From Raillietiella orientalis (lineage: Eukaryota): a stretch of 64,000 nucleotides of DNA. The notes below the pieces were generated by a model that was given only the letters and a program-made list of their open reading frames with translations, was not told the origin of the DNA and did not search any database. Of this stretch, positions 1 through 64,000 are shown piece after piece. Position 1 is the first letter of the stretch. The number at the start of each line of letters is the position of its first letter. The translations under genes and the position numbers were made by a program. Where the stretch lies: positions 310,001-374,000 of the forward strand of contig JAYWIR010000055.1 in the NCBI GenBank assembly GCA_036172245.1, written 5' to 3'.

Positions 1-700
1 AAACGAACTTTAGGATGCATTGCACAGTTTTTTTGAGTGATCAAAAAGTTGAATAATTAAATTTTTAAGCTCATATGGATCAAGCTTCATACAAAATATT
101 GATAAAGGATTTTGGAGCATTTCAGGATTAGACAGTTCGGGCTTCAAGAGTTCATGGCACTAAAGAAAATCTAGAAGAACGTATGGTCCGTAGAACTAGT
201 ATGTGCACTTTCAATAAGACATTAAGAGGAATAATTATTTGGAAATTATTAATAGGAAACTAACCAGGCTGTATTACAAATCATCCAGTTGGTTATTGCT
301 TGCAACATACGTAGTCAATCCGCTACGTATTTTGGCTATGTATCAGCTAGATGTCCGAAAGCAGAGAATCAAAAACATGTTGATCATTCAGTGTTGCTAA
401 GTAGACATTCAGCATAATTTAGAGGATGCAGTCATTATTTGGGTTCTTCATATAATGCTTCAAAGTGTCTTAATCTTTGTTATGAGGACTTGAACTAATT
501 TAACTAAAGTTTTTACGAGCTCCATAAAGATACTTCATAAATTCGTGGAGATTGTGTCTTAAGAACGGATTTTCATTGCCTTTGTCATTTCAAGGAGATA
601 AGTAACAAAATGGATGGAAATAATTCGTATGGTTCCAAAAGAATAAAGGAATGCAAATGCAGAATCAGAGTTCCATCGTTGAAGCAAAGACAAAGTGATC
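1..700 (+). mobile_element. Possible highly decayed piggyBac-family transposase 3' remnant
   Basis: Fragmented translations KRT..RMHCTVF, MDQAS, EERMVRRTSMCTFNKTLRGII loosely resemble the piggyBac C-terminal R-x-T-x-RWP / DQA / MRRR..LR..I segments; many stops and frameshifts; adjacent to clearer piggyBac remnants. Confidence 0.3.
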
Positions 701-737
701 CAGAGCATCTGCTATTTGTACGAGACGATTCTGTTAA

Positions 738-1134
738 CCTTCTATAAGCTGCTGTGACTTTGAAGTCACATACTAATATAGCGACATCTTATTGATTTAT
801 TTAATTTTTTACCGCAAGGTGGCATATGCATCTTGCTGTATAACGTCTCCTTGATAAACAACAGCAGTCTTGGTAACAGATATCACACTCTAGCCCTAGA
901 TATCGAGGTAAATGCTCATGCGAGTTGTCTATAGATGAAAGTTGTATGAACCATCCTATGCAGTTATTATTTTTCGTTCTGTCGGCGTTTTGATAAACAA
1001 GAAAAAGTCTACTTAATAGCTCTTGGTCTGTATATCAGTAATCTCTTATTTGTTTTCATTTGTTGTTAATCACTTTGTTGTTATTTTCACATAATACAGC
1101 TTTATGACTTTCAAGTCACAATGAGCTATAATGG
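738..1134. mobile_element. Putative non-autonomous piggyBac-type MITE (~400 bp)
   Basis: TTAA at 734-737 followed by CCTTCTATAAGCTGCTGTGACTTTGAAGTCACA; imperfect inverted copy at ~1105-1134 (TGACTTTCAAGTCACAATGAGCTATAATGG); right-hand TTAA is degenerate (TAG); no ORF inside. Confidence 0.45.
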
Positions 1135-1249
1135 TAGGATTCGGTGTATTTTGCGATAACTCTTGTGTTTTCTTTTTTCTTTTTAGTTTTATATACTAGA
1201 GGCCTAAAATATGAATACCAAAGCATACAAAAATAAAAGAGTAGTAAGA

Positions 1250-2010
1250 ATGAGCATTAGCGGTAACATATCCGTGGATTCTTTATTAGAATCTGACTCG
1301 GACGAAATCAGCCAATAGTATTTACCCGACAACGTATAAATATTATTGAAAGCGACGATGAATGTAGTGGTGAATCATCATCAGATGAAAATTTAGAATC
1401 ACACAAATTTCTTATTTCAAATTGGCAATCAGCATCCCATCCAAAAAATAGCCTTCCTCTTCCTTGGAAAGGAAATCGTCCTGAAGATCCTGAAGCACCC
1501 TACTCCTAAAATTATTTAGTGACGACATTATAAGTACTATAAGTTGACTATACCAATGCATATGCGCTGCAACATGATCCAGCAAAACCCGTAGGTGTTT
1601 CATCTAATGAAATGGAACAATTCATTGCATCCTGTTTATGGTAAGGACTAAAAGGGATTAGTAGGAAAAGAGGACATCCTATTTCAGCAACCCGTAGATA
1701 AACAACTAGAAAAGAAGGGGAGCAAGTGTAACACTCCCATTCAAAACCGTGCGAAAAGAAATAGCACATAGGTCAATCTTTTCGGATAAGAGGGAACGCT
1801 GCAAAAAGTCGGGATGCAAAAAGTTCCAAAAATAAAATGTTCGAAATGCAACGTCCATCTATGTTGAACACCAGGCACAAACCGTTTTGTGGAATTCCGT
1901 GCTTGAGCTTTTTCTTTCATTGTTAATATGTAATTAAAGGTTGATATTTGTTAATTTCACGTTACATAAATTGTTTTTATAGCCGTAAAAAAAATTCGGA
2001 CTAAAGAGGG
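1250..2010 (+). mobile_element. Internally deleted piggyBac (PGBD3-like) transposase pseudogene
   Basis: Acidic N-terminal segment (DDECSGESSSDE); FSDDII..TNAYALQHDPAKPVGVSSNEMEQFIASCLW at ~1516-1641 matches the piggyBac N-terminal helix motif; Cys-rich tail RCKKSGCK / KIKCSKCNVHLC*TPGTNRFVEFRA* at ~1797-1906; catalytic DDD core missing; GGACTAAAGAGGG TIR-like end near 1998-2010. Confidence 0.7.
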
Positions 2011-3048
2011 TCGATTTTTATTTTTCATTTTCTTGGCACTAGGAAACAAGTCATTAAGACTCCGCCGATAAACTTGAATGGAAAGAAACTCACAATGCAG
2101 CTGAACTGGTCGACATTCCATTAGTTCAGAGTATGATTCGGCAGGATGTAGAGCAACTGAAAAAACGAAAACAGATCGTTCTTGCTCGCCGCTGGTAACA
2201 CTGTTACGGAGGATGCGTTTGCTTAAGGTAGAAACTAGAGGGGAACGTACGAATGGGCTGCGATTGAATGGGTCCGTACGCTCAACCTACGCCCCGTTCG
2301 TGTGTTTGTAAATCATGTTTGGGACCCATTAATCACGAGGATCCAAAGGAACCCCCGGCCTGCATATGCATTCCAAGAAATATGTGCCAAGTTCAAAGTA
2401 GTTGTAAAAGTTCCGATACGGAAGTTCCAGTTTAAACTGTGGAGTGGATACAGTATAAGAATCGTTGCAACTGTAAAGGGTTTTAGAGCATCGGATTTGG
2501 GATTTACTAATTCGAGTTCTCAAATTGAACATTTACAAGAGTGTTCTTCCTCCAACCTTCCCAGGCATCTGGCCAAATTTCCCAAGTTGCCACTTAAATG
2601 TACGGAAATTTTCGAATTCTCGTTGAACGGTACAAGCTGTAGCTGATGAGAAAAAAAAAAAATTAATGCGTTGAAATTTCATAACAAGCATCTCAGTTCA
2701 CAGTCAAAGCGTGTATGGCCTTTTTTCTTTTCTTTTTTTCGTTTAATGAACCATACTTTGTCACTGAATTCCATGCTTGTTAATTTGTTGTACTGTTGCA
2801 TGAAAGTGCATTGTAAATTTGTGTCCAAATGGCAGGGCTCATTTTTCACATTAGGTACAAGAGATTCAAAGCATTCATTTTGTGTACTCAATATACGATT
2901 CAAAGTGTATAAGAATCATGTGCAGATAACTGCCTCTATAATCAAAAGTGCGAAGTTTTCCAGTGCACCATTTTTGTATGCACCCCCCATTCCCCACAAA
3001 TTGACGCACGTGCTTCGTATAATTCCATAGTTCACATGCATAGGTGGG

Positions 3049-5381
3049 ATGGTTTTTGAAATGGACAGTGACAAGCTGAGAAAGAAATGCATGCTTTGGG
3101 AATTGGATGTAAATTCCTTTGACACTGAAGAAATTTCGTATGAAGAAGTTTACACTGCGGAAAAAAAGGGTAAAACCCAATGAATTACAGATGAATTTCA
3201 GGAACATTAATTTTTTATAGAGGAACCACTTCATGATTCTGAACAGTACTCTAAAGTTTGTGTATGTTGTGGAACAAATTTCAGTACTTTGGATGAGTGC
3301 CGAGAGCACTTCAAGTTAGACTGGCATAAGTATAATTTGAAACAATACTTGGCGGGGAAAAGTGAAATGACTGTAGAGGATTTTGCATGCATCAGCCCAG
3401 GTTCATTGGATTTATTTTCCTTGAAAGCAGTTTTCATGGTGAAACTTTTTTTGATGAGAAACTTCCCATTTCAGAAGCATTGTCTAGCATATCAGGATCA
3501 GGAGAATCTGAACCAGAAGTTGAAGTTTTAAAAACTGAAGTGCCTTCTTATCACAAATTAGGGAAAGTACACATAAACACAAAAGATGATGGTACGCTGG
3601 TGTTGCATAAGTGTTTGTTTAAAGTAAGAATTTTTGAGGATATTGATACATTATATGTACTTAGGGTGATTTAGATCTGCAACAGCTGGTGTCAAAAGTA
3701 CAGTGGGCTATACTTATGGCATCTGGAGGTCACTTTGCAGCTGCTGTCTTTCAAAGTAATTTTAACTTAATCTCACTATAAATCAAGTGTCTACTCAAGG
3801 ATGTGACATTTTATGCCATAAAACTTTTCACAGTTATACTGTGAGAGCTCGCCAAGGTGGCAGTCAGAGTCATCATGACAAAAAGAGTAGCATCAATCAG
3901 CCAAAATCTGCTGGAGCTAGTCTTAGACGATACAATGAGCAATCCTTTGTGCAGGTAAATTTTCGATTCATTGAAGATTATTAACCAAATTTGTGTGAAG
4001 CATGTACAAGAATTATTACATTCTTGGGAAGAGAAATTGAGCACTAGTGATTTCATATTTTATCGTGTTCCTGCTTCTCACAGAATGGTTTTCTTTGGTG
4101 GAAAAAAAGCCATCATTTCCATGAGGGATGACAGAGTCATTCAAATTCCCATTACAACACGGCGCCCAACCTTAAAGGAAGTAATAAGAGTTCACAATGA
4201 ATTAGCCACTGTAAAAGTCGCTACACATCCTAACACATTAGTTGATTGTGCATCCAACAGCCAGGTAAGGAGATGAATGCAATTGTTGTATGGATATCTT
4301 CAGTGTTAGACAGACTGTGGAAATGACTGCAAAGCATCATGAGATATGCCCATCCCCTAAAAAGCAAGTGCATAAATTTCGAAATCAACCAGACAAATGT
4401 AATACAGTGCCTTTGGTGCAAGTAGATGAAGTGGTAACTTCAGATAATTCAGGGAAAGCAGTGTTGAAAAAAACAAAAGCAAACAAAACTAGAGACATAT
4501 GTGCAGATGTGAAAGTTGGCAATGGGAATGAGAATCATCCAGATTCACTTTTTGGTCATGCTAAATCAGCAGTTGACAGTCTCACTGAAGAACAACAAAA
4601 GCATATCGACTTGTTGTATACTGCAAGTGTAGTAGCAGACCCTGTAGCTTTGAAAGCTGCAATAAAACAAATACCATGTCCAAGAGGATGTTGTAAAGAC
4701 AATCAGATTGAACAGTCATGTGCAAAGTTAGTGCTAATCAACATTCAGTTTGGTCACCTTAAAAACACTTTGTTGCATGTTGCAGCCAGACAAAGTGCAG
4801 ATGTAGTAAGGTGAGTCTGAGAGAGACACAGCCATTACTTACTTGTATTAGAGTTCTTCTGGACCATGGAGCAGATCCTTGCATTAAAAATAAAGATCAG
4901 TGCACACCTTATCAGGTGTGCACAGATCCTCACATTCGTAATGAATTTCGTCGATTCATGGCATTGCACCCACAGTTGCACAGTTACCAGCTTGCTGCAA
5001 TACCTTCTCCTCTCACTTCTGAAATGGAAGTCAGAAGGGCACAGAAAAATGCATCTCGAAAACGTATTCAAAAAAAAATGAAGAGAGAGAGAGAGAAAGA
5101 ACAGGCAATGCAGAATCATCAGCAGATGCTAGAAACTGAGAAATGTCTTCAGTTTCTGGCACTTTCACATGAAGAAAAGGTGAGTCGATTAACTGGCAAA
5201 CTGTCGAATTCTAATATTTCGATAGTGTTTGCTGGTGCAGCAGAAAAATGCTGATGCTGCGAATCGGTGTTTCCAGTGTGGAAAGCACTTTGGCCATTGT
5301 ACACCATTTAAATATGCTGACAACCAGTTGTGCAGCATTGCTTGTGTTAAGTTACATCGCCAAAAAAAGTCTAATCATTAG
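3049..5381 (+). CDS. ANKZF1: Ankyrin repeat and zinc finger peptidyl-tRNA hydrolase/tRNA endonuclease ANKZF1 (Vms1), ~646 aa; exons 3049-3169, 3221-3400, 3475-3623, 3665-3755, 3800-3954, 4001-4264, 4314-4810, 4852-5179, 5226-5381
   Basis: C2H2 zinc finger CVCC..REHFKLDWHKYNLK; LSSISGS; VLRF1 domain GGHFAAAVFQ..HKTFHSYTVRARQGGSQ..KSAGASLRRYNE; IPITTRRPTLKEV; ankyrin TLLHVAA..VLLDHGADP; C-terminal CFQCG..PFKY..CSIACV..HR. All 8 introns are GT-AG with consistent phases; spliced length 1941 nt. Start could alternatively be ATG 3061. Confidence 0.93.
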
Positions 5382-5388
5382 ACATTCT

Positions 5389-5394
5389 TTTATT
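5389..5394 (-). terminator. AATAAA poly(A) signal overlapping the PLEKHM1-like stop codon
   Basis: Minus strand reads AAA TAA AAG; the TAA stop (5392-5390) is part of AATAAA. Confidence 0.6.
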
Positions 5395-7756
5395 TTGAGG
5401 ACTTATACACATGGGAAGCCTTGCGTGCACATTTAGGGCAAGGGATCATTGAACAACTTTTGTGATATACAGACTTGCAATGGTGGCATTGTTGGGTATG
5501 CTCCAAATCAAATGGATACAAAACCTCGTCACCATGGCACGTCTCGCAAATAAATCCTTTCTGAGAACACAAAAAGCAATCGTAGACATGTGCCTGCATA
5601 CACTGGACAGCACTGTTAACTTCCCAGGCCAAAACTCCATTTGGTACCTTAAGAAGATCCTGCAATCCGATAATGAATGCCTGGGTCTATACTTTACACA
5701 TACTTACTGCAACAGAATACACATGGACATGTTCATAAAAATGCGACCCAAATGTTAGGGTTTCCTTTATGCACAAGGCACTTTTACTGTTGCACGTATG
5801 TATGTAAGCAACAAGTAGCATCAACTGAAAACGCAAGTTCTGCAGTTTGGCCAGTTCACTAACCATAAGGTACAGCACCGGATTGTCTCGATTAATATTT
5901 AACAAAGGTGCAAAGTGGATACTCTGTAAGAAAATCAAAATCTCGTGGGCAACAGGGTATTGACGGAAATCCCAATTGTGCAAAAGGCGTGATGGAATAA
6001 TGCTGTAAGCATGATTGTGACACTTTTTACAATAATAATGGCCATCATATGCACAGTAAATAGCCTGACCAAATGTTAGGCCAATTGCTTGATTACACTG
6101 CATGCACTGATACTGCTGAGAGTCAAGACCTCTATCATTCTGAATAGTAGTCAGAAATGATGAAAGTTCATCTTCCATGTTGCATACCTCAAAATCATCA
6201 TCATCCGTGGAACTTTTGCTACTGGGTTCTCTTTCATTCTGCAATGAACCAGTATGTTGTGATACAAGACTATTTTCATCCCCTAACAAACTCAGGGGCA
6301 GTATTCCAGGATCATTCCGATCCTGCAATGAACTAGACAGCAATATATCAAAACTACTTGAGTCTTGTAGTGATCTAGAAAGTGGCATGTCTAGGTTTGT
6401 ATCCTGCTCAGCAGATTCCCTTTTGCCTTTCAATGGATTAGAGAGTTGCACATCCAGATCACTACTTCCGTCTTGTAAAGAGTTAGAAAGTGACACCTGA
6501 GGATTCCTGGAATCTTGTGCATAGGATTGCCAATCACCTTTTAGCGAACTACACAGATGTATGCTAGAGGTATTCATGTTTGGAACTGAACTAGAGAACT
6601 GTATGCTGGATTCATTCCTGTCCTGTGTAATCTTGAAAAATTGCATGCTACCAATATTATATATGGAACTTGCTAGCTGTTGCATATTAACATCACTTCT
6701 GTCTTGTCCTTGTTTGTGCTTGAACAACAAAGTGCTAAAAGATTCGGTTAAAGGACATAACACGGAAGGACTATTCTTTACATCTGATGGTGTTTCTGGA
6801 AAGCACACACGTTCTGCATCATCTGCTGATTTCTCCAAAAGACCACTTTGATCTGCAAATTCCGAAGGAATCCGCAGATCCTCTGCATCTATTGATGTCC
6901 CAACATGCACTACTTTTGTAGGTTCCATTTTGCACATATGATCTTCATCAACATCCTTAACAGAGTTCTTCTGCATGCAGATTTTATCCAGTAATGATCC
7001 TGTGGGAGTCATCATAATTTTAAACGATCTTTCTGTACTGAGATTATAAATGGAGGAGCACAAACTGTGTAGATCACCATCACTTGACATGGAAGCAGAA
7101 CCAGTAACAGTATCTGGCAATGCTTCCTCTGCAATATAAACAGGTTCCAGTGTTTCAGAGGTCAGTAGGCCTGCCATTGATAGTGTAATAGAATTCCACT
7201 CATTGAGCAGAGTAACATTGCAGGCTAAATTAAATAGAACTGACTGCAGGCTTTGAACCATACCCAAGAGCACATCTTGGCATTCTGTGTCAATCAAGAA
7301 AGCACAATGCCAGTAACTATGTTGTATCAGCTTCTTATCACTCAGTAAACTATGAATACAACTGTATAGAAGACCTTGGTTGAGCGAAAGACGAAGCCAA
7401 CTTCTGCATCGCCCCACATCATTATTGATCTGAGTCATCTGATATATTTCTTCAATCATGGTACCATGCAAGCACTGCCGTAAAAGATACCAAAAATTCA
7501 AGGATGCGGATTTATTGGAAGACAAAGCCTGCAAAAGAGATGATGGTTTCAGCCCATGTAGTAAAGTAGCTTCTAAAACAGAACACAACTGAGTGCTATC
7601 TTCATTACTGATGATACATTTCATTTGCTCGTGAACATCCAGCACCATGTGCACTACATCTACTAAGCATTTTTTCAAGGCTTCCCGCTTTTGCATCAAG
7701 AAACTAAGCTGCACCTGTTTCTTACTTTGCGAGTGTTTGTACCAAGTGTTCAGCAT
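5390..7756 (-). CDS. PLEKHM1: PLEKHM1-like RUN and Rubicon-homology (RH) domain protein, ~772 aa; exons 7756-5708, 5659-5390
   Basis: N-terminal RUN domain ([34 protein letters not shown]); C-terminal RH zinc-binding domain ([77 protein letters not shown]); 48-nt GTAAGT..TGCAG intron at 5707-5660 joins the two ORFs in frame. Confidence 0.85.
5549..5554 (+). terminator. Candidate AATAAA poly(A) signal for ANKZF1, inside the antisense PLEKHM1-like CDS
   Basis: First AATAAA seen on the + strand after the ANKZF1 stop (5381). Confidence 0.45.
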
Positions 7757-7992
7757 GCCTGAACAACAGTTTCAAGAACTAATTCGATCTCTTTGGGTGC
7801 AAAATCGTTGGGATCATAAATTACACGAACTATAAGAGAACAACTAGGACAAGCTGCTATTTCTTCTCCAGCAGCCAATTCTGCACCAGTTATTTGGAAA
7901 CGATCTCCACAAGGGCATGGATAATAGTAAATGTCATCTTCCTCTTCATACTCAAAATCCTCAATTTCTACCTCATCATGAAACACAGCCAT
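7750..7992 (-). CDS. DPH3: Diphthamide biosynthesis protein 3 / Kti11 (CSL zinc finger), 80 aa, intronless
   Basis: [49 protein letters not shown]: near-identical to the metazoan DPH3 N-terminus with CPCG and CPSCSL motifs. Confidence 0.97.
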
Positions 7993-8656
7993 CTTGAGTC
8001 AAATGAATCAAACCATATGAATGCAACACCTTCAATGCTTCTTTTAACGCTACACCTTCACGAATTACTTTGTAATGTCCAGGGACAGAAAGATTAAGCA
8101 CAGTAGAACCAGCACGCAATTCATCACATGTACCTAATCTTCCTTGATCAAAAACATACGCAACTTCTGCATGAAGATCAGAAAACTCTTCAACAGTTAA
8201 AGGGCTCAACCCTTCACTGAGATTAGCACTTGTGAGTGCCAAAGGATTGTCACAAATATGACACACATTAACAATAAAGTCACACTTGGGTATTCTCACT
8301 CCTACTAACTTAAAGTTAGGGTTCAACAAGGGATTAAGAATTTTTGAGCGTTCAAACACAAGTGTATATGGACCTGGAAGCAAATCTCTAAGTATTTCAT
8401 CACAAACAGTCACACAACACCACTGATGGATCTCACTTATTGAGGATACACAGATGGATATAGGCTTATTGTAGGAACGTTTTTTGATGCTATACAACTG
8501 ACTAATAGATTTAGGTAGCTGAGCTAGAGTAGCAAAACCATATATTGTATCCGTGGGAACAGCAATTACTTCACCTCTCAAAAGAGCATGAACAGCCAAA
8601 CCAACTATTTTGTTATACGTAGGGCTTGTGACTGGGGGCACAGCAACTACAGTCAT
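7976..8656 (-). CDS. YRDC: Threonylcarbamoyl-AMP synthase YRDC/Sua5 (t6A37 tRNA modification), 226 aa, intronless
   Basis: [54 protein letters not shown] motifs of the YrdC/Sua5 family. Confidence 0.95.
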
Positions 8657-8666
8657 TAGTCATAAT

Positions 8667-9097
8667 TTATCCACGCCATCTATAGCCACAAGTTGGACTG
8701 CAACATTTATAAAAAGTTGTCATTGGTTCATCTGCAGAACGTGTTTGTAGCTGCATAAAATATGCTCTGGGATATTCACACTTAGGACAAGGTTCCTCAG
8801 TAGCATCTACGTTTTCCCAGGCAGCAGTACCACCTAGAACATCATCCACTTCCTAAAAGAAACAATTACTTGACTTTATGGCGTACACTGACATATAATA
8901 TTTGGTTAATTCACATACTGCTGAAAGCAATGGAAACAATAGACAAATAATTAAACCTTTAAGGCAGGATACTGTTTGCTGCTTATTTTTTGACAAATAT
9001 TGAAAATGTATGGACATGTGCTACAAGTAAATCGGAAGCCCTGAGAAGCTTCCTCAATTCCCAAGATGTTGGCACAATTGGGGCAAAACAACAGCAT
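8667..9097 (-). CDS. POLR3K: RNA polymerase III subunit RPC10/C11, 108 aa; exons 9097-8957, 8852-8667
   Basis: MLLFCPNC..FTCSTCPY..YPALK|EVDDVLGG.AAWENVD..CPKC..RAYFMQLQTRSADEPMTTFYKCC..CGYRWR; TFIIS-like RSADEP acidic hairpin; 104-nt GT-AG intron at 8956-8853. Confidence 0.97.
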
Positions 9098-9370
9098 AAG
9101 GTTTTTGCAGTTTCTCAACGCTACTTCCGCATCACAGCCACTTCTAAAACAAAGCTCAATCTTATTCATTGTATGCAACGTTTAACATTTAATGAACAAT
9201 CTAACAAACAGATAATTTTAAATCGAGTTCAAAACCCCTGTGGCACGAACGATCGCATCAACCTTTTTTTTTTTGTTTTTTCCAAAGAAAGGGAATAGAA
9301 AAAGGAATAGAAAGATGAACATCTGCGCACTAAGCGGAAAAAATAACTGAATAACAACAGCACGACTTAC

Positions 9371-9560
9371 ATTTAACTTGTACTAAACATACATGGACAA
9401 AAGTCAAACTAATACGCGCTTATCCAGGAAACTGATACTGCAATACCAATTTTAAAGGACACTCCTTCACCACGACGCTACATAGCGACGAACCAGCGAT
9501 GCGATTTCAGTGGGTGCACAACGTGAACGTTGCCAACTCACCTCAAAGAGAGTTCAACGA
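9371..9560 (-). promoter_or_regulatory. Putative non-coding first exon and promoter of the POLR3K-YRDC-DPH3-PLEKHM1 unit
   Basis: GTAAGT donor at 9370-9365 and TTTGTTTTAG acceptor ending at 9144 define a 227-nt 5'UTR intron; local return of CpG dinucleotides (~9230-9530) against the CpG-poor gene bodies. TSS position not determinable. Confidence 0.5.
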
Positions 9561-12399
9561 TTTGCACATAAAAATAAAATACATGCAAAAATATTTCATT
9601 TTTATGCAAATGCAGGGAACTTTTGCATGTTCATGTGCAAACAAGCTGTAAATATCATAGCATTATTCTCACTGTTTTGTTCACTTGGTAAAAATATAAG
9701 TGTTGTGATTCAATGATTTGAGAAACTTAATGATGGAACAGTAATTGGACACGGAACAGTTTTGCACAACGTGATAATTCAGTCAGTTACTAATCTATGT
9801 ATTTCCCTGGAAAAAAAAAAAGATAAGAATGCTCTTTGGTCTTCAAGTTGCATTTTCTCTCTCCTGCTGCTACTCCATAATGCTTCTGTTCAAAAAATTC
9901 CCAGCTATTTATTTCAAAATGACGTTATTATTTTGGTGAATAGGATTAATTTTCCAATAGCATGATTATCACCACTGGATCATGCACCTTTGACGTCTGA
10001 GCCATATACCGAATTTTGAGAGACGCCGCTACAACTTTGAAGCGCTTGCTCGTGTCGAGGCATAAGAGTCCCTTGAATCTCTGGACGTTCTGATAGGCGG
10101 AAGAAATGGAATCCTGGAGGGAGCGAGCTCCTTAGATGCTCGCGGAAGAGTCCCCTCCCGCCCTCGAGGGAAGCCTGGAGACACTGTGGCTTCACACGAC
10201 CGTACTTTCTCAGGACACTCTGGTGCCCGATCTGCACGGCTTCCGGATCACGACTCCGCCTGCTTCCTACCTGTTGCTGGAGGTCACCTGAGCAACACCG
10301 GGCGCACCCGATTCCCCGATCCATGACAGCGGGCTTACGTTACGCTTTCTACAGATGCGTGGCTGGAGATTCCCAACTGGATCAGCCGACCACCATCTGT
10401 CATCTCCCACGTGAGAAGAGAAAGAGCCAAGCGCCATGAATCCAAGGCAGGAAAGGCAAGACTGCTCCTTTCCTTCCTTTCTCCCTGAAATGAGCCTGCC
10501 GGATCCTCCGCTTCCCCGTGGTCTCGTAGACACCTCGGCGTCAAACCCTTCCTCTTCCAAAGACGAGATCGAAGTCCGTCTTGAAGGCTAGCACAAACAA
10601 ACACCGCATCCCTAGGACCGCATCTCTGGCCGTCCAGAGCTTCCTCGCAACGCCCTGCCGAGGCTTTGTAGGTGTCCCAGGCAAGCAAAGCGCAGGGCTC
10701 GTAGGAGCGGCTGCAAATCGCTCCTATCGCAAGCGGCGCTCGCGCCATCTCTGACGTGAAACGTGAAGCAGAGTCACTGGGAGGTTGTCACACGCAAGGC
10801 AGGAATCCCGTCTCCCGAGGGTGCGTGTGTACCTACCGGTCCAGAGCAGACGCAGCCTCTGCTGCTGCTGCTCCTCTACTTTCCTCCGTGCAGCGAGCGG
10901 AGGTTGCCGAGCACGAACGGGAAGTGCCCTCTCTCGAGCTGCTCTTACCATGCTTTGTGCAAGAGAGTCTTTGTGCAACACACTCAGTGAATGTGAAAAT
11001 ACATATCGATGATTAAGCATATGATCTTCAATCTGTATCCTTACACTTCTTAATATAATGTTGCAGATTGAAGGGCGTACGATGTGGATTCAGGTTATCT
11101 TCCTTTGAAAAGCTTGGGATTTATTTACCGAGTCAAGTGTGGCATGAGAAAAGGTCACTACCGTATAAAAGAATCCCCATATATGGCTTTCTATTTATTA
11201 TCGGAAATAAAGTAAGAAAAATTATATTGAGACTGGAGTCATACGATGGAAATTTATGCCCTTTCATTGTGACAATTTGAATTATGAGGTGGAGCGCTGG
11301 GGGAGAAAATAGAATGCTCTTGTATTTGCAAAAGGTTTTTTTTCCCAGCTGCAAAACGTCAGTAATTCCGTGTGCGTTACTGTCCCAACGTCCGTTATTT
11401 ACTAATGAAATAATCATAATTCTGTACACGGTTTCAGACTTCCATACCACAAATAGGTTTTTTTTATGTGACGTTTAATCCCTGTTGTTTGGTTACGAAA
11501 GAAAAGCCTCCATTTCATTTCTGGTTCCTTAGATGAGGAAAATAAAACTTGATGCTCTTAGGAGCTTGAGAACCGTGGCGAATGGCATCCAGGAAAAGGA
11601 GCATTTCACGCTGCTGAACAAAGTTGTAAATGTGTAGACCAGAAGATCAAAAGAAGAGCACAGAGGTTGGCCTCAACAGGACGCAGACACGCAGCCGCTG
11701 CGGTCACGCAGGTGAAAGCAGGTCTGCAAGAAAACGATGCCTTGCATTGTGGTCACATCAGAGAACAAAAAAAAAAAATGATCAACAGGGATGGCATGCA
11801 AAGCGGGCTGGAAATTTTTCTCCTTGCGATAACGAGGCAAATTCAGTAACAAATGATGACCTGATTTGTGAAGTATTTCGATGGGAATCCTTTGGGGTTC
11901 TTCTGTTTTCTCTGCTTTCCTTCCGGATGTTTTTTTTTTTTTGCTTGTTTGTTGGCTGGGCGGAGGGGGAGAGCTTCTCAAGGAGTAGAGAAAAACCGTC
12001 GCCTCCTTAGGAAAGGGGAAGGAAGCTCACAAAGCTCTTTAAACACTGTCCATGCCACCCGAGGATGCGTGTAACTTCAGCTTGGGGCAGCCCAGAGGCA
12101 CCATCCTATGAGGAAGACTCCTAAGAAAGTTTTGTAGGGAACGTGGAAAGGATCCGTTCCTTGCATCCTCCTCTGAAGAGAACCCCGGAGTAACGCTTCC
12201 CTATTTCACTGAAGGGCGCTCCCAGAAGGGAGCGGAGTGCGCTTTTACGCCCTGCAGAGGCATCCTCCCGAGGGAGTATCAACCAGCTCCATGGTAACGG
12301 GTTCATTTTCAGAAACGGAGGGGACCCCAAAGGGAACCGACTCCTTGATTCCTGGAAGGACTTCCAGTCTCGATAGGTCTGCAGGAGCATTCGGTTTCC

Positions 12400-13300
12400 A
12401 GCTTCCGCAACCAGTACCGCACCCGAATATAGACCTCGGCGCGCTCCAAAGAGGCAGGTGAAACCTGCCGGACAACGGGTCGAGGTGTGGAACGCCCTCG
12501 TGGCCCCCCTCCTCCATCCCCTGCTTTCTGTCTGCCCCCCACCAGAGAGGATCAAGAAGCGGACGATGAACCTCCTCCGGATCGCCCATTAGACAAAGGG
12601 AGGTCCCGAGTCCGCCTGAAGGACTTGTGTGCTCCGCGCTGGGACGACGGCCTATGCCTCCCCTGACGCTAGAGAGAATGGAGCTGCAGCTCCAGTTTCT
12701 CACACTTGCCCTCCTGGCAAAGCTATGGAGCACCATCTGGTGCCAACCTGCACGTCTCCTCGTCCAGCAGGCCTCCGGCAGCGTGGAACTCACGTCCTTC
12801 CTTGCGCGCCGTCCACGCAGCCTCATTCACCGCGAACTGCACCTTCGGCAGGTGACCACGCTGGCCAGGAAAAACGGATGGATCTCCTGCCTTCCTGCGA
12901 GCGGTAGTGCCTGGCTGCAGAGAACTGTTCGCACGTGGGCGGGGACTCAGCCAAGCGCAGAACAGGGAGGACGTTTCCTGTACGCGCGCAAGAAAACTGC
13001 ACGCTCTGGGAGATCCTGGAGGATCCCGTGAAGAGTGCGTGGGCAGGAGCAACAACCTCCGTTGCCGCAGCGCTGCCCACTCCAAGGGAACACATGGACA
13101 GCAGCCTTACGGCTAGATGGGAGGTTAGTGTGGAAAGTCTCCGGAAGGAGAAAAGGACTGGGCGAGTGGAAAACGGGCCAGCTCACCGACGCTGCGACCC
13201 CGAATGCCCCGCCTCGAGGACTTTTGTGCTGGGGAGTGCTACTGGGTATTCCGGAGGAAGACTTGCAGTGGCCCCCAGTGCTTCTGGACAGACGCACCCT
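12400..13300 (+). mobile_element. Decayed non-LTR retrotransposon (L1/Tx1-like) ORF2 C-terminal remnant
   Basis: Broken-frame translation RVEVWNALVAPLLHPLLSVCPPPERIKKRTMNLLR..RVRLKDLCAPRWDDGLCLP..ALLAKLW..AHRRCDPECPASRTF resembles the L1/Tx1 post-RT motifs GRxxxxNSLV..P..K...FLW / LCxPKxxGGLGLP / ALLAK.W / zf-RVT H...CP; contains stops and frameshifts. Confidence 0.5.
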
Positions 13301-14130
13301 CCCTTTAAAGTGAAAGGAGTCTGCGTTTACTCCGCTGCACTGGGGCCACCCGTGCAACGGCTGCAGGCATCATTGGACACGGGGGGGGGAGAGGGGGGGA
13401 CCCAAGCTGCGCGAGGAGCGGGAATTCCTTTCCCACACCTCCTAGTTCACTGTGTTGCCCTCCAGACCCCTTAGGCCTCTTTGCCGCGGCCCTTGGAATC
13501 CCCGGCGGCAACTCCAGAGACGTTTGAAAGCTCCTCTTCCTGCGGGACGCCCTCACGCCGGCCGTACCCCTAGCAGCACTTTGCCCACGCTGCAGGACCG
13601 TGGCCGCACGGAGCCACGCCAGAGGAGGCCACAACGACAGGGGCGCTATCAATTTTGCCGTCCTCTTCAGGAGGACAGCGTCAAGAAGGCCCCATCTGGG
13701 AGTTTTGGAAGAGGAACTTGCCGGCATCCTTACAAGGATGCAGAGGACACCCTCCAGCACAAAGTAATCCCTTCCCCAACTCCCCCCCCCTCTTCCCATA
13801 TTTTTTTGACTGTGTGTTTTTTGTTTTATTTTTTTCTGTTTATCTCTCCCTCCCCTGTGCTGCCGAGGCAGATTTCGCCTCCGGAAATCTCCTGGCACGC
13901 ATGCCAGCGGATTTCGCTGGCCTGCGTGCCAGGTCTCGGCAGGTTCCTTCTTTTAGTTATAAGTAACGTGGCAGGATCAATCGTCCTGCCACACAGACAT
14001 GTATATTTACTTTATAAATAAACTCCCCGGCGTGACCAGGTGTCACCCAGTGCTGCACCGAATGGGCCAACCAGCGTCATCTTGCGGGGGGAACTTGAAA
14101 GCCGTGACGCACCCCTATTTCTCTGGCTCT

Positions 14131-14205
14131 TCCCCGAGAGGGGTTCGAACCCGCAACGCTTGGTACCACGAGCAGAGGCCGCGGCCGATGGCTGCCGATG
14201 CGAGC
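14131..14205 (-). repeat. Possible tRNA-derived (SINE head-like) remnant
   Basis: B-box/T-arm-like GCGGGTTCGAACCCCTC on the minus strand; no convincing A-box or full cloverleaf. Confidence 0.25.
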
Positions 14206-15278
14206 GGTCAGCAGGCGAGAAAAGGAGTGGTTCTTGTAGGATTGTGGCTTTTTGTGTGTTTTTTCCCCCACCTTCGACAGCATGCAGCTGCACCACTGTA
14301 TTCAATCAAAACAGACCGAAGGAGTGATCCACCTGGAAACCGCTTATGCCATCTGGAAACCCACGAGAAGAAGACAAACAGAGAGTTCTCTTATGACCTC
14401 TGCTGTTTCACTGCTTCCTTTTTACAGCCACACTCGTGTCGGCCGTTTCTCTTCTAGCGCAAACAGTGCCTTCCGCGAGAGAAGACCCCCCCGGCGTCAT
14501 TTGTGGAGCGAACGGTGCTCCGAATGCTGAAGGATTGTGGTGCTTTGGAGCGAAGAGCGGCTGCTTCTCGGGACTCCACGGCAAAAGACGACCACTCCGC
14601 CACCGTCCGAACGAGCATCGACCTCGAGAAACCCTTTCGCCATCTCTTCGGTGGTGCTTCGCATGGTGGAGGAGAGACTCCCTTGTTGCCGGCGGAGTCA
14701 TCCTTGAAGGAGTGCTCCTATTCTTCCACGTGCAGCTGCGTCTCTCATCCTTGCGGTGCGCGCCGCGCAAGCCGACTAATGATTGCTCTTAGGCATCCAA
14801 GGATTGAAAGAACGCGAGGAAGGAATCGTCGAAAGATGCGCGCGACAGCCACTGCCACCTGTGAGCCTCCTCGCAACCTTTGCTGCAAGCACAGGCGAGC
14901 TGCGGCTTGCGCGTGGAGGGCAGATCGACCCCTCTGCAACCGGCTCGTCCCTCCTTGGAGGCGGGGATCCGCGTGCTGCTTCCGGTTCACCGGAAGCAGC
15001 GCGCGGAGGTGAAAGAGGGGGACCGGGACCGGGAGCGGCGCTCCGAACGCGACAAACGAGCCGCGGAAACCCGACCGGCGTTTCCTCTCTCTCTCCAGCC
15101 GGCAACCGAAACTTCCGCTCACAGCGAAGCGTCGGCGTCCCTCCGCCGAGCGGAAGAGACCTTTCAGGTCCTCCTCCTGAATTCTATCCAAGAGCACGAC
15201 ACTCGGTGTCCAATGCAACAACACAGGGAGTGAACGCTCATTTTTAGTGCTGGACAACCCACAGATCTTCGGGTCGAT

Positions 15279-16289
15279 TTATTCTTCGGGTGCCAACTCT
15301 TCCTCTTTGTTCACGGCGGTGTCTTTCCCTTCGCTCTTGATGGCTTCCTCCTTGACGCTTTCAGGAACTTCTTCTTTCGGTTTGGAGATGACCGTCGTCA
15401 CCTCCACCGCCTTCATCCAGTCGTGCTTCAGCACGAGTTCCAAGGTGATTCGTTTCGTCACGTCCGGCTCCAACATGGCCATGATCATCCTCTTGAGTTC
15501 GTTGCTCAGCCTGTCGCGCACGCGGGGCCGGAAGGACCAGCTCTTACTCAGCTGGTCCTTGAGCATCCTCTTGAGGTTGGAGTCGTTGAAAGGCATGGCG
15601 GCGTTCACCATGATGAACAGGATGATCCCCGTGGACCAGATGTCGGCCATCTTCGGGTTGTACGGCGAGCCGCGCACGACCTCCGGGGCGGCGTAGGCCG
15701 CGGACCCACAGTAGGTTTCGCTGAGCACCCGCTTCCCGTCCTTGTCCGTGCACATGCGCGCGAAGCCGAAGTCCGCCACCTTGATGTTCAGGTTCTTCGT
15801 GAGGAGGATGTTCTCGCATTTGAGGTCGCGGTGGGCGATGTCCTTCTGGTGGAGGTACTGCAGCGCGGACGACAGCTGCCTGAACCACACCTTGCTCTGC
15901 AGCTCCGGGATGGCGCCGTTGCCCTTGATATAGTCCAGCAGGTCGCCCCCTTCCGCGACCTGCATGAAGATGTAGACCTTGTCCTGCCTCTCCAGGATGC
16001 TGTGCACGCGGATGATGTGCGTGTGGTCGAGGGCCATAATGATTTCCAGCTCCCGGGGGAAGAACTTTGTGACGAAATCCTCGGGCGCCTTGCTGCGGTC
16101 CACGATCTTGCACGCCAGTTTCTCCCGCCTGCCGCCCACCACGTATTCCGCCATCCGCACCTTGGCGTATGACCCCTGACCGAGTTTCTTCCCGAGGACA
16201 TAACCTTTCTTGTCGAGTGCCCTTTCTTCGCTAGTGGGTAAGGTAAGAGCCATAGCAGACAGGCAGAGGGCGAAGAGTGTAGGATGCAT
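15279..16289 (-). CDS. Testis-specific serine/threonine kinase (TSSK family), intronless; start may be the second ATG at 16253
   Basis: Complete kinase domain LGQGSYAKV, ACKIVDRSKAPEDFVTKFFPRELEI (TSSK signature), HRDLKCENILL, DFGFAR, LSETYCGSAAYAAPEV, ADIWS.GIILFIMV..MPF; strongly GC3-biased codons; stop TAA lies in AATAAA (15283-15278). Confidence 0.93.
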   Translation of the reverse strand: MHPTLFALCLSAMALTLPTSEERALDKKGYVLGKKLGQGSYAKVRMAEYVVGGRREKLACKIVDRSKAPEDFVTKFFPRELEIIMALDHTHIIRVHSILERQDKVYIFMQVAEGGDLLDYIKGNGAIPELQSKVWFRQLSSALQYLHQKDIAHRDLKCENILLTKNLNIKVADFGFARMCTDKDGKRVLSETYCGSAAYAAPEVVRGSPYNPKMADIWSTGIILFIMVNAAMPFNDSNLKRMLKDQLSKSWSFRPRVRDRLSNELKRMIMAMLEPDVTKRITLELVLKHDWMKAVEVTTVISKPKEEVPESVKEEAIKSEGKDTAVNKEEELAPEE

Positions 16290-19200
16290 GGATCATCCTA
16301 GGCGGGAATTTTGCTTTTCATCCATATTTACTGGGAGTTCAAAAATGACGAGTGCGGCAGACCGAGAAAAAAAAAAGATAAGGCAAGACAGGGGTCGTTT
16401 CCACGGTTACTCCCTTTGCGGATCTGCTTCTTTCGTCTCTGCGAGGCTGGCTGGTGGCGGCGGGACGGAGGGGCGGACCGGAACTGCGCCCAGGACGAGG
16501 GCGTCTTCGCACGGGAAGCAGCGGTCTCGACAGATCGTGGTGGCAGCCCCGACTTCGGAGCTCCTTTGTCTTTTGTCCAGCAGCCGAATCTTTGCCGTGG
16601 GCATCTCCCGGATTTCTGCTGCCGGTCCCTTCACCGCCATTCCCCGGGGACCAAATCTCGAGCGAGACCGGCGGCCGCCGTCGGGCAAGCGAGGCAAATG
16701 GGGGGAACGGGAAGGCTCGCGGAAATTCCCGAGCAGGGAACGGAGGAGGCCGTGCGAGACTGCTCGGACTTTCAAGGGGAGCCGCGAAAGTTACGGTGAT
16801 CCCTGCAGCCGTGGGGTTGCTGGAAATTTCGCTCCCCTCCCCATTCGTTCGGAATCTGCCAGGTCAAATCCCTTCAGCCCCACAGCCTCCGCTCGCCGTT
16901 CCTTCTCGTCTTCTCGAAGGATTTCATGCTGCGAGCGTGTGCGCTGCCTCGAATCCTTCGATCCCTTCCCAGGCGCCCTTCCCCCCTCCCTCCTCGCCCC
17001 GATCCCATGATCTCTCTGGTCTCCAGATTGAGATTTCCGCTTTTCTCCCTGTTGAATGTCATCCGATGAATTCTCTGCTCCTTCCTTGCTGGAGCGTTTC
17101 CGTTTACCTCTCTCCCCCCCCCCCCCTGTTGTTGCTGCTTTCCCCTCCCCCCTTCTCCTTCTTTCACTTGGAGCATTCTATTTGTCATTTTCAAAACCGA
17201 TAAATCTTTTGTTTTTTGTTCTTTGTTTTGTTTTTGTTTTTTTTTTGGGGGGGGGGGGGGGAAATAACCTCTCGGGTTTTCCAGAAACAGTGTGCTGCTT
17301 TTCCGCAAACAGAAGCTGCGGTTTCCCAAAGGCACAGCTAAAAGATTTTCGAAAATTATTTTTTAATTGGGCGTTTTTTGTGGCTTCTAAAAAAAAAAAA
17401 GAAAAAAAAAGAAAAAAGGGAGTCATCTTCCGGCCTGGGCAATAGAAAGTCGCGTTTTTCCGAATGCGCAGCCCCTCCACCGGATCTCCACGAGCTTAAT
17501 CTTCCGCTTTGCAAAAATGCAACCTTTCGTTGCCCCCCCCCCCCTCCCCACCCCCCGAATGCAGGGCGCTGCTCTTTTCCTTTTCCTCTTAAAAAAAAAA
17601 GGCTCTCTGCCGTTGGAAAACGAATCGGCTAATTTTACGAGTTGGGGAAGTCGCGCTGCGAGGGGAGGCTCCAAGAACTCTGTGTGCCCTCGTCCAGCGT
17701 TGCTGAGTGGGGGAGCTCGCCCGGAAGTGAGGGGGTGTCCCCGAGGATGCGCTGCCCGAAGGGGCTGCCGGAAATCCGATCCGGGGTCCGCTCGACGGGC
17801 CCGCGCAGAAAGGAGGGGCAGGAGGCGCTGGCGAAGCAGGGGCGCCGCCAGCTTTGTTTTACGACCGGGAACGCTCCAGGAGGAATGGGTCGCGTCCGAA
17901 CGTGCGGAGAGGGCCGTCCTCGGAAACTTCCCCTCCGCTGCCGAAGCCCTGCCCCGTCCCGGGCTTTCCGCCGAGGCGCGGGTCGCCGGGACAGCGCTTC
18001 CGCGGGGCCGTCCATCCGTCTCGATCCCGCAGGAACCGCGGATGCTTAATTGCCTGCCGCCGGCGCCCTGACGTCCCTCGGCGCCCCCTCCCCCCAGGGC
18101 TGGCTGGAGCACGTCTTGAGGCAGGCGTCTTGTCCCGGAGCAGAGCGTGTTTACCCCCCCCCCCCCAGCTGTCCAGCCGGGCCGCGGAAGAGTTCGCGTG
18201 CTGTTTGTTTTTCTTGCCGCCGCCTGATGGAACGCGTTCGTCGAGTTGGCAGAGGGAAAGTTGGCCTCCCCCTCCTCCCTCCCTGCTGGAGAAGAATAAA
18301 TCTTCCCGCAAGGAGCCCTCGATGGCACGGGCGGATCGGGACTCCGGAAGCTCGCTGACGATTCCCTCCGCCAGAAGAATCAATAAAACGTGTGCCGTTT
18401 CGTATAGGTTTCTCAACACGTACAAGAAGGAATCGTAGGTCGCCGCCGTGCAAAGAGGCCGCCGCGCGCTTCGCAACGAAAGTTAAGTTCATTACGCGGT
18501 CGTCGGCGCTCACGGCTGGACACTGCCGGCGACCCGAATGAATTATAACGGAAAGACGATGTAGCATTACAGGAAATAGTGAGAGTAAAAGATTTAAGGG
18601 AGGGAAGGGAAAGAGATAAATGGCAGTTGAAAAGCACCCATAAATTACAGGCAGCAAGTGAATCACGTGGATGGTTCCCCCCCCCCTCCCCCTCCCCTAT
18701 AGGCCTGAAATTTACATCCGGTACGCAACGCCGCCGCCATTGTTTGTTTCCGTGGCGATCAAGTCAGGTAAGTGTTCCCAAGTTCACCAAATGCAAACGG
18801 CACCGACAGCGGTGAAAATTGACGGTGGAATGTCATTTGTGGTGGCACCTGCAAAGTAAACATGAAAATAGGCTAACAGTGAAATAAAAACGTAACCCAG
18901 GGAGAGATAGGGGCAAATGCGATCCGCGGCGTGGGAAGCAACCCGAACAGATGCGAATTCCGGAAGATTGATGCTTGAAGAATGTTTTTTGCTTTTGTTT
19001 TGTTTCCTAAGGAAACCGAAATTCGGCCGAAATCGAAACCTTTTGGAAGGGCACGCAATAATTGCCATTCTTAATCTTGGCCATCATCATCTAGCTGAGG
19101 TGTTGTTGACGTGGTCGCAGACAATAATAATTTGTCAAGAGCTCAGCTCGGCAATCTTTTTCGTGCAGAGAACAATGCATGACGCATCCGCAAAAACTTT

Positions 19201-22200
19201 ATGAAGGATGCTCCTGGTATCCAGGGGAGCCTTATTTCCCGTCCATGATTTATAGTAGCGGCAATCATCCCCCATCTCGTGTGAGGTATCCGTGATTTAA
19301 TTGGGAGTCATGTAATGGGGAAAAATCCGCAATGCGTGCATCATGTGCGGAAGAATACATAGGATGCAGTATAATTATTAATATTCTTAGGGGATCTTGC
19401 TTCCCCCGGGGTCATATACGGAGCTGGAGATGGATTGAATGCGGAGAATGAAATGTTCGAATCAAGTTAAGGAGGTGCAGTAAAAAGAGTGCAATGGAAA
19501 CATCAAATGTGCAAGTCACATGGAGGGCTCTGGAATTCTTCCCCATCACTCTGGACCCGATTTGAGTGGATTTCACTTCCAGCAACTAGATGCGAGCCGT
19601 TTCCATCGATCCAGCCGATCTCGAGGAGATTCTTTACTCGTTTATCTGCCTTAATGGATCGTATGTGCATCCATGGGTGGAAAGCAAGCACACTTTTCAT
19701 TTATGGGAACAGCATCGTTCAAGAGAGTATCGGTTCGAATGAAGTCTTGATCACGTCCTGAAGAATGGCAATCAACCGGACGATCACGGGCGGAAAAGAG
19801 GAGGGGGAGGGGGACCTCTTAAGGAATAAGAATTATCAGCTTCGAGTTGGGTGTCTTTGCCAGTGGATCCGCATCCCGAGGAGCTGACATCGGAGCCTCC
19901 GGGAGGTGAGGTGAGGCCAGCGGCACGTTTGCTTTTTGTTCTTTTCCTCCCCTTTCCACCTGACTGTGTTGTTCTCGCCGTTCGTCCGTAAGAAGTGCGC
20001 CGCCGCCGCCGCCGGTGGTGGTGGTGGTGCTGCTGCTGTTTAGGTTTTCCCCTGCCTGCCCGCGATCAAACGGCAAACCGCCGCCCATGGCGAGCGCGCT
20101 CGGCCCGAGGCCACCACGGCGTGGCTGACACGCCGTTCAAGGGTCGCGACGGGCACACGCACGTCCGGGCACGAACGTGCGCGCATGCGCGACACCCAAC
20201 CTCGCGTTCCGTGGAAGCGCAGCGCCTCTTTTCGCGCCACAGCAGCCGACCTTTCAATATGGCGCAGGTGCTGCTCGTTGGACCGGATGATTGGCTGCCG
20301 TGCAGAAGCGATTCCGGGAAGTTTTCGTTTATGGGACCTGCGCTCCCTCGGAGACCGGGGAGGGGACGTGGAGTGAGGGGCGGGTGGAAAGGGGGAGGTG
20401 CTGGTCTTTCTCGTGATCCGGCCCGCTCCCTGCATATCTGCCCGCCGTCTCTTTGTTTCGACTGCTTCCCTATTTGCTGGAAGGGGAGGTGACCTTGATT
20501 TTGTGCACGGATGGTCGTGCAGATATCAATCGGTCACTCCGCGGGGACACGAACGACGAACTGTCGGCGGCGCGCAATGGACGCGTCCCTGCGGTCGCGG
20601 CCGGCCGCGTGTTTCTGGCCCGTCCTGTTGACCGGCCGTGGCAACCGGCGTTGCTGACCCGCTCCACCCGGCGGCGCGCCCGACCCGTTGCCGGGCACTC
20701 GCCGTCGGGCGGGCAGCGCATCGACCCGCGCGCGCGAGGGCGCCCGGTCCGCGGCGGCCGTCTCCGGCTGCTGCTGCTGCTGCTGCTACTCTCTCCCCCG
20801 AGCTGGAGATGTCCGCTCTTCACGCGGTGTCTCCGAGCCGGCCTCAAGCGCGCGCTGCTTGCGCTCTTTGCTGCACTCCTCCGCTTTCTCCTTTCACCTC
20901 GTCGTCCGCACGCTCCGCGCTGACGCAACGAGAGGACCCGTCTTGACGCGCGCGGGCGGACGGGACGGAAAGTGGGAGCGGCTTCTGCGGTGGATCATCG
21001 GCACTCGAAAGGAAGGTTGGAGTGGCTCCTGCGAGGGAGGTTATCTCGGACAGGAGAAGGAGGGGGGAGGGGTTCCGAGTTCGGTCCACGCGGCGCGTCC
21101 GTGCGGTTCCTTCGGAACCTGAGGGCGGCGGCAAAGAAAAGTTTTCCTTCACTTTCGAAACGCATCTGAGAGATTAGAAAGTTGGCAGAGCGGGGGGGAA
21201 GAAAAGAAAAGGAAAAGAAGGGGGGGGGATGAAGCCGGGAAGTGTGAGGAGGGATGGATGCCGACGCTTCGCCTTGACAACGAGGAATGCAGCGGGAACA
21301 ACCAGGCCAGGGGAAAGGGCAGGGGAAGGAAGGGGGGCGTTGCCCTCCCCACCGCTGGGAAAGCTCGAGGAGCGAATCAGAGGCGAGAGTGGCGGGGCTA
21401 GACGGAAGGAGACGGCGGCGGCGAGCCACAGGCGGAGCCCTGAAGAGGAGGGAGGGAGAAGCCGGAGGGCCTCGAAGAGGAGGGGCCGAGGCGGGAGACC
21501 TCGGCGTCCGAGCGTGGAGCGGCGGGAGACGTCGGCCAAGAGCTGCCCACGCGCGGAATCCCCGGTTCCCGGGAATTGAATTAGGAGGGGGATGCGGCGA
21601 GAAGGACGGATGCGTCTCAATTTTGAGGACTCCCCCCGGCTTGTCTCCCTCCCTGCAAGGCGATTAGGGGAACCCCTCCGCCCGTAGGGATTAATGGGGA
21701 TCAAGGAGGAAGGTAGGCGGTCACGATGGATGAGTCCCCGGTTCGGAGGGGAAGAGCGCGTCCCGGTAATCGAGGTGGAATGGGGCTCGAAGGGAAGGGC
21801 CGAGGAGGAAGCGGGGCCAGATCCGCGCGTAGCAAAGGAGGGGAGGGGAGCAGGGAAAAGCGAGGCGGCGGTTCTCTTGCAGAGTCCAGCAGTCGGAGGA
21901 GGAGCTTCGTACACTGTCCGCACACATGCAGAGAAAAGGCGCAGGGATTATTTTTTTTCCTTCCCTAAAAGGAAGCGCAGGAGGAGGAGGAAAATTCCAT
22001 TCCCGCTACCCACCCCATCCCCCGTGCCCCTGGGTGGGGGGTCTTGCGGTCGGAAGTTCTCTTCGAAGGTTCCGGAAGAGTCCACTCGGGGGAGCATCGC
22101 GGGGTGGGGTAACAAAAGCCCTCCTTTCCGACTCCACCCCAAAGGATGCGAATTTTCTGCCTCCACGATGGCTCCTTCCCCCCTCCCCACTTCCTATTCC

Positions 22201-23994
22201 CCCTTTTTCCCCAGTCTACCCCTGCCGATCAGTCCACCCGAAGGGTCGTCCCGGGACTTCTCCCCCTGTCAGAGGGCAGCATCAGCGTGGTGTGGGGTCG
22301 ATCTCATCAAATTTGAGCGGAGGGAAGGGGAGGTCCACCCCGGCTTGGAGTTCCGAGGCGGCCCTCAGGCAATCAACGTCTGGTCTCGAGGGGAGCCACC
22401 CCAAAGAGCGACTTCGTGGATTGGACCCCTGCAGGCGAACACCGACGATCTCCGAGCGGGCTCTGGCTTCGAGGAAATCCACCGCGCGAAGCTCCCAGGA
22501 GTTTGGTGCTGGGAGAGTTCGACGAGTGGGGCGAGGTGGTCAGACCGCTGGAACTAGGGCCGCTCTGCCCTGAGAACATGCGCCTGGAAACCTGGCGCTC
22601 CTCGGCAACCGTTCCGTGCTTGGCACCAGCCAGACCGGAACTTTGCAGGCTCCTCAGTGCCCCCGAAGGGCCGGACGAGCTCGCGTCCAGGACCCTCCCC
22701 TCGAGTCACGTGATCACCGCGCTCCCGGAACTCGGCGCTGCGGGGCTCAGAAGGAGGGTCTCCATCCCAGACACCTAGTCTCAAGAATTCGGAGAGGGAG
22801 TGGGTGGGTGGTGAGGGCCGAAATGACCCCAGAAAAGGCATTCTGGGTTGACCTTTTGGGTGGCCTAGGTGTGCTCGGGGCGGAGGCACGGTCATCGAGA
22901 TCAATGAGGAGGAGCAGGGCCATGGGAAAACGCGCTTCGGGGGGGAGGGGGAGGTCTGGCTTACTCCTCCGCCCAGGGGTACAACCAGATGCTCGGGATT
23001 TTCGAGAAGGAACCCCGGGAAGGTCAGGGACGTCCCCAGAGGGCGATCTCTTGACCTGGTAGCAGAACGCAGTCAGCAGGGAAGGAAGGATGCTGGGTGC
23101 GCTTTGAGAGAGCTGGAGAGCGGGCGGGCAGCGCCCGATGCTGTTCGGAAAGTCCAGCGACGTCACCACAGCCCCTGGAGGGAGGCAGCTCGTGCGTGGT
23201 CGAGACCGAGGGTGGCACCCTCGAGGAGTCCCGGTGGAAAAGAGGGGAAGAGGAGGTACCCCGGGACGCCCTCCGGAGGTCTGGGCGACTGCTCCCTCCG
23301 GAGGGAGAGGAGACCATGTTATTTGCCGTTTCCCCGGAGGTCCCGTCTGCCCATGTCGCTGTCCCCCTACCGACCCCTGATGGGTCCCTAGGGGTGCGGG
23401 GAGAGGCGCACTCCAGCCTCGTCCAGGGCAAAAGGGGTCGACTGCGGCTGCGGACGGCAAGCGAGCCCTCTTGTGTCCCGAAGGCGATGGCTCGGCCTCC
23501 AGGAGGCAGGGCGCCTCAGGGCCCGAGAGGCATCAGGTCTCGCGAGTCGGCTGCTGAGAGTGACGCGGCCCTCGACCACCTGCGCCGAAGAGTCGACCAG
23601 AACGAAGGTGCCTTCCGGCACCGTAGTAAAGGGGCGGGCGGATCCCGCTGCTCCCGGCGACTCCCGGAGGAACCTGGGAAGATCCCTCTGCCGATGGACG
23701 AGGGCTCCCTCCTCGCCGCGGTCCATGCCCGGAAGTCAGGTGGTCTGCCCTACCCCTTCGGACCTGACTCCGCAGGGACAGAGGGGTTGGGGCGTCCTAT
23801 CAGGACTCCTCCCCAGTGATGCGTCGCACCACAGCATCCGGCGTACACGGCTCTTTTATTGTCTTCGGCGGTCCTCCATGCGACGGCGCCCTCTCCTCCC
23901 CCGCTTATCCCCCTTTCTTCTTTCCGGCCCTTCGGGAGGGTTCCGGAGGGAGACCGCCGCCGCGCGCCCCGTCTCCTGGGTGAGGGGACCTCCA

Positions 23995-24590
23995 TCAGCT
24001 ACTGATGTCCGTCCAGAAGGTCTCCTTGCTCTGCACGATGGTCCCTCTACGCGACGGGATCAAGTCGGTGATGGCCACCTTCCCGGTACGCTCTCGCACC
24101 CTACCTGAAGCTCACCGACCCCGATTTCCCAGGGGGCGGCTTCCACAGGAGCTGTATGCTGTCCTTCTTGGAGTTGTCCGTGTGCGTGGCGGCACTGCAC
24201 TTGTCGATGACCTTGATCCCTTCAATGGGCTGGAAGCTGCCCAAGGGCTCCTTGGTGGCGGGGTCCACCGCCTGCACGAGGAGCCCCCGGAAAGGTTCCC
24301 CGGCACTCCCATGGACGTCCACTGGGGGACCGGGGAGAGGGGGGGGGCCTTCGTCCCCAAAGGGTTGGTGGCTCCCTCCTACCGGTTATGAGTCCCTGAT
24401 CCGAGGAGTAGGTCGTGGCGTTGGCCTCGATGACGTAGGGGTTGGTGTTCCTGGGTTGCTCGCCAGTGCCGTGCTGAGGGGTGAACACCCCGTCAGCGCT
24501 CTCGCACAGGAAGTCTGGTGCTCCCGAAGGGTAGCCGGAGACCAAGACGCACAGGAGGGCGCAGATGGCGGCGGCTGCGCTGGCAGACAT
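23995..24590 (-). CDS. Secreted Reeler-domain (putative defense) protein, 158 aa; exons 24590-24383, 24321-24105, 24046-23995
   Basis: Signal peptide MSASAAAAICALLCVLVSG, then YPSGAP..C....PQHG..PY, FRGLLVQA, GSF, C.AATHT..K..LLWKPP..V.FRGTIVQS.ETFW (Reeler consensus); 61- and 58-nt GT-AG introns in correct phase; AATAAA at 23860-23855. Confidence 0.9.
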
Positions 24591-24921
24591 GGCGCCCGGT
24601 CGCTTTCCCTGGAAGCGACTCGCCCTGTCAGGAGGACGTCCTAGCGGCGCCACCCTTCTCCGGAGGGACGGCGGTGCGCCTGCCCCGTCGCCCTTCCCGT
24701 AAGGACGCGCGGCGCGGGGCATCGTCCGCCCCACACCCCTCCCCTCTGCCCCACCACTTTCCCTCCCGAGCGGGACGCCGCCGACGGCTCGAGCACTCGC
24801 GGAGAGGCGCGCGCGTTTGCGTCCCCCGGGCGGCCGACGCCCCTCCTCGGGAGCGACCTCGAGGGAGCGCCGGACGCCTGACGGATTCTCTCGGACGTGC
24901 TCCGGCGACGACCGTCCCCTC

Positions 24922-24931
24922 CTTTTATATA
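24922..24931 (-). promoter_or_regulatory. TATA box of the Reeler-domain gene
   Basis: TATATAAAAG on the minus strand ~330 nt upstream of the ATG in otherwise very GC-rich DNA. Confidence 0.55.
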
Positions 24932-27900
24932 TGCCCGCGCTTGTCCTTCAGAGCCGCAGGAACAAGAAGCCATTGTTATCGTCTCGCCCCCCCCCCCTCT
25001 CCCCTCCCCTCCCCTCTTCTCTCTTCTCCTCCTCCTTATCAAGCAGATTCGCGCCGGCGGGAAAAGAAAGGCTGATCGCTGGATCCGCGGGAGAGGAGGA
25101 GGGGCGACCCCTGCACCGGGCTCGCCGTCGCCTTGCAAGAGGGATCCGTCCTATCGTTGGGGACAAGGATGAGGGGGGAAGGAGGCGAAGAGAAACGGGG
25201 GGAAAAAAAAGAAGCAAAACAAGGAAAAAAAAAAGATGGCTCCTTGCCGCGACGTTTTCGGCATGCGGATCGGACGCAAAACATCACGTGACCCACTCCG
25301 TTCTTACTTCGGCGCTGCTCCTCTCTTCGAGCTGGCGGGCACGAAGCAGAGCGCAGAAAAAAGATGCAAATAAATAAATAAAACACAAGAGTCGAGTTTC
25401 TCTTTCTTTCTTTTTCTTTTTCTTTTTTTTTTTTTTACAAACAACAGCAGCAGCAGCAGCAGCAACTCCGCGCCTTTCGCCGCTCCCCGTCGAGCACTCT
25501 GAGCACCTCGCCTTGGGCCAACTCGGCGGCCGGAATTTGTGCGCGCCAGGCGGCGGCGCATCCGAGGCAGAGAGCGTGGCTCTGCCTGCCACCAAAGAGC
25601 CGTCGTCCCTTTAAAGGGAAGGAGCGGGAGCAGGGCGATAGGGGGGGGGGGAGAAGGGGACGTTCGAATCTCCTCGGTCGGCCGGGGGGCTGCCGCTTCG
25701 AGACCTCCGCACGCGGACTCGGGGACGTCCGAGAAGAAGTCTGTGCAAGGAAGGGGTGGGAGGGAAGGACCCGTTCCCCATGCCAAAAAGGGTTTGCTGG
25801 GCGGCGGCTCCGTGGTGCCTCCCTGGCAGTCTGGAAGCAGCGGCAGCCTGGGGTGTCGTCCGCAGCCCTCACTTCATCTCTCCGGCCGGAGGAACCCGGG
25901 GGCGGTCGTCCCAAGGAGCTGATCGGAGGCGCGTGCGCATCATGGCGAACCGGGGGGGGGGGGACGAGCCGTGGACAGCACTCCGGCTCGTCAGATTGCA
26001 GCCCGTCTCCCTGGAAACGACAGCTACATCCCGGTCCGGTAGACCGCAGCTGCGCTTCTATCGCTCGCAGCCGCCGAGGTTCTCCGTAAGGGACCTGCTG
26101 GGGTGAATGGACAGGGCCGGGCCCGCCCGCCCTATCCCCAGATGCAAGAGAGCACGTGCCGCGTTGCCCCACCGGGGCGCCCCACACCGCGTGCCAGCTC
26201 TGCCAGGGACCCACCCGACTCCTCGAGATCTTTGACCTCTCCGCAGGCCCGCAACATTCCTTGACTTCCGGGAGTCCCCGGGAATCCGAAAGGATGCTGC
26301 TGCCCGCATCCCAAAGAGTATGATGCCCACCCCAGGTCGCCTTGGAAATACGTCGGCGTTGTCACCTCGAAGTCGCGATGCGCAAGCGCAGACTCCCCCT
26401 TGCAGTCCATGCCCCTTGGAGGGGTCCGCGGGTCGTTCCGGGAGGCTCCCTGGCGGCGACCGGGAGCATCGGCATCCGCTGCTGAGCCCGCATGCGCACC
26501 AACACTGGGGGCAGTCGCGGCGGCCCTCGCGCGAAGCCTCGAGCGGGAATTCAGGAGAGGGCCGTCGCCGGCCATTGCCGTGGAAACCGCCGGACCCTGT
26601 CGGCCGTAGAGGAAGCGAATTTTTTTCAACCGCTGGCAGGCCGCTGCTGGGGCTGACGGGGGGGGGGGGGAAGTCGCCTATCCGCCCTTAACGCGGAGTT
26701 AAAAGGTTCGAGGGCGAAGGAGCGGTGCAGCCCTCAGCTAGAGGCGTACTAAGCGACCCGAAGGGTCCCTCGCCCCGGAGACTCTCTCGGCAGAAGAGGC
26801 AGCTCCCCCCCTCCGGACCGCTTCGAGGGACTCGGAGGCTGAGGCCCACGACTACTGGATGGAGGAGCCGCAACTGGACGCCCAAGCCGCGCCGAGGGTT
26901 GGCGCTTCGGAAGGGATGGGTGGTGTGAGAGCATCTTCTCCCCTCCCCCGCAGGTGCGGATCCGGGGGCCGCTCACGAAGCGGGAGGTCTTTCCCAAGCG
27001 CGTGCGTCCTCTTCACGGAGTCCACCTGCTTCGCTCCCTTTCTGGAGGGCGGCTTCATCCATCAAGATGGGGATCCGAACAGATCGCGCCGAGCCAGGAG
27101 GACACCCGAGGCACCCCGGTATCCCGGGAGACGTCCGGATGCGGACTCGCGGTGTGATGGATGCGCTGCCAGGGTTTGTTTTCGCGCTCGACGGGCGTCC
27201 ACCAGCCGAAGCCGGCAGCACCGCCGCCACTGTGCTCTCCGCAGGTCGGACTGGGGCGCGCGCGGGCGGTCCCTCATCGCCCGCTCCTCCTATCCCATGC
27301 GTCGGCAGAGTTCTCTGGGACCGCCGCCCCCTTCCGGATGTTTGGAGAGGCGCCTCCGAAATACGGCTGTGCACGGAGGGCACCTGCGGCTGTGTGGGGA
27401 CGGACGTCCTCGGCGTTCGGAGGCAACGGAGGCGGCACGCGTCGCCTCGGCAACGGCGTTCGGCCGCGGACCCGGCGCAGCGCCTCGAAGGAAGCTGACC
27501 CTACAGCAGCACCCACATCCTTGAGCTGCTTGCTGGCGTCGTAAACATCCGAAAGAAAGAAAGAAAAAAGAGATAAGGATCGCGGGGTCCCGCGCCCATT
27601 CGGCAGGGGAATTCCGACGCGCTGATGATTTCCCTTTTGACCGTGTGACGCCACGCTGACGTGAGCGGTCTCCGAGGAAACAGTGAGCAGCGCGAACAGT
27701 CCCCCCCCCCCCCCCTCGTGGCGCGAGTGGAGCGGCGCGCTGTTGGCCGCTGCTCGGATGGCGGCGTTGGTTTTCTGGCGCGAGCCTCGCGAACGGATTC
27801 GTTCCCAGCTGATCCGAGTTCCCCTGGAGACGGCCTCGGTAGCGGCCGTTCCTCCGGGCTCGGCGAGCGCGAGGAGGCGCCCAGCAAGGGCGGAAAAGGA

Positions 27901-30900
27901 GGGCAGTGGGGGAGGGGGGGAAGGGGAAGAGACGCGAAGTTTTTCGGCCGAGGGGCGTCGACGGACCGGTTTCGTGGAGGGCGCAAAAAGCCGCCGCCAA
28001 CCAGAGGCCGCCGGCGGTTCCCGCCTGACGACAGTCGAGAGGAGCTTCTAGTGGGAGGAGTCGTGAGGGGGAGGGAGGGAGCGCGCTGGGAGACGCTTCC
28101 GCGCTGCAAGGAGAGGGGCGGGCGCGGACCAGACCGGATGCGAAGTACGTGCGTCTCGCGGTTCTAGGGGTCGCTCGGGAAGGGGGGAGCAGCGAGGACT
28201 CGCCGGTAGGGGCGCCCACAGACCTCCCCGTCTCAGGGACGAAAAGCCGGCCCCGGGACGACTCTGCCTTTTCGACCAGGACCCTTCTGCCCACTCGCCA
28301 GAGCCGATCCTCGAACGGGTTCGGGGTCGCGCGTAGCGCCACCAAGGCGACCTCCAGGACGGGGTTGCCTCTTCGCGGCTTCCCCGAGGGCCTCAGGAAC
28401 AGGGAGAGACCCTCGGGGCAGAAGGCGCCTTCTACCCCTGTTGACCCCGGGGTCAGCAAGCGGTCCCGGTCTCATCTCAGTAGCATACCTCGGGAGTTTT
28501 CCCACTTCCCCTCACCTTTTCCGTGGCCAAACCTAAGCTAACGCTCCCTCAATTCAGGAGCAGTCGCCCTTTCTCAGGATTCCTAGGGTCACTGTGGGGT
28601 CATTTCGGTGACTCTGGTACCGGAGCGCCCATCGCCCTCGACTTCCCCGGCACGCCCCCAACGGGAGGTTCGCAGGGTCTGCTGCGGTCGATCGGCTCGC
28701 TGGTGACCTCTGCGTCGAGTCACCACCGACGGGCAGGATCCCGGGCTGCACCCGGAGGCTGCAGAGGTCGAAGGTGACGAGCGAGTTGCACCCACCCTTG
28801 GATTGCAGGCGAGTCGCGCTCCGCATGCGTGCATGCACGTGGGGGGCAGGAGTGCCCGCGTGACACTACCAAGGGCGGCCCATCCGTCTGCCCGCCCCCA
28901 CGCGATGGCCGGTCCAGGAGCCGGATGAGCATTCCCGCCCACACTTCCCGTGACCGCCTCCGCGGGAGCTGGGAGCAGCATCCTTTGCCACTCCCTGGGA
29001 CGACTGGGCGCTGCGGTCCGACCCACGCTGATCGTCCTTGCCACCTCCCCCCGCTGCCCGGAAGGGAGGGAAGGGGGCAGGAAGAAGTCGGAAGTCAGGG
29101 GACCGCCATCGGAGGGAGGAGGAGGGAGGAGTCTCCTCTCCCTCCTGAGCGAGACCGTTCCAGGCGTGCCGTTTCCACCTTCCTGCCGTTTCCTGCAAAT
29201 CCTCGCCTTCTGCCGGCCGGTTCGGCCATGAGCGCCACCTTGCCGGGAGCGCACTCGGCAACAATGGTGACGTCAGGGCGGCGCCAAGGCAAAAAGACCG
29301 AAGGCGGGAAGCACGTGCGCCCCTTCCCGCTTTCGCTCCCCTTCCCGTGGTCCGCTCCTCCAGCTTCGAAAAAAAATCTGGAAGGCTCCCCCCCTCCCCT
29401 CCTGCGCGCTCGTGCGCGCGCGGGCGTGTTGGTGTTTTTTCCCCTCCCCTTTTCGAGTTCGAGGCGGGAAGTCGGCGCTCGTAAATCTTCGCTCTCCGAC
29501 CGCTCCCTTCGCGGGCCGGCGAGATTTCTCGCGCCGTGGACACGCGGTTTCCAAGGCCTTGCGGAATCTCCGGTCACGCTCGGCCTGCAACAGGTAGGAT
29601 GGCCTGCCTCCGCCTGCCCCCGGGGGGCGCGCCGCGCGTCGGGCCCGGCAAGCGCTCCCCTCAGCGGGAAACCTCCCGAGGGCCGCCGCCGCATCTCCAC
29701 GCCGCCAAAGTCGGACCTTTCCGCGTTGCGTTCGGGCACGCCGTTCCACGCGAGCCACACGTGGACCGCGGGAGAATTTCCCTGTCGGGGCCCGGGCAGG
29801 CGTGCCGAACGGGCGCGTTTTTCATGGCAGGACGATGGGCGTCGGAGGTGCCAGGGGTGAACTGCCGTTGGGGAGGGAGGCGAGGTACCGGAACGGCGGC
29901 GGCGGCGGTTGCCATGCGCACCATCCCGACTCGGCGTGGTGTGGCCGTCTCCACGCGCGAAGCTGTGCGTCGCTCGTGAAGGGGTGCGTCGGTGACGAGG
30001 GGATGCGAAGGGAGGGTCGATGCGCGCGCGCCAGTGCGCCAACCATCCTTCCGAGATCACCGGTGGCGCTCAGCCGGCTTTCGCGGTGCCCTTCGCGTCT
30101 TCGGGCTCTCTCATTCTGGGCCGTCACCGTGCCGGCGCCGCCGTCACGCGAACCCGTGATCGGCGTGCGGATGGACGCGTCATCGCGCAGGCGTCCTCGG
30201 TTGCCGAGCCTGCGCCCAGCTGGGGGCAGGACCGCTCTGCTCCCTGGAAAACCTCGCCGCCTCCGCTGCCCCCTCCCCCCTCCCTGACCCGGGGGCAGGG
30301 CGAGAGGCCCGTCCCCGCGAACCCTCAAGTGAGGTCGCCTTTTCTCCGGTAGGTGGAGCAATCCTCGTGTCAGTCGAAGGTCGGCCGACCCCTTCCGAGT
30401 TGTGCCCCCTCCATGTTTCGCCGTGGACAAGCGCGCGGGGGGCCGGGAGAAAGCTGCCGGCCTGCCTCGACCGGACTCGAGGTGGGAAGTGCGGGGCCCT
30501 CCGGGTGTTTCCACGGAAACACCCGGAGAAGGCACCAGCAAGGCGGCGAGGGCGCGCAGGGAGGTGCCAGTAGCTCCCACCCTCTTCTAGAGCCAGTGTT
30601 GCAGCACCTAGTGGCGCCGCCTGCTCAGCGCCTCTCGACGGGAACCACCACGCAACGATGAGGGAGGCGCATCTTCCCTAGCCGCCCCCCACATCCGCCC
30701 CCGCGCGGGGTGCGCGTCCAGTGGCGCCTCCCTTCCTCCGCCCGTTGTCCTCGGGAGGTGCAGACAGTGCCGCCATCCCGCAGCTGGGTCGCCCATTCAC
30801 GGAAATGCTTGGCTTGGCTACCCGACCCTAGCGTTGCGCCATTCCCCAGCTTCCCTTGAGGCAGTGGGCCCGCCTACACAGCTCCTCCCGAGCTGTAGCG

Positions 30901-33900
30901 GGTTCGGAAGGGCCCTTCGACCCTCCGTGGTTCGCGTGTTCTGGGTGGCGCCCAATTCGCCCCACTCTCCGGCGCTTCCGGCCTCCTCAAGTCCTTTGAC
31001 GCGGCGACGCACGAGCAGGCGCGCTTCCTGCCCCTGGAGGATCCCGCCGTTGGGAGGTCCTTCAGGGGCAAGGGTGCCCCGCGCGCCTTCAGCGCCGACC
31101 TCCCGCTGCTGCCTCGGGGAAGGGTCAAGCGATCGACAGATGGCAGGCTGACCTCCCTGGAACGGCGATACCCCCGCCGTCATACGCGCGAAAACATCGT
31201 CCTGGCGTGTAAACTGGGCTTTCGAGGAGGACCCCGGCCCATCTATACCCATCGCCCTTGGGGGTCAGCTGCTCGCCTTGCTGCGCAGCGGAGGGCGCCC
31301 CCCTCCACCCCGCAAGAGGACGCTTGTCTCCAGGGAAAACGCCTGTGTGGGGCACAGGACGCAACCCCCTCGGGCCGCTGGTGCGGGTGCATTCCCGGCC
31401 TGCCTTCTGCTGCCCCGGGGGTCCCGCCCAGAGCCGCTCACCCATCCTCTGCCGTCTCGAAGATTGTCATCCGTCGCGAGAGGCGCGCCCTTTGGTTCCG
31501 GGAGGAAGAGGCCCCCAGTGTTCCCGGGAGCGATCTAGAGTCCGGCCCTGTCTCTCAGCACAGGTGGTCCTGGGAGTCACGTGGCTCCTGCGCCCATGAC
31601 ACCTCCGGGTAATGGCACCTCGGCAGACCCCTTCTCTCTGCTTTTCTCCTCTCCTCTCGGCAGCGACCCTTCTCAAGACCGAGGGCCCATCCGGACTAGG
31701 AGGCCCACGACGGCGTGACCTCCGTGGCCATCTCGCCGCCGGTGCGGAGGGCATTCCCCTCACGGGACGAGACCAGGGTCTGGGACACTCGTCCGCGCTT
31801 CGCGGGGCAGCAGCCCTCACTGCCCGCAGTCATCTGGCAGCGCCCCTGGCGGTGAGGGAGACGAAAACGACCGGTGCACGGGATAGCCGCTGCCCCCGGG
31901 CCGGATCGGGGCCCCTCGCCGCCACCACGGAGAGGGAAGTGCCCGAGCGTGAGGGGCCTTTTTTTCCTCCCCCCCTCCCAGAGGGGAGTCGGATCCTCCC
32001 TCCCCAGAGAGGTAGAGGGTCTGTTAGGGCAGAACGAGGAAGGGCCTCAGTGCTTCCGGGAGCTCGGGAACTCAGAGAAGGGAGGGAGGAAATCAGGTGA
32101 TGGAATTGGAGAGCCTCCTCCGGGATGAGACGCCTTCGAATGCTCCCAGCCCTCCATGGGGGTCCCGCTTTGACGATCTGCAGAAGCGTTGGCGCCGGTG
32201 GCGTCTCGGGGGAGCTCAGAGGGCACCGATGCACCCGGGTCCTCGCGAAAGCATCCTAGGGTACGCCTCCGGCGCTCCTGTGCCTACCTACTGGCTCCTC
32301 TGCTGGCGCTAACCGGAAGGGGGCTGCATGAAGGGGCGCCGATGGTTCGGGTCGGCTCTCTGCGGAGGGAACTCGGAGAAGACCCCCACGCACCTGAACG
32401 AAGAGAGCATCAACAAAGGGGAGCTGCAGTGGCGCCCCTGCGCCATTTACTCTGCATCCCACCCCTTCCTCTGACTGATGCCCGGAGCTCTTTCCGGCTT
32501 GGGCCCTGCGCCCGCCACAGGGCGAGCCCTCCGGCGGGCGGACAGTCGGTCGTCTTTGAGGGAGAGAGAAATTTGCGCTACGAGGTCGCGTCCTCGCGAA
32601 GAAAGGGAGGGGGAGCGGGTGGACGGGGGCTCACCTCTCCGTCCCCGGCCCCTCGCGTCGTTCGTGGGAGAGGGTGATGGCGCCTTCCCTTCGCTTTCCT
32701 AGAGAGTGGGACGGAGACCATGGAAACCTCGAGGACGCCTAGCCGGCGGGAGGCGGGGGAGGGAAATGGACGGCGGCGAAGGGCGGCCGCGAGCAGTCCT
32801 GCTGCCCGTGCCCTCGGCGCGGCGACCAGGGCGCATTCGCCTCCGCCGCCCTGCGGTGCCGCGCAGAGCCTCCGCATCTCCGCGGGGTGAGCCGCAGAGG
32901 CGCCGCGGTGGCCTCGTTCGGCGGGCGCGACTGCAGCGGCGGCAGCCGGGGGAAGCGCGCGGGGTGCGAAAAGGGAGGAGATAGCAAGAAGGCGGACTCG
33001 CACATGTGTGAAGCGACGTCGGGGCCGCGTGTGGCCCTGGGGACGGTTGTCCGCTCCCATGGATGCGAGGAGCTCGCGGGTGGGAGGGATCCGGGCCGCC
33101 TGCGGCATCGCACCTCTCCTGGTGATGGCGGGCAGGACGCCTCTGCCAGGAGGAAGAGCCCACCGGGTCGTGGGATGGGCCGGGAACTCGCCCCGGAGGA
33201 AGACGAGGGGCGGAGGAGCGATGGAGGTGGTGTGGGGCGGGGGTGGTTTAGGAAGCGCCGGGGCGGTTCAGGAACGCCGCCGTTTTCGTGGGTGGGCGGT
33301 CGCTCCGTGGGCCGCACGAAGGAGGGTCCTACGGCGAGCAGTCCGCGGGTCTCGGAACCTCCGCCTTTCCTGTTCCGATCTCGCCCTCCAGCAAGCGTCC
33401 TCGGAAGGGTCGCCCCTTCTCTGCCCTCCCCCTGCGAAGAGGACGACCGACGCGGAGGACCGGAAGGAGCCCACTTCGAAGGAGGAGTGCAACGGCGACG
33501 CCCTGATGCTGGGAGCGAAGGGCCGGAGTCGCAGCGGGGAGCCCTGCTGACCTCCCCCCCACCACCACCAAGGAGGCCTTTTCGCGCTCGTCGGGAGGAG
33601 CGCCCGCCTCTCTGGAAGAATCAACGCGGGGAAAAGGGCCGGGAAGGGAGGGTGTGGCCGTTATCGGGGTCTCGACCCCCCCCTTCCGCCCCCTTCAATC
33701 CGTGGAAGGATGGGCTGGAAGAAAGGAGATCTCTTGAGCGCGGAGGGAGGGGGGGGGGGTAGGGGAGTCGGGTCGAGACGCCCTCTTGGGGAGCTGTTCC
33801 TCCGTTCCCTGCGGGTCCGAACGGAGGGACGACTTCGCGTGGACGAGCGAAATCCGCCTCCTCCCTGACCCGACGGAGCAGGCGGTCGCGGAACGCATCG

Positions 33901-36900
33901 TGGCCGCTGGCGCGCTCCTGCGTCGCTCGCGAGGACCGGGATCCATCGCGAGTGCACCTCTCCAACCACGCGAGTTCTGCGTATCGACGGCAGATGTCAG
34001 GGGGAGCTCCCAGCCACCTCCGAGCAGGGAGCCTCGAAGCGGCAGCCGCGAGCCCGGGCTGCTGTTTATGCAGTCACCCCGGCCCGCGCGTTCTAATTTC
34101 GTCTTCCACAATTTGTGGTGCTCCAATTTGTTCCATCGTCAAAGAGGCGTGGGGAACAGACCGTTCTTCAGCATGTGCGCGCCTCCCGCGAACGTATCGC
34201 CGCCGCGTGACGTCATAAGTACCGTCAAATTAATGAACATCTGAGGAAACAGGAAGCGTTAGAATACACTGTATCGTCGGGAGACGAGGGAGCGGCGTTG
34301 AGTGGAGCTGCCTGCAGGAGGCGACCGGAAAAGGAACCCTCCACGCCGGAGAGGGGAGCGCTCGCAGCGCATCAAAAAGGAAAGAGAAGAAAAAGGGAAG
34401 AAAGGAACGCACACGCAAATCTTTGCTTTTCCTTCTTTGCGATCCAGAATTTCAAGAGAAGGAAACAAAGGAGGCGGGGACGCGCCATCGCGCGGATCGC
34501 ACCACCTTCCCGATGGCGCGCGCGCCGCTTTGTTTCGCTTTCGCCTCGCCTTTGTTTCCCTCACGCTGCTGGGTGCGTGCGTCGCGCTCTTTGGCGGCGA
34601 GTCGCCTTGCCCGAAGGCGGCGGCGCGGCGAGGAACTTCGGCCGATCCTGGTGCACCGCCACGGTGCGCGCCGCCGCGCACGCACGCACGCACGCACGTG
34701 TCTCTCTCTCTGGCTCGGTCCTTTCCTTTCTCTTCCTGCCTTCGTGACCCCACCCGCGCGCGCGCCCGGCGCCTTCCCGCGGAGGCGACGAGCTGGCTCC
34801 GTTCGCGCCTTCCCCGGAACCCTGCGCCAGTGCCTTCCGCTTCGCTCGCTCGAGGGAGGACGCCACCGGAAGCACCGAGTCAGCAGTGCGCCTTCCTCGG
34901 TGGGTCACCGACCCTCCTCCGTGCCCGCGGCCCCACATACCCCGCGCCCAACAACAACAAACATGTGGCGTGTGGGGTGGGCGAGCCCGCGGCGTCCCAG
35001 TAGCCCGCATCGGCGCCTCTGCCCGCGACGCCTTCGAGGCATCAACAGAAGGTGGAAAGTGCGGTCCGGACAGTGCCGTGACGTCACAGAGCTCTTCGGC
35101 GAGAACACGCGTGGTGGAGACTGGCGAGATGGAGCCACCTTCCCCGTCCGCACCCTCAGAGGGCGGCGATGTGCACCCTGTCGTTTTCAGGGATGACGGT
35201 GGTGCCGCCTCCGGCTGACGGCTGAGGTTCCATCCTGGATGGCCGCCTGGCATCATCCGGGGAGACGCGGCTGCCGTCCTGCCAGTCGGAGTGGAGTCGA
35301 GCAGCAGCAGCAGCGCTCGTGTTCCCAACGCGTGCCTCTCCTCCTCCCTCCATCCACTACGTGCCGACCTGCTGGAAGCATGGTTGCCAGGATCCGACGC
35401 CGAACTCTCGCTCTTGGAGAGGCATTCCCGACCCGGCGTTTCGGAACGGCCGCGCGAGATCCCGTCGGCCTTCCAGGGGAATGGGTGCGTCTGTCCAGGT
35501 CTCGCGACGACCGGCGTTGCCGCCACTGCCGGCGGGTGGCAGCACTTGCCGAGTGCGCCGTGGCGTGCCGACCGCTGCAGCGGGACGCAGAGCGCCCAAA
35601 GGCAGGCGGCAGCGGCCAAAGACGAGGCTACCACTCTTTCCATCTCCTCCTCCTCTCGGCCAAGCAGCGTCCCAACGGGCTCGCCGACCCTGCTCGCGCC
35701 GGCGGCCGACGAGCCCGCGCCAGGGCGCGAACAGAGACGACGTTGCAGCCCGGCTTCCTCTCCCGGGGGACGGCAAGGACTCTGTAGCGGCCGCGAACCT
35801 CACCAGGAGAGGGTTCCCGGACGCGGGATTTGCCTCCGAGGCGGGTGGGAGCCGCTTTGCCCGTCGGACGCCAAAAGGATTGTCCTTCGAGGGTTCCGCT
35901 CCAAGCCGCGCGGCTTCGTCAGCGGGACACCTTCGGAGCTAACCATTCATCCGCCAGGGCCGTTCTCTTCGGAGTCCGCGCTTGGCCGCGCGGGGTCCGC
36001 CTAGGGGCGACCCCTTTCCGCTCCGCTCCCATCCTGCACCCGGGACGGTGGCCGTTAGGGACCCCCGTATTAGTCCGATGCCCCCGAGCAGCGACGAGAC
36101 TGCGCCGTCTCCCCCCTCCTCCACAACTGCAACCAAGGGGGGGAGAGGGGGCGCTGGCGCCTCGAGCAGACCCGCAGGAATCTACGCAAGGCCTCCGACG
36201 CGTGCGTACACGACGACTGGGCCCTCCGGCGCGCCTGATCCACGATCACGCGCGCGCATGAAAGCAGTTCGACAGAGCGGCAGCCCCTGCCGAAAATCGC
36301 CTGGCTCGCGGCATGGCGCCCGCTAAGGACCGCTGTTGGCGGGTCTCTGCCAAGACGAGGCTCCCGCCCTCCTTCCCCAGCACCAGCGGTCTAGGAAACG
36401 GAAACGCTTCCCGCGTCGGGCTTCCCGGGAGAGCGGGAGTCGCGTTTCCGGGCAACCCGTCAGTGCGCGCGCTCTCGCGTTCCGAGCGGAAGGGTGGGGA
36501 GGCTCGCGGCGGCCATGCTGGTTCTTGTCTCCCTTCCCTCCCCCCCCAAGCACGAGCGCCGTTATTTGCAGATGGCGTCGTGGTCACCCCCACCCGCAAC
36601 CCTCAAAGCGAACGCCGCCAGCGCTTTACGGCAGCGCCGCTTCCGTCACCCGCAGGGGCGGCCGAAGTACCCTTTCGAGGGGGAGGGGGAGAGCACCCCC
36701 GACTGCCGGTGCCCGCGGGGCCACCACGGCAGCAGCTGCGACGTCCTGGCCAGCTTCCGGTCCACGCCTCCCTCTCCTGGCAGGGGTGCTGAGCGAGGGC
36801 GCTCCCTTCCCTGCCCTTCGCGACGGGGGCGCTCCGCGGAGCCCTCGGCGAGCTCCATCCGAGAGTGCCGGCCGAGAGGGCGCTGGTATCGCGACCGGAC

Positions 36901-39900
36901 TTCCTTCCCCCCAGGACCAGGGACCCTCCACGGACCCCTGCGTCGCCTTTCCCGGGTGCTCAGCCGTCAACCGATTGGGTCCCTCTCCTTCCAGAGCCGC
37001 GAGAGCGAGTGGACCGGAGGGGAGGCTCCCCCTCCTCCTCCAGACCCTTCCTCGAACCGGAATGCGGGAGCTCCAGGCAGCCGGGGCTGCCCCCCTTGCC
37101 ACTCTGCCGCGGCGGCTGCCGCCTCGTGGAGTCCCGGCGGTCCACCCCACCGCCACTCCCTGAGGCGCTCGCCGCCGCCGCCGTTACCCCTGACTGAACG
37201 TCCGGGAGCTCCCTGCAGAGCGGGGAGTTCGGGCCGCCTCCCTCCCACTTGGGGCGCGCTCCAACGCTCCAGCTCTTACCCTTCTTCCGCTACCCCGCCT
37301 TGCCCATCTCGGGTCCGAGGGCGCACGGTCGCCTCCCTTGGGAGCCCCAGACGTCCCTGGCCGCCTCCTGGCGTGATCGAAGGGTCGCCATCAGAAAAAG
37401 TAAGTCACCTGCTCACCCTCCCCTGTGGAGGCTCTGGGGACTCTCGGCTCCTCCCTTTCTGGCCCGCGGGGTTGCTGATGGTCTCGAGACACAGGAAGCC
37501 GAGGGAGGAGAGACCCGAGGTCCGGGAGGAGTCTCTAGGGCCCCCCAGAGGCCGCCGCCGTGTCGTACTCTGCGGCGTCGCTCTCCACAAACCCCCCGGG
37601 GCACGCGCGCGGAAAGAGGAGCCAACTGCACGTGAACCCGAGAGGCGGCCCTCCCTCGCCTTCTGGCGCCCGCCCGTTCGCTGTGGCCTGCTGTCCCTCG
37701 TCTGGAGGAGCAGAGGTCACTCCAGACCCTGTGGGGGATGCAGGGTGGGTCGAGGGCGATCCGAGAAGGAGCAGACCTTCTGGCGAGGCCCCGGGCGCAC
37801 GAGGTTAGTCCTGGGAAGCGACCTGCTTGCAGGGCAGGTAGCAGGCGGTCGGTCCTCAGTCGAGCTGGCCCCTGACGGAGGGGCTTGGGCAAGGGAAGAC
37901 GCTCCTCCGGGGGGTCCCAGGGGCTTTTTCGTAACAGTCTGTGGAGCACCCCGCTTCGAGAGCCCCACGCCGCGGGGCCCTCGAAGAATGGGAATGAGTT
38001 CGCTGCCGCGACGGTCCGGCGGGTGGTCATCTGTTGGTCATGCAGCCCCCCTTCCGGAAGACACTTCAGCGCCCCTGCGGGTGGGGCTTCCAGGCGGCTG
38101 CGTGGCCTGGTTGCCAGGGGCACTGCGCGTTCAGAGGGATGGGGTTCGCCTCCCTGCATGCCGGTGGCAGGCGAAGGCCATCCGTCGGAGGGTGCACGCC
38201 GAAACCCCTGGACGCTGCACTCCACGCGCCCCAGCGCGGGAGACGTGGCCGCCGATCAGAGGAGGGAGAGTTACTCCTGGAAGCGCAGGTGGCGCTTCTG
38301 CGACCGGGAGCCACCGAGAAGGGGGAGGGGACCCCCTCCGGCCTCCTGAGGGTGCGGCGCCGCTCCCTTCCTCCAGGGAGGACCAGTACCGAGGGCTGCT
38401 CTCCCGCCTTGAGGGGGGGACGCCCCTGCCTGGAACCCCTCGCGACAGTAAGGGGAGAGGTGGGCGTAGCTCCCCGACCCCTCCAGTGCCTCTGAGCTTT
38501 CCTGGACAAAGTCCCCGGCGTTTTCACGGCGACCGCGTCTGCGGCGGCGCAGTCCTGCGTGAGGACGTGCGCTGTTTGGAAGTGCATCTACCCACTAATC
38601 CCCCCCCCCCCCCCCTGTCCTCGCTTAGAGGGGGGGGGAAGCGCTTCTCATTCGCCGACTACTACACGCTTCCTCGAGGCTGGAGGTCAGGAAGGAGGGA
38701 AACCCCGCGCCCCTTCCGCCTAGCTGCTGTGGCCGGTGAGGCCTCTCCCCTTCGCTGAAGGGAGAAGTGGGGGAGGAGATAGCCGTGTCGAAAGGGTCGG
38801 GCGCCACTTGGAAGCGCCCCGCGACGGCTCATCCTTCACGGACGGGAGCTCCGGCTTTTCTACGCCCACGCGGTGACAGGTTCGCCTCCTCGGCGTCCGG
38901 AATTTCCTGGGAAGAGTGCCGCCGGAGTCTCGGAAAATTAAAAAGGAAAGAGAGAAAAAAAAGAAAGGGTAGAGGCTGCCCTCCCTTTGGCCGTGATGCG
39001 CCGAGGACTCTCACGCGTACGCGGGATGGAAGCCGTCGCCAAGGCTGCAGAGGAACCGGCGGCTGTTCCCCCCCCCTTCTCCAGAGAGGAAGGGGAGGGG
39101 CCGCGGAAGGGTGTGCGCCTCGGGGCTAGCGGAAGAGAGAGACCTCTGTCCCGTGGATGGTCTTCCGCGCGGAGGCCCCCGCGGCGCAGACCGAGAGACG
39201 CTGATTACAAGGGCGGAGCCGCCGCTGCTTCCCGAGGCGTGAGCGCCGTGATCCGGGCGTCTGGCGGTTGGACTGCGCTCTCGGGAGGGCCGCACGACCC
39301 CTCTGTCGCGCGCTCCTTCCCGGGGCCACGCGTCAGTCACGTCCCGTCGAGACGTCCCTCCGCTCTCGGGCGCCACATCGCGGGGAGGAGCAGCACCGCG
39401 GGGGACGCCGCTCGCCCCGTCCTCACGACTTCTCCCCTTCCTCCCCTCCTCTCTTTCTCTCTCTCTTGCGCGCGTGGCGGCAGCCGGGATTGAGTGGAGC
39501 AGCGCACAGGTCAGGTCACCGCCGCGGGGATGAGAAGGGCCAGCGGCGGCCTCCAAGCGCGATCCGCGGTGGGAGACCACATGGGAGAGGGCGCGGTTCG
39601 CCCTGGCCCTTCCTGGTGCTCGCAGCCTTCGTTCCCTTCCGCGCGAAAGGGCGGTCGCAGCGCCGCCGCCTCGGCCCACAGGCCGCGGGTTCCAGGGAGG
39701 CTGCGGCGGCTCCTCTTCCGCGGGACCCCTCGGGAGGAGTCCCGTGCCTCACTGGACGCGTGCGCACTTCCGGCAAGGCGGAGATATGGCCGACGGTGCT
39801 CTTCCGCCCCCATGGAGGAGGGGGTCGTGGGGTGGCACCTCCTTGCAATGGAGATTCCCCTGCGGCAGTTCCAAGCCCTCCCGAGGAGGTGTTCGCCGGA

Positions 39901-42900
39901 TCGAAGTGACGGGGGAGGGATTGAGGCTCACTTCGAGAGCCCTGCTCCAAAAGGGGGAGGAACGGGAGTCGAAGGGGTTCCGCCCTCTAAAGCGAACACC
40001 CCCGAACCAGGGGGGAGAGGATCGGGAGCGGCGGAGGCGACCGGGTAGTTGGTCGCCTCCGCGGAAGGGTGGCTTCCGGTGGGTGCGCTGAGCCAACGGC
40101 GAGACCGAATGGGGATGGGAAGGGTCACGGCGGTGCCGGGAGGGAAGAGTAGCGGAAGCGCCGGCCCTGTTTGGGCAGTCCGTCCGAGTGCGCGCGGTCC
40201 GTAGTGCTGGCAACACTGCGTGTTATAGGTATACTTCTTGGACCCACCGACGGGTCGCCTCCTCCCTCCGGCCTTCCCTCGCTCGCGCTCCGTGGCCCAG
40301 AGTGCTACAGGTGCCCCCGAGGGCTGCTGGTCACTTGTCGATCCGGACAGATGCCTCCGCAGCGGGCCGCCGTCCACATCTCTGGCGACACCCGCGGGAG
40401 CTCCCCTCGAGGGTGGGGGTGGGCGAACACTGCCTCTCCCGCCCGTCACCCTGGCCGGTGCTCCTTGAGCCGGATCGCTACCGGGCCGACCGCCCTTCGC
40501 GCTGCGCGGCGGCACGAACGCCCAAGTGCACTCCCACGCCGCTCGACCCCTTATTTATTCCCACTAATCGTCTCCGGTTGCCCGGGAGAGAGCGGGACCG
40601 ATCCCCTCCGGGAGGAAGGCTGCGGTGTAGTCTGTCGCGGCGACATCCCGTGCTTCTCCCTCGCGCCGCTAGTAGGGAGCGCGCGCGCGCGCCAGAGGAT
40701 GTGAGGGTGGGGAGGGAGGAGCGAGGTTGACGTCGGAGCGTGTCTTGCTTCCGGGTTCAGGGGGGGACGGCCGGCCCTCGCCCGGGAACGGGCGCCATCG
40801 TCTTTTTTCCACCGCCATCACAACCGTCGTCAGCGCGCCTGCCATCTCGGGGCAGTCGCCACCGCGTCGCCCCGGTCTGCGACCGGGGGTTCGTACTGGT
40901 CAGGCAAGGATCCCAGGAAGAGAGGAGCAGAGGAAGAGGAGCAAGAGTGCCCCATTGAGGGATACGCAGGGAGCGGGGCGGGCAGGTCGCGCGACTCGCT
41001 GTCTCCGCTGCCGTCCGAAGGGACGCGGGCAGGAGGAGGAGGCACCTTGCCTTGGGGCGCTGGCGCTGCCTTTGCGCGGGCGGGAAGGCGGGTGGAGACT
41101 CCCACTCCCCCCTTCCTCTTTCCCTGCTGCTACCGAGGGTCACTCCGTTCGGCTGCGCCGCGCGCTAGCTCGAAAGACGGGTGCAGGGAGCTGGAGGGCC
41201 TGGGCAAGGTGCGCCCGCTCTCGGAGCGGGCTCGGAACCCGCATGCCAGACTCCCGCACTAGCGGGACAACGCTGAGAAGCCGCCCGCGGTCCCCGAAAA
41301 GGCGGAAGACTTCCAGAGAGAGGGTTCGGGCTTAATTAGGTCCGGAGACTTCCCGACGGGAGAAGAGCCACGGCCCTCAGGGGAAAGGGGTCAAAGCTTC
41401 CCTCAAGGGATCGCCGCCGATGACCCACTGTTCCCCCTGTGGGGCTAGCAGCCACGCGCTTCGGCACACCCTTCGGGGAGTCGATCTCGCCCTGCACCTT
41501 CTTGCCCTCTCGAGGTCGTACGCCCCTCCCTTCTCCTTCTCCCCGTCTTGACGTCTCCAGTGGACGGCGCTCCCAGGCAGCCAGTCCTGCGCCCGCTCGG
41601 GAAGCGGAGGCGTCTCCCTCTCTGCCGCGCAGGGGGGCCGTCGGAGCGCCGCAGGCTAGGCAGACCTGCCCGCCAGGGTCTCCCTGGAGGACCTCCCAGC
41701 TCCACCCCTTGCGTTCAGAGTTATCCTGCAACGGGCGACGGCAGCGTCGCTGCTCCTTCCCCTCCTCCCCCAGGGAAGGGGCAGTGATGGCAGCGGAGGT
41801 GGCACTGCGGCTTTGCGTGCGACGGCGGCGCCCCGAGCTGTGCCGTTAGCCACGGGAGAACCCACCCAATCTCCCCTCCCCCTGACCTTTCCGCGTAAGT
41901 CGCGTCCCCTCCATCGACCTGGCCCCTTTCTCGTTGCGTGTCAAGCGGCTTCTTCAGGTGGGGAGTTCCACCGTCGCAGAGGAACAGCCGAGGCCTCTCG
42001 TGGCGGTCGGGCCGCGAAGGGCAGCTGACGGGGAGCCTTTCTAGCTGCCCTCTCCCTCCCTGGAAGCCCTTCGTTTCTCTCGGTGCCGGGGAGACCGGGG
42101 TAGGGAGGCAGAGAGGAGCCGCCTGGACAAAAGGGGCCGGCTCCAAGGCTCCTGCGTGGCTTTGTGCCCCTCACTTTCTTCCCGGGTGGGCGGGAAGTGG
42201 GTCGGCACGCTCACCGCGAGTCAAGGGGCTGCCGGTCGGTGGGTGGTGAAGGGTTTGCCTGACGGTCTGCTGCTCCGGAGGGAACCACCCGCACCCCGCG
42301 ACGGTTGCCTGGCGACGGGATTGCGGTCAGGGCGCGCGCCACCATCGCCGAAAGGGCCCGGATTAAGACGACTTCTTCTGGTCGCTCGTCGCGTCCTCGG
42401 TGCGCCGCAGGGCCGCTCCCAGGAGGGAAGCTGCGGGCTTGACTCGGGAGAACGGTTGGGGGTGCGCGCTACCTTGCAAGAGGCGCTCCCTCTGGCGAAA
42501 GTCTCCTCCATCCGCGGACGCTCTGTCGCCAAAACCGGCTCACGGGGAGCCACCTAGGGCTCCGGAATGGGGACCTCCTCCGGAAGCGCGCTCTGCCCTG
42601 CCAACGAAGACCCGGAGCACCCCGAGGAAGAGGGAGGGGGAGTTTCGAGCGGTCGGGGTCGCGGGAAGGTCGGCGCGCCCGTCAGGCCGCCACTGCGGCC
42701 CGCTCGCGGAAGTCCCTCCTGGCCCCTCCTCCCCCTGCCCTCCCTCCGTCCCTCTGGAGGACCGTTCTGAGGGACCACGCGCAACGAGCAGGCACTCCCA
42801 TAGCCCATGCGGATGTCTTCGCACGATCGCGGGCAGTGGGCGGGCCCATAACGCCCCCGAGCGCTGCACGGGAAAAATGTGACTCAGCTCACCACCTTCC

Positions 42901-43612
42901 CGGAGAGTTCCTCCGGACAATGCGCGGGCATCTGCCCCCCCCCCCCCTCCTCTATCATTCTCTCTGGCTTTGTCACGGAGACGGCCTCCATGCCTTATGA
43001 CCCCTCCTCGCCACGACCTCCGGATGCGGGGAAGAACTGCCCCGGAACACACGCGCTCGGCGGGGCGGAGGGGAGCTCCGAACTTCCTCTGCGAGCTCGC
43101 GAGCGCTCCGCCGGGTTGAGCCCCTTCGGGTGGTGCGTGGACCGACGGCGAGGGCGTTCTCCTTCCCTGTCGACCGAGCGGCCGCTTCTCGCTCCTCCCC
43201 TCCCTCCCGCATCCCTTCTCGTCTTCCCTGGGAGGGGATCCGGGGCGAGAGGGGTCAGGTGAGTTCCGGGGCGCCGCGGGTCGCTTGCCAACGCGTCGTC
43301 GGCGTCGTCTCACTCGCCCGGCTGCCGCCGTAGCAGCAACGGCAGCAGCGGCGGCGGCGCGTTGCGGCCGCCGCGCCTCAGTCCGTTCTGGAACGCCGAC
43401 CGCGGCGGCCGTGCGAGTGCGTCGTCCTCGTCGTCTTTGTCGCCGTCGCGTGCGAAGAGGAGGAGGAGGAGGAGAATCAGCGCGCGCGCGCGCGCGTCCT
43501 GAATTCCCCCACGCGGCCGGCCGGCGATCGCCGGTCATGTGACACGCCCCAGAGCCCGCCCACCCCTCCCTCCGTCTCTCCCGCGAGCCCGGCTCTCTGC
43601 GCCCCGGCCGCC

Positions 43613-44032
43613 ATGGCGACGAAGGAAGCAGCCTCCGCCGGCGACCACCGCCGGGGCCACCGCCGGGGCCACCACTCCTCCCAGCAGCAGCAGCAGCAGC
43701 AGCAGCAGAGGCGGTCGCCACCGCCGCCGTGCCCCCAAGCACACGGTGGCGGAGGCGGACCGGGAGACCTGCCACCGCCGCCGCCTCCGCAGGCACCCTG
43801 GACCGCTGACGACGACCCCCCGGAGGACCCCGCGGCCGACCCGTGGAAGGAGTTCTCCGAGTACCAGGAGAGGCAGATCGCCTTCCTGGAGCACAGCCTC
43901 CGGAGCCTCGCCCTCTACTACCAGTGCCGGGAGAAGTCGCTACTGATGAAGATCTCGGCCCTGAAGAGCCGCTCCAGGGGCCGCCTCGAGATCGAAGGCA
44001 GGCCTTCCCCACCACCGCCGCCACCACCAGCG
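43613..44032 (+). CDS. First coding exon of an unidentified large gene (polyQ/polyP N-terminus plus predicted helical segment)
   Basis: Strong Kozak GCCGCCATGG; codon-biased segment WKEFSEYQERQIAFLEHSLRSLALYYQCREKSLLMKISALK; phase-0 GCG|GTGAGT donor at 44033; another CAG|GTGAGT donor upstream at 43259. Confidence 0.65.
43682..43708 (+). repeat. (CAG)9 microsatellite encoding polyQ
   Basis: Directly visible CAG run within the coding exon. Confidence 0.9.
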
Positions 44033-46484
44033 GTGAGTTCTCGCCCCTTTGCCCCGCGCCCTCTCCATGGCCCTTCCCCTTGCTGTCCCCTCCTTTCCCC
44101 CGGCCTTCTGCCCGGGCGTCGCGCGTGTTCTCCAGGCCGGCGAGGCCACAGTTGGGTCGGCGCCGCCGCCCGGGGGGAGGGGCCACGAGAGGGCACGTTC
44201 TGAGTGGGCTCATCCGCGTCGATCTGCGGGCATGAGCGAGACGAAGAGCTGTGAGGCCGCTGCACCCTTCTGCCTCTGCGGCAGTCTTTGATAGGGGGGG
44301 AGGGGGGGGGTCAATCCGTTCTGCCGGCTCGGCGGTGGCCCGAGGTGCCATGGCGGAGGACGCTCGAAGTGGGAGATGGGGGAGATCGTTCCGGGAGAGG
44401 AGGAGGAGATGGCCAGACCCCACTTCCCCACTTCCTCGCGCCCCCTCGCTTCCCGCAACCTTCGTTGGACCGAAGGGGCGGGCCGTGGGGGTGAAGTGAA
44501 AAGGGGGCTCCCTCGCTTCTCTCTGCTCCTTCCTGGAGACGAGGATGGGCGCACCTTGTGGCAGACGGGCGCGCTACTTCCCCCGTCCTCGGAGGTCAGG
44601 GACACGATGGCCAGTGGGCGGGAGATGCTAGGGGGCCGCTCCTGGCGAGGCCGGCAGGGAGCTTCCCAAAGATCTTCGAGGGGGAGGCAGTATTCGGGTG
44701 GAGGCTGCGATCCGTCTCGAGGGGGCTAAAAATACTCCTGGGATGTTTGGGCGGGCTCCCCGCGCAGGGATGCTGCGGGGGAGCCTGCGAGACGTCGGCG
44801 GCGGAGGAAGAGGGTTAGCGTCCCTTCCTCCCCGCGAGGGTGTCCCGGAGCCCCTCCGGCAGAAGCCTCGGGGCGCCTCGACCTCCTTGACTCTCCTCTC
44901 CCTCCTGTACCACCTCCCGCGCCCCTCCGGAACGATTCCTGGAAGTCTTTCCCCGGAGGCAAAGGGGGGGAGGGAAGAGGGGAGTTCCCGGAACGAAGCG
45001 CTCCCCCGAAGGGACCGTCGCTCTCCTTCCTGCCCTCTCCGCCTTCCTTTCTTCACCTCCGTCACCCCCCTCCGCGATCGCGATCGCCTCTCTCCAGCCT
45101 TCCCTCAGGTTCGCTGGAAGGAAGAAGGGGAAGGGGACAGGGCAGGAGGGAAAGTCGGTTCCCGGTTCCCCCTCTTCCTTGACGTTAACGGGGATCATCG
45201 GCGTCATCCGTCTTTTCTGGGATGGCGGGCGTGGGGCGGAGCGCGCGGGGGCGCGCCCGAGCGGCACGTCCTGGCGCCGGCGTCCGCAGCATGGGTGGGC
45301 CGCCCGCTCTCTCATCCCCCTCCTCCTCCTCCCGATGCCTCCTCTCCGCGGCGGCAGGATGGAAGGGGAGCTCTCCCACTTTACCCTGTCGAGAGTGCCT
45401 TCCTTCTCCGCTCCCGAGACAAGATTCGTCGCTCCGGAAGGGCGGACTTTCCCGAGCCCCGTGCCTCCACCTCCCTTTCCCTTCTCGGGGGATGAGGGGG
45501 GAGAAACATCTGCCGTTCACCCCACCAGCCCACTCTGCAGGCTCCGTGAGGAGGCAGGAGGAGGAAAGACACTTAGATGCAGCAGCAGCAGCATCCTGCA
45601 GAGGCCCTTCCTCGAAGCACGCTCGCGCCGTCAGGAGCCTCTCCCCGCTCCGAGGGTGTAGCGCCGTCTCCATCTCCGGGGGTTCTCGGAAGCCGTAGTC
45701 CCGGCAACGCGAGCATCCCTCTCGTAGAAACTCCACCACCACCGCTGCCGGTTCCGCTGGGAAGGGGGCTGAGAGGCTGCCGAGCGTCAGAACGAACCAC
45801 CGCGGAACTCGTCCCGCTCGTCTCTAGCACGCGCGCGCACCCCAGCTGTGTCCACCCCCCCCCCCGTCTCTCTTTCCTTTCACCGAAGTTCCAAGTCCTG
45901 TTTCCGTGCCCGTTTTCGGAGACGCTTCCGCTGCTTCATCGTGGGGCCGCCGTTCTTCACCCGTGGCGGACTGTGGTTAAGAGCCGACCGGTTCTCCCGG
46001 GACCGCGGAGCGTCCGGAGGCAACATGTGCCCTCGGCGGATCCTCCGGGCAGGCTATTCCGCAGCGGCAGGGCACTTCACAAGAGAGACAAGGGACAGCA
46101 ATGCCCGTCACAAAGAGAAGGCTGACTCGGTGTGACGGCAGGGCGCGGGGCCTGTGGCATCCACCGGAAGTGTTCCTCTCTGACGGAAGGCGCTCGGAAA
46201 ATCGACTGTCTTCGCTCGGTTCCACAGGTACCTTCTGCTGCCTTTGGAGAGCCCGTCGAGAGCTGCCGCCTCCTCGTTCCTCCTCCCGGTTCGTGTTCCG
46301 GGTACAAATCCTCCCAACGGTAACGATTTTCTGTGGGGATTCCTTCTCGTCCCCTGCTGCCACGCGGGGGGAAACCGCGACTGGTCACAGGAGCGACACC
46401 GCACTTCCAGCTACGGGAGGCGGCCCCGTGCGAAAAGTGGGTCGCGCCGAGCGAGACGCCGGTGAAAGAGACGACATGGCGGGT

Positions 46485-46628
46485 GCGCGACGCCGGACTC
46501 GAGCGAGCAACAATGCCGGGGGCCGCGCGGGTGTGCAACAATGCGAGCCAGCCGGACGGGTGCACAACGATGGCGCGACGCCGGACTCGAGCGAGCAACA
46601 ATGCCGGGGGCCGCGCGGGTGTGCAACA
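46485..46628 (+). repeat. 56-nt direct repeat, two exact copies, 88-nt period
   Basis: GCGCGACGCCGGACTCGAGCGAGCAACAATGCCGGGGGCCGCGCGGGTGTGCAACA at 46485-46540 and 46573-46628. Confidence 0.9.
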
Positions 46629-49600
46629 GGGAGGGAGGAAAGACCCGCGGCGCGATTGGCCACTCGGAAAGTGGGAAAGTGCGGTCCGAAGCGCCTTCCG
46701 GAAAAACAAGCTCGGGGGTGTTCCCTTCTCTCTCGTGGCAGGGATAGAATCGCAACCTGTGGAGCACGGCAGCCATTTCCTTGGTGATCGCAGGGCCTGC
46801 GCGAAAGGAGGGGAAACCGCTGAAAGAGCGTTCGTCTCCTGTGTGAACGCGCGACCGATTGAGCAGAACATTCCCTCGCTGTACCTTACCTCGGGACTGA
46901 GATGCCGGAACGAAGCTCGAAGGGGGAACTCCCACACGTGCTACGAAGGAGCGCGAGCACGTCGATTCCCGGGACCATCGTCGATTTTTCAGGGATTGGC
47001 CGAATCCGAAAGTGCCCACCGGGATGCGCGTTCGACGTGTCCGCAATTCCCAGTTCGATGACCGCAACCTGCCCTCGCTAGGCGGCAACTCTTTCTTCTT
47101 TTCGCTCCTTCCCCTGCGTCATCTTCCCGGGGATACTTCCCTTGTCTGCAGCCGCTCCCGAATTTCGCAACGTTGAGAAAACTCGAATCCCGCGGGAAAT
47201 CTTCGCGGAGTCTGGTAGGAAGTTCACGGCACCAGGAGCTGCTCCTCCTCCTCCCGCTGGGCGCGCGCGAGCACCCGCGTTCCGGAAGTTGGCGCTCCGT
47301 GGAGCGAGGAAATCCGAGTTTTCGCCGTCTCTCACGCGTCCTCGGAGAAAGAAGGGGGGTTCCTTTCGACCCGCATGCTCGTGCGGACTTCCCGAGCCGA
47401 GGGCAGTTCGGGAAATGGTTGATGCTCTGACCGGGAGCTCCGGAGACGACATCACCGTCGTATTCTTTTCTGGAGCGGGACCTCGGCGGCGAGGGACGAA
47501 TCTTCGGAGAAGCGAGCGCGTTCCCCTCGCTGGGGTTGCAGCTGCGGTCCGGTGCGAAGACGCCGGAGGCTTTCCTGGAACGCAGGAATTCTGCTCGCCG
47601 GCATGAAGGTCGTCCACGGGGAGTGACGAGGCCGAGCCATGCTGGGGTGTCCGTCCTCCCTGGTCACGGAGGACCGAGCTGCTCCAGCTAGGAGCGTGGG
47701 GGGTGGGGTGGGGATGACGCCTGTATGCCGAGCTGCCGCGCCCACAGGGTGCTCGCTCCCGGATCCTCCGCACTTTCCGTCGCCTTCCGCGCGCGGTGCG
47801 GCACGTTCCGAGGTGCCTCGTGTGCGTGGTGAGTTCTATTTTTAGTCCACGAGGGAGGGTCACCTCTCGGACCTCAGCAGCTGTTTAAGCCGCCCTCATG
47901 AACGACCGCGCGGTGGCGCGCCGAAAGGGGCGCAGATGGTGAAAGGGAAGGGCGCTTGCGGTGGCGTCCCTCTCCTTCCCAGCTGCGAGCAAGGCCGTCA
48001 GCGGGACAGCGAAGGGTCGGGTGTGGGCGAGGCACCCCTTCGCCTCTTTCCACCCCATCCGCCTGCCCATTCGTCCGGGCGCACATCCCACCTCTCAAGG
48101 CAGCGGGTTTACGGAGCATTTTTTCATCCGGCGTCCCACGGGAAGATGGATGGTGATGGGGAAGAGGAGGGGGAGCGGGTCGCGTCGCTCCTCCTCCTCT
48201 GAGTCCTTAGGCAGAGAGTCAATTAGCCGTGAAAGGGAGACTCCCTCTCCCCCCTTTTCTCTCCCGCTTCTCCCTCTCCCCCGGGAGCGACGGGTCTCCC
48301 GCAAGTGGGAAAGGGGAGTCCGAAACCAACTGCGAGGGGAAGGGCAGGCAAGGAATGTGCGAGGGACGGCTGCTGTCGGGGTCTCCGCGTCTGCGGCCCG
48401 GTCTAGGAAATCTCCCTCGAGGCTTCCACTTGTTTCCCTGGGGGTCCGAGCGCCGCGCCCAGAGTGGACTCTCTCACCCCCTCCCTCCCCCTTCCTCGGC
48501 GTGCCGTCGGTCCCTGCACGGGGATGAACAGCAGCTGGCGGCCCTTCGCCCCTTTCCCTCCCGGCCTTCCCGGACGCCGCACCTTCCTCTTCTCTCCTAT
48601 CGCCCCGGAAACGCCGCCCAGAGGAGAGGAAGGGATCATCCTCGGGCGGTGAGCAGCGCCGTCGTAGTCACGGGCGCCCTGTCGGGCGGCCCCGTCCGCG
48701 GCCCGCTCCTTCGCCTTCTCCTCCTCTCTTCTCCTCTTCCTCCCTCTCTCCTTTTCGTGCGTTGCGAGGAAACCTCCTCCGCTAGCCCCGCTTGCCCGCC
48801 GCGGCCGCACCTCCCGTGGCACCTTTTTCGATGGGGAGAGAGGCGGTCCAGGGCGGGGAAGGGCGACGCGTGCTGCTCGAGAAAAAGTGGGTGCTCTCTA
48901 CCGCCGGAAGGGGCGTGCGGAAGCCGTGCATTCCTCGTGCCTACCCTGCGCTCCTCTTCCGCCTTCCTCCCTCATGCCACCCGGGAGTGAAACCGTTGCC
49001 TCCGTCACCGGTGCGCCACCCTTGGTGGAGTGGCACGCGCTTTGGAATCCCTGCTTTCCTCCCTTGAGTCCCGGCAAAAGCCGGAGGCGGAGAGGGACTT
49101 CCGCGTCGCCACGGCTCCCTGGGCCCTTGGAACCGGGACGCAGCGGCGAACTCGACGGTCTCTGGTAAGGAGGGAGGGAGCAGCTGGGAACCCTCGGAAG
49201 GTCAGTTTCCTGCGGTCTCTCGCCAAAATGGCACAAGGCAACCTCGGGGTGGTGCGGTTGGGGGAGGAGAGCCGGCAATTCCTCTTGCGTTCTCCCCTCT
49301 CCCCTCCTTGCCTTTCCTGCTCTTTGTCCTTGCGGTCCTTCAAGCATCGCGACGCGTGGGCGCCGCCTTCGTCGCACACACTCGGGGAGGATCCTCGGGG
49401 GTCGAAAGCTCCCCGGGTGTCGTCCGCGAGTGAGTTCTCGGCATCCCTTTGTCTCCCGTCCTTTCCCCGCCGACTGCGCCCCTCTCCATCGTCCTCCCCT
49501 TCCTTCCCTTCGGGCGCCTTTTATTTCGCGCTCTTCAGCAGAAAGATCCCTCTGCGGCGCCAGTCCCCTCCATCCGCTAAATCGGTCCGTTTCTCGGGAG

Positions 49601-50484
49601 ACGCGCGGAAATCGCAGGCTTTCCCCCCTCGGCTGTTCCGAGCGATGCTGCTGGAAGCTGCTCCTAAGATGTAATATGTCCTTGCACCACGCCGCTGGTA
49701 TTCCGCCGCGGCCGTTCGTCTCCCTGAATGCAAATGATCGTCGGGCGTGTTCTTGCGCCGCGGCCGAGTCTTTCACAGCTCGCCCTTCTCCGGATCATCA
49801 GCACCACCGTAACCCTCTCGTTTCCCTCACGTGCAGCTGCTGCCGCCGCCGCCGTTCCTCCTCGAGTCGCTTCCGAGGCGTCCTCCCCGCTCCGTCCCGC
49901 CTCGCTCCTTTGCAAAGATCGCAATTCTTCCCGGATCGCCGTTCCTCTCCCCTCCTCTCCCTCCTCCAGGTCCAGTTACCCGGCTTCCTCCTGGTGGGGG
50001 ACGCCCTGCTTTTCGATTGACTGCTCCCTTTCCTCCTCTCTGTATCCGAGTGGCTCGCAATCCATTTTTCATCATGCAGCCATCTTCTCCGCCTTTCATT
50101 TCTGCCCGCTTTTCGGGAAACAGACAAATGGGACTCTGCCGTAGCCGTTTTATCCATGTGGCATGTTCCGCTCTTCCGAATTCTGTCCAGCGTCTCATGG
50201 GACTAATCATTCCTTATGGTGCTCTTTGAGATTCAAATTCGTGATGTCTGTCACGTCAATCATCGTTCCGTTATAAATCGAAATTCTCAGATATGCAATT
50301 TGTTGCGAAGGCCTGTTGTAAGAGCGGGAAAAAAAAAAAAAAAAATCATTTGCTCGCTGGGAAACGTGAACGAGGTTCCCGATTGTTTCCTTCGGTTCCC
50401 AGGGTGATGAAACTCTCGCCAGACACGTGCCTTTCCATTAAAAACCGCTTGGGCCTCTCGCTCAAAAGTTCAGCTCACTGCTTG

Positions 50485-50525
50485 CAGCAGCAGCAGCAGC
50501 AGAAGAAGAAGAAGAAGAAGAAGAA
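50485..50525 (+). repeat. Compound (CAG)n(AAG)n microsatellite
   Basis: Directly visible. Confidence 0.85.
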
Positions 50526-52158
50526 AAGAGGAGAAGGGAACAGCTCGCTTCCCCGAGGCAGGAATAGAAACTGATTGTCCTTGAGGGACGCTTCATCTTT
50601 GCCCCATGAACAAACCAACGGGAGCAAAGGTCGTGATACAACAATGAAGCGGAGCGGCGATGCAACAATACAGGGGGAAGTGAAGCGTCCGAGGCGCGAC
50701 GACAATGGGCAGAAGACAACAATAAAGAACCACGACGCAACAATGGAGAAAGCAATTTATTTAACGATTCAACAATGTCGCAAGTGGGGGGAAAAAGGCG
50801 GGAAGGGGAGGGGCGGCGGAAAGGAAAGGAAATTAACAAGCCAGGATTTGTGTCGCTCCGCGTGATTTTAATGGATTGGCACGATTGCCGTTCGCGAACG
50901 TCTGGCTGCCATAATGGGGGTGACGGTGACAGCCGCGCTGTTTGGCTGCATCCACACTGAAATTTCTCGTGATTTATGTGCTCCTCGTTAAGGTGGACGC
51001 AGGGGAGCTTCCCTTAAAGGACCACAAAACACCTGAGAGTCATCTAAGCGCAGTGCTTGGTTTGGGCGCTTCCGGTTCATCGCGAGCCTTTCCTCCCGGA
51101 ATGAAGCCCGCAGCTCATCTCATGGTTGCTCCTGGCGCAGCGAAGGGTGGTGCGCGATCCACAGGAAAGCCTCGGCGTCAGGCATCACCTTCGCGGCTGC
51201 CATCGCGAGCGAACGAAAAAGTTCCAGCAGTGGTGTTTGAAACCACTCCGCACGCTGCTTCACCCAGCAGGGCCCGCCCTAACGTGTTTTTTTTCTTTTG
51301 GGCGGGTTCCCCGTGGCACTGCCCCCTCTCCGCGCGCGTCGCGCCCGGTCTGAGCATCCACGTGTCTGCTTGCCCGACCCGGGCAGCAGCGACTCATTGC
51401 CGCGTCGCGCCCGCCGCGGTGCCAGTCTCCGGCAGAGGCGTTCCGGATCGCGCGCCACCCCTCGCCTCCGCCACCAGGTTACCCGCCGCCCTGACGCTGG
51501 AACTCCCTGCACCAACAGCCGCTGCCCGGCTTGAGGGGGGAGGGGAAACTGGCGGCGACGGGATGCCCGCGGGTATCTGCGAGCCCTGGAAGGCGGGCGT
51601 CTCCGGCAACGAGGCTCCCCGCGTACGCGCGCAACTCCGGCACACGCCGCGCAGCTCCCCCTCCGGCGAAGTCCCGCTGTCGACTCCCGAGCGATCCCGG
51701 AAGGGCACTCGGAGGAGGCCGCTCTCTTAGCAGAATCGCACGCGCCCACGGAAAGCAGGATCCGTCCATGGGCGCGCGTGAGGACCCCCCTTCTCAGTTG
51801 CGGTCCGCGTAAACGGGCGCATCCGCGGCGGGGACGTTTCGAGGAGTCAGCGCGCTCGGAGGCGGCGGTGGCGAGCGGTCCGGCGGGCGGCGAGGATGTG
51901 GAGGCGCAGGGTCCCTCCGTCCGACACCACGCTCCCCATCCCTCCTCTTCCTGTCCTGGAGCACGACGCGGAGGCAAAGGCTACCGGAAGAAGGGCGGAA
52001 CGGTTCCTGCCCTTCCCGTCCGGCAGGAGTGCGCACCACCCTGAGACGAAGGGCGGGGATGGAACAAACAGGCGCCTCTTCCCCTCTTCCTTTCGAGCCA
52101 GCACCCTTCCCCTAGAGCAGCTCTGCCCACGCCCCCTCATCCACTCCGTTCGTTCCAG

Positions 52159-52245
52159 GAGGAGCTCTACTACGACCCCGAGGGAAGACCCGAAGAGCGG
52201 GAACAGCCGGCCACGCCGCAGGAAACACCCCCTCCGGACAACAAG
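52159..52245 (+). CDS. Probable internal coding exon (EELYYDPEGRPEEREQPATPQETPPPDNK) of the gene starting at 43613
   Basis: Pyrimidine-rich acceptor CCGTTCGTTCCAG, AAG|GTAGGC donor, 87 nt, phase 0/0 matching the 44032 donor, GC3-biased codons. Confidence 0.55.
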
Positions 52246-55200
52246 GTAGGCGCCTCCAGCCACTCGCTCTACCCCCGCGTCCCTCTCCTGCTCCTCCGGA
52301 GAGGGAGGTCGCAGGGGCGGCGACGATTCGCTCAAAGACCCGCAGCGCCTAGCAACTGTCTGCCCCTACCTGCCTTCCTCCCTTCGATGACTCCCGAAGG
52401 ACGGCAGCTGCCGGTGCCGGAGGAACTCTTGGGGCGGGGCGGGATCACTTGCCGCGCGTCGCGACCCGGCAGTCGCCATGTCCACTCCGCAGAGAAGGGG
52501 GGTTCCCGGCTCCCCCCTCCCTTCCTCCACACCTTCGCCTCCGTGAGCGCGGCCATCGACGGCGGCGATGGAGACCTTGCGGCGCTTTCATGCGCGAGGC
52601 TGCCGCCTGCAGGGACTCTTTCGCTTCCTTCCCGGGTAAGCAGCCTAGCCAGATGCCCCTTCCCGAACGCCTGGCTCTGCCGCTGAAGGCCGCCCCTTCT
52701 CTTCCTCCTCTCTCGCCCCCTTCCTGCCTCGTCTTCCCGAACGACTATCGCGCGCGCACCAAGTGGACTGGGGCGCACGTCTCTGGAATGCGGATTTCCT
52801 TCCCCCTCCACGCGTCCTAAGAGCAGAAGGAGAGGGGGGAGTTGCATCGGCGCCCTGGAGAGCCACCGCAGGAGCCGTCGAAACGAAACCCTCTTTTTCT
52901 CTCTCTTCCCCCCCCCCCCCTTCCTCCCTTTCCTAGGGCTCCTTCTCGCGCCCACATCACCGCCCATTCTGGCACCCGCATCGCCGCTTCTTGAATGCGA
53001 ACCAGAGGGTGGTCCGCGCCCTGGTCGCCGCGGCCCTCCTGGGCGCTTTCGGCTCTTCCCTTCGAACGCGAACGGGGACTCCTGGACCTTCGTCGCCTGT
53101 CCGGCGGGAGAGCCCCCCATCGACGCCTTCCGCCGCGTGGCAAAGGTGTTGGTGCTGGCCGGGCGTGAGGTTAGGGCACTGGCAGGTCGAAGCATCGTCT
53201 CCGTGGGCAGCAAGCGGTCACTCGGCGAGCCCGGGCCGGGGACGCGGCAGGAATCGGGCTGCAGCCGGCTAGACGGGCGCCAGAGGGTGCGTTGCCCCCC
53301 GGCGTCAGCCGCGGGAACTCAGGAGCGTGCTCCTGAGTCACCTGGAAGACCGGCCCTCTTGCCGCGGTGCTGCCGCCGTCTGCCTGCCACGTGCTTTCGC
53401 TAGGTGGCGGCAGAAAACGGCGCGCGTGGAAGAGTCCGGGACGCGGCAGTCACGGTGGTGATGGCTTGGCTGCTCGGGGGGCGCACAATTCCGCCGCCTG
53501 CTCAGGAGGGAGGATTTCCCCTTCCCCCTTTCCCTTCCCATCGTCTCCGGAGCGCGTGTGCGCGCGGCGGCTGCCGGTAGCGCGAGAGCACGGAGGAGGA
53601 ATATTGGTGCTCCCCCTGGCGTGCGAGTTGCGGGGTCCCGTCAGCTGGCGGGATTGCGCGCACCGCGTGCACGTGGGTGCGGCAAGCCAGCCCAGGGAAC
53701 GCGCGATCCCCGCGTCCCGCGAGAGGCGCCGCGGACGCCTCCGGGAACCCTTCGTGGCGTCTGATTCGCGCCGGGCGCAGGCGCGTTCAAGGCCGCGCGA
53801 AGCGACGACCACCCGCCATTTCTCTTTCGTACCTTCCCTCAGTGGCGAGCGTTCTTTCACAGGGCCGTCGAGGCTTCTCGCCTGCGGGCCCGTGGAAGAT
53901 CGAGGGAGGTGGGGGGGAGCTCCTCTGTGTTCCTCCCTCCCTCCCTCCGTTCATCTTCTTCCCTTCCTCCTCCTCCTTTCTAACTCCTCTTCTTTCTGCT
54001 TTCTTTATCCTCTTTCCTTCTTCCTCCTCCTCCTCTCTTCCTCCTTCCTTCATTCTCCTCCTCCTCGGGGCGCGCCACATCGATGGAGGTGGCCTACGTC
54101 TCGGCGTGGATCTCATAGCGCGCCGCGGCGGCACAACTCCCAGTCCCCCTTCCGGAGGCGTTAGGGGTGGTGGCATCCCTGGAACGTTCGTCGCGTTTGC
54201 TGCAGTCGAGTCGAGGCGTCGCCCGCGACGTGCATTCTCGGGTCTCCTGGCTATCGGGGCGAGGGGAGGGGTGGCGCTGCAGGCTGCCCGGTCGTCAGAT
54301 GCAGCTGAGGCGTCTTAAGCAGGCTTTGCCGGAGATTTATGGCGCCGGAGCGACGGGGTCCTCACGGGAGCGTGCCGTCGGAGGGGGCCTTAATGAGCAG
54401 GCGGCTGTCGGCGCGCGAGGACCGCTTCGCGCCGCGGATCCAAGAGCCATGGGGACGCACACGCCGGTCCCTCCGAGGTCAGCCGGGTTAGGCGGCGGCG
54501 GCGGCGTACACGAGTGTTTGGCAGACGCCCTGTTTGGAGGGGCGCATCCTTCTCTGGGTGGTCTTGCCGCCGTTTGCACGGGGCAACCGCCGCACGCACC
54601 CTGGAGTCATCTACAAGGAACGTGCGCGCGCAACGCCGGGTAAGAGGGGAGCAACCGCTGCAGAAAGAGAGGACCATCCGGAGTGGGAGTGGACCAGCCG
54701 TCGAGCGCGCGGAAGTGACCCGGTCCCCGCTCCTGCCATGCCGCGGGTCTCACGCTCCGTCCGCAAGTTCCCTCGGGAACGAAGGCGGTCGGGCGCTGCC
54801 TCCGGATCGCCGGGGCGTGGGAGGTCACGCCAAGTCTCATGACGGTTCCGGGGGGAGCATCCGCCCACCCGCCTTTCAATTCGGAGCGCGCGAACGCCGC
54901 GTCCGGCGGTATCCTCCGCCTCTGGCCGTCCCACCGGAAGACCTCCGACTGTTGTGCATCCCGGTCGATGACCAGGGGGCTCCCCGGCGAATGCTTCGAC
55001 CCTTCCCTTCCATCGCGGGTTTTGCCCTTGCGTCGTCGTCGCTGCCCAGTTCTCCTGAGGGCGGGCGCGCCAGGCCGAGACCCCCCGGTGCTGAAGGCTT
55101 CTCGTTCTCGTTGCGCCGCTTCCTTGCTGACCGGAAGTTGCATCGCCTCTTGCAGGCGGTCCTCGGTGTGCGCCAAGGGCCTGCGCACCACAAAGGGCGC

Positions 55201-58200
55201 CTACGTCCGCCTCCGCTCCGGGGACCACAGGCAGCGGTCGCCCGTAGCAACGACGACGGCGCGGGCTGCCTGCTTTCTGCGCTGTCCGCGAGCGAAAGGC
55301 GGATGCGTGAGTGCGTGCGTGCACGCCACCGCATCCACGATCGCGACCACTGCGTCCCGAAATTCCTTCCTGTCCCTTCTTTTTCCTCCCCTTCCCCCGC
55401 CTTTTTCCCCACGTACTTACACATCCGTCCGTACCGCACGTACGTGTATGAGAAGAAAAAAAAAAAAAAAAAAAGAGAATTCCTTCATGCCGTCGCCTGG
55501 TGGCGGACCCTCCGCCGTCGCGGGCGTCGCCGGGCGGGAGGGCGCGGGAGCCGTGCATCCGCGCCATTCCGAGGCCGCAACGCTTTCGTTCCCGACGACG
55601 GTCTCTTCCCGGAGGAACGCGGCTCGCGTTCGGAGGGCACATTCCTGCTGCTCCGTTCCCCCCACCGCACCGCCTTCCCGACGGGCGCACGCGGGGGAGG
55701 GAGCGAGGGAGGGGCGAGGAGAGGGAGGACGCCCCATTTGCGGGAGAGCCCGTGGAGGTTATGGGGGCTGGGCACGGCATCCGTCCCACGGAGGGGCGTG
55801 AGTTCCCCCCCGGGACCCCGGAGGTCACCAGGGGCGCACATTCTCTCTCCTCGCCACGCCCCCGGGCGCCCACTTCCTGCTTCTGCTGCTGCTCCTCCCG
55901 TCTGCGGTCTCTGGAGGGCGGGCCGCGAAAGCAGCGCCTCGGACACATACGCGCCCCCCTCCCCATCCCTGGCCCCTTGCACGCGAGCGGACTGCGGACC
56001 ACCCCGGCGACCAACCGCATCGGCTGCGCGTGGCGCTTCGCTCGCTCGCCGCCGGTCGGGCGCGGATCCCGGGGACCTTCTCGTCGCTTCCGGAGGGGCA
56101 GGGAGGGAGGACCCCCGCCTGCCTCCGCCACCGCATTGCCGTGCCGAGAACCAGCGGGGTGGTGTCGGGCTGAGGTGCGCAGCACCGCGCCCTCCCCCCT
56201 CCCCGAACTGGAGGAGGAGGAGGGAGAGCAGTGGAGCGTCCGTTCGCTGAGGTCCGCGGCAAAGAGGGCGCGCTGCACCCCTGAGTGAAAACTTGCGATG
56301 AGCGCGCGCGACCCCTCCGGAGGATCCACTTAAGAGCTCGCGAATTACGTGGCGCGGGTCCAGGGGAGAGCGATCTCATTAGGAAAGACGGCGCCATGGC
56401 AACGTGAGGGAAAGAGCAAATCGCCTCGTTTCGAGTCCTCCCGCGGGATCGAGTCTCGAGGACCTGCTAACCCGCACCGAATGGCCGCCCCTCCCCCTAC
56501 TCTTTCAAAGGGGAAGGGAGAACAAGGGTTGGTTCGTCGCTCCTCCTCCTCCTGCCTCTCATCCCTGGTCTCCCGAGCAACCGCTTCGCCTCAGAGGAAG
56601 TGCGCTGCTTCCGGCCCATCGCGCTTTGCTCTGCCGCTGCCGTTCGCTCGTCGTTCACCTGCGTCCAAGTGTGGGCGGCGACCGGAGGGCGACCCCTCCC
56701 GTCCCCCACTTGAAAGAGGGTGGCGGCGAAGGCGACGCGTGCGCGCCCGCGGCGGCACGGGCGAACGCGCAGGCTCTGGGGTGCCCAGCTGCTGGGCGCT
56801 CGGCTCAAAGCAACGCCAAAGACGGGCCCTCCGGGAAGAAAGAGCCGCCTAGAGCGAACGCTTCGAGATCTGTGCCACCGCTCCGGGATGCTGGATCTGG
56901 ACCGCCGGTCCGCGACGCTCCTCTCGGGAGAGAGGGAACCGGAAAGAGGGGCTGCTCCCTGCCCCTTTTGCCTTCTTGTTCCCCGCCTCTTGGTTTCCCC
57001 CCGAACGCGGGCGTCGCGCAAAAGGGGGGTCGCGGTCGTCAAAGGGTGGGTGGGAGGGAGGATGTGTCCCACTCACCTCCTTTCATCTTCTCTCGGCCCC
57101 CCCCTCTTCGGCCCTCCTTTCTGGCCGCCCGCGAGCGCGAGCGACTCGCCTCTGCGCGCGTGCCAACCGATCTCCCATGCTGCCGCCTCCCCCTCCGGTG
57201 GACACACAGAGGGTAGGCGGCCGGGCGTGACCTTGAGAGACCCCTCGCTGCCGGCGCAGCCGCAGCCGCCGCCCCATTCGTCTTGGCTGTTTGTCAACTT
57301 CGAACGGATGATGGCCCTGCATCCAACCGTCTCGATCCATTCGTCTTCCCATCTCCCTCCCGAGAAGTCCCTAAAATTCCCCCCGTCTTCCTTCCTTTTT
57401 TTTTTTTCCTTCCCCCCCCCCCTCTTCCTTTTTTTGCGATCTGCCCCTCGACCTTCCTCCTCCAGGGACGCCCGGATTCCCGGAATCACCTCTCGGGAAA
57501 CTCCCGGCCTTTTGTTCCCCGGCGTGCTTGAGCGGCACGGACTCGCGGCGCCTCCCCGCTCCCAGGAGCGCCTTCGGCCCGGCAGCCGCTGCTTTGTCGC
57601 GGCGCCACCTTCCTGGAGCCGCCCACCGCGCGCGCGCAGATACGAAGCCTGGAAGAGTCGACCCTTTCCCCCCTCCCCTCCCTATCCTCGATCTGCTGCT
57701 GCCTCCTCGGCCGCGGCGGTGCCAGACCGCTCGGATCGCCCCGCTGGATTTGGCGCTCTCGTCTTCCCTCTACCTCCCATCTGGCGGAGGGTGGGCGCAC
57801 CCGAAGCCGTCCCGCTGGTCACGTGGTGTATCCGAGGCGTTCCCTTCCTCCCGGGAGGTGCCGAGCGGGCGGCCCCGGGGACCAGCTGGCAGGTGTCCTC
57901 CGATGTCTCTCCTCCCACACCTACCCAGATGCCGCATGCTTCCTGCCCGTAGTCGCCGCGGCAACCTCCCATCTCCCACCGCCGCCACTGCCACCACCTC
58001 CCACCGTTCGGCCGCGTCGTCACGGAGCAGCCTCTCAGAGCCGCGCGAGAGAAGCGCCCGCCCGCCGCCACCACGGCTGTCACGGAGGGGACCCCGGCCC
58101 TGAGGCGCCGGAAGGAGAAAGGAGAGAGGGTGTCGGCGAGGCGCGCTCAGGGTCCGGGCGTTGCCACGCTACGCCGGTGAGGCGGGTCGAGTCGCCCCGG

Positions 58201-58267
58201 CTCCCCGCGGAATGCTGTAACTCCTGCGCCCGCCCGTCGGAAGCGCCAGTTTGCCGGAAGAGTGCCC

Positions 58268-58313
58268 GTTTTTGAAGGGCGCGTGGGGCGGGCCCCACGC
58301 GCCCTTCAAAAAC
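58268..58313. repeat. Perfect 22-bp inverted repeat with 2-nt spacer
   Basis: GTTTTTGAAGGGCGCGTGGGGC gg GCCCCACGCGCCCTTCAAAAAC. Confidence 0.9.
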
Positions 58314-61300
58314 CGGCGGCTTCGTAAGGCGGCAGCGTGCACGGCGTTCCGGTGCCCTCGAGGGGGACGACCACGGCCTGACGTCAGGGCGCCCAGCAAA
58401 CGACGCCGCTCAAACCCGGAGGCGGCAGCAACGTGCCCCCGACCATCCACCCGGACGAAACGCAGACCAAGAAGACCGAACGGCGGAGCATAAAGGGGGC
58501 AGGAGAGCGACACCCCGGGAACCGGCTGGAGGAGCCGCGTGGCGCGCGCGGGACGACGGCTCCTCCTCCTTGGGAAAGGGGAGAGAGAGCGGCCGCTGTA
58601 GCAGCGTGGTCAGAGTGGAGTGCCGGAGTGGAAAAGCCCCTCTCTCGTGCCCCCTTCTCCCTTCCCTTTCGCGCGCACGGGAGGGTAAGGTCCCGGTCTT
58701 GTTTCCTTCGGTTACGCAACGCAGACGCTGAGCAGCACGTCCGCGGAGAAGGGAGAGGGGGGGGGGCGGCTGGCCGGGTGGTTGCCAAGGAGAACGCGTG
58801 CGCGCGTGTGCGTTGGCGGGCGGTTGTGAAGGGGGGCGGAGCCGCGGCACGCTCGCAGGACGTGCGGTGGTCACGCTGCGGGCGCGCGCGTCGCGCGGCC
58901 GGGCGTGACGTCAGCGGTCTGGTCGAGCGGAGCTCTCGAGGCGTGGACCCCCACGTAGTGCTGCTGCAAGGGAGGGAGGTCCGCGGTGGGAGGGGGCGGG
59001 CGCTTCCCCTCGGCTGCGCGGCGCGCGCGCCCGCGACATCCCTGCGCGCGAAAGGCACTACGGAACGCTCCCTGACCCCTTCCGAAAATGGCGTCGCTAT
59101 CCGTCCGGCCCGAGAGGGCCGCTCGCAATAGCCGGAGATCTTGTTTCTGTTCGGGAGCAAATGAACCCCCGAGGTCCGAACCGCCCCAGCCCGGAGGTCG
59201 TCGCCTCTCGGGGTCTGCTGGCACCTGACGGGACCGATCCCCTCCCTCCGTGCCGCCGCCTGGGTTCGGAAACCCCCGGGAAGAAGGAGATGAGGAAAGG
59301 GAGATAGTGGGATGGGGATCTGTGCTGGACCCGATCCAGCGGGTATCCGTCCAGCGGAAGGAAGGAGGAAACGACCGATGCGTGCGCGCGCGGCGGCTCC
59401 CGGCCGAACCTCTATCGATCGGCGTGCTCGCGCGACGGACCTTCCGGCCGCCTGCCCACCATCGGTGGGCGCGCGCGGACCCCTGCCCAGGGAGGCCCTC
59501 GGGCACGAGTGGAGCAGCTCTGCCGTGCGGAGGGAAGGACGTCCCCCTGTCCTGGGTCCCGGGGGACTGAAAGTCCTGGACGAAGCCCTTGAAGGAGGCC
59601 TCCCCTCCCTTTCTTCCGCGAGACTGCTCGGAGGAGGGAGGCGAAGACGAAACGGGATGCAAGCTGGGGAAGGGCAGTCAGCTGATCGGGTAGCATCCGG
59701 TAGAGAGGAGGGCAGCAGATGGCGTCCCGTGATACCTGGAAAGACGACCTACCGAAACCGTTTTCACGGCAACTCCCATCCTTCCCGCCAGGGTTGCACT
59801 CGACTCCTCCTCGTCCCCTCCTGCGCTTCCTTCGGCGCCTTCACAGCGCCACTGGGTCTGCAGAGAAAGGCAACCCCCCTCCTGGATCCAGCGGGTTTAC
59901 GAAAGGTCCATGCCGCGAGGTTCGCAGCCGCTCGGATGCGCCGCAGCTCCGCCCTCCCGGCCGTTTCCCGAGCGACCTCGGCAGCGGGGCTTCTGGCGCC
60001 CTCCGGCCTCTTCTCTGGAGAGGACCCGGAGGGCTCGGAAGGCGCCAACAGATCGAAGCGGTGGCCTTGCACGAAGAGAGGGTGGAAGTTCATCCAGAAT
60101 TACCGCGCTGCGTTCTCCCCGGGGTCATGATCTCGGCGAGTTTCCATCCGATCCCCTTCCGAAGGTGCCGGCACGCCGACCACCCCTGGCGGCTCGGAGA
60201 GGCGTCTCAGTGCCCTCGTGCCCTTCCGAGGGCCGAAGATCCTCGCGCCTACCACCACGGGCTGGCCCTTCCGCGGGGCGCCCCGAGGAAGGAGACCACT
60301 CGATCTGCTGCGATCGAGGGAGGTCGCGCGGGATGCCGGCGGATGGGCAGGAAGAACCGCTGGTCACTCCCCGGACGGTGGTTCGGGGGTCGAGGTCTCT
60401 GGAGTGACCTCGGCAGGGTCTGTTCGATGTGTGCCGCGGCGGGGGATCCCCAGAAGGGTCACCGCATGCCCGACAGCACCGGCCCTTCGGCAGCGGCGGG
60501 CCGGTGCTGTCGAAAGCGACCCTTCCACGCTTGTTCCCGAGAGGCTGCTGCTTGCTCACCGTACCGGGGGGTTCTCGCGGCCGGCAGCCCGTCCGCGAAG
60601 GAGGTCCCCTTGGGCTCCACGTGGTTGCATCCACAGGACGGAGGTTTCCTACCCGCCGCAGGAGGATCCGGAAGGTGCCCCGGGAGAGAGGGTCGGGAGG
60701 AAGTCTCAGACCCTGTCCTCCCCCCCTCGATGGGATCTTCGAGGAGATCCCGGAGTCCCGCCGCGTCCCTGCTGGCTCGAACGGCCTGTCCTCCTGCGCG
60801 GGGTCATCCACGACCGGTGGAGACTGGGGCTCTCCGGGTCATCCAGTTCCGCAGGGGGGGCGGGAAGCCTTCAGGGCAGGCCAGAAGACGCCCAGGCCGT
60901 GCGAGCGTACTGACCCGACGCCCTGGAGCTGACCGTGCCTCGTGACCTCCCCTCCTCCCCTTCCGGCAACAGAACTCTTTCTGTGTACGCGACAGGGAGT
61001 AGGGGCGCCACCTTGGCCTCGCCTTTCTCCCGCAGAGTCCCCCGAGAGCCCGAAATCCACCCGGCGCCCTCCCCGTCGTCCCTTCCGTGAGTCTGGAGCC
61101 CAAGTGTGCTCGGCTCCCCACGGGTCATCTGCAGTCACCCCGACAGCCTCTCTGGCAGACCCTCGAGGGCTTTTTTTCTCGCCCTGGAGATTCCCGCGGG
61201 ATGCCGAGCGCGCGCGCCACCCGTCCCGCGGAGCCAGGCCGGGAAGGTCGCTGCCGACCTGGGAGGGGCGGCCTCGCCGGCACAGGGACCCCGGCCCCGC

Positions 61301-63489
61301 GGGGAAGGACCGCACCTGGAAACGGTCATTTCGCGTCTCCCCTCTTCCAAATGCCTCGGAGTTGGTTAGGTACATGCCAGCGGCACGGCTCTGGTCATGG
61401 GGGGGGGGAGGGAAAGGATTCCCTCCGCCGTCCACCGAGTGCTCGCGCTGCCCTGAGAGAGGCCGCCGGGGCGCTGACTTGTCCAGGCGAGCGGGCGAAG
61501 ACCGCTCCTCAAAGGGCGCGAGAGTGAGGGTCGCTCCCGAGCTGGATCAGGCCAGGGAAATCCCCTTCTCTACCCCATTTCTCTCGAAGGAAAGGAAGAC
61601 CTCCAGCCAGTTCCCTCCAGCTGCGGCGGCGGCACGCACACGTCATCGGGACGACGCGGCGGTTCCGACAGATCCGGGAGGTCACGGGAACGATCTCGGA
61701 AATCCCATAAATCGCCAGGACTCGGCTTTGCCAAGTTGCGATCCGCTCCCTGTTGTCGTCCGCGTCCAGGGATTCGTTATTTATAGGGCCGTTCCGTCCA
61801 TTTTATGGCTGGTTGCGCGGGAACGCGGCGTCCGCTCCCGGCCCCGGTCGGGATAGAAGCGCAAGGAGGAAGGACCGGTCCCACTGGCGCGCGCGCCTTG
61901 CCGTTGCAGCCCCCCTCCTCCCTCCCTACGACCGGACGCCGTCCCGTCGGCAGGCGGAAAGGCGGGGACGACGCCTGACCGCCCCCCCTCCCCGTCGCCG
62001 AGGAAACGGCCGTCGCGACTGGGAGGCGCGCCGCCGCGAGGGGCCGCCAGTGCCGCTCCCGAGGGAGCTCCGGATCGGCCCTGGAGCTGTGCGCTGTGCG
62101 GTCCGGCCGGGACTCCGTCCTCTCCACCCTTCTCTCCCGAACGTGCGCGCCGTTAGAGCTGGGGGCCGGATCGGGCTGTTTCTTGGCACCGAGTAGAAAC
62201 ATGCCGGTGGGTGGAGAGCGGCAGGGAAGGGCGGCCGCAACTGCTCCAGGCTAGCCCCCGCCTCGCTCCGCGCTTCCTTGGGGATCCTCAGCCAGCCCTC
62301 GGGCACACACGGCGGTTCTCTCTGGGAGCAGCGCTTCCGAGCCAGTCTGGAGGTCACGCGCCCCGTCCGCGCCCACGGAGCCGGACGCCGTCAACGCGTC
62401 CGGCTCCGTTCCTCTCCCTTTCCCTTTTTCTCTCAAGGAGCGCGAAAGCCACCTGGGAAGGGCGACGGCAGGAAGGGATGGGGGGTTGCCAGAGTGACGG
62501 CAGGAATCGGGCCGGAAGGGTCCCGGGCTCCCTGGGCCGCGAGGGGGACTCCGACGGGTCGGCGCCGCCGTGGATGCGGGCGGGCCCTCAGCTGGCCACG
62601 GAGGCGTCGTCGCGTCTCGCTCCCTGGTCCACCGCGCCGGAGGCTGTTCTGTCGGGTGACACGTGGAAGAGGAGCCTCTTCCCGGAAAGGGTGGTCCCGA
62701 AAAGGGGTCTCTTCGCGTAGAGCCCCCTCTTGAGGGGCGGGTGCAGACCCTTCGAGGGGTGACGCGAGCAGTCCACGACCCCAGAGGCTCCCGCGTTTGT
62801 TCCCTCCGCGCGTCGGGAGGCTATCCAGGAAGAAAGGGTCGCCTTCTTCAGCTTCCAGGGGCCACTCACGTGCACTCGCTTCCTGCCGAGGGGGCTCCTC
62901 CGTTCGAGAGGGTCCCCACGCGCCCGGCCCCTCTGCGAGTCGTCGCAGTGGAGGGGGGACAGAGGAGGAGTCATCGCATCGCCTCCGGGCATTCACCCAG
63001 AGGGTTCCTGGGTTTGCCGGCACCCTCCGCTGGTGGTCCGACGGGACGGCCTCGCGGAGCAAAAGGGCCGTCCGTGCCTCGTGCTGTTGTCCTATCCGGC
63101 CCTCCGGGCGGCTTCCTCCGGCGTCCCGCGGTGGTGGCGCGCGTGCGCGCCCGCCGGAGAGGGAGGGGTGCTGGGAGGCGGGGGAGGCCCGCGCCTTGGT
63201 CCAGAGCCAACGCGCGAGCGTCTCCATCCCAGCCTCCTGACAATCCCATGAAGAGTTGTTAGCCGATGATGAATCGCTTGCTGCTCCTCCGCCCATCGGG
63301 CGCATCATCTTCCCTGGCGCGGCGGGCGTCTATTTTCGGATGGCAGGGTCGGGTCGGGGCGCGGCAGCTCCACCGCGCGGGAGCCATTCCGGAAAACGAA
63401 CGCATCCCGAACGCCTCCTCCTCCCCCGCCTCGCTTTTAACGCGCCATAATTAATCCGGATGCTGGGGAGCACGGGTTGACGACGACGC

Positions 63490-63593
63490 TCCAGCCAATC
63501 AGCGAGCAGCACGTGCGATGCGGGTGCTCGCGAGCAGACAAAGCGGCCGCCGCAGCCAGGCGTGCGCCCGGTGCGCCTCGTCGCCCGGTGAGT
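63490..63593 (+). promoter_or_regulatory. Possible alternative promoter / short non-coding first exon
   Basis: CCAAT (63495-63499), E-box CACGTG (63510-63515), then a CCG|GTGAGT donor at 63588. Confidence 0.3.
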
Positions 63594-64000
63594 CCCTTCC
63601 CCTTTCTCTCCCTCCCTCGTGCACGTGCAAGCTCTCCGCTCGGACCCGCCGCGCCCACAGCTCCCCCGGGTGCGGGTCAAAGCACCCCGCGGCTCACCAC
63701 CACCCAACCCCCAGCTCCCGCAAAAGGAAAGGAGGCAGTGCCCCTGCCGCCGTTCCGGCCGTGGGGTCATCGGCTGGCAAACCCCGTCCACGCCCTCCCC
63801 GATGCAGCCACTCCCGCGGGACTGCCGTCGGCAGGAGGGAGGGGAAGAAGGAAGGAAGGTACTGCGTAGGTGGGAGCCTGGACGCTGCGCAGAGTGCGGG
63901 CACGCCTCGAGGCAGAGTCGCAGCTTCGCGCCCTTGGCGCCCTTCCTCCTCCCTTCCTCTTGCTCGAGGCATGCGGACCCCTCCGTTCCTACGAGCTGAC

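Follow-up and report, generated by a model that had tools for sequence, protein, structure and literature searches.

The four genes lying head-to-tail on the minus strand between positions 9097 and 5390 of a 64,000-nucleotide stretch of Raillietiella orientalis DNA (contig JAYWIR010000055.1, positions 310,001 to 374,000; hereafter the window) are best read as an expanded form of a multi-gene messenger that has been described before in fruit flies, and not as a new kind of animal operon. In order, they encode POLR3K, YRDC, DPH3 and a PLEKHM1-like protein with RUN and Rubicon-homology (RH) domains (Table 1), and their three junctions, measured from stop to start, were read in the sequence as +10, -17 and -7 nt. 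The reading that we prefer, with a probability of about 0.6, is that all four ORFs are carried by a single polycistronic mature mRNA of the kind catalogued in Drosophila. The initial annotation of this DNA had described four intact, unrelated and conserved genes set end to end on one strand, a description that held when all ORFs and junctions were re-read. Its view of the locus as an operon of a kind exceptional among animals was, however, overstated, as slightly overlapping polycistronic mRNAs are catalogued in Drosophila and the POLR3K-YRDC junction has itself been published.

Table 1. Features of the gene chain and its borders (positions in the window).
Feature	Positions	Strand	Description
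CpG-undepleted patch, putative promoter / 5' non-coding region	9200..9700	-	CpG o/e 1.05-1.37; proposed function
POLR3K exon 1	8957..9097	-	47 aa, starts MLLFCP; Pfam Zn_ribbon_RPB9 1.2e-07
POLR3K intron	8853..8956	-	GT..AG, 104 nt
POLR3K exon 2 + stop	8667..8852	-	61 aa (coding 8852-8670), TAA 8669-8667; Pfam Zn_ribbon_TFIIS 2.5e-19
POLR3K-YRDC spacer	8657..8666	-	10 nt, POLR3K stop to YRDC ATG
YRDC (threonylcarbamoyl-AMP synthase) ORF	7976..8656	-	226 aa, intronless; Pfam Sua5_yciO_yrdC 1.5e-38
YRDC/DPH3 overlap	7976..7992	-	17 nt, frames differ
DPH3 / KTI11 ORF	7750..7992	-	80 aa, intronless; Zn_ribbon_CSL (CSL zinc finger) 1.4e-25
DPH3/RUN-RH overlap	7750..7756	-	7 nt, ATGCTGA
RUN/RH gene exon 1	5708..7756	-	683 aa; Pfam RUN 4.3e-19, RH_dom 1.7e-29
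RUN/RH gene intron	5660..5707	-	GTAAGT..AG, 48 nt; exon 1 ends in phase 0, frame runs on into RH domain ORF
RUN/RH gene exon 2 + stop	5390..5659	-	89 aa; RH_dom 4e-18 on 5390-5599
AATAAA poly(A) hexamer	5389..5394	-	covers the final (RUN/RH) stop codon
ANKZF1/Vms1-like gene, multi-exon, convergent	3061..5381	+	VLRF1 pieces 6e-20 and 3.1e-21; VATC 3.1e-07

The first product, of 108 aa, combines an RPB9-type N-terminal ribbon with a TFIIS-type C-terminal ribbon, and its second exon aligned with human RPC10, as the Pol III subunit is named in its database entry, over residues 48-107 (E 2.4e-34), the matches to the Pol II and Pol I paralogues RPB9 (1.8e-08) and RPA12 (4.9e-08) being far weaker. 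The 5' end of this first cistron is uncertain, because an ATG at 9169 is in frame with POLR3K and no stop separates it from 9097. The YRDC ORF covers positions 2-178 of the 178 in the family profile, retains the invariant columns of the family alignment and shares 52-55% identity with metazoan YRDC; the tail that lies inside the 17-nt overlap falls outside the conserved part of the alignment. DPH3, which overlaps its neighbours at both ends, has the CSL zinc finger with its four cysteines and the expected length of about 80 aa, and aligned with human DPH3 (2jr7, 3.1e-28) residue 1 on residue 1, the first 13 residues being identical.

The last gene encodes 772 aa. The best solved-structure match of its RUN domain was that of PLEKHM1 (8jc5, 1.5e-25), and the RH domain matched that of Rubicon (6wcw, 7.7e-16). 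PLEKHM1 itself carries two central PH domains. The name PLEKHM1-like given initially is thus justified by the N-terminal RUN and the cysteine-rich C-terminal RH domain, but no PH domain was detected by Pfam at E <= 0.01, the middle of the protein being of low complexity. A tryptophan near the N-terminus matches, by eye, the MW start of the related proteins at loci L006, L013, L016 and L020. Because every ORF has a strong family match, chance packing of ORFs is not an issue. The two introns of the chain lie in POLR3K and in the RUN/RH gene, and the interruption after POLR3K residue 47 recurs in six of the metagenome loci described below (L025, L035, L043, L044, L066 and L069). The retention of two introns, one of them at a conserved position, shows that this is no retrocopy.

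We also considered an artefact of assembly (a chimera or a collapse) or a non-functional copy in which the packing has no consequence for expression, as the base composition of the window changes sharply. GC is 35-40% up to about 9980 and 58-70% from about 12 kb onward, GC3 is 0.27-0.37 for the chain but 0.85 for a TSSK-like kinase, and the best matches of the two parts indicate different groups of animals. The chain, however, lies wholly within one composition block, some 900 nt from the nearest switch, and between 9980 and 11960 the composition switches back and forth at least three times, which would not be expected of a single chimeric joint. The four frames are unbroken, and their starts, domains and intron positions are conserved; the POLR3K-YRDC order was found independently in 21 other loci, and the CpG depletion of the gene body fits a long-expressed, germline-methylated gene. 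We therefore regard an artefact or a dead locus as very improbable.

Indirect signs of a single transcription unit came from CpG content and poly(A) signals. CpG o/e was 0.08-0.57 across 3100-9100, with depletion unbroken from 9100 to 5390, and the only undepleted patch upstream of the chain is that at 9200-9700, none lying inside it. A scan of the minus strand over 5200-9800 returned three canonical hexamers, namely the one on the final stop, one at 7516 inside the RUN/RH coding sequence and one at 9193 upstream of POLR3K; neither AATAAA nor ATTAAA was present near the three internal stops. The single upstream CpG-rich patch and the AATAAA on the final stop were as the initial annotation had reported. 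On the reading of a single messenger, one promoter, probably in the CpG-undepleted patch, would drive one pre-mRNA, which would lose its two short introns and receive a single poly(A) tail, directed by the AATAAA that covers the last stop, to leave a mature mRNA with four complete frames.

The chain could also be envisaged as a series of overlapping monocistronic genes, each downstream gene having a promoter inside the preceding coding sequence and each upstream gene ending at a non-canonical poly(A) site within its successor. Such genes occur in very compact genomes, promoters within genes may be poor in CpG, and some poly(A) signals are non-canonical. The genome is indeed very compact here, as the stop of the ANKZF1-like neighbour, which bounds the chain from outside, lies 8 nt from that of the RUN/RH gene, and its first canonical hexamer (5549) sits within the RUN/RH coding exon. 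Moreover, FlyBase notes monocistronic alternatives at some polycistronic loci (PMC4528330), although the Drosophila counterpart of the first two genes is annotated there without one. The absence of an undepleted CpG patch within the chain and of a canonical hexamer near the internal stops also argues against this arrangement, as does the retention of order and tight spacing over many lineages, which is more simply explained by shared transcription. It is thus unlikely that the four genes are transcribed separately.

The Drosophila counterpart, CG33785 (Polr3K)/CG33786 (YRDC, formerly with its partner CG33005ORFA/ORFB), has the same first two cistrons in the same order. Misra et al. had counted the pair as dicistronic, according to Hayden and Bosco (2008, PMC2276209), who give it as a 108-aa upstream ORF assigned to 'transcription' and a main ORF assigned to 'translation', with conservation as far as a Bombyx EST; CG33786 has been named Tcs2 (PMC5372737). 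The FlyBase 'Rule-Benders' spreadsheet places the two at one location with the entries 'all di/polycistronic' and 'OVERLAP 1 nt' (PMC4528330), so that in this source only polycistronic transcripts are annotated for them. The first two cistrons of the chain are orthologous to this pair, which was matched by description. The upstream ORF has 108 aa in both, the 1-nt overlap of the fly corresponds to a 10-nt gap in the window, and the window adds to the annotated dicistron DPH3 and the RUN/RH gene with their 17- and 7-nt overlaps. A literature search found CG33785/CG33786 in no more than four papers.

Longer units are rarer in the same catalogue, which lists 159 dicistronic, 7 tricistronic and only 2 tetracistronic loci (PMC4528330). 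Its tri- and tetracistronic loci resemble the chain in placing unrelated, complete coding sequences in series at distances from small overlaps to a few hundred nucleotides; that several of them share one processed mRNA is a feature of the fly loci, the window being known from its sequence. The coding sequences of the chain abut or overlap on one strand, and the three junctions fall within the range of -34 to +319 nt given for obligate polycistronic loci in FlyBase (PMC4528330). When several genes are packed tightly and overlap in an arthropod-like genome, this need not, then, mean a new operon system, the POLR3K-YRDC pair being in the fly catalogue already.

Gene order was compared across 80 metagenome loci fetched by YRDC. 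POLR3K lay directly upstream of YRDC on the same strand in 21 of the 80, with stop-to-ATG distances of -13, -13, 0, 0, 4, 5 (one clade), 8, 39, 44, 45, 77, 137-157 and 1060 nt, and 83 nt at L079, which is probably an artefact. Tight coupling of the two genes is not universal, because the spacer is about 40-157 nt in several related lineages. In 9 of the 21 loci (L006, L013, L016, L020, L021, L027, L043, L044 and L079) a RUN/RH gene followed YRDC, at -20, 20, 33, 60, 94, 127, 148, 148 and 161 nt. These nine share with the window the order and strand of the three genes and short or negative spacers, but they lack DPH3, which was found between YRDC and a RUN/RH gene in none of the 80. Of the order described initially, POLR3K-YRDC and the RUN/RH gene after it thus recur in relatives and the position of DPH3 does not; from these counts the window would therefore hold a conserved tricistron into whose second spacer DPH3 has been inserted. 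Comparison of the loci shows an old POLR3K-YRDC core that is the same as CG33785/CG33786, and a recurrence of POLR3K-YRDC-RUN/RH with short spacers in several separate lineages. CG6613, the fly PLEKHM1 orthologue, was not found in the six supplementary files searched, the main listing, File S1, perhaps not being among them.

In one of the relatives, L016 (3541 nt), none of the three ORFs is interrupted, whereas in its clade-mates L013 and L020 the RUN/RH gene contains introns. The members of its 90% cluster occur as pieces of 354, 88 and 158 aa, the longest contig among them being of 12,007 nt, a length that is also given for the longest contig of the L016 YRDC and POLR3K proteins. L016 may well represent a spliced tricistronic RNA. 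Taken together, the lack of an internal hexamer, the one CpG-undepleted patch, the recurrent gene order and the obligately dicistronic fly pair favour, if indirectly, the tri- or tetracistronic transcription unit proposed in the initial annotation, which is the best-supported reading of the chain.

Co-transcription could also lead to separate products. In the spliced-leader (SL) trans-spliced operons of nematodes and tunicates the precursor yields separate mature mRNAs, and a 3'-end signal is needed for each upstream gene. The chain resembles these operons in having housekeeping genes head-to-tail on one strand behind one promoter, putative in the window, but its frames overlap and it has no internal poly(A) hexamer. 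If it were such an operon, the precursor would be cut and the downstream mRNAs would receive a leader at an AG just before their ATG. An AG does stand right before the starts of DPH3 (ttgactcaAG/ATGG) and RUN/RH (ctgttgttcAG/gcATG), and these sites resemble some cis acceptors of the neighbouring gene (e.g. ctactcaag/G); an AG before an ATG equally suits an ordinary start-codon context and is weak evidence. With overlapping frames, moreover, the processing events would be mutually exclusive, so that a given precursor could yield an intact mRNA for the upstream gene or for the downstream one but never for both, and there is no intercistronic region, as two junctions have no spacer and the third has 10 nt.

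The YRDC contigs of L001, L003, L005 and L008 begin with the calanoid copepod spliced leader, and the YRDC of the window was placed weakly beside these sequences (FastTree, SH-like support 84), a grouping that keeps trans-splicing among the readings to be weighed. The copepod SL motif was not present in the window, where an SL gene need not lie, and the SL-bearing contigs themselves keep YRDC and the next ORF on one mature transcript, L001, L003 and L005 being mature SL-capped dicistronic transcripts with YRDC first. As the Drosophila orthologue is likewise a mature dicistronic mRNA, processing into separate SL-capped messengers is distinctly unlikely here. No insect or crustacean YRDC was present among the best 120 matches listed for the window's protein, which may be because gene predictors that allow one coding sequence per transcript will miss or fuse such genes.

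How the downstream frames of polycistronic loci are translated is called unresolved by FlyBase (PMC4528330). In green algae, which have conserved multi-ORF mRNAs in a eukaryote without trans-splicing, leaky scanning has been reported (PMC7896298, PMC11892635). In contrast, 11, 10 and 7 ATGs precede the three downstream starts of the chain, so that leaky scanning was rejected, as had been argued initially from the many internal ATGs. Since leaky scanning is excluded in this way, we propose that, on a single messenger, ribosomes ending one frame would restart at a start codon no more than 17 nt from the stop, serially at the three junctions. Such termination-coupled reinitiation is conditional on the single mRNA and is the least certain step, one that we put forward tentatively, at somewhat less than even odds. 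Reinitiation after long ORFs is normally inefficient in eukaryotes, and the frames before the three restarts have 108, 226 and 80 codons.

A precedent for the geometry comes from viruses (caliciviruses, influenza B BM2, RSV M2-2 and victoriviruses), in which the start lies a few nucleotides from the preceding stop or precedes it by as much as 29 nt, as at the junctions of the window, and in which reinitiation requires upstream elements in the RNA, for example TURBS, which contain UGGGA (PMC3542737). Within 40-90 nt upstream of the internal stops UGGGA was found at none of the three junctions, the only nearby TGGGA lying 150 nt before the POLR3K stop. The viral motif is complementary to helix 26 of 18S rRNA, and the chain differs from the viral cases in lacking it at all three junctions.

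POLR3K is a subunit of Pol III, YRDC an enzyme of t6A37 synthesis, and Dph3/Kti11 serves both diphthamide synthesis and Elongator-dependent tRNA modification. A shared messenger would make sense for these three, all of which act on tRNA supply and translation. At its fullest, the proposal is that an ancient arthropod tricistron, POLR3K-YRDC-PLEKHM1-like, captured DPH3 in its second spacer and is now translated by three serial restarts after long frames, twice stepping back 7-17 nt, with no viral helper motif. We consider this full sequence of events speculative and rather doubtful; if true, it would give an animal nucleus an operon with translational coupling in the bacterial style, and a functionally coherent one in that three of its four products act on tRNA supply and modification.

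A literature search covering YRDC, POLR3K and multi-ORF mRNAs found no paper on the wider unit. What appears to be new is thus that the POLR3K-YRDC pair belongs to a wider, repeatedly conserved three-gene unit, and that the extra cistrons appear to differ between lineages, being RUN/RH, a DUF4807+CYTH protein or, in the window, DPH3. Together the loci provide natural junctions graded from -25 to +160 nt, on which the access of animal ribosomes to the downstream frames of cellular mRNAs could be studied.

Reading of the minus strand from 9097 to 5390 gave four complete reading frames, POLR3K, YRDC, DPH3 and a PLEKHM1-like gene with RUN and Rubicon-homology domains (RUN/RH), and confirmed the four ORFs of the initial annotation together with its junctions, in chain order a gap of 10 nt followed by overlaps of 17 nt and 7 nt. 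The POLR3K product carries both the RPB9-type and the TFIIS-type zinc ribbon (Pfam), and its exon 2 matched the human Pol III subunit deposited as RPC10 (residues 48-107, 2.4e-34), whereas RPB9 and RPA12 scored only near 1e-08. The alignment with human DPH3 begins at residue 1, residues 1-13 being identical, which marks the ATG within YRDC as the conserved DPH3 start. The last protein of the chain most closely resembles PLEKHM1 in its RUN domain (1.5e-25) and the Rubicon RH domain in its C-terminus, while a Pfam search detected no PH domain; the fly PLEKHM1 we take to be CG6613, for which the papers on that gene give no map position. Three of the four products notably serve tRNA supply and translation, POLR3K as a Pol III subunit, YRDC as the t6A enzyme and DPH3 as Dph3/Kti11.

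Features of the chain and its neighbours, in window coordinates
Feature	Coordinates	Strand	Description
POLR3K	9097-8957 + 8852-8670, stop 8669-8667	-	104-nt GT..AG intron; product 108 aa
YRDC	8656-7976	-	226 aa, intronless; YrdC domain, entire profile covered, 1.5e-38 (Pfam)
DPH3	7992-7750	-	80 aa, intronless; CSL zinc finger 1.4e-25 (Pfam)
RUN/RH	7756-5708 + 5659-5390	-	48-nt intron; 772 aa
AATAAA	5394-5389	-	sits on final stop of chain
ANKZF1/Vms1-like gene	ends 5381	+	convergent, multi-exon; VLRF1 + VATC domains
TSSK-type kinase (testis-specific serine kinase)	15282-16292	-	intronless; GC3 0.85; CpG o/e 0.94

A polyprotein or frameshift fusion was ruled out by the conserved start that each ORF possesses, and a retrocopy of a mature mRNA by the two retained introns. 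That the chain is an artefact or a dead locus is very improbable, and a chimeric assembly, if real, would leave the finding untouched because the chain lies within one composition block. An ATG at 9169 on the minus strand shares the reading frame of the POLR3K start at 9097 with no intervening stop; were it part of the mRNA, the protein would gain 24 residues absent from relatives, so that transcription may start between 9169 and 9097, or the stretch 9097-9169 may be spliced out.

The minus strand from 5200 to 9800 was scanned for canonical poly(A) hexamers, and none was found after the POLR3K, YRDC or DPH3 stop, the only occurrences being ATTAAA at 9193, AATAAA at 7516 within the RUN/RH coding sequence and the AATAAA on the last stop. 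CpG observed/expected was 0.08-0.57 across all of 3100-9100, and the scan showed just two stretches with values of 1.05-1.37, one ahead of POLR3K at 9200-9700 and the other ahead of the ANKZF1-like gene at 1800-2900. Where animals methylate their gene bodies, CpG depletion marks transcribed bodies and undepleted patches are unmethylated promoters. With values as low as 0.08, the depletion across both gene bodies implies that germline DNA is methylated here, unlike in Drosophila, and we infer that the pattern fits a single promoter for the entire chain; the alternative, overlapping monocistronic genes with internal promoters, is unlikely. With no hexamer at the internal stops and a single CpG-undepleted patch upstream, a putative multi-gene transcription unit is the best reading of the chain. 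The initial annotation had proposed as much, but its further claim of a novel animal operon did not stand, the core being a gene already published from the fly and belonging to a catalogued class.

That fly gene is the dicistronic pair CG33785 and CG33786 of Drosophila melanogaster, first described by Misra et al. as CG33005ORFA/ORFB (PMC2276209). Hayden and Bosco (2008) assign a 'transcription' domain to the upstream ORF of 108 aa and a 'translation' domain to the main ORF, with conservation extending to a Bombyx EST (PMC2276209), and CG33786 is identified as the fly YRDC/Tcs2 (PMC5372737). The FlyBase 'Rule-Benders' supplement lists the pair at one location, with all transcripts polycistronic and a CDS overlap of 1 nt; the catalogue holds 159 dicistronic pairs, 7 tricistronic loci and 2 tetracistronic loci, and where a locus has no monocistronic alternative the distance from stop to start ranges from -34 to +319 nt (PMC4528330). 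Neither PLEKHM1 nor Dph3 was found beside CG33786 in the searchable part of the FlyBase supplementary data (PMC4528330). The chain is thus a known kind of gene, probably polycistronic as in Drosophila.

Metagenome contigs scanned with a YRDC protein alignment (A1) yielded 80 loci, and YRDC was immediately preceded by a same-strand POLR3K in 21 of them, which represent about ten well-separated lineages on a YRDC tree (FastTree, deep nodes unresolved). The POLR3K intron position of the window recurred in six loci. Stop-to-ATG distances between the two genes were -13, -13, 0, 0, 4, 5, 8, 39, 44, 45, 77, 137, 147, 150, 157 and 1060 nt, the 5-nt value standing for one clade of six loci measured to their common ATG; the 83 nt measured in L079 probably arose artefactually, from a broken frame. 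As judged by this comparison, the POLR3K-YRDC unit appears both wider and older than the fly pair. RUN/RH followed YRDC in 9/21 loci (spacings -20, 20, 33, 60, 94, 127, 148, 148 and 161 nt), and at E <= 1e-3 not one of the 80 loci contained DPH3; the window therefore holds the conserved POLR3K-YRDC-RUN/RH unit with DPH3 in its second spacer. The presence of DPH3 reflects either a gain in the window or a loss elsewhere. The overlapped tail of YRDC lies outside the conserved part of alignment A1, and displacement of the YRDC stop codon when DPH3 came to lie there would fit. A conserved third cistron together with a lineage-specific fourth seems to be new.

An alternative third gene, encoding a DUF4807 + CYTH protein, follows in L017 and L033, and lies 4 kb downstream in L069. 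In L017 (408-1187) no base separates the POLR3K stop from the YRDC start (TAAATG), and from 1184 onward an ORF related to the DUF4807 + CYTH protein has an ATG that shares bases with the YRDC stop (ATGA); this may be a tricistron in which both junctions have zero distance, though where the third ORF truly starts is uncertain. L042 (17-2050) carries POLR3K exon 2 and YRDC twice in tandem on a 2.2-kb contig, with the second YRDC copy in two pieces, an arrangement suggesting that the dicistronic unit was duplicated locally.

Some related contigs appear to be multi-gene RNAs. All three ORFs of L016 (3541 nt) are uninterrupted while its clade-mates L013 and L020 keep introns in RUN/RH, and the 90% cluster of the L016 RUN/RH protein comprises pieces of 354, 88 and 158 aa whose contigs reach 12,007 nt, also the length of the longest contig listed for the L016 YRDC and POLR3K proteins; thus L016 is probably a spliced tricistronic RNA. 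Four other contigs begin with a common leader (L001 and L003, 1-40; L005, 1-35; L008, 1-25) that matches the calanoid copepod spliced leader (SL) primers of Yang et al. 2015 (PMC4664967). Three of the four are long enough to show YRDC and then a DUF4807 + CYTH ORF on one SL-capped transcript, and are dicistronic mature mRNAs in a trans-splicing lineage. The first ATG of the second ORF in L001 lies 61 nt within YRDC. For the window itself a spliced-leader operon is quite unlikely, AG dinucleotides directly ahead of two starts and a weak grouping of its YRDC with the SL-bearing copepod sequences on the tree being the points in its favour.

If the mRNA of the multi-gene unit is polycistronic, its downstream frames have to be reached by ribosomes. 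Leaky scanning was ruled out because 11, 10 and 7 ATGs precede the YRDC, DPH3 and RUN/RH starts, bearing out a doubt already raised on this mechanism. Translation of the downstream ORFs in the fly loci is said to require internal entry, resumed scanning 'or some other mechanism' (PMC4528330). About half of the related lineages, and the fly as well, keep the start within about 13 nt of the preceding stop, and such closeness suggests termination-coupled reinitiation, in which ribosomes finishing each frame would restart at the nearby downstream start codon; given a polycistronic mRNA, we put this forward tentatively. RNA viruses may have their restart codon close to the stop, at a distance of a few nt, or upstream by as much as 29 nt (PMC3542737). 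A viral-type TURBS, the reinitiation element with UGGGA, was not found at any of the three stops, UGGGA missing from the 40-90 nt ahead of each (0/3). This lack, together with the POLR3K-YRDC spacers of 40-157 nt in some related lineages, means that reinitiation is therefore something we infer.

The stop of the ANKZF1/Vms1-like gene lies 8 nt from that of the chain, and its introns are 40-75 nt by our own reading of the sequence. Its first canonical plus-strand AATAAA, at 5549, falls inside the RUN/RH coding exon, so that an antisense overlap of more than 100 nt, by a wide margin, is probable between the two transcripts.

GC content is 35-40% up to about 9980, then mixed, and 58-70% from 12 kb to the window end, with switches at about 9980, 10950 and 11960; the GC-rich 50 kb or so, with a CpG o/e of 0.95, adjoins the CpG-depleted gene block of 35-40% GC. 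Tandem repeats in the window were short simple ones only, no repeats of at least 60 nt were found, and Rfam and tRNA scans gave zero matches. The long ORFs of the GC-rich part show no codon periodicity, 11 of the 12 tested had no Pfam match, and they are chance only. Its sole real gene or coding signal is an animal TSSK-type kinase, and on these three grounds a bacterial contaminant was ruled out; isochore-like heterogeneity, biased gene conversion or mis-assembly may account for the block. Pancrustaceans supply the best relatives of the kinase, ostracods first (67-68%) and springtails and insects after them; the protein-atlas result was no finer than 'eukaryotic kinase'. YRDC is about equally close to many phyla (52-55% identity), and RUN/RH gave three matches, all mollusc, in a search covering 8000 candidates. 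The source of the window is an animal, probably a pancrustacean arthropod. Among the best 120 YRDC matches the named species include chelicerates and a tardigrade and no insect or crustacean, whose sequences are either more divergent or lost to one-CDS-per-transcript gene prediction in polycistronic loci.

Follow-up and report, generated by a model that had tools for sequence, protein, structure and literature searches.

The window, the whole 64,000-nt stretch of DNA analysed here, carries on its minus strand four genes that nearly abut or overlap, which raises the question of how they are expressed: from one shared message, or from a primary transcript that splicing resolves into separate mRNAs. 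The original prediction leaned toward the latter, reading AG dinucleotides ahead of the downstream start codons as acceptors hidden in upstream coding sequence, to be used by spliced-leader (SL) trans-splicing or by alternative cis-splicing of a shared leader exon. The cluster is composed of the following elements.

9200–9560, minus strand: CpG-rich, promoter-like stretch with Inr-like TCAGTT at 9435 and 9350
9144–9370, minus strand: putative leader intron, running from a donor at 9370 to one of three possible acceptors (9144, 9201 or 9323)
8667–9097, minus strand: cistron 1, POLR3K/RPC11, 108 aa, PF02150 and PF01096
9097–8957 and 8852–8667, minus strand: the two POLR3K exons, separated by a 104-nt intron and defined by the intron join
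7976–8656, minus strand: cistron 2, YRDC, 226 aa, intronless, PF01300
7750–7992, minus strand: cistron 3, DPH3, 80 aa, intronless, PF05207
5390–7756, minus strand: cistron 4, PLEKHM1-like (RUN and Rubicon-homology domains), ~772 aa, PF02759 and PF13901
7756–5708 and 5659–5390, minus strand: the two PLEKHM1-like exons, separated by a 48-nt intron
5389–5394, minus strand: AATAAA at the PLEKHM1 stop, from a motif scan

The stop-to-start gaps are +10 nt between POLR3K and YRDC, −17 nt between YRDC and DPH3, and −7 nt between DPH3 and PLEKHM1; conserved, non-identical ORFs on one strand with such short or negative gaps are what FlyBase-type polycistronic mRNAs of arthropods display. The YRDC homologues are about 52% identical to the window protein, the N-terminus of the PLEKHM1-like protein lines up with the orthologue starts, and DPH3 has one match in its own genome, the only copy found. 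Two points count for a single mRNA. First, there is one CpG-rich, promoter-like region: the CpG o/e is 1.37 at 9201–9500 versus 0.16–0.57 in 300-nt bins across 5001–9200, and 9201–9500 is the sole CpG-rich stretch adjoining the cluster. The two TCAGTT hexamers follow the Inr consensus and mark a putative start site. Second, the motif scan detected no AATAAA between 9190 and 7516; the second AATAAA in 5200–9800 is at 7516 only, within PLEKHM1. Gene order, overlaps and conservation support the view, already held in the original prediction, that the four genes form one polycistronic unit; what we infer is that this species makes a single mRNA, how it is translated and which way DPH3 moved.

The first two genes have a counterpart in the Drosophila pair CG33785/CG33786, where we take CG33785 to be Polr3K, an assumption that its 108-aa length fits. 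CG33786 is Tcs2 (PMC5372737). The pair is entered as "all di/polycistronic" with a 1-nt overlap in File S1 of PMC4528330, and PMC2276209 presents it as a 108-aa "transcription" uORF followed by a "translation" mORF, backed by ESTs as far away as Bombyx. The fly pair resembles the cluster in that its two genes are the first two found here, in unchanged order, with a near-zero gap and no annotated monocistronic form; it differs in that two more ORFs follow here, the last of ~772 aa, and in the gap itself, +10 nt against the 1-nt overlap. For obligate polycistrons of the fly, PMC4528330 gives a stop-start range of −34 to 319 nt. The Drosophila tetracistron CG42381-CG42379-CG42380-CG9865 (PIG-M) likewise consists of four unrelated ORFs, listed in the same File S1 as all polycistronic with gaps of −1, 8 and 22 nt, but its upstream ORFs are of 65–84 aa (PMC2276209), whereas here ~1.35 kb and 31 AUGs stand before the last ORF. 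The POLR3K–YRDC pair is already in print, and the four-gene unit is a real variant of an old arthropod polycistron; a literature search with few subscription journals returned no relevant publication on the three- or four-gene unit.

Conservation was assessed in a metagenome scan with a YRDC alignment, in which 80 of 457 confirmed loci were kept. Many of these contigs end too early to show neighbours, so that the neighbour counts are floors: POLR3K precedes YRDC in at least 21 of the 80 loci, while YRDC is followed by PLEKHM1 in at least nine, from three separate branches of the quick tree, and by DUF4807-CYTH in at least six. The POLR3K–YRDC(–PLEKHM1) arrangement is conserved across species; DPH3 was found at none of the 80 loci, and no YRDC-DPH3 fusion was seen among eight long DPH3 homologues. 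DUF4807 is not linked to YRDC in the genome of the window, where it lies on another contig. The quick tree of YRDC places the window among crustacean-like rows (support 82, unstarred). The orthologous loci compared below are not independent, several being from two clades.

One metagenome contig, L026, carries POLR3K, YRDC and a 694-aa PLEKHM1, all without introns, and its 161-nt spacer is free of AUGs; introns absent from L026 are present in L023 and L030, which belong to the same starred clade. Judged by its sequence, L026 looks like a spliced tricistronic transcript from another species, with intron loss or assembly merging as possible alternatives. Assemblers can merge overlapping RNAs, which is a caveat for any single-mRNA reading.

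We consider it probable that the cluster is expressed as one polycistronic mRNA, that leaky scanning together with reinitiation serves its translation, and that DPH3 is an insertion specific to this lineage. One promoter near 9430 would give one capped mRNA with four ORFs; the downstream ORFs would be reached by scanning past weak starts, and ribosomes would reinitiate across the near-zero stop-start gaps (+10, −17 and −7 nt). POLR3K–YRDC–PLEKHM1 would represent an old arthropod tricistron, between whose second and third genes an intronless DPH3 would have moved in this lineage until it overlapped its two neighbours. Start-context purines would then be supplied by the AGs that precede DPH3 and PLEKHM1.

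The start contexts bear on this route. The −3 bases of POLR3K, YRDC, DPH3 and PLEKHM1 in the window are C, C, A and G, DPH3 being strong though not last, and an out-of-frame ATG with A at −3 (8663) lies 7 nt before the weak YRDC start. Across orthologous loci, A occupies −3 of the third-cistron start in 11 of 11, and a purine occupies −3 of the first YRDC ATG in 2 of 19 POLR3K-linked loci versus 11 of 21 unlinked ones. Where a third ORF is present, the YRDC cores have 38 AUGs versus 52.2 ± 4.3 expected by synonymous permutation; the 19 other YRDC loci have 176 versus 170. POLR3K and YRDC together have four strong-context AUGs in 1,008 nt versus 15 expected from last cistrons (Poisson p 0.0009); against synonymous permutation, strong-context AUGs are not depleted in the window or the orthologues (z −1.28), and out-of-frame AUGs are not depleted in the POLR3K, YRDC and DPH3 of the window. 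Internal in-frame Met codons are absent from the window YRDC and DPH3 and number two in POLR3K; Met-free members are common among homologues (33 of 120 for YRDC, 27 of 112 for DPH3). The orthologous POLR3K starts are strong in all 11 loci, which does not fit simple leakiness.

Known leaky-scanning cases, namely stoned, Snapin, silkworm uENF1-uENF2-PP and the green-algal bicistrons, as described in PMC2978622 and PMC11892635, have weak upstream and strong downstream starts and upstream ORFs without internal in-frame Met, features that the cluster shares in part. They differ from the present locus, in which POLR3K keeps two internal Met and there is no depletion of out-of-frame AUGs. In the mRNA as modelled, a scanning ribosome would meet 31 AUGs, 9 of them in strong context, before PLEKHM1, versus 13 (3) in L026; 15 of the 31 open ORFs of 10 codons or fewer, DPH3 contributes a strong start and four strong internal AUGs, and the PLEKHM1 ORF is preceded by ~1.35 kb. 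Given the 31 AUGs, the missing depletion of out-of-frame and strong-context AUGs, the common Met-free homologues and the strong orthologous POLR3K starts, scanning alone is unlikely to be enough: reinitiation would be needed, or a minor splice or internal promoter. Pure cap-dependent leaky scanning as the sole route was rejected on the window ATG table and the 31-AUG load.

If promoters within the coding part of POLR3K, YRDC or DPH3 produced shorter downstream mRNAs, the problem of the 31-AUG load would disappear and the AGs would be irrelevant. According to PMC4528330, 3′ monocistronic forms in Drosophila usually come from an alternative downstream promoter, as for CG33671, and Inr-like hexamers are found here at 8501 and 8006. 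Such hexamers are, however, frequent (nine in 4.6 kb), the CpG o/e of 0.28–0.43 over 7701–9200 is like that of methylated gene bodies, with no island of the kind seen at 9201–9500, and the fly POLR3K–YRDC pair lacks a monocistronic form. We therefore regard internal promoters as an unlikely source of the downstream messages.

The case for splicing depends on three proposed sites, all of them AG ends on the minus strand.

8698–8715, minus strand: proposed YRDC acceptor, consisting of codons of the conserved POLR3K motif TTFYKCCS
7993–8012, minus strand: proposed DPH3 acceptor, also a strong start context, CAAG-ATG-G
7759–7769, minus strand: proposed PLEKHM1 acceptor, the only site above chance

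The AG ends at 8698, 7993 and 7759 and the GTAAGT donor at 9370 are all present where they had been placed, and the ACTCAAG ending attributed to ANKZF1 intron 4 is borne out by a frame-consistent join. The description of the sites as lying directly before the start codons breaks down for YRDC: 41 nt separate 8698 from the start, and two out-of-frame ATGs, at 8679 and 8663, intervene. Of all positions, 20% have an AG end in the 2 nt upstream, 55% in the 10 nt upstream and 97% in the 41 nt upstream.

We scored all 209 exonic AGs in 8840–5720 under four settings with an acceptor position-weight model (AUC 0.76–0.79) built from 22 hand-annotated, frame-checked introns of the same genome. These introns (median 46–48 nt) are from ANKZF1, POLR3K, PLEKHM1, NDUFAF7-like and PTEN-like; the set includes the uncertain ANKZF1 intron 8, and two ambiguous NDUFAF7-like junctions were excluded before scoring. 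The 8698 site ranks 6, 7, 19 and 32, and its score is equalled or beaten in 14–25% of synonymous recodings; the best AG in the 50-nt window before the YRDC start gives p 0.06–0.40, and none lies within 10 nt. The TTFYKCCS motif is common to POLR3K orthologues, and the 8698 AG looks like a by-product of these conserved codons. The 7993 site is ordinary (ranks 50, 45, 44 and 34; equalled or beaten in 3–12% of recodings; p 0.10–0.59 for the best AG upstream of the DPH3 start against 5,558 coding positions) and looks to be explained by the start context. The claim of acceptor-like sites before the starts stands for 7759 only: it ranks 2, 2, 2 and 6, exceeds 77–91% of real acceptors, and is equalled or surpassed in 2–5% of synonymous recodings of DPH3, the best AG upstream of the PLEKHM1 start giving p 0.004–0.13 against the 5,558 coding positions. 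The three sites combined give p 0.02–0.26, a value for sites chosen after the fact. The G of 7759 doubles as the −3 purine of the PLEKHM1 start. Within 45 nt of 7759 no YTRAY branch motif was found, whereas 11 of 22 real acceptors have one within 30 nt. As an observation on its own, a 7759 site above chance counts against the single-mRNA reading.

The C-terminal tails had been taken for read-on through these signals. The YRDC tail, at 40 residues, is indeed ~4 longer than the homologue median of 36 (3 of 120 homologues are as long), which is what any new overlap would give, but DPH3 is not extended: its tail is 29 residues versus a median of 34, with 106 of 141 homologues as long or longer. 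In the orthologues, the 10 nt before the PLEKHM1 start lack a YAG at all seven loci examined, with AAG or GAG at three of the seven, so that no acceptor is conserved; the A at −3 of the third start and the fewer AUGs in YRDC look like translational signatures. Codons and start contexts account for most of the finding as first framed, and only 7759 is left open. With constraint of this kind explaining 8698 and 7993, resolution through gene-specific acceptors is not supported.

As an independent test, the Drosophila polycistrons of File S1 of PMC4528330 were sought in the genome of the window. Two were found: a version of the PIG-M locus, which has two ORFs upstream and a TAATG where stop and start overlap, and a locus at which BolA directly precedes mevalonate kinase (MVK). 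The three downstream starts of these two polycistrons show no acceptor enrichment (combined p 0.49–0.94), one of them having no AG within 50 nt; the six downstream starts of the cluster, PIG-M and BolA-MVK together give p 0.07–0.41.

SL trans-splicing of an operon pre-mRNA at 8697, 7992 and 7758 must be weighed against these results. Some crustaceans do perform SL trans-splicing (PMC4664967, PMC7986045), and the organism is a poorly sampled pancrustacean. Four YRDC contigs (L011, L013, L015 and L018) start with the published calanoid leader, which indicates that an SL is added to YRDC in some crustaceans; even on these SL-capped copepod contigs, however, YRDC is still followed by DUF4807. In Ciona, SL resolves operons that have no intercistronic DNA, as reported in PMC1488885, which also records unresolved dicistronic cDNAs from SL-resolved operons. 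Ciona and SL1-type Caenorhabditis operons resemble the cluster in their same-strand genes, the lack of a spacer and an acceptor within the upstream transcript (PMC1488885); there, however, the acceptor is the upstream mRNA 3′ end, whereas the candidate sites here are inside upstream coding sequence, and no SL was found. The last base of the upstream stop codon lies 31, 17 and 9 nt beyond the sites at 8698, 7993 and 7759, respectively, so splicing would cut each upstream ORF before its stop. An SL operon would have a trans-splice acceptor before every downstream cistron, and we find one of three above chance here and none of three in PIG-M and BolA-MVK, whose downstream starts lack acceptors; its upstream mRNA would also end after the stop and no further than the acceptor, and here the sites precede the stops, with no AATAAA in 9190–7516. 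Conservation of the arrangement moreover extends to Drosophila, whose annotation gives a mature mRNA of two cistrons.

Narrow searches of the genome revealed no SL gene, which argues weakly against trans-splicing as leaders differ between lineages. The calanoid SL motif gave 29 matches versus 12 for a control pattern, and none of the eight inspected continued into the leader end and donor; the Rfam SL1 search gave no match, nor did its positive control; and no SL was seen beside the 5 of 43 5S loci inspected, which held no other RNA family. One donor-plus-Sm pattern match was noted in the stretch L101. With one of three sites above chance, no YAG in seven orthologues and no enrichment elsewhere, the proposed resolution by SL trans-splicing or gene-specific acceptors finds no support, and we judge trans-splicing in particular to be very improbable.

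Cis-splicing to 7759 is kept alive by the position of the sole good acceptor, just at the point of heaviest AUG load, with 31 AUGs before PLEKHM1. The four-ORF mRNA would still be made, but 7759, and perhaps 7993, would also be joined to a donor in the leader, at 9370 or 9541, or to one further in; such a splice would skip the upstream cistrons and bring PLEKHM1 or DPH3 near the 5′ end, offsetting the DPH3 insertion. The 7759 site has a high rank (2–6 of 209) and is unusual even given the DPH3 peptide, and the donor at 9370 is the best-scoring of 155 GTs in 9620–7790. The 9371-to-7758 join does create an ATG upstream of PLEKHM1, as had been cautioned, yet with T at −3 it need not block, and a 9371-to-7992 join puts A at −3 of DPH3. 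FlyBase, as reported in PMC4528330, also records monocistronic forms that arise when an alternative splice disrupts one of the coding regions. Against this, an intron of 1.4–1.6 kb must out-compete the POLR3K intron, and 18 of 22 annotated introns of this genome are below 75 nt, though introns of 653 and 3,872 nt occur. There is no branch motif near 7759, the 9371-to-7758 splice turns the PLEKHM1 −3 base from G to T, the seven PLEKHM1 orthologues have no such acceptor, and one site at p ~0.02 among three picked by eye is weak evidence. We hold this splicing to be rather unlikely, though worth keeping in mind. A historical form of the idea, also unlikely, is that the entry of DPH3, a fourth essential gene, into the ancient tricistron blocked scanning to PLEKHM1 and that the lineage recruited acceptor 7759 in the DPH3 coding tail; if so, the pre-mRNA would be either a four-protein message or a PLEKHM1 message with three whole genes removed as an intron.

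Whether by the single polycistronic mRNA that we favour or by such a splice, the locus shows that units of this type can gain or swap genes. Only for a few cases in flies and moths is it settled how animal ribosomes reach ORFs 2 to 4 of a cellular mRNA, and the locus belongs to a natural series: the fly dicistron, tricistrons with PLEKHM1 or DUF4807-CYTH as third gene, SL-capped copepod forms and the four-ORF form described here. The mechanism is testable at this locus with one reporter.

Some features of the surroundings may be added. The names ANKZF1, NDUFAF7, PTEN and TSSK are in part provisional, being based on similarity. A word-index search for PLEKHM1 returned four Rubicon proteins only. 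A kinase in the window has its nearest named matches among ostracod (67–68%) and springtail (63–65%) proteins. The first 10 kb of the window form a CpG-poor (o/e ~0.3), AT-rich island in a GC-rich contig, presumably reflecting gene-body methylation, and similar CpG-poor islands upstream carry other housekeeping genes.

Window 3040–5390 and positions 280000–308000 of the same contig, C55, contain very short introns (17 of the 22 that were annotated by hand measure 33–56 nt), and the acceptors of the short introns in these two regions are weak. The plus-strand ANKZF1-like gene and PLEKHM1, the last cistron of the minus-strand cluster, have tail-to-tail ends. At the head of this cluster, the first two cistrons meet as follows:

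Window 8679–8656, minus strand: POLR3K-YRDC junction, with three ATGs, one per frame.

The YRDC of the window is devoid of the N-terminal extension present in several orthologues, some of which (metagenomic loci L041 and L053) begin within the end of POLR3K.

Among the YRDC loci of the metagenome scan, the transcripts L011, L013, L015, and L018 have the calanoid copepod spliced leader (SL) as their 5′ end and carry a DUF4807-CYTH ORF downstream of YRDC. With the leader at its start and the run-on into DUF4807-CYTH, one and the same contig thus shows both an SL cap and a second ORF that is still joined to YRDC. The third cistron behind POLR3K-YRDC is DUF4807-CYTH in some lineages (L027 and L043), with a 4-nt ATGA overlap, and PLEKHM1 in others (L016, L023, L026, L030, L031, L037, L053, L054, and L089). 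At the divergent locus L088:2449–4633, POLR3K is still upstream of YRDC, with a gap of 1,060 nt.

Two other polycistrons of the genome were considered:

L106:589–2289 (contig C9): PIG-M polycistron, retained, composed of a 111-aa ORF, a 68-aa CX9C-like ORF, and PIG-M.
L108 (contig C32), minus strand: ALG6/8, BolA, and mevalonate kinase, consecutive.

The stop-start overlap in the former is TAATG, and the opposite strand carries a gene that we take to be TCTP-like. In the latter, mevalonate kinase is intronless and its ATG lies 4 nt after the BolA stop.

Two further features were recorded in the window:

Window 1200–1800, plus strand: degraded remnant of an acidic ORF with many stops and frame changes, presumably resembling a piggyBac transposase N terminus.
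Window 15279–16289, minus strand: gene without introns, similar to testis-specific serine/threonine kinases.

The kinase-like gene sits within a GC-rich, CpG-normal compartment. Elsewhere in the genome (contigs C23, C24, and C40), 5S rRNA genes are frequently arranged as inverted pairs, 1.3–1.7 kb apart, which are adjoined by degenerate 5S rRNA copies.
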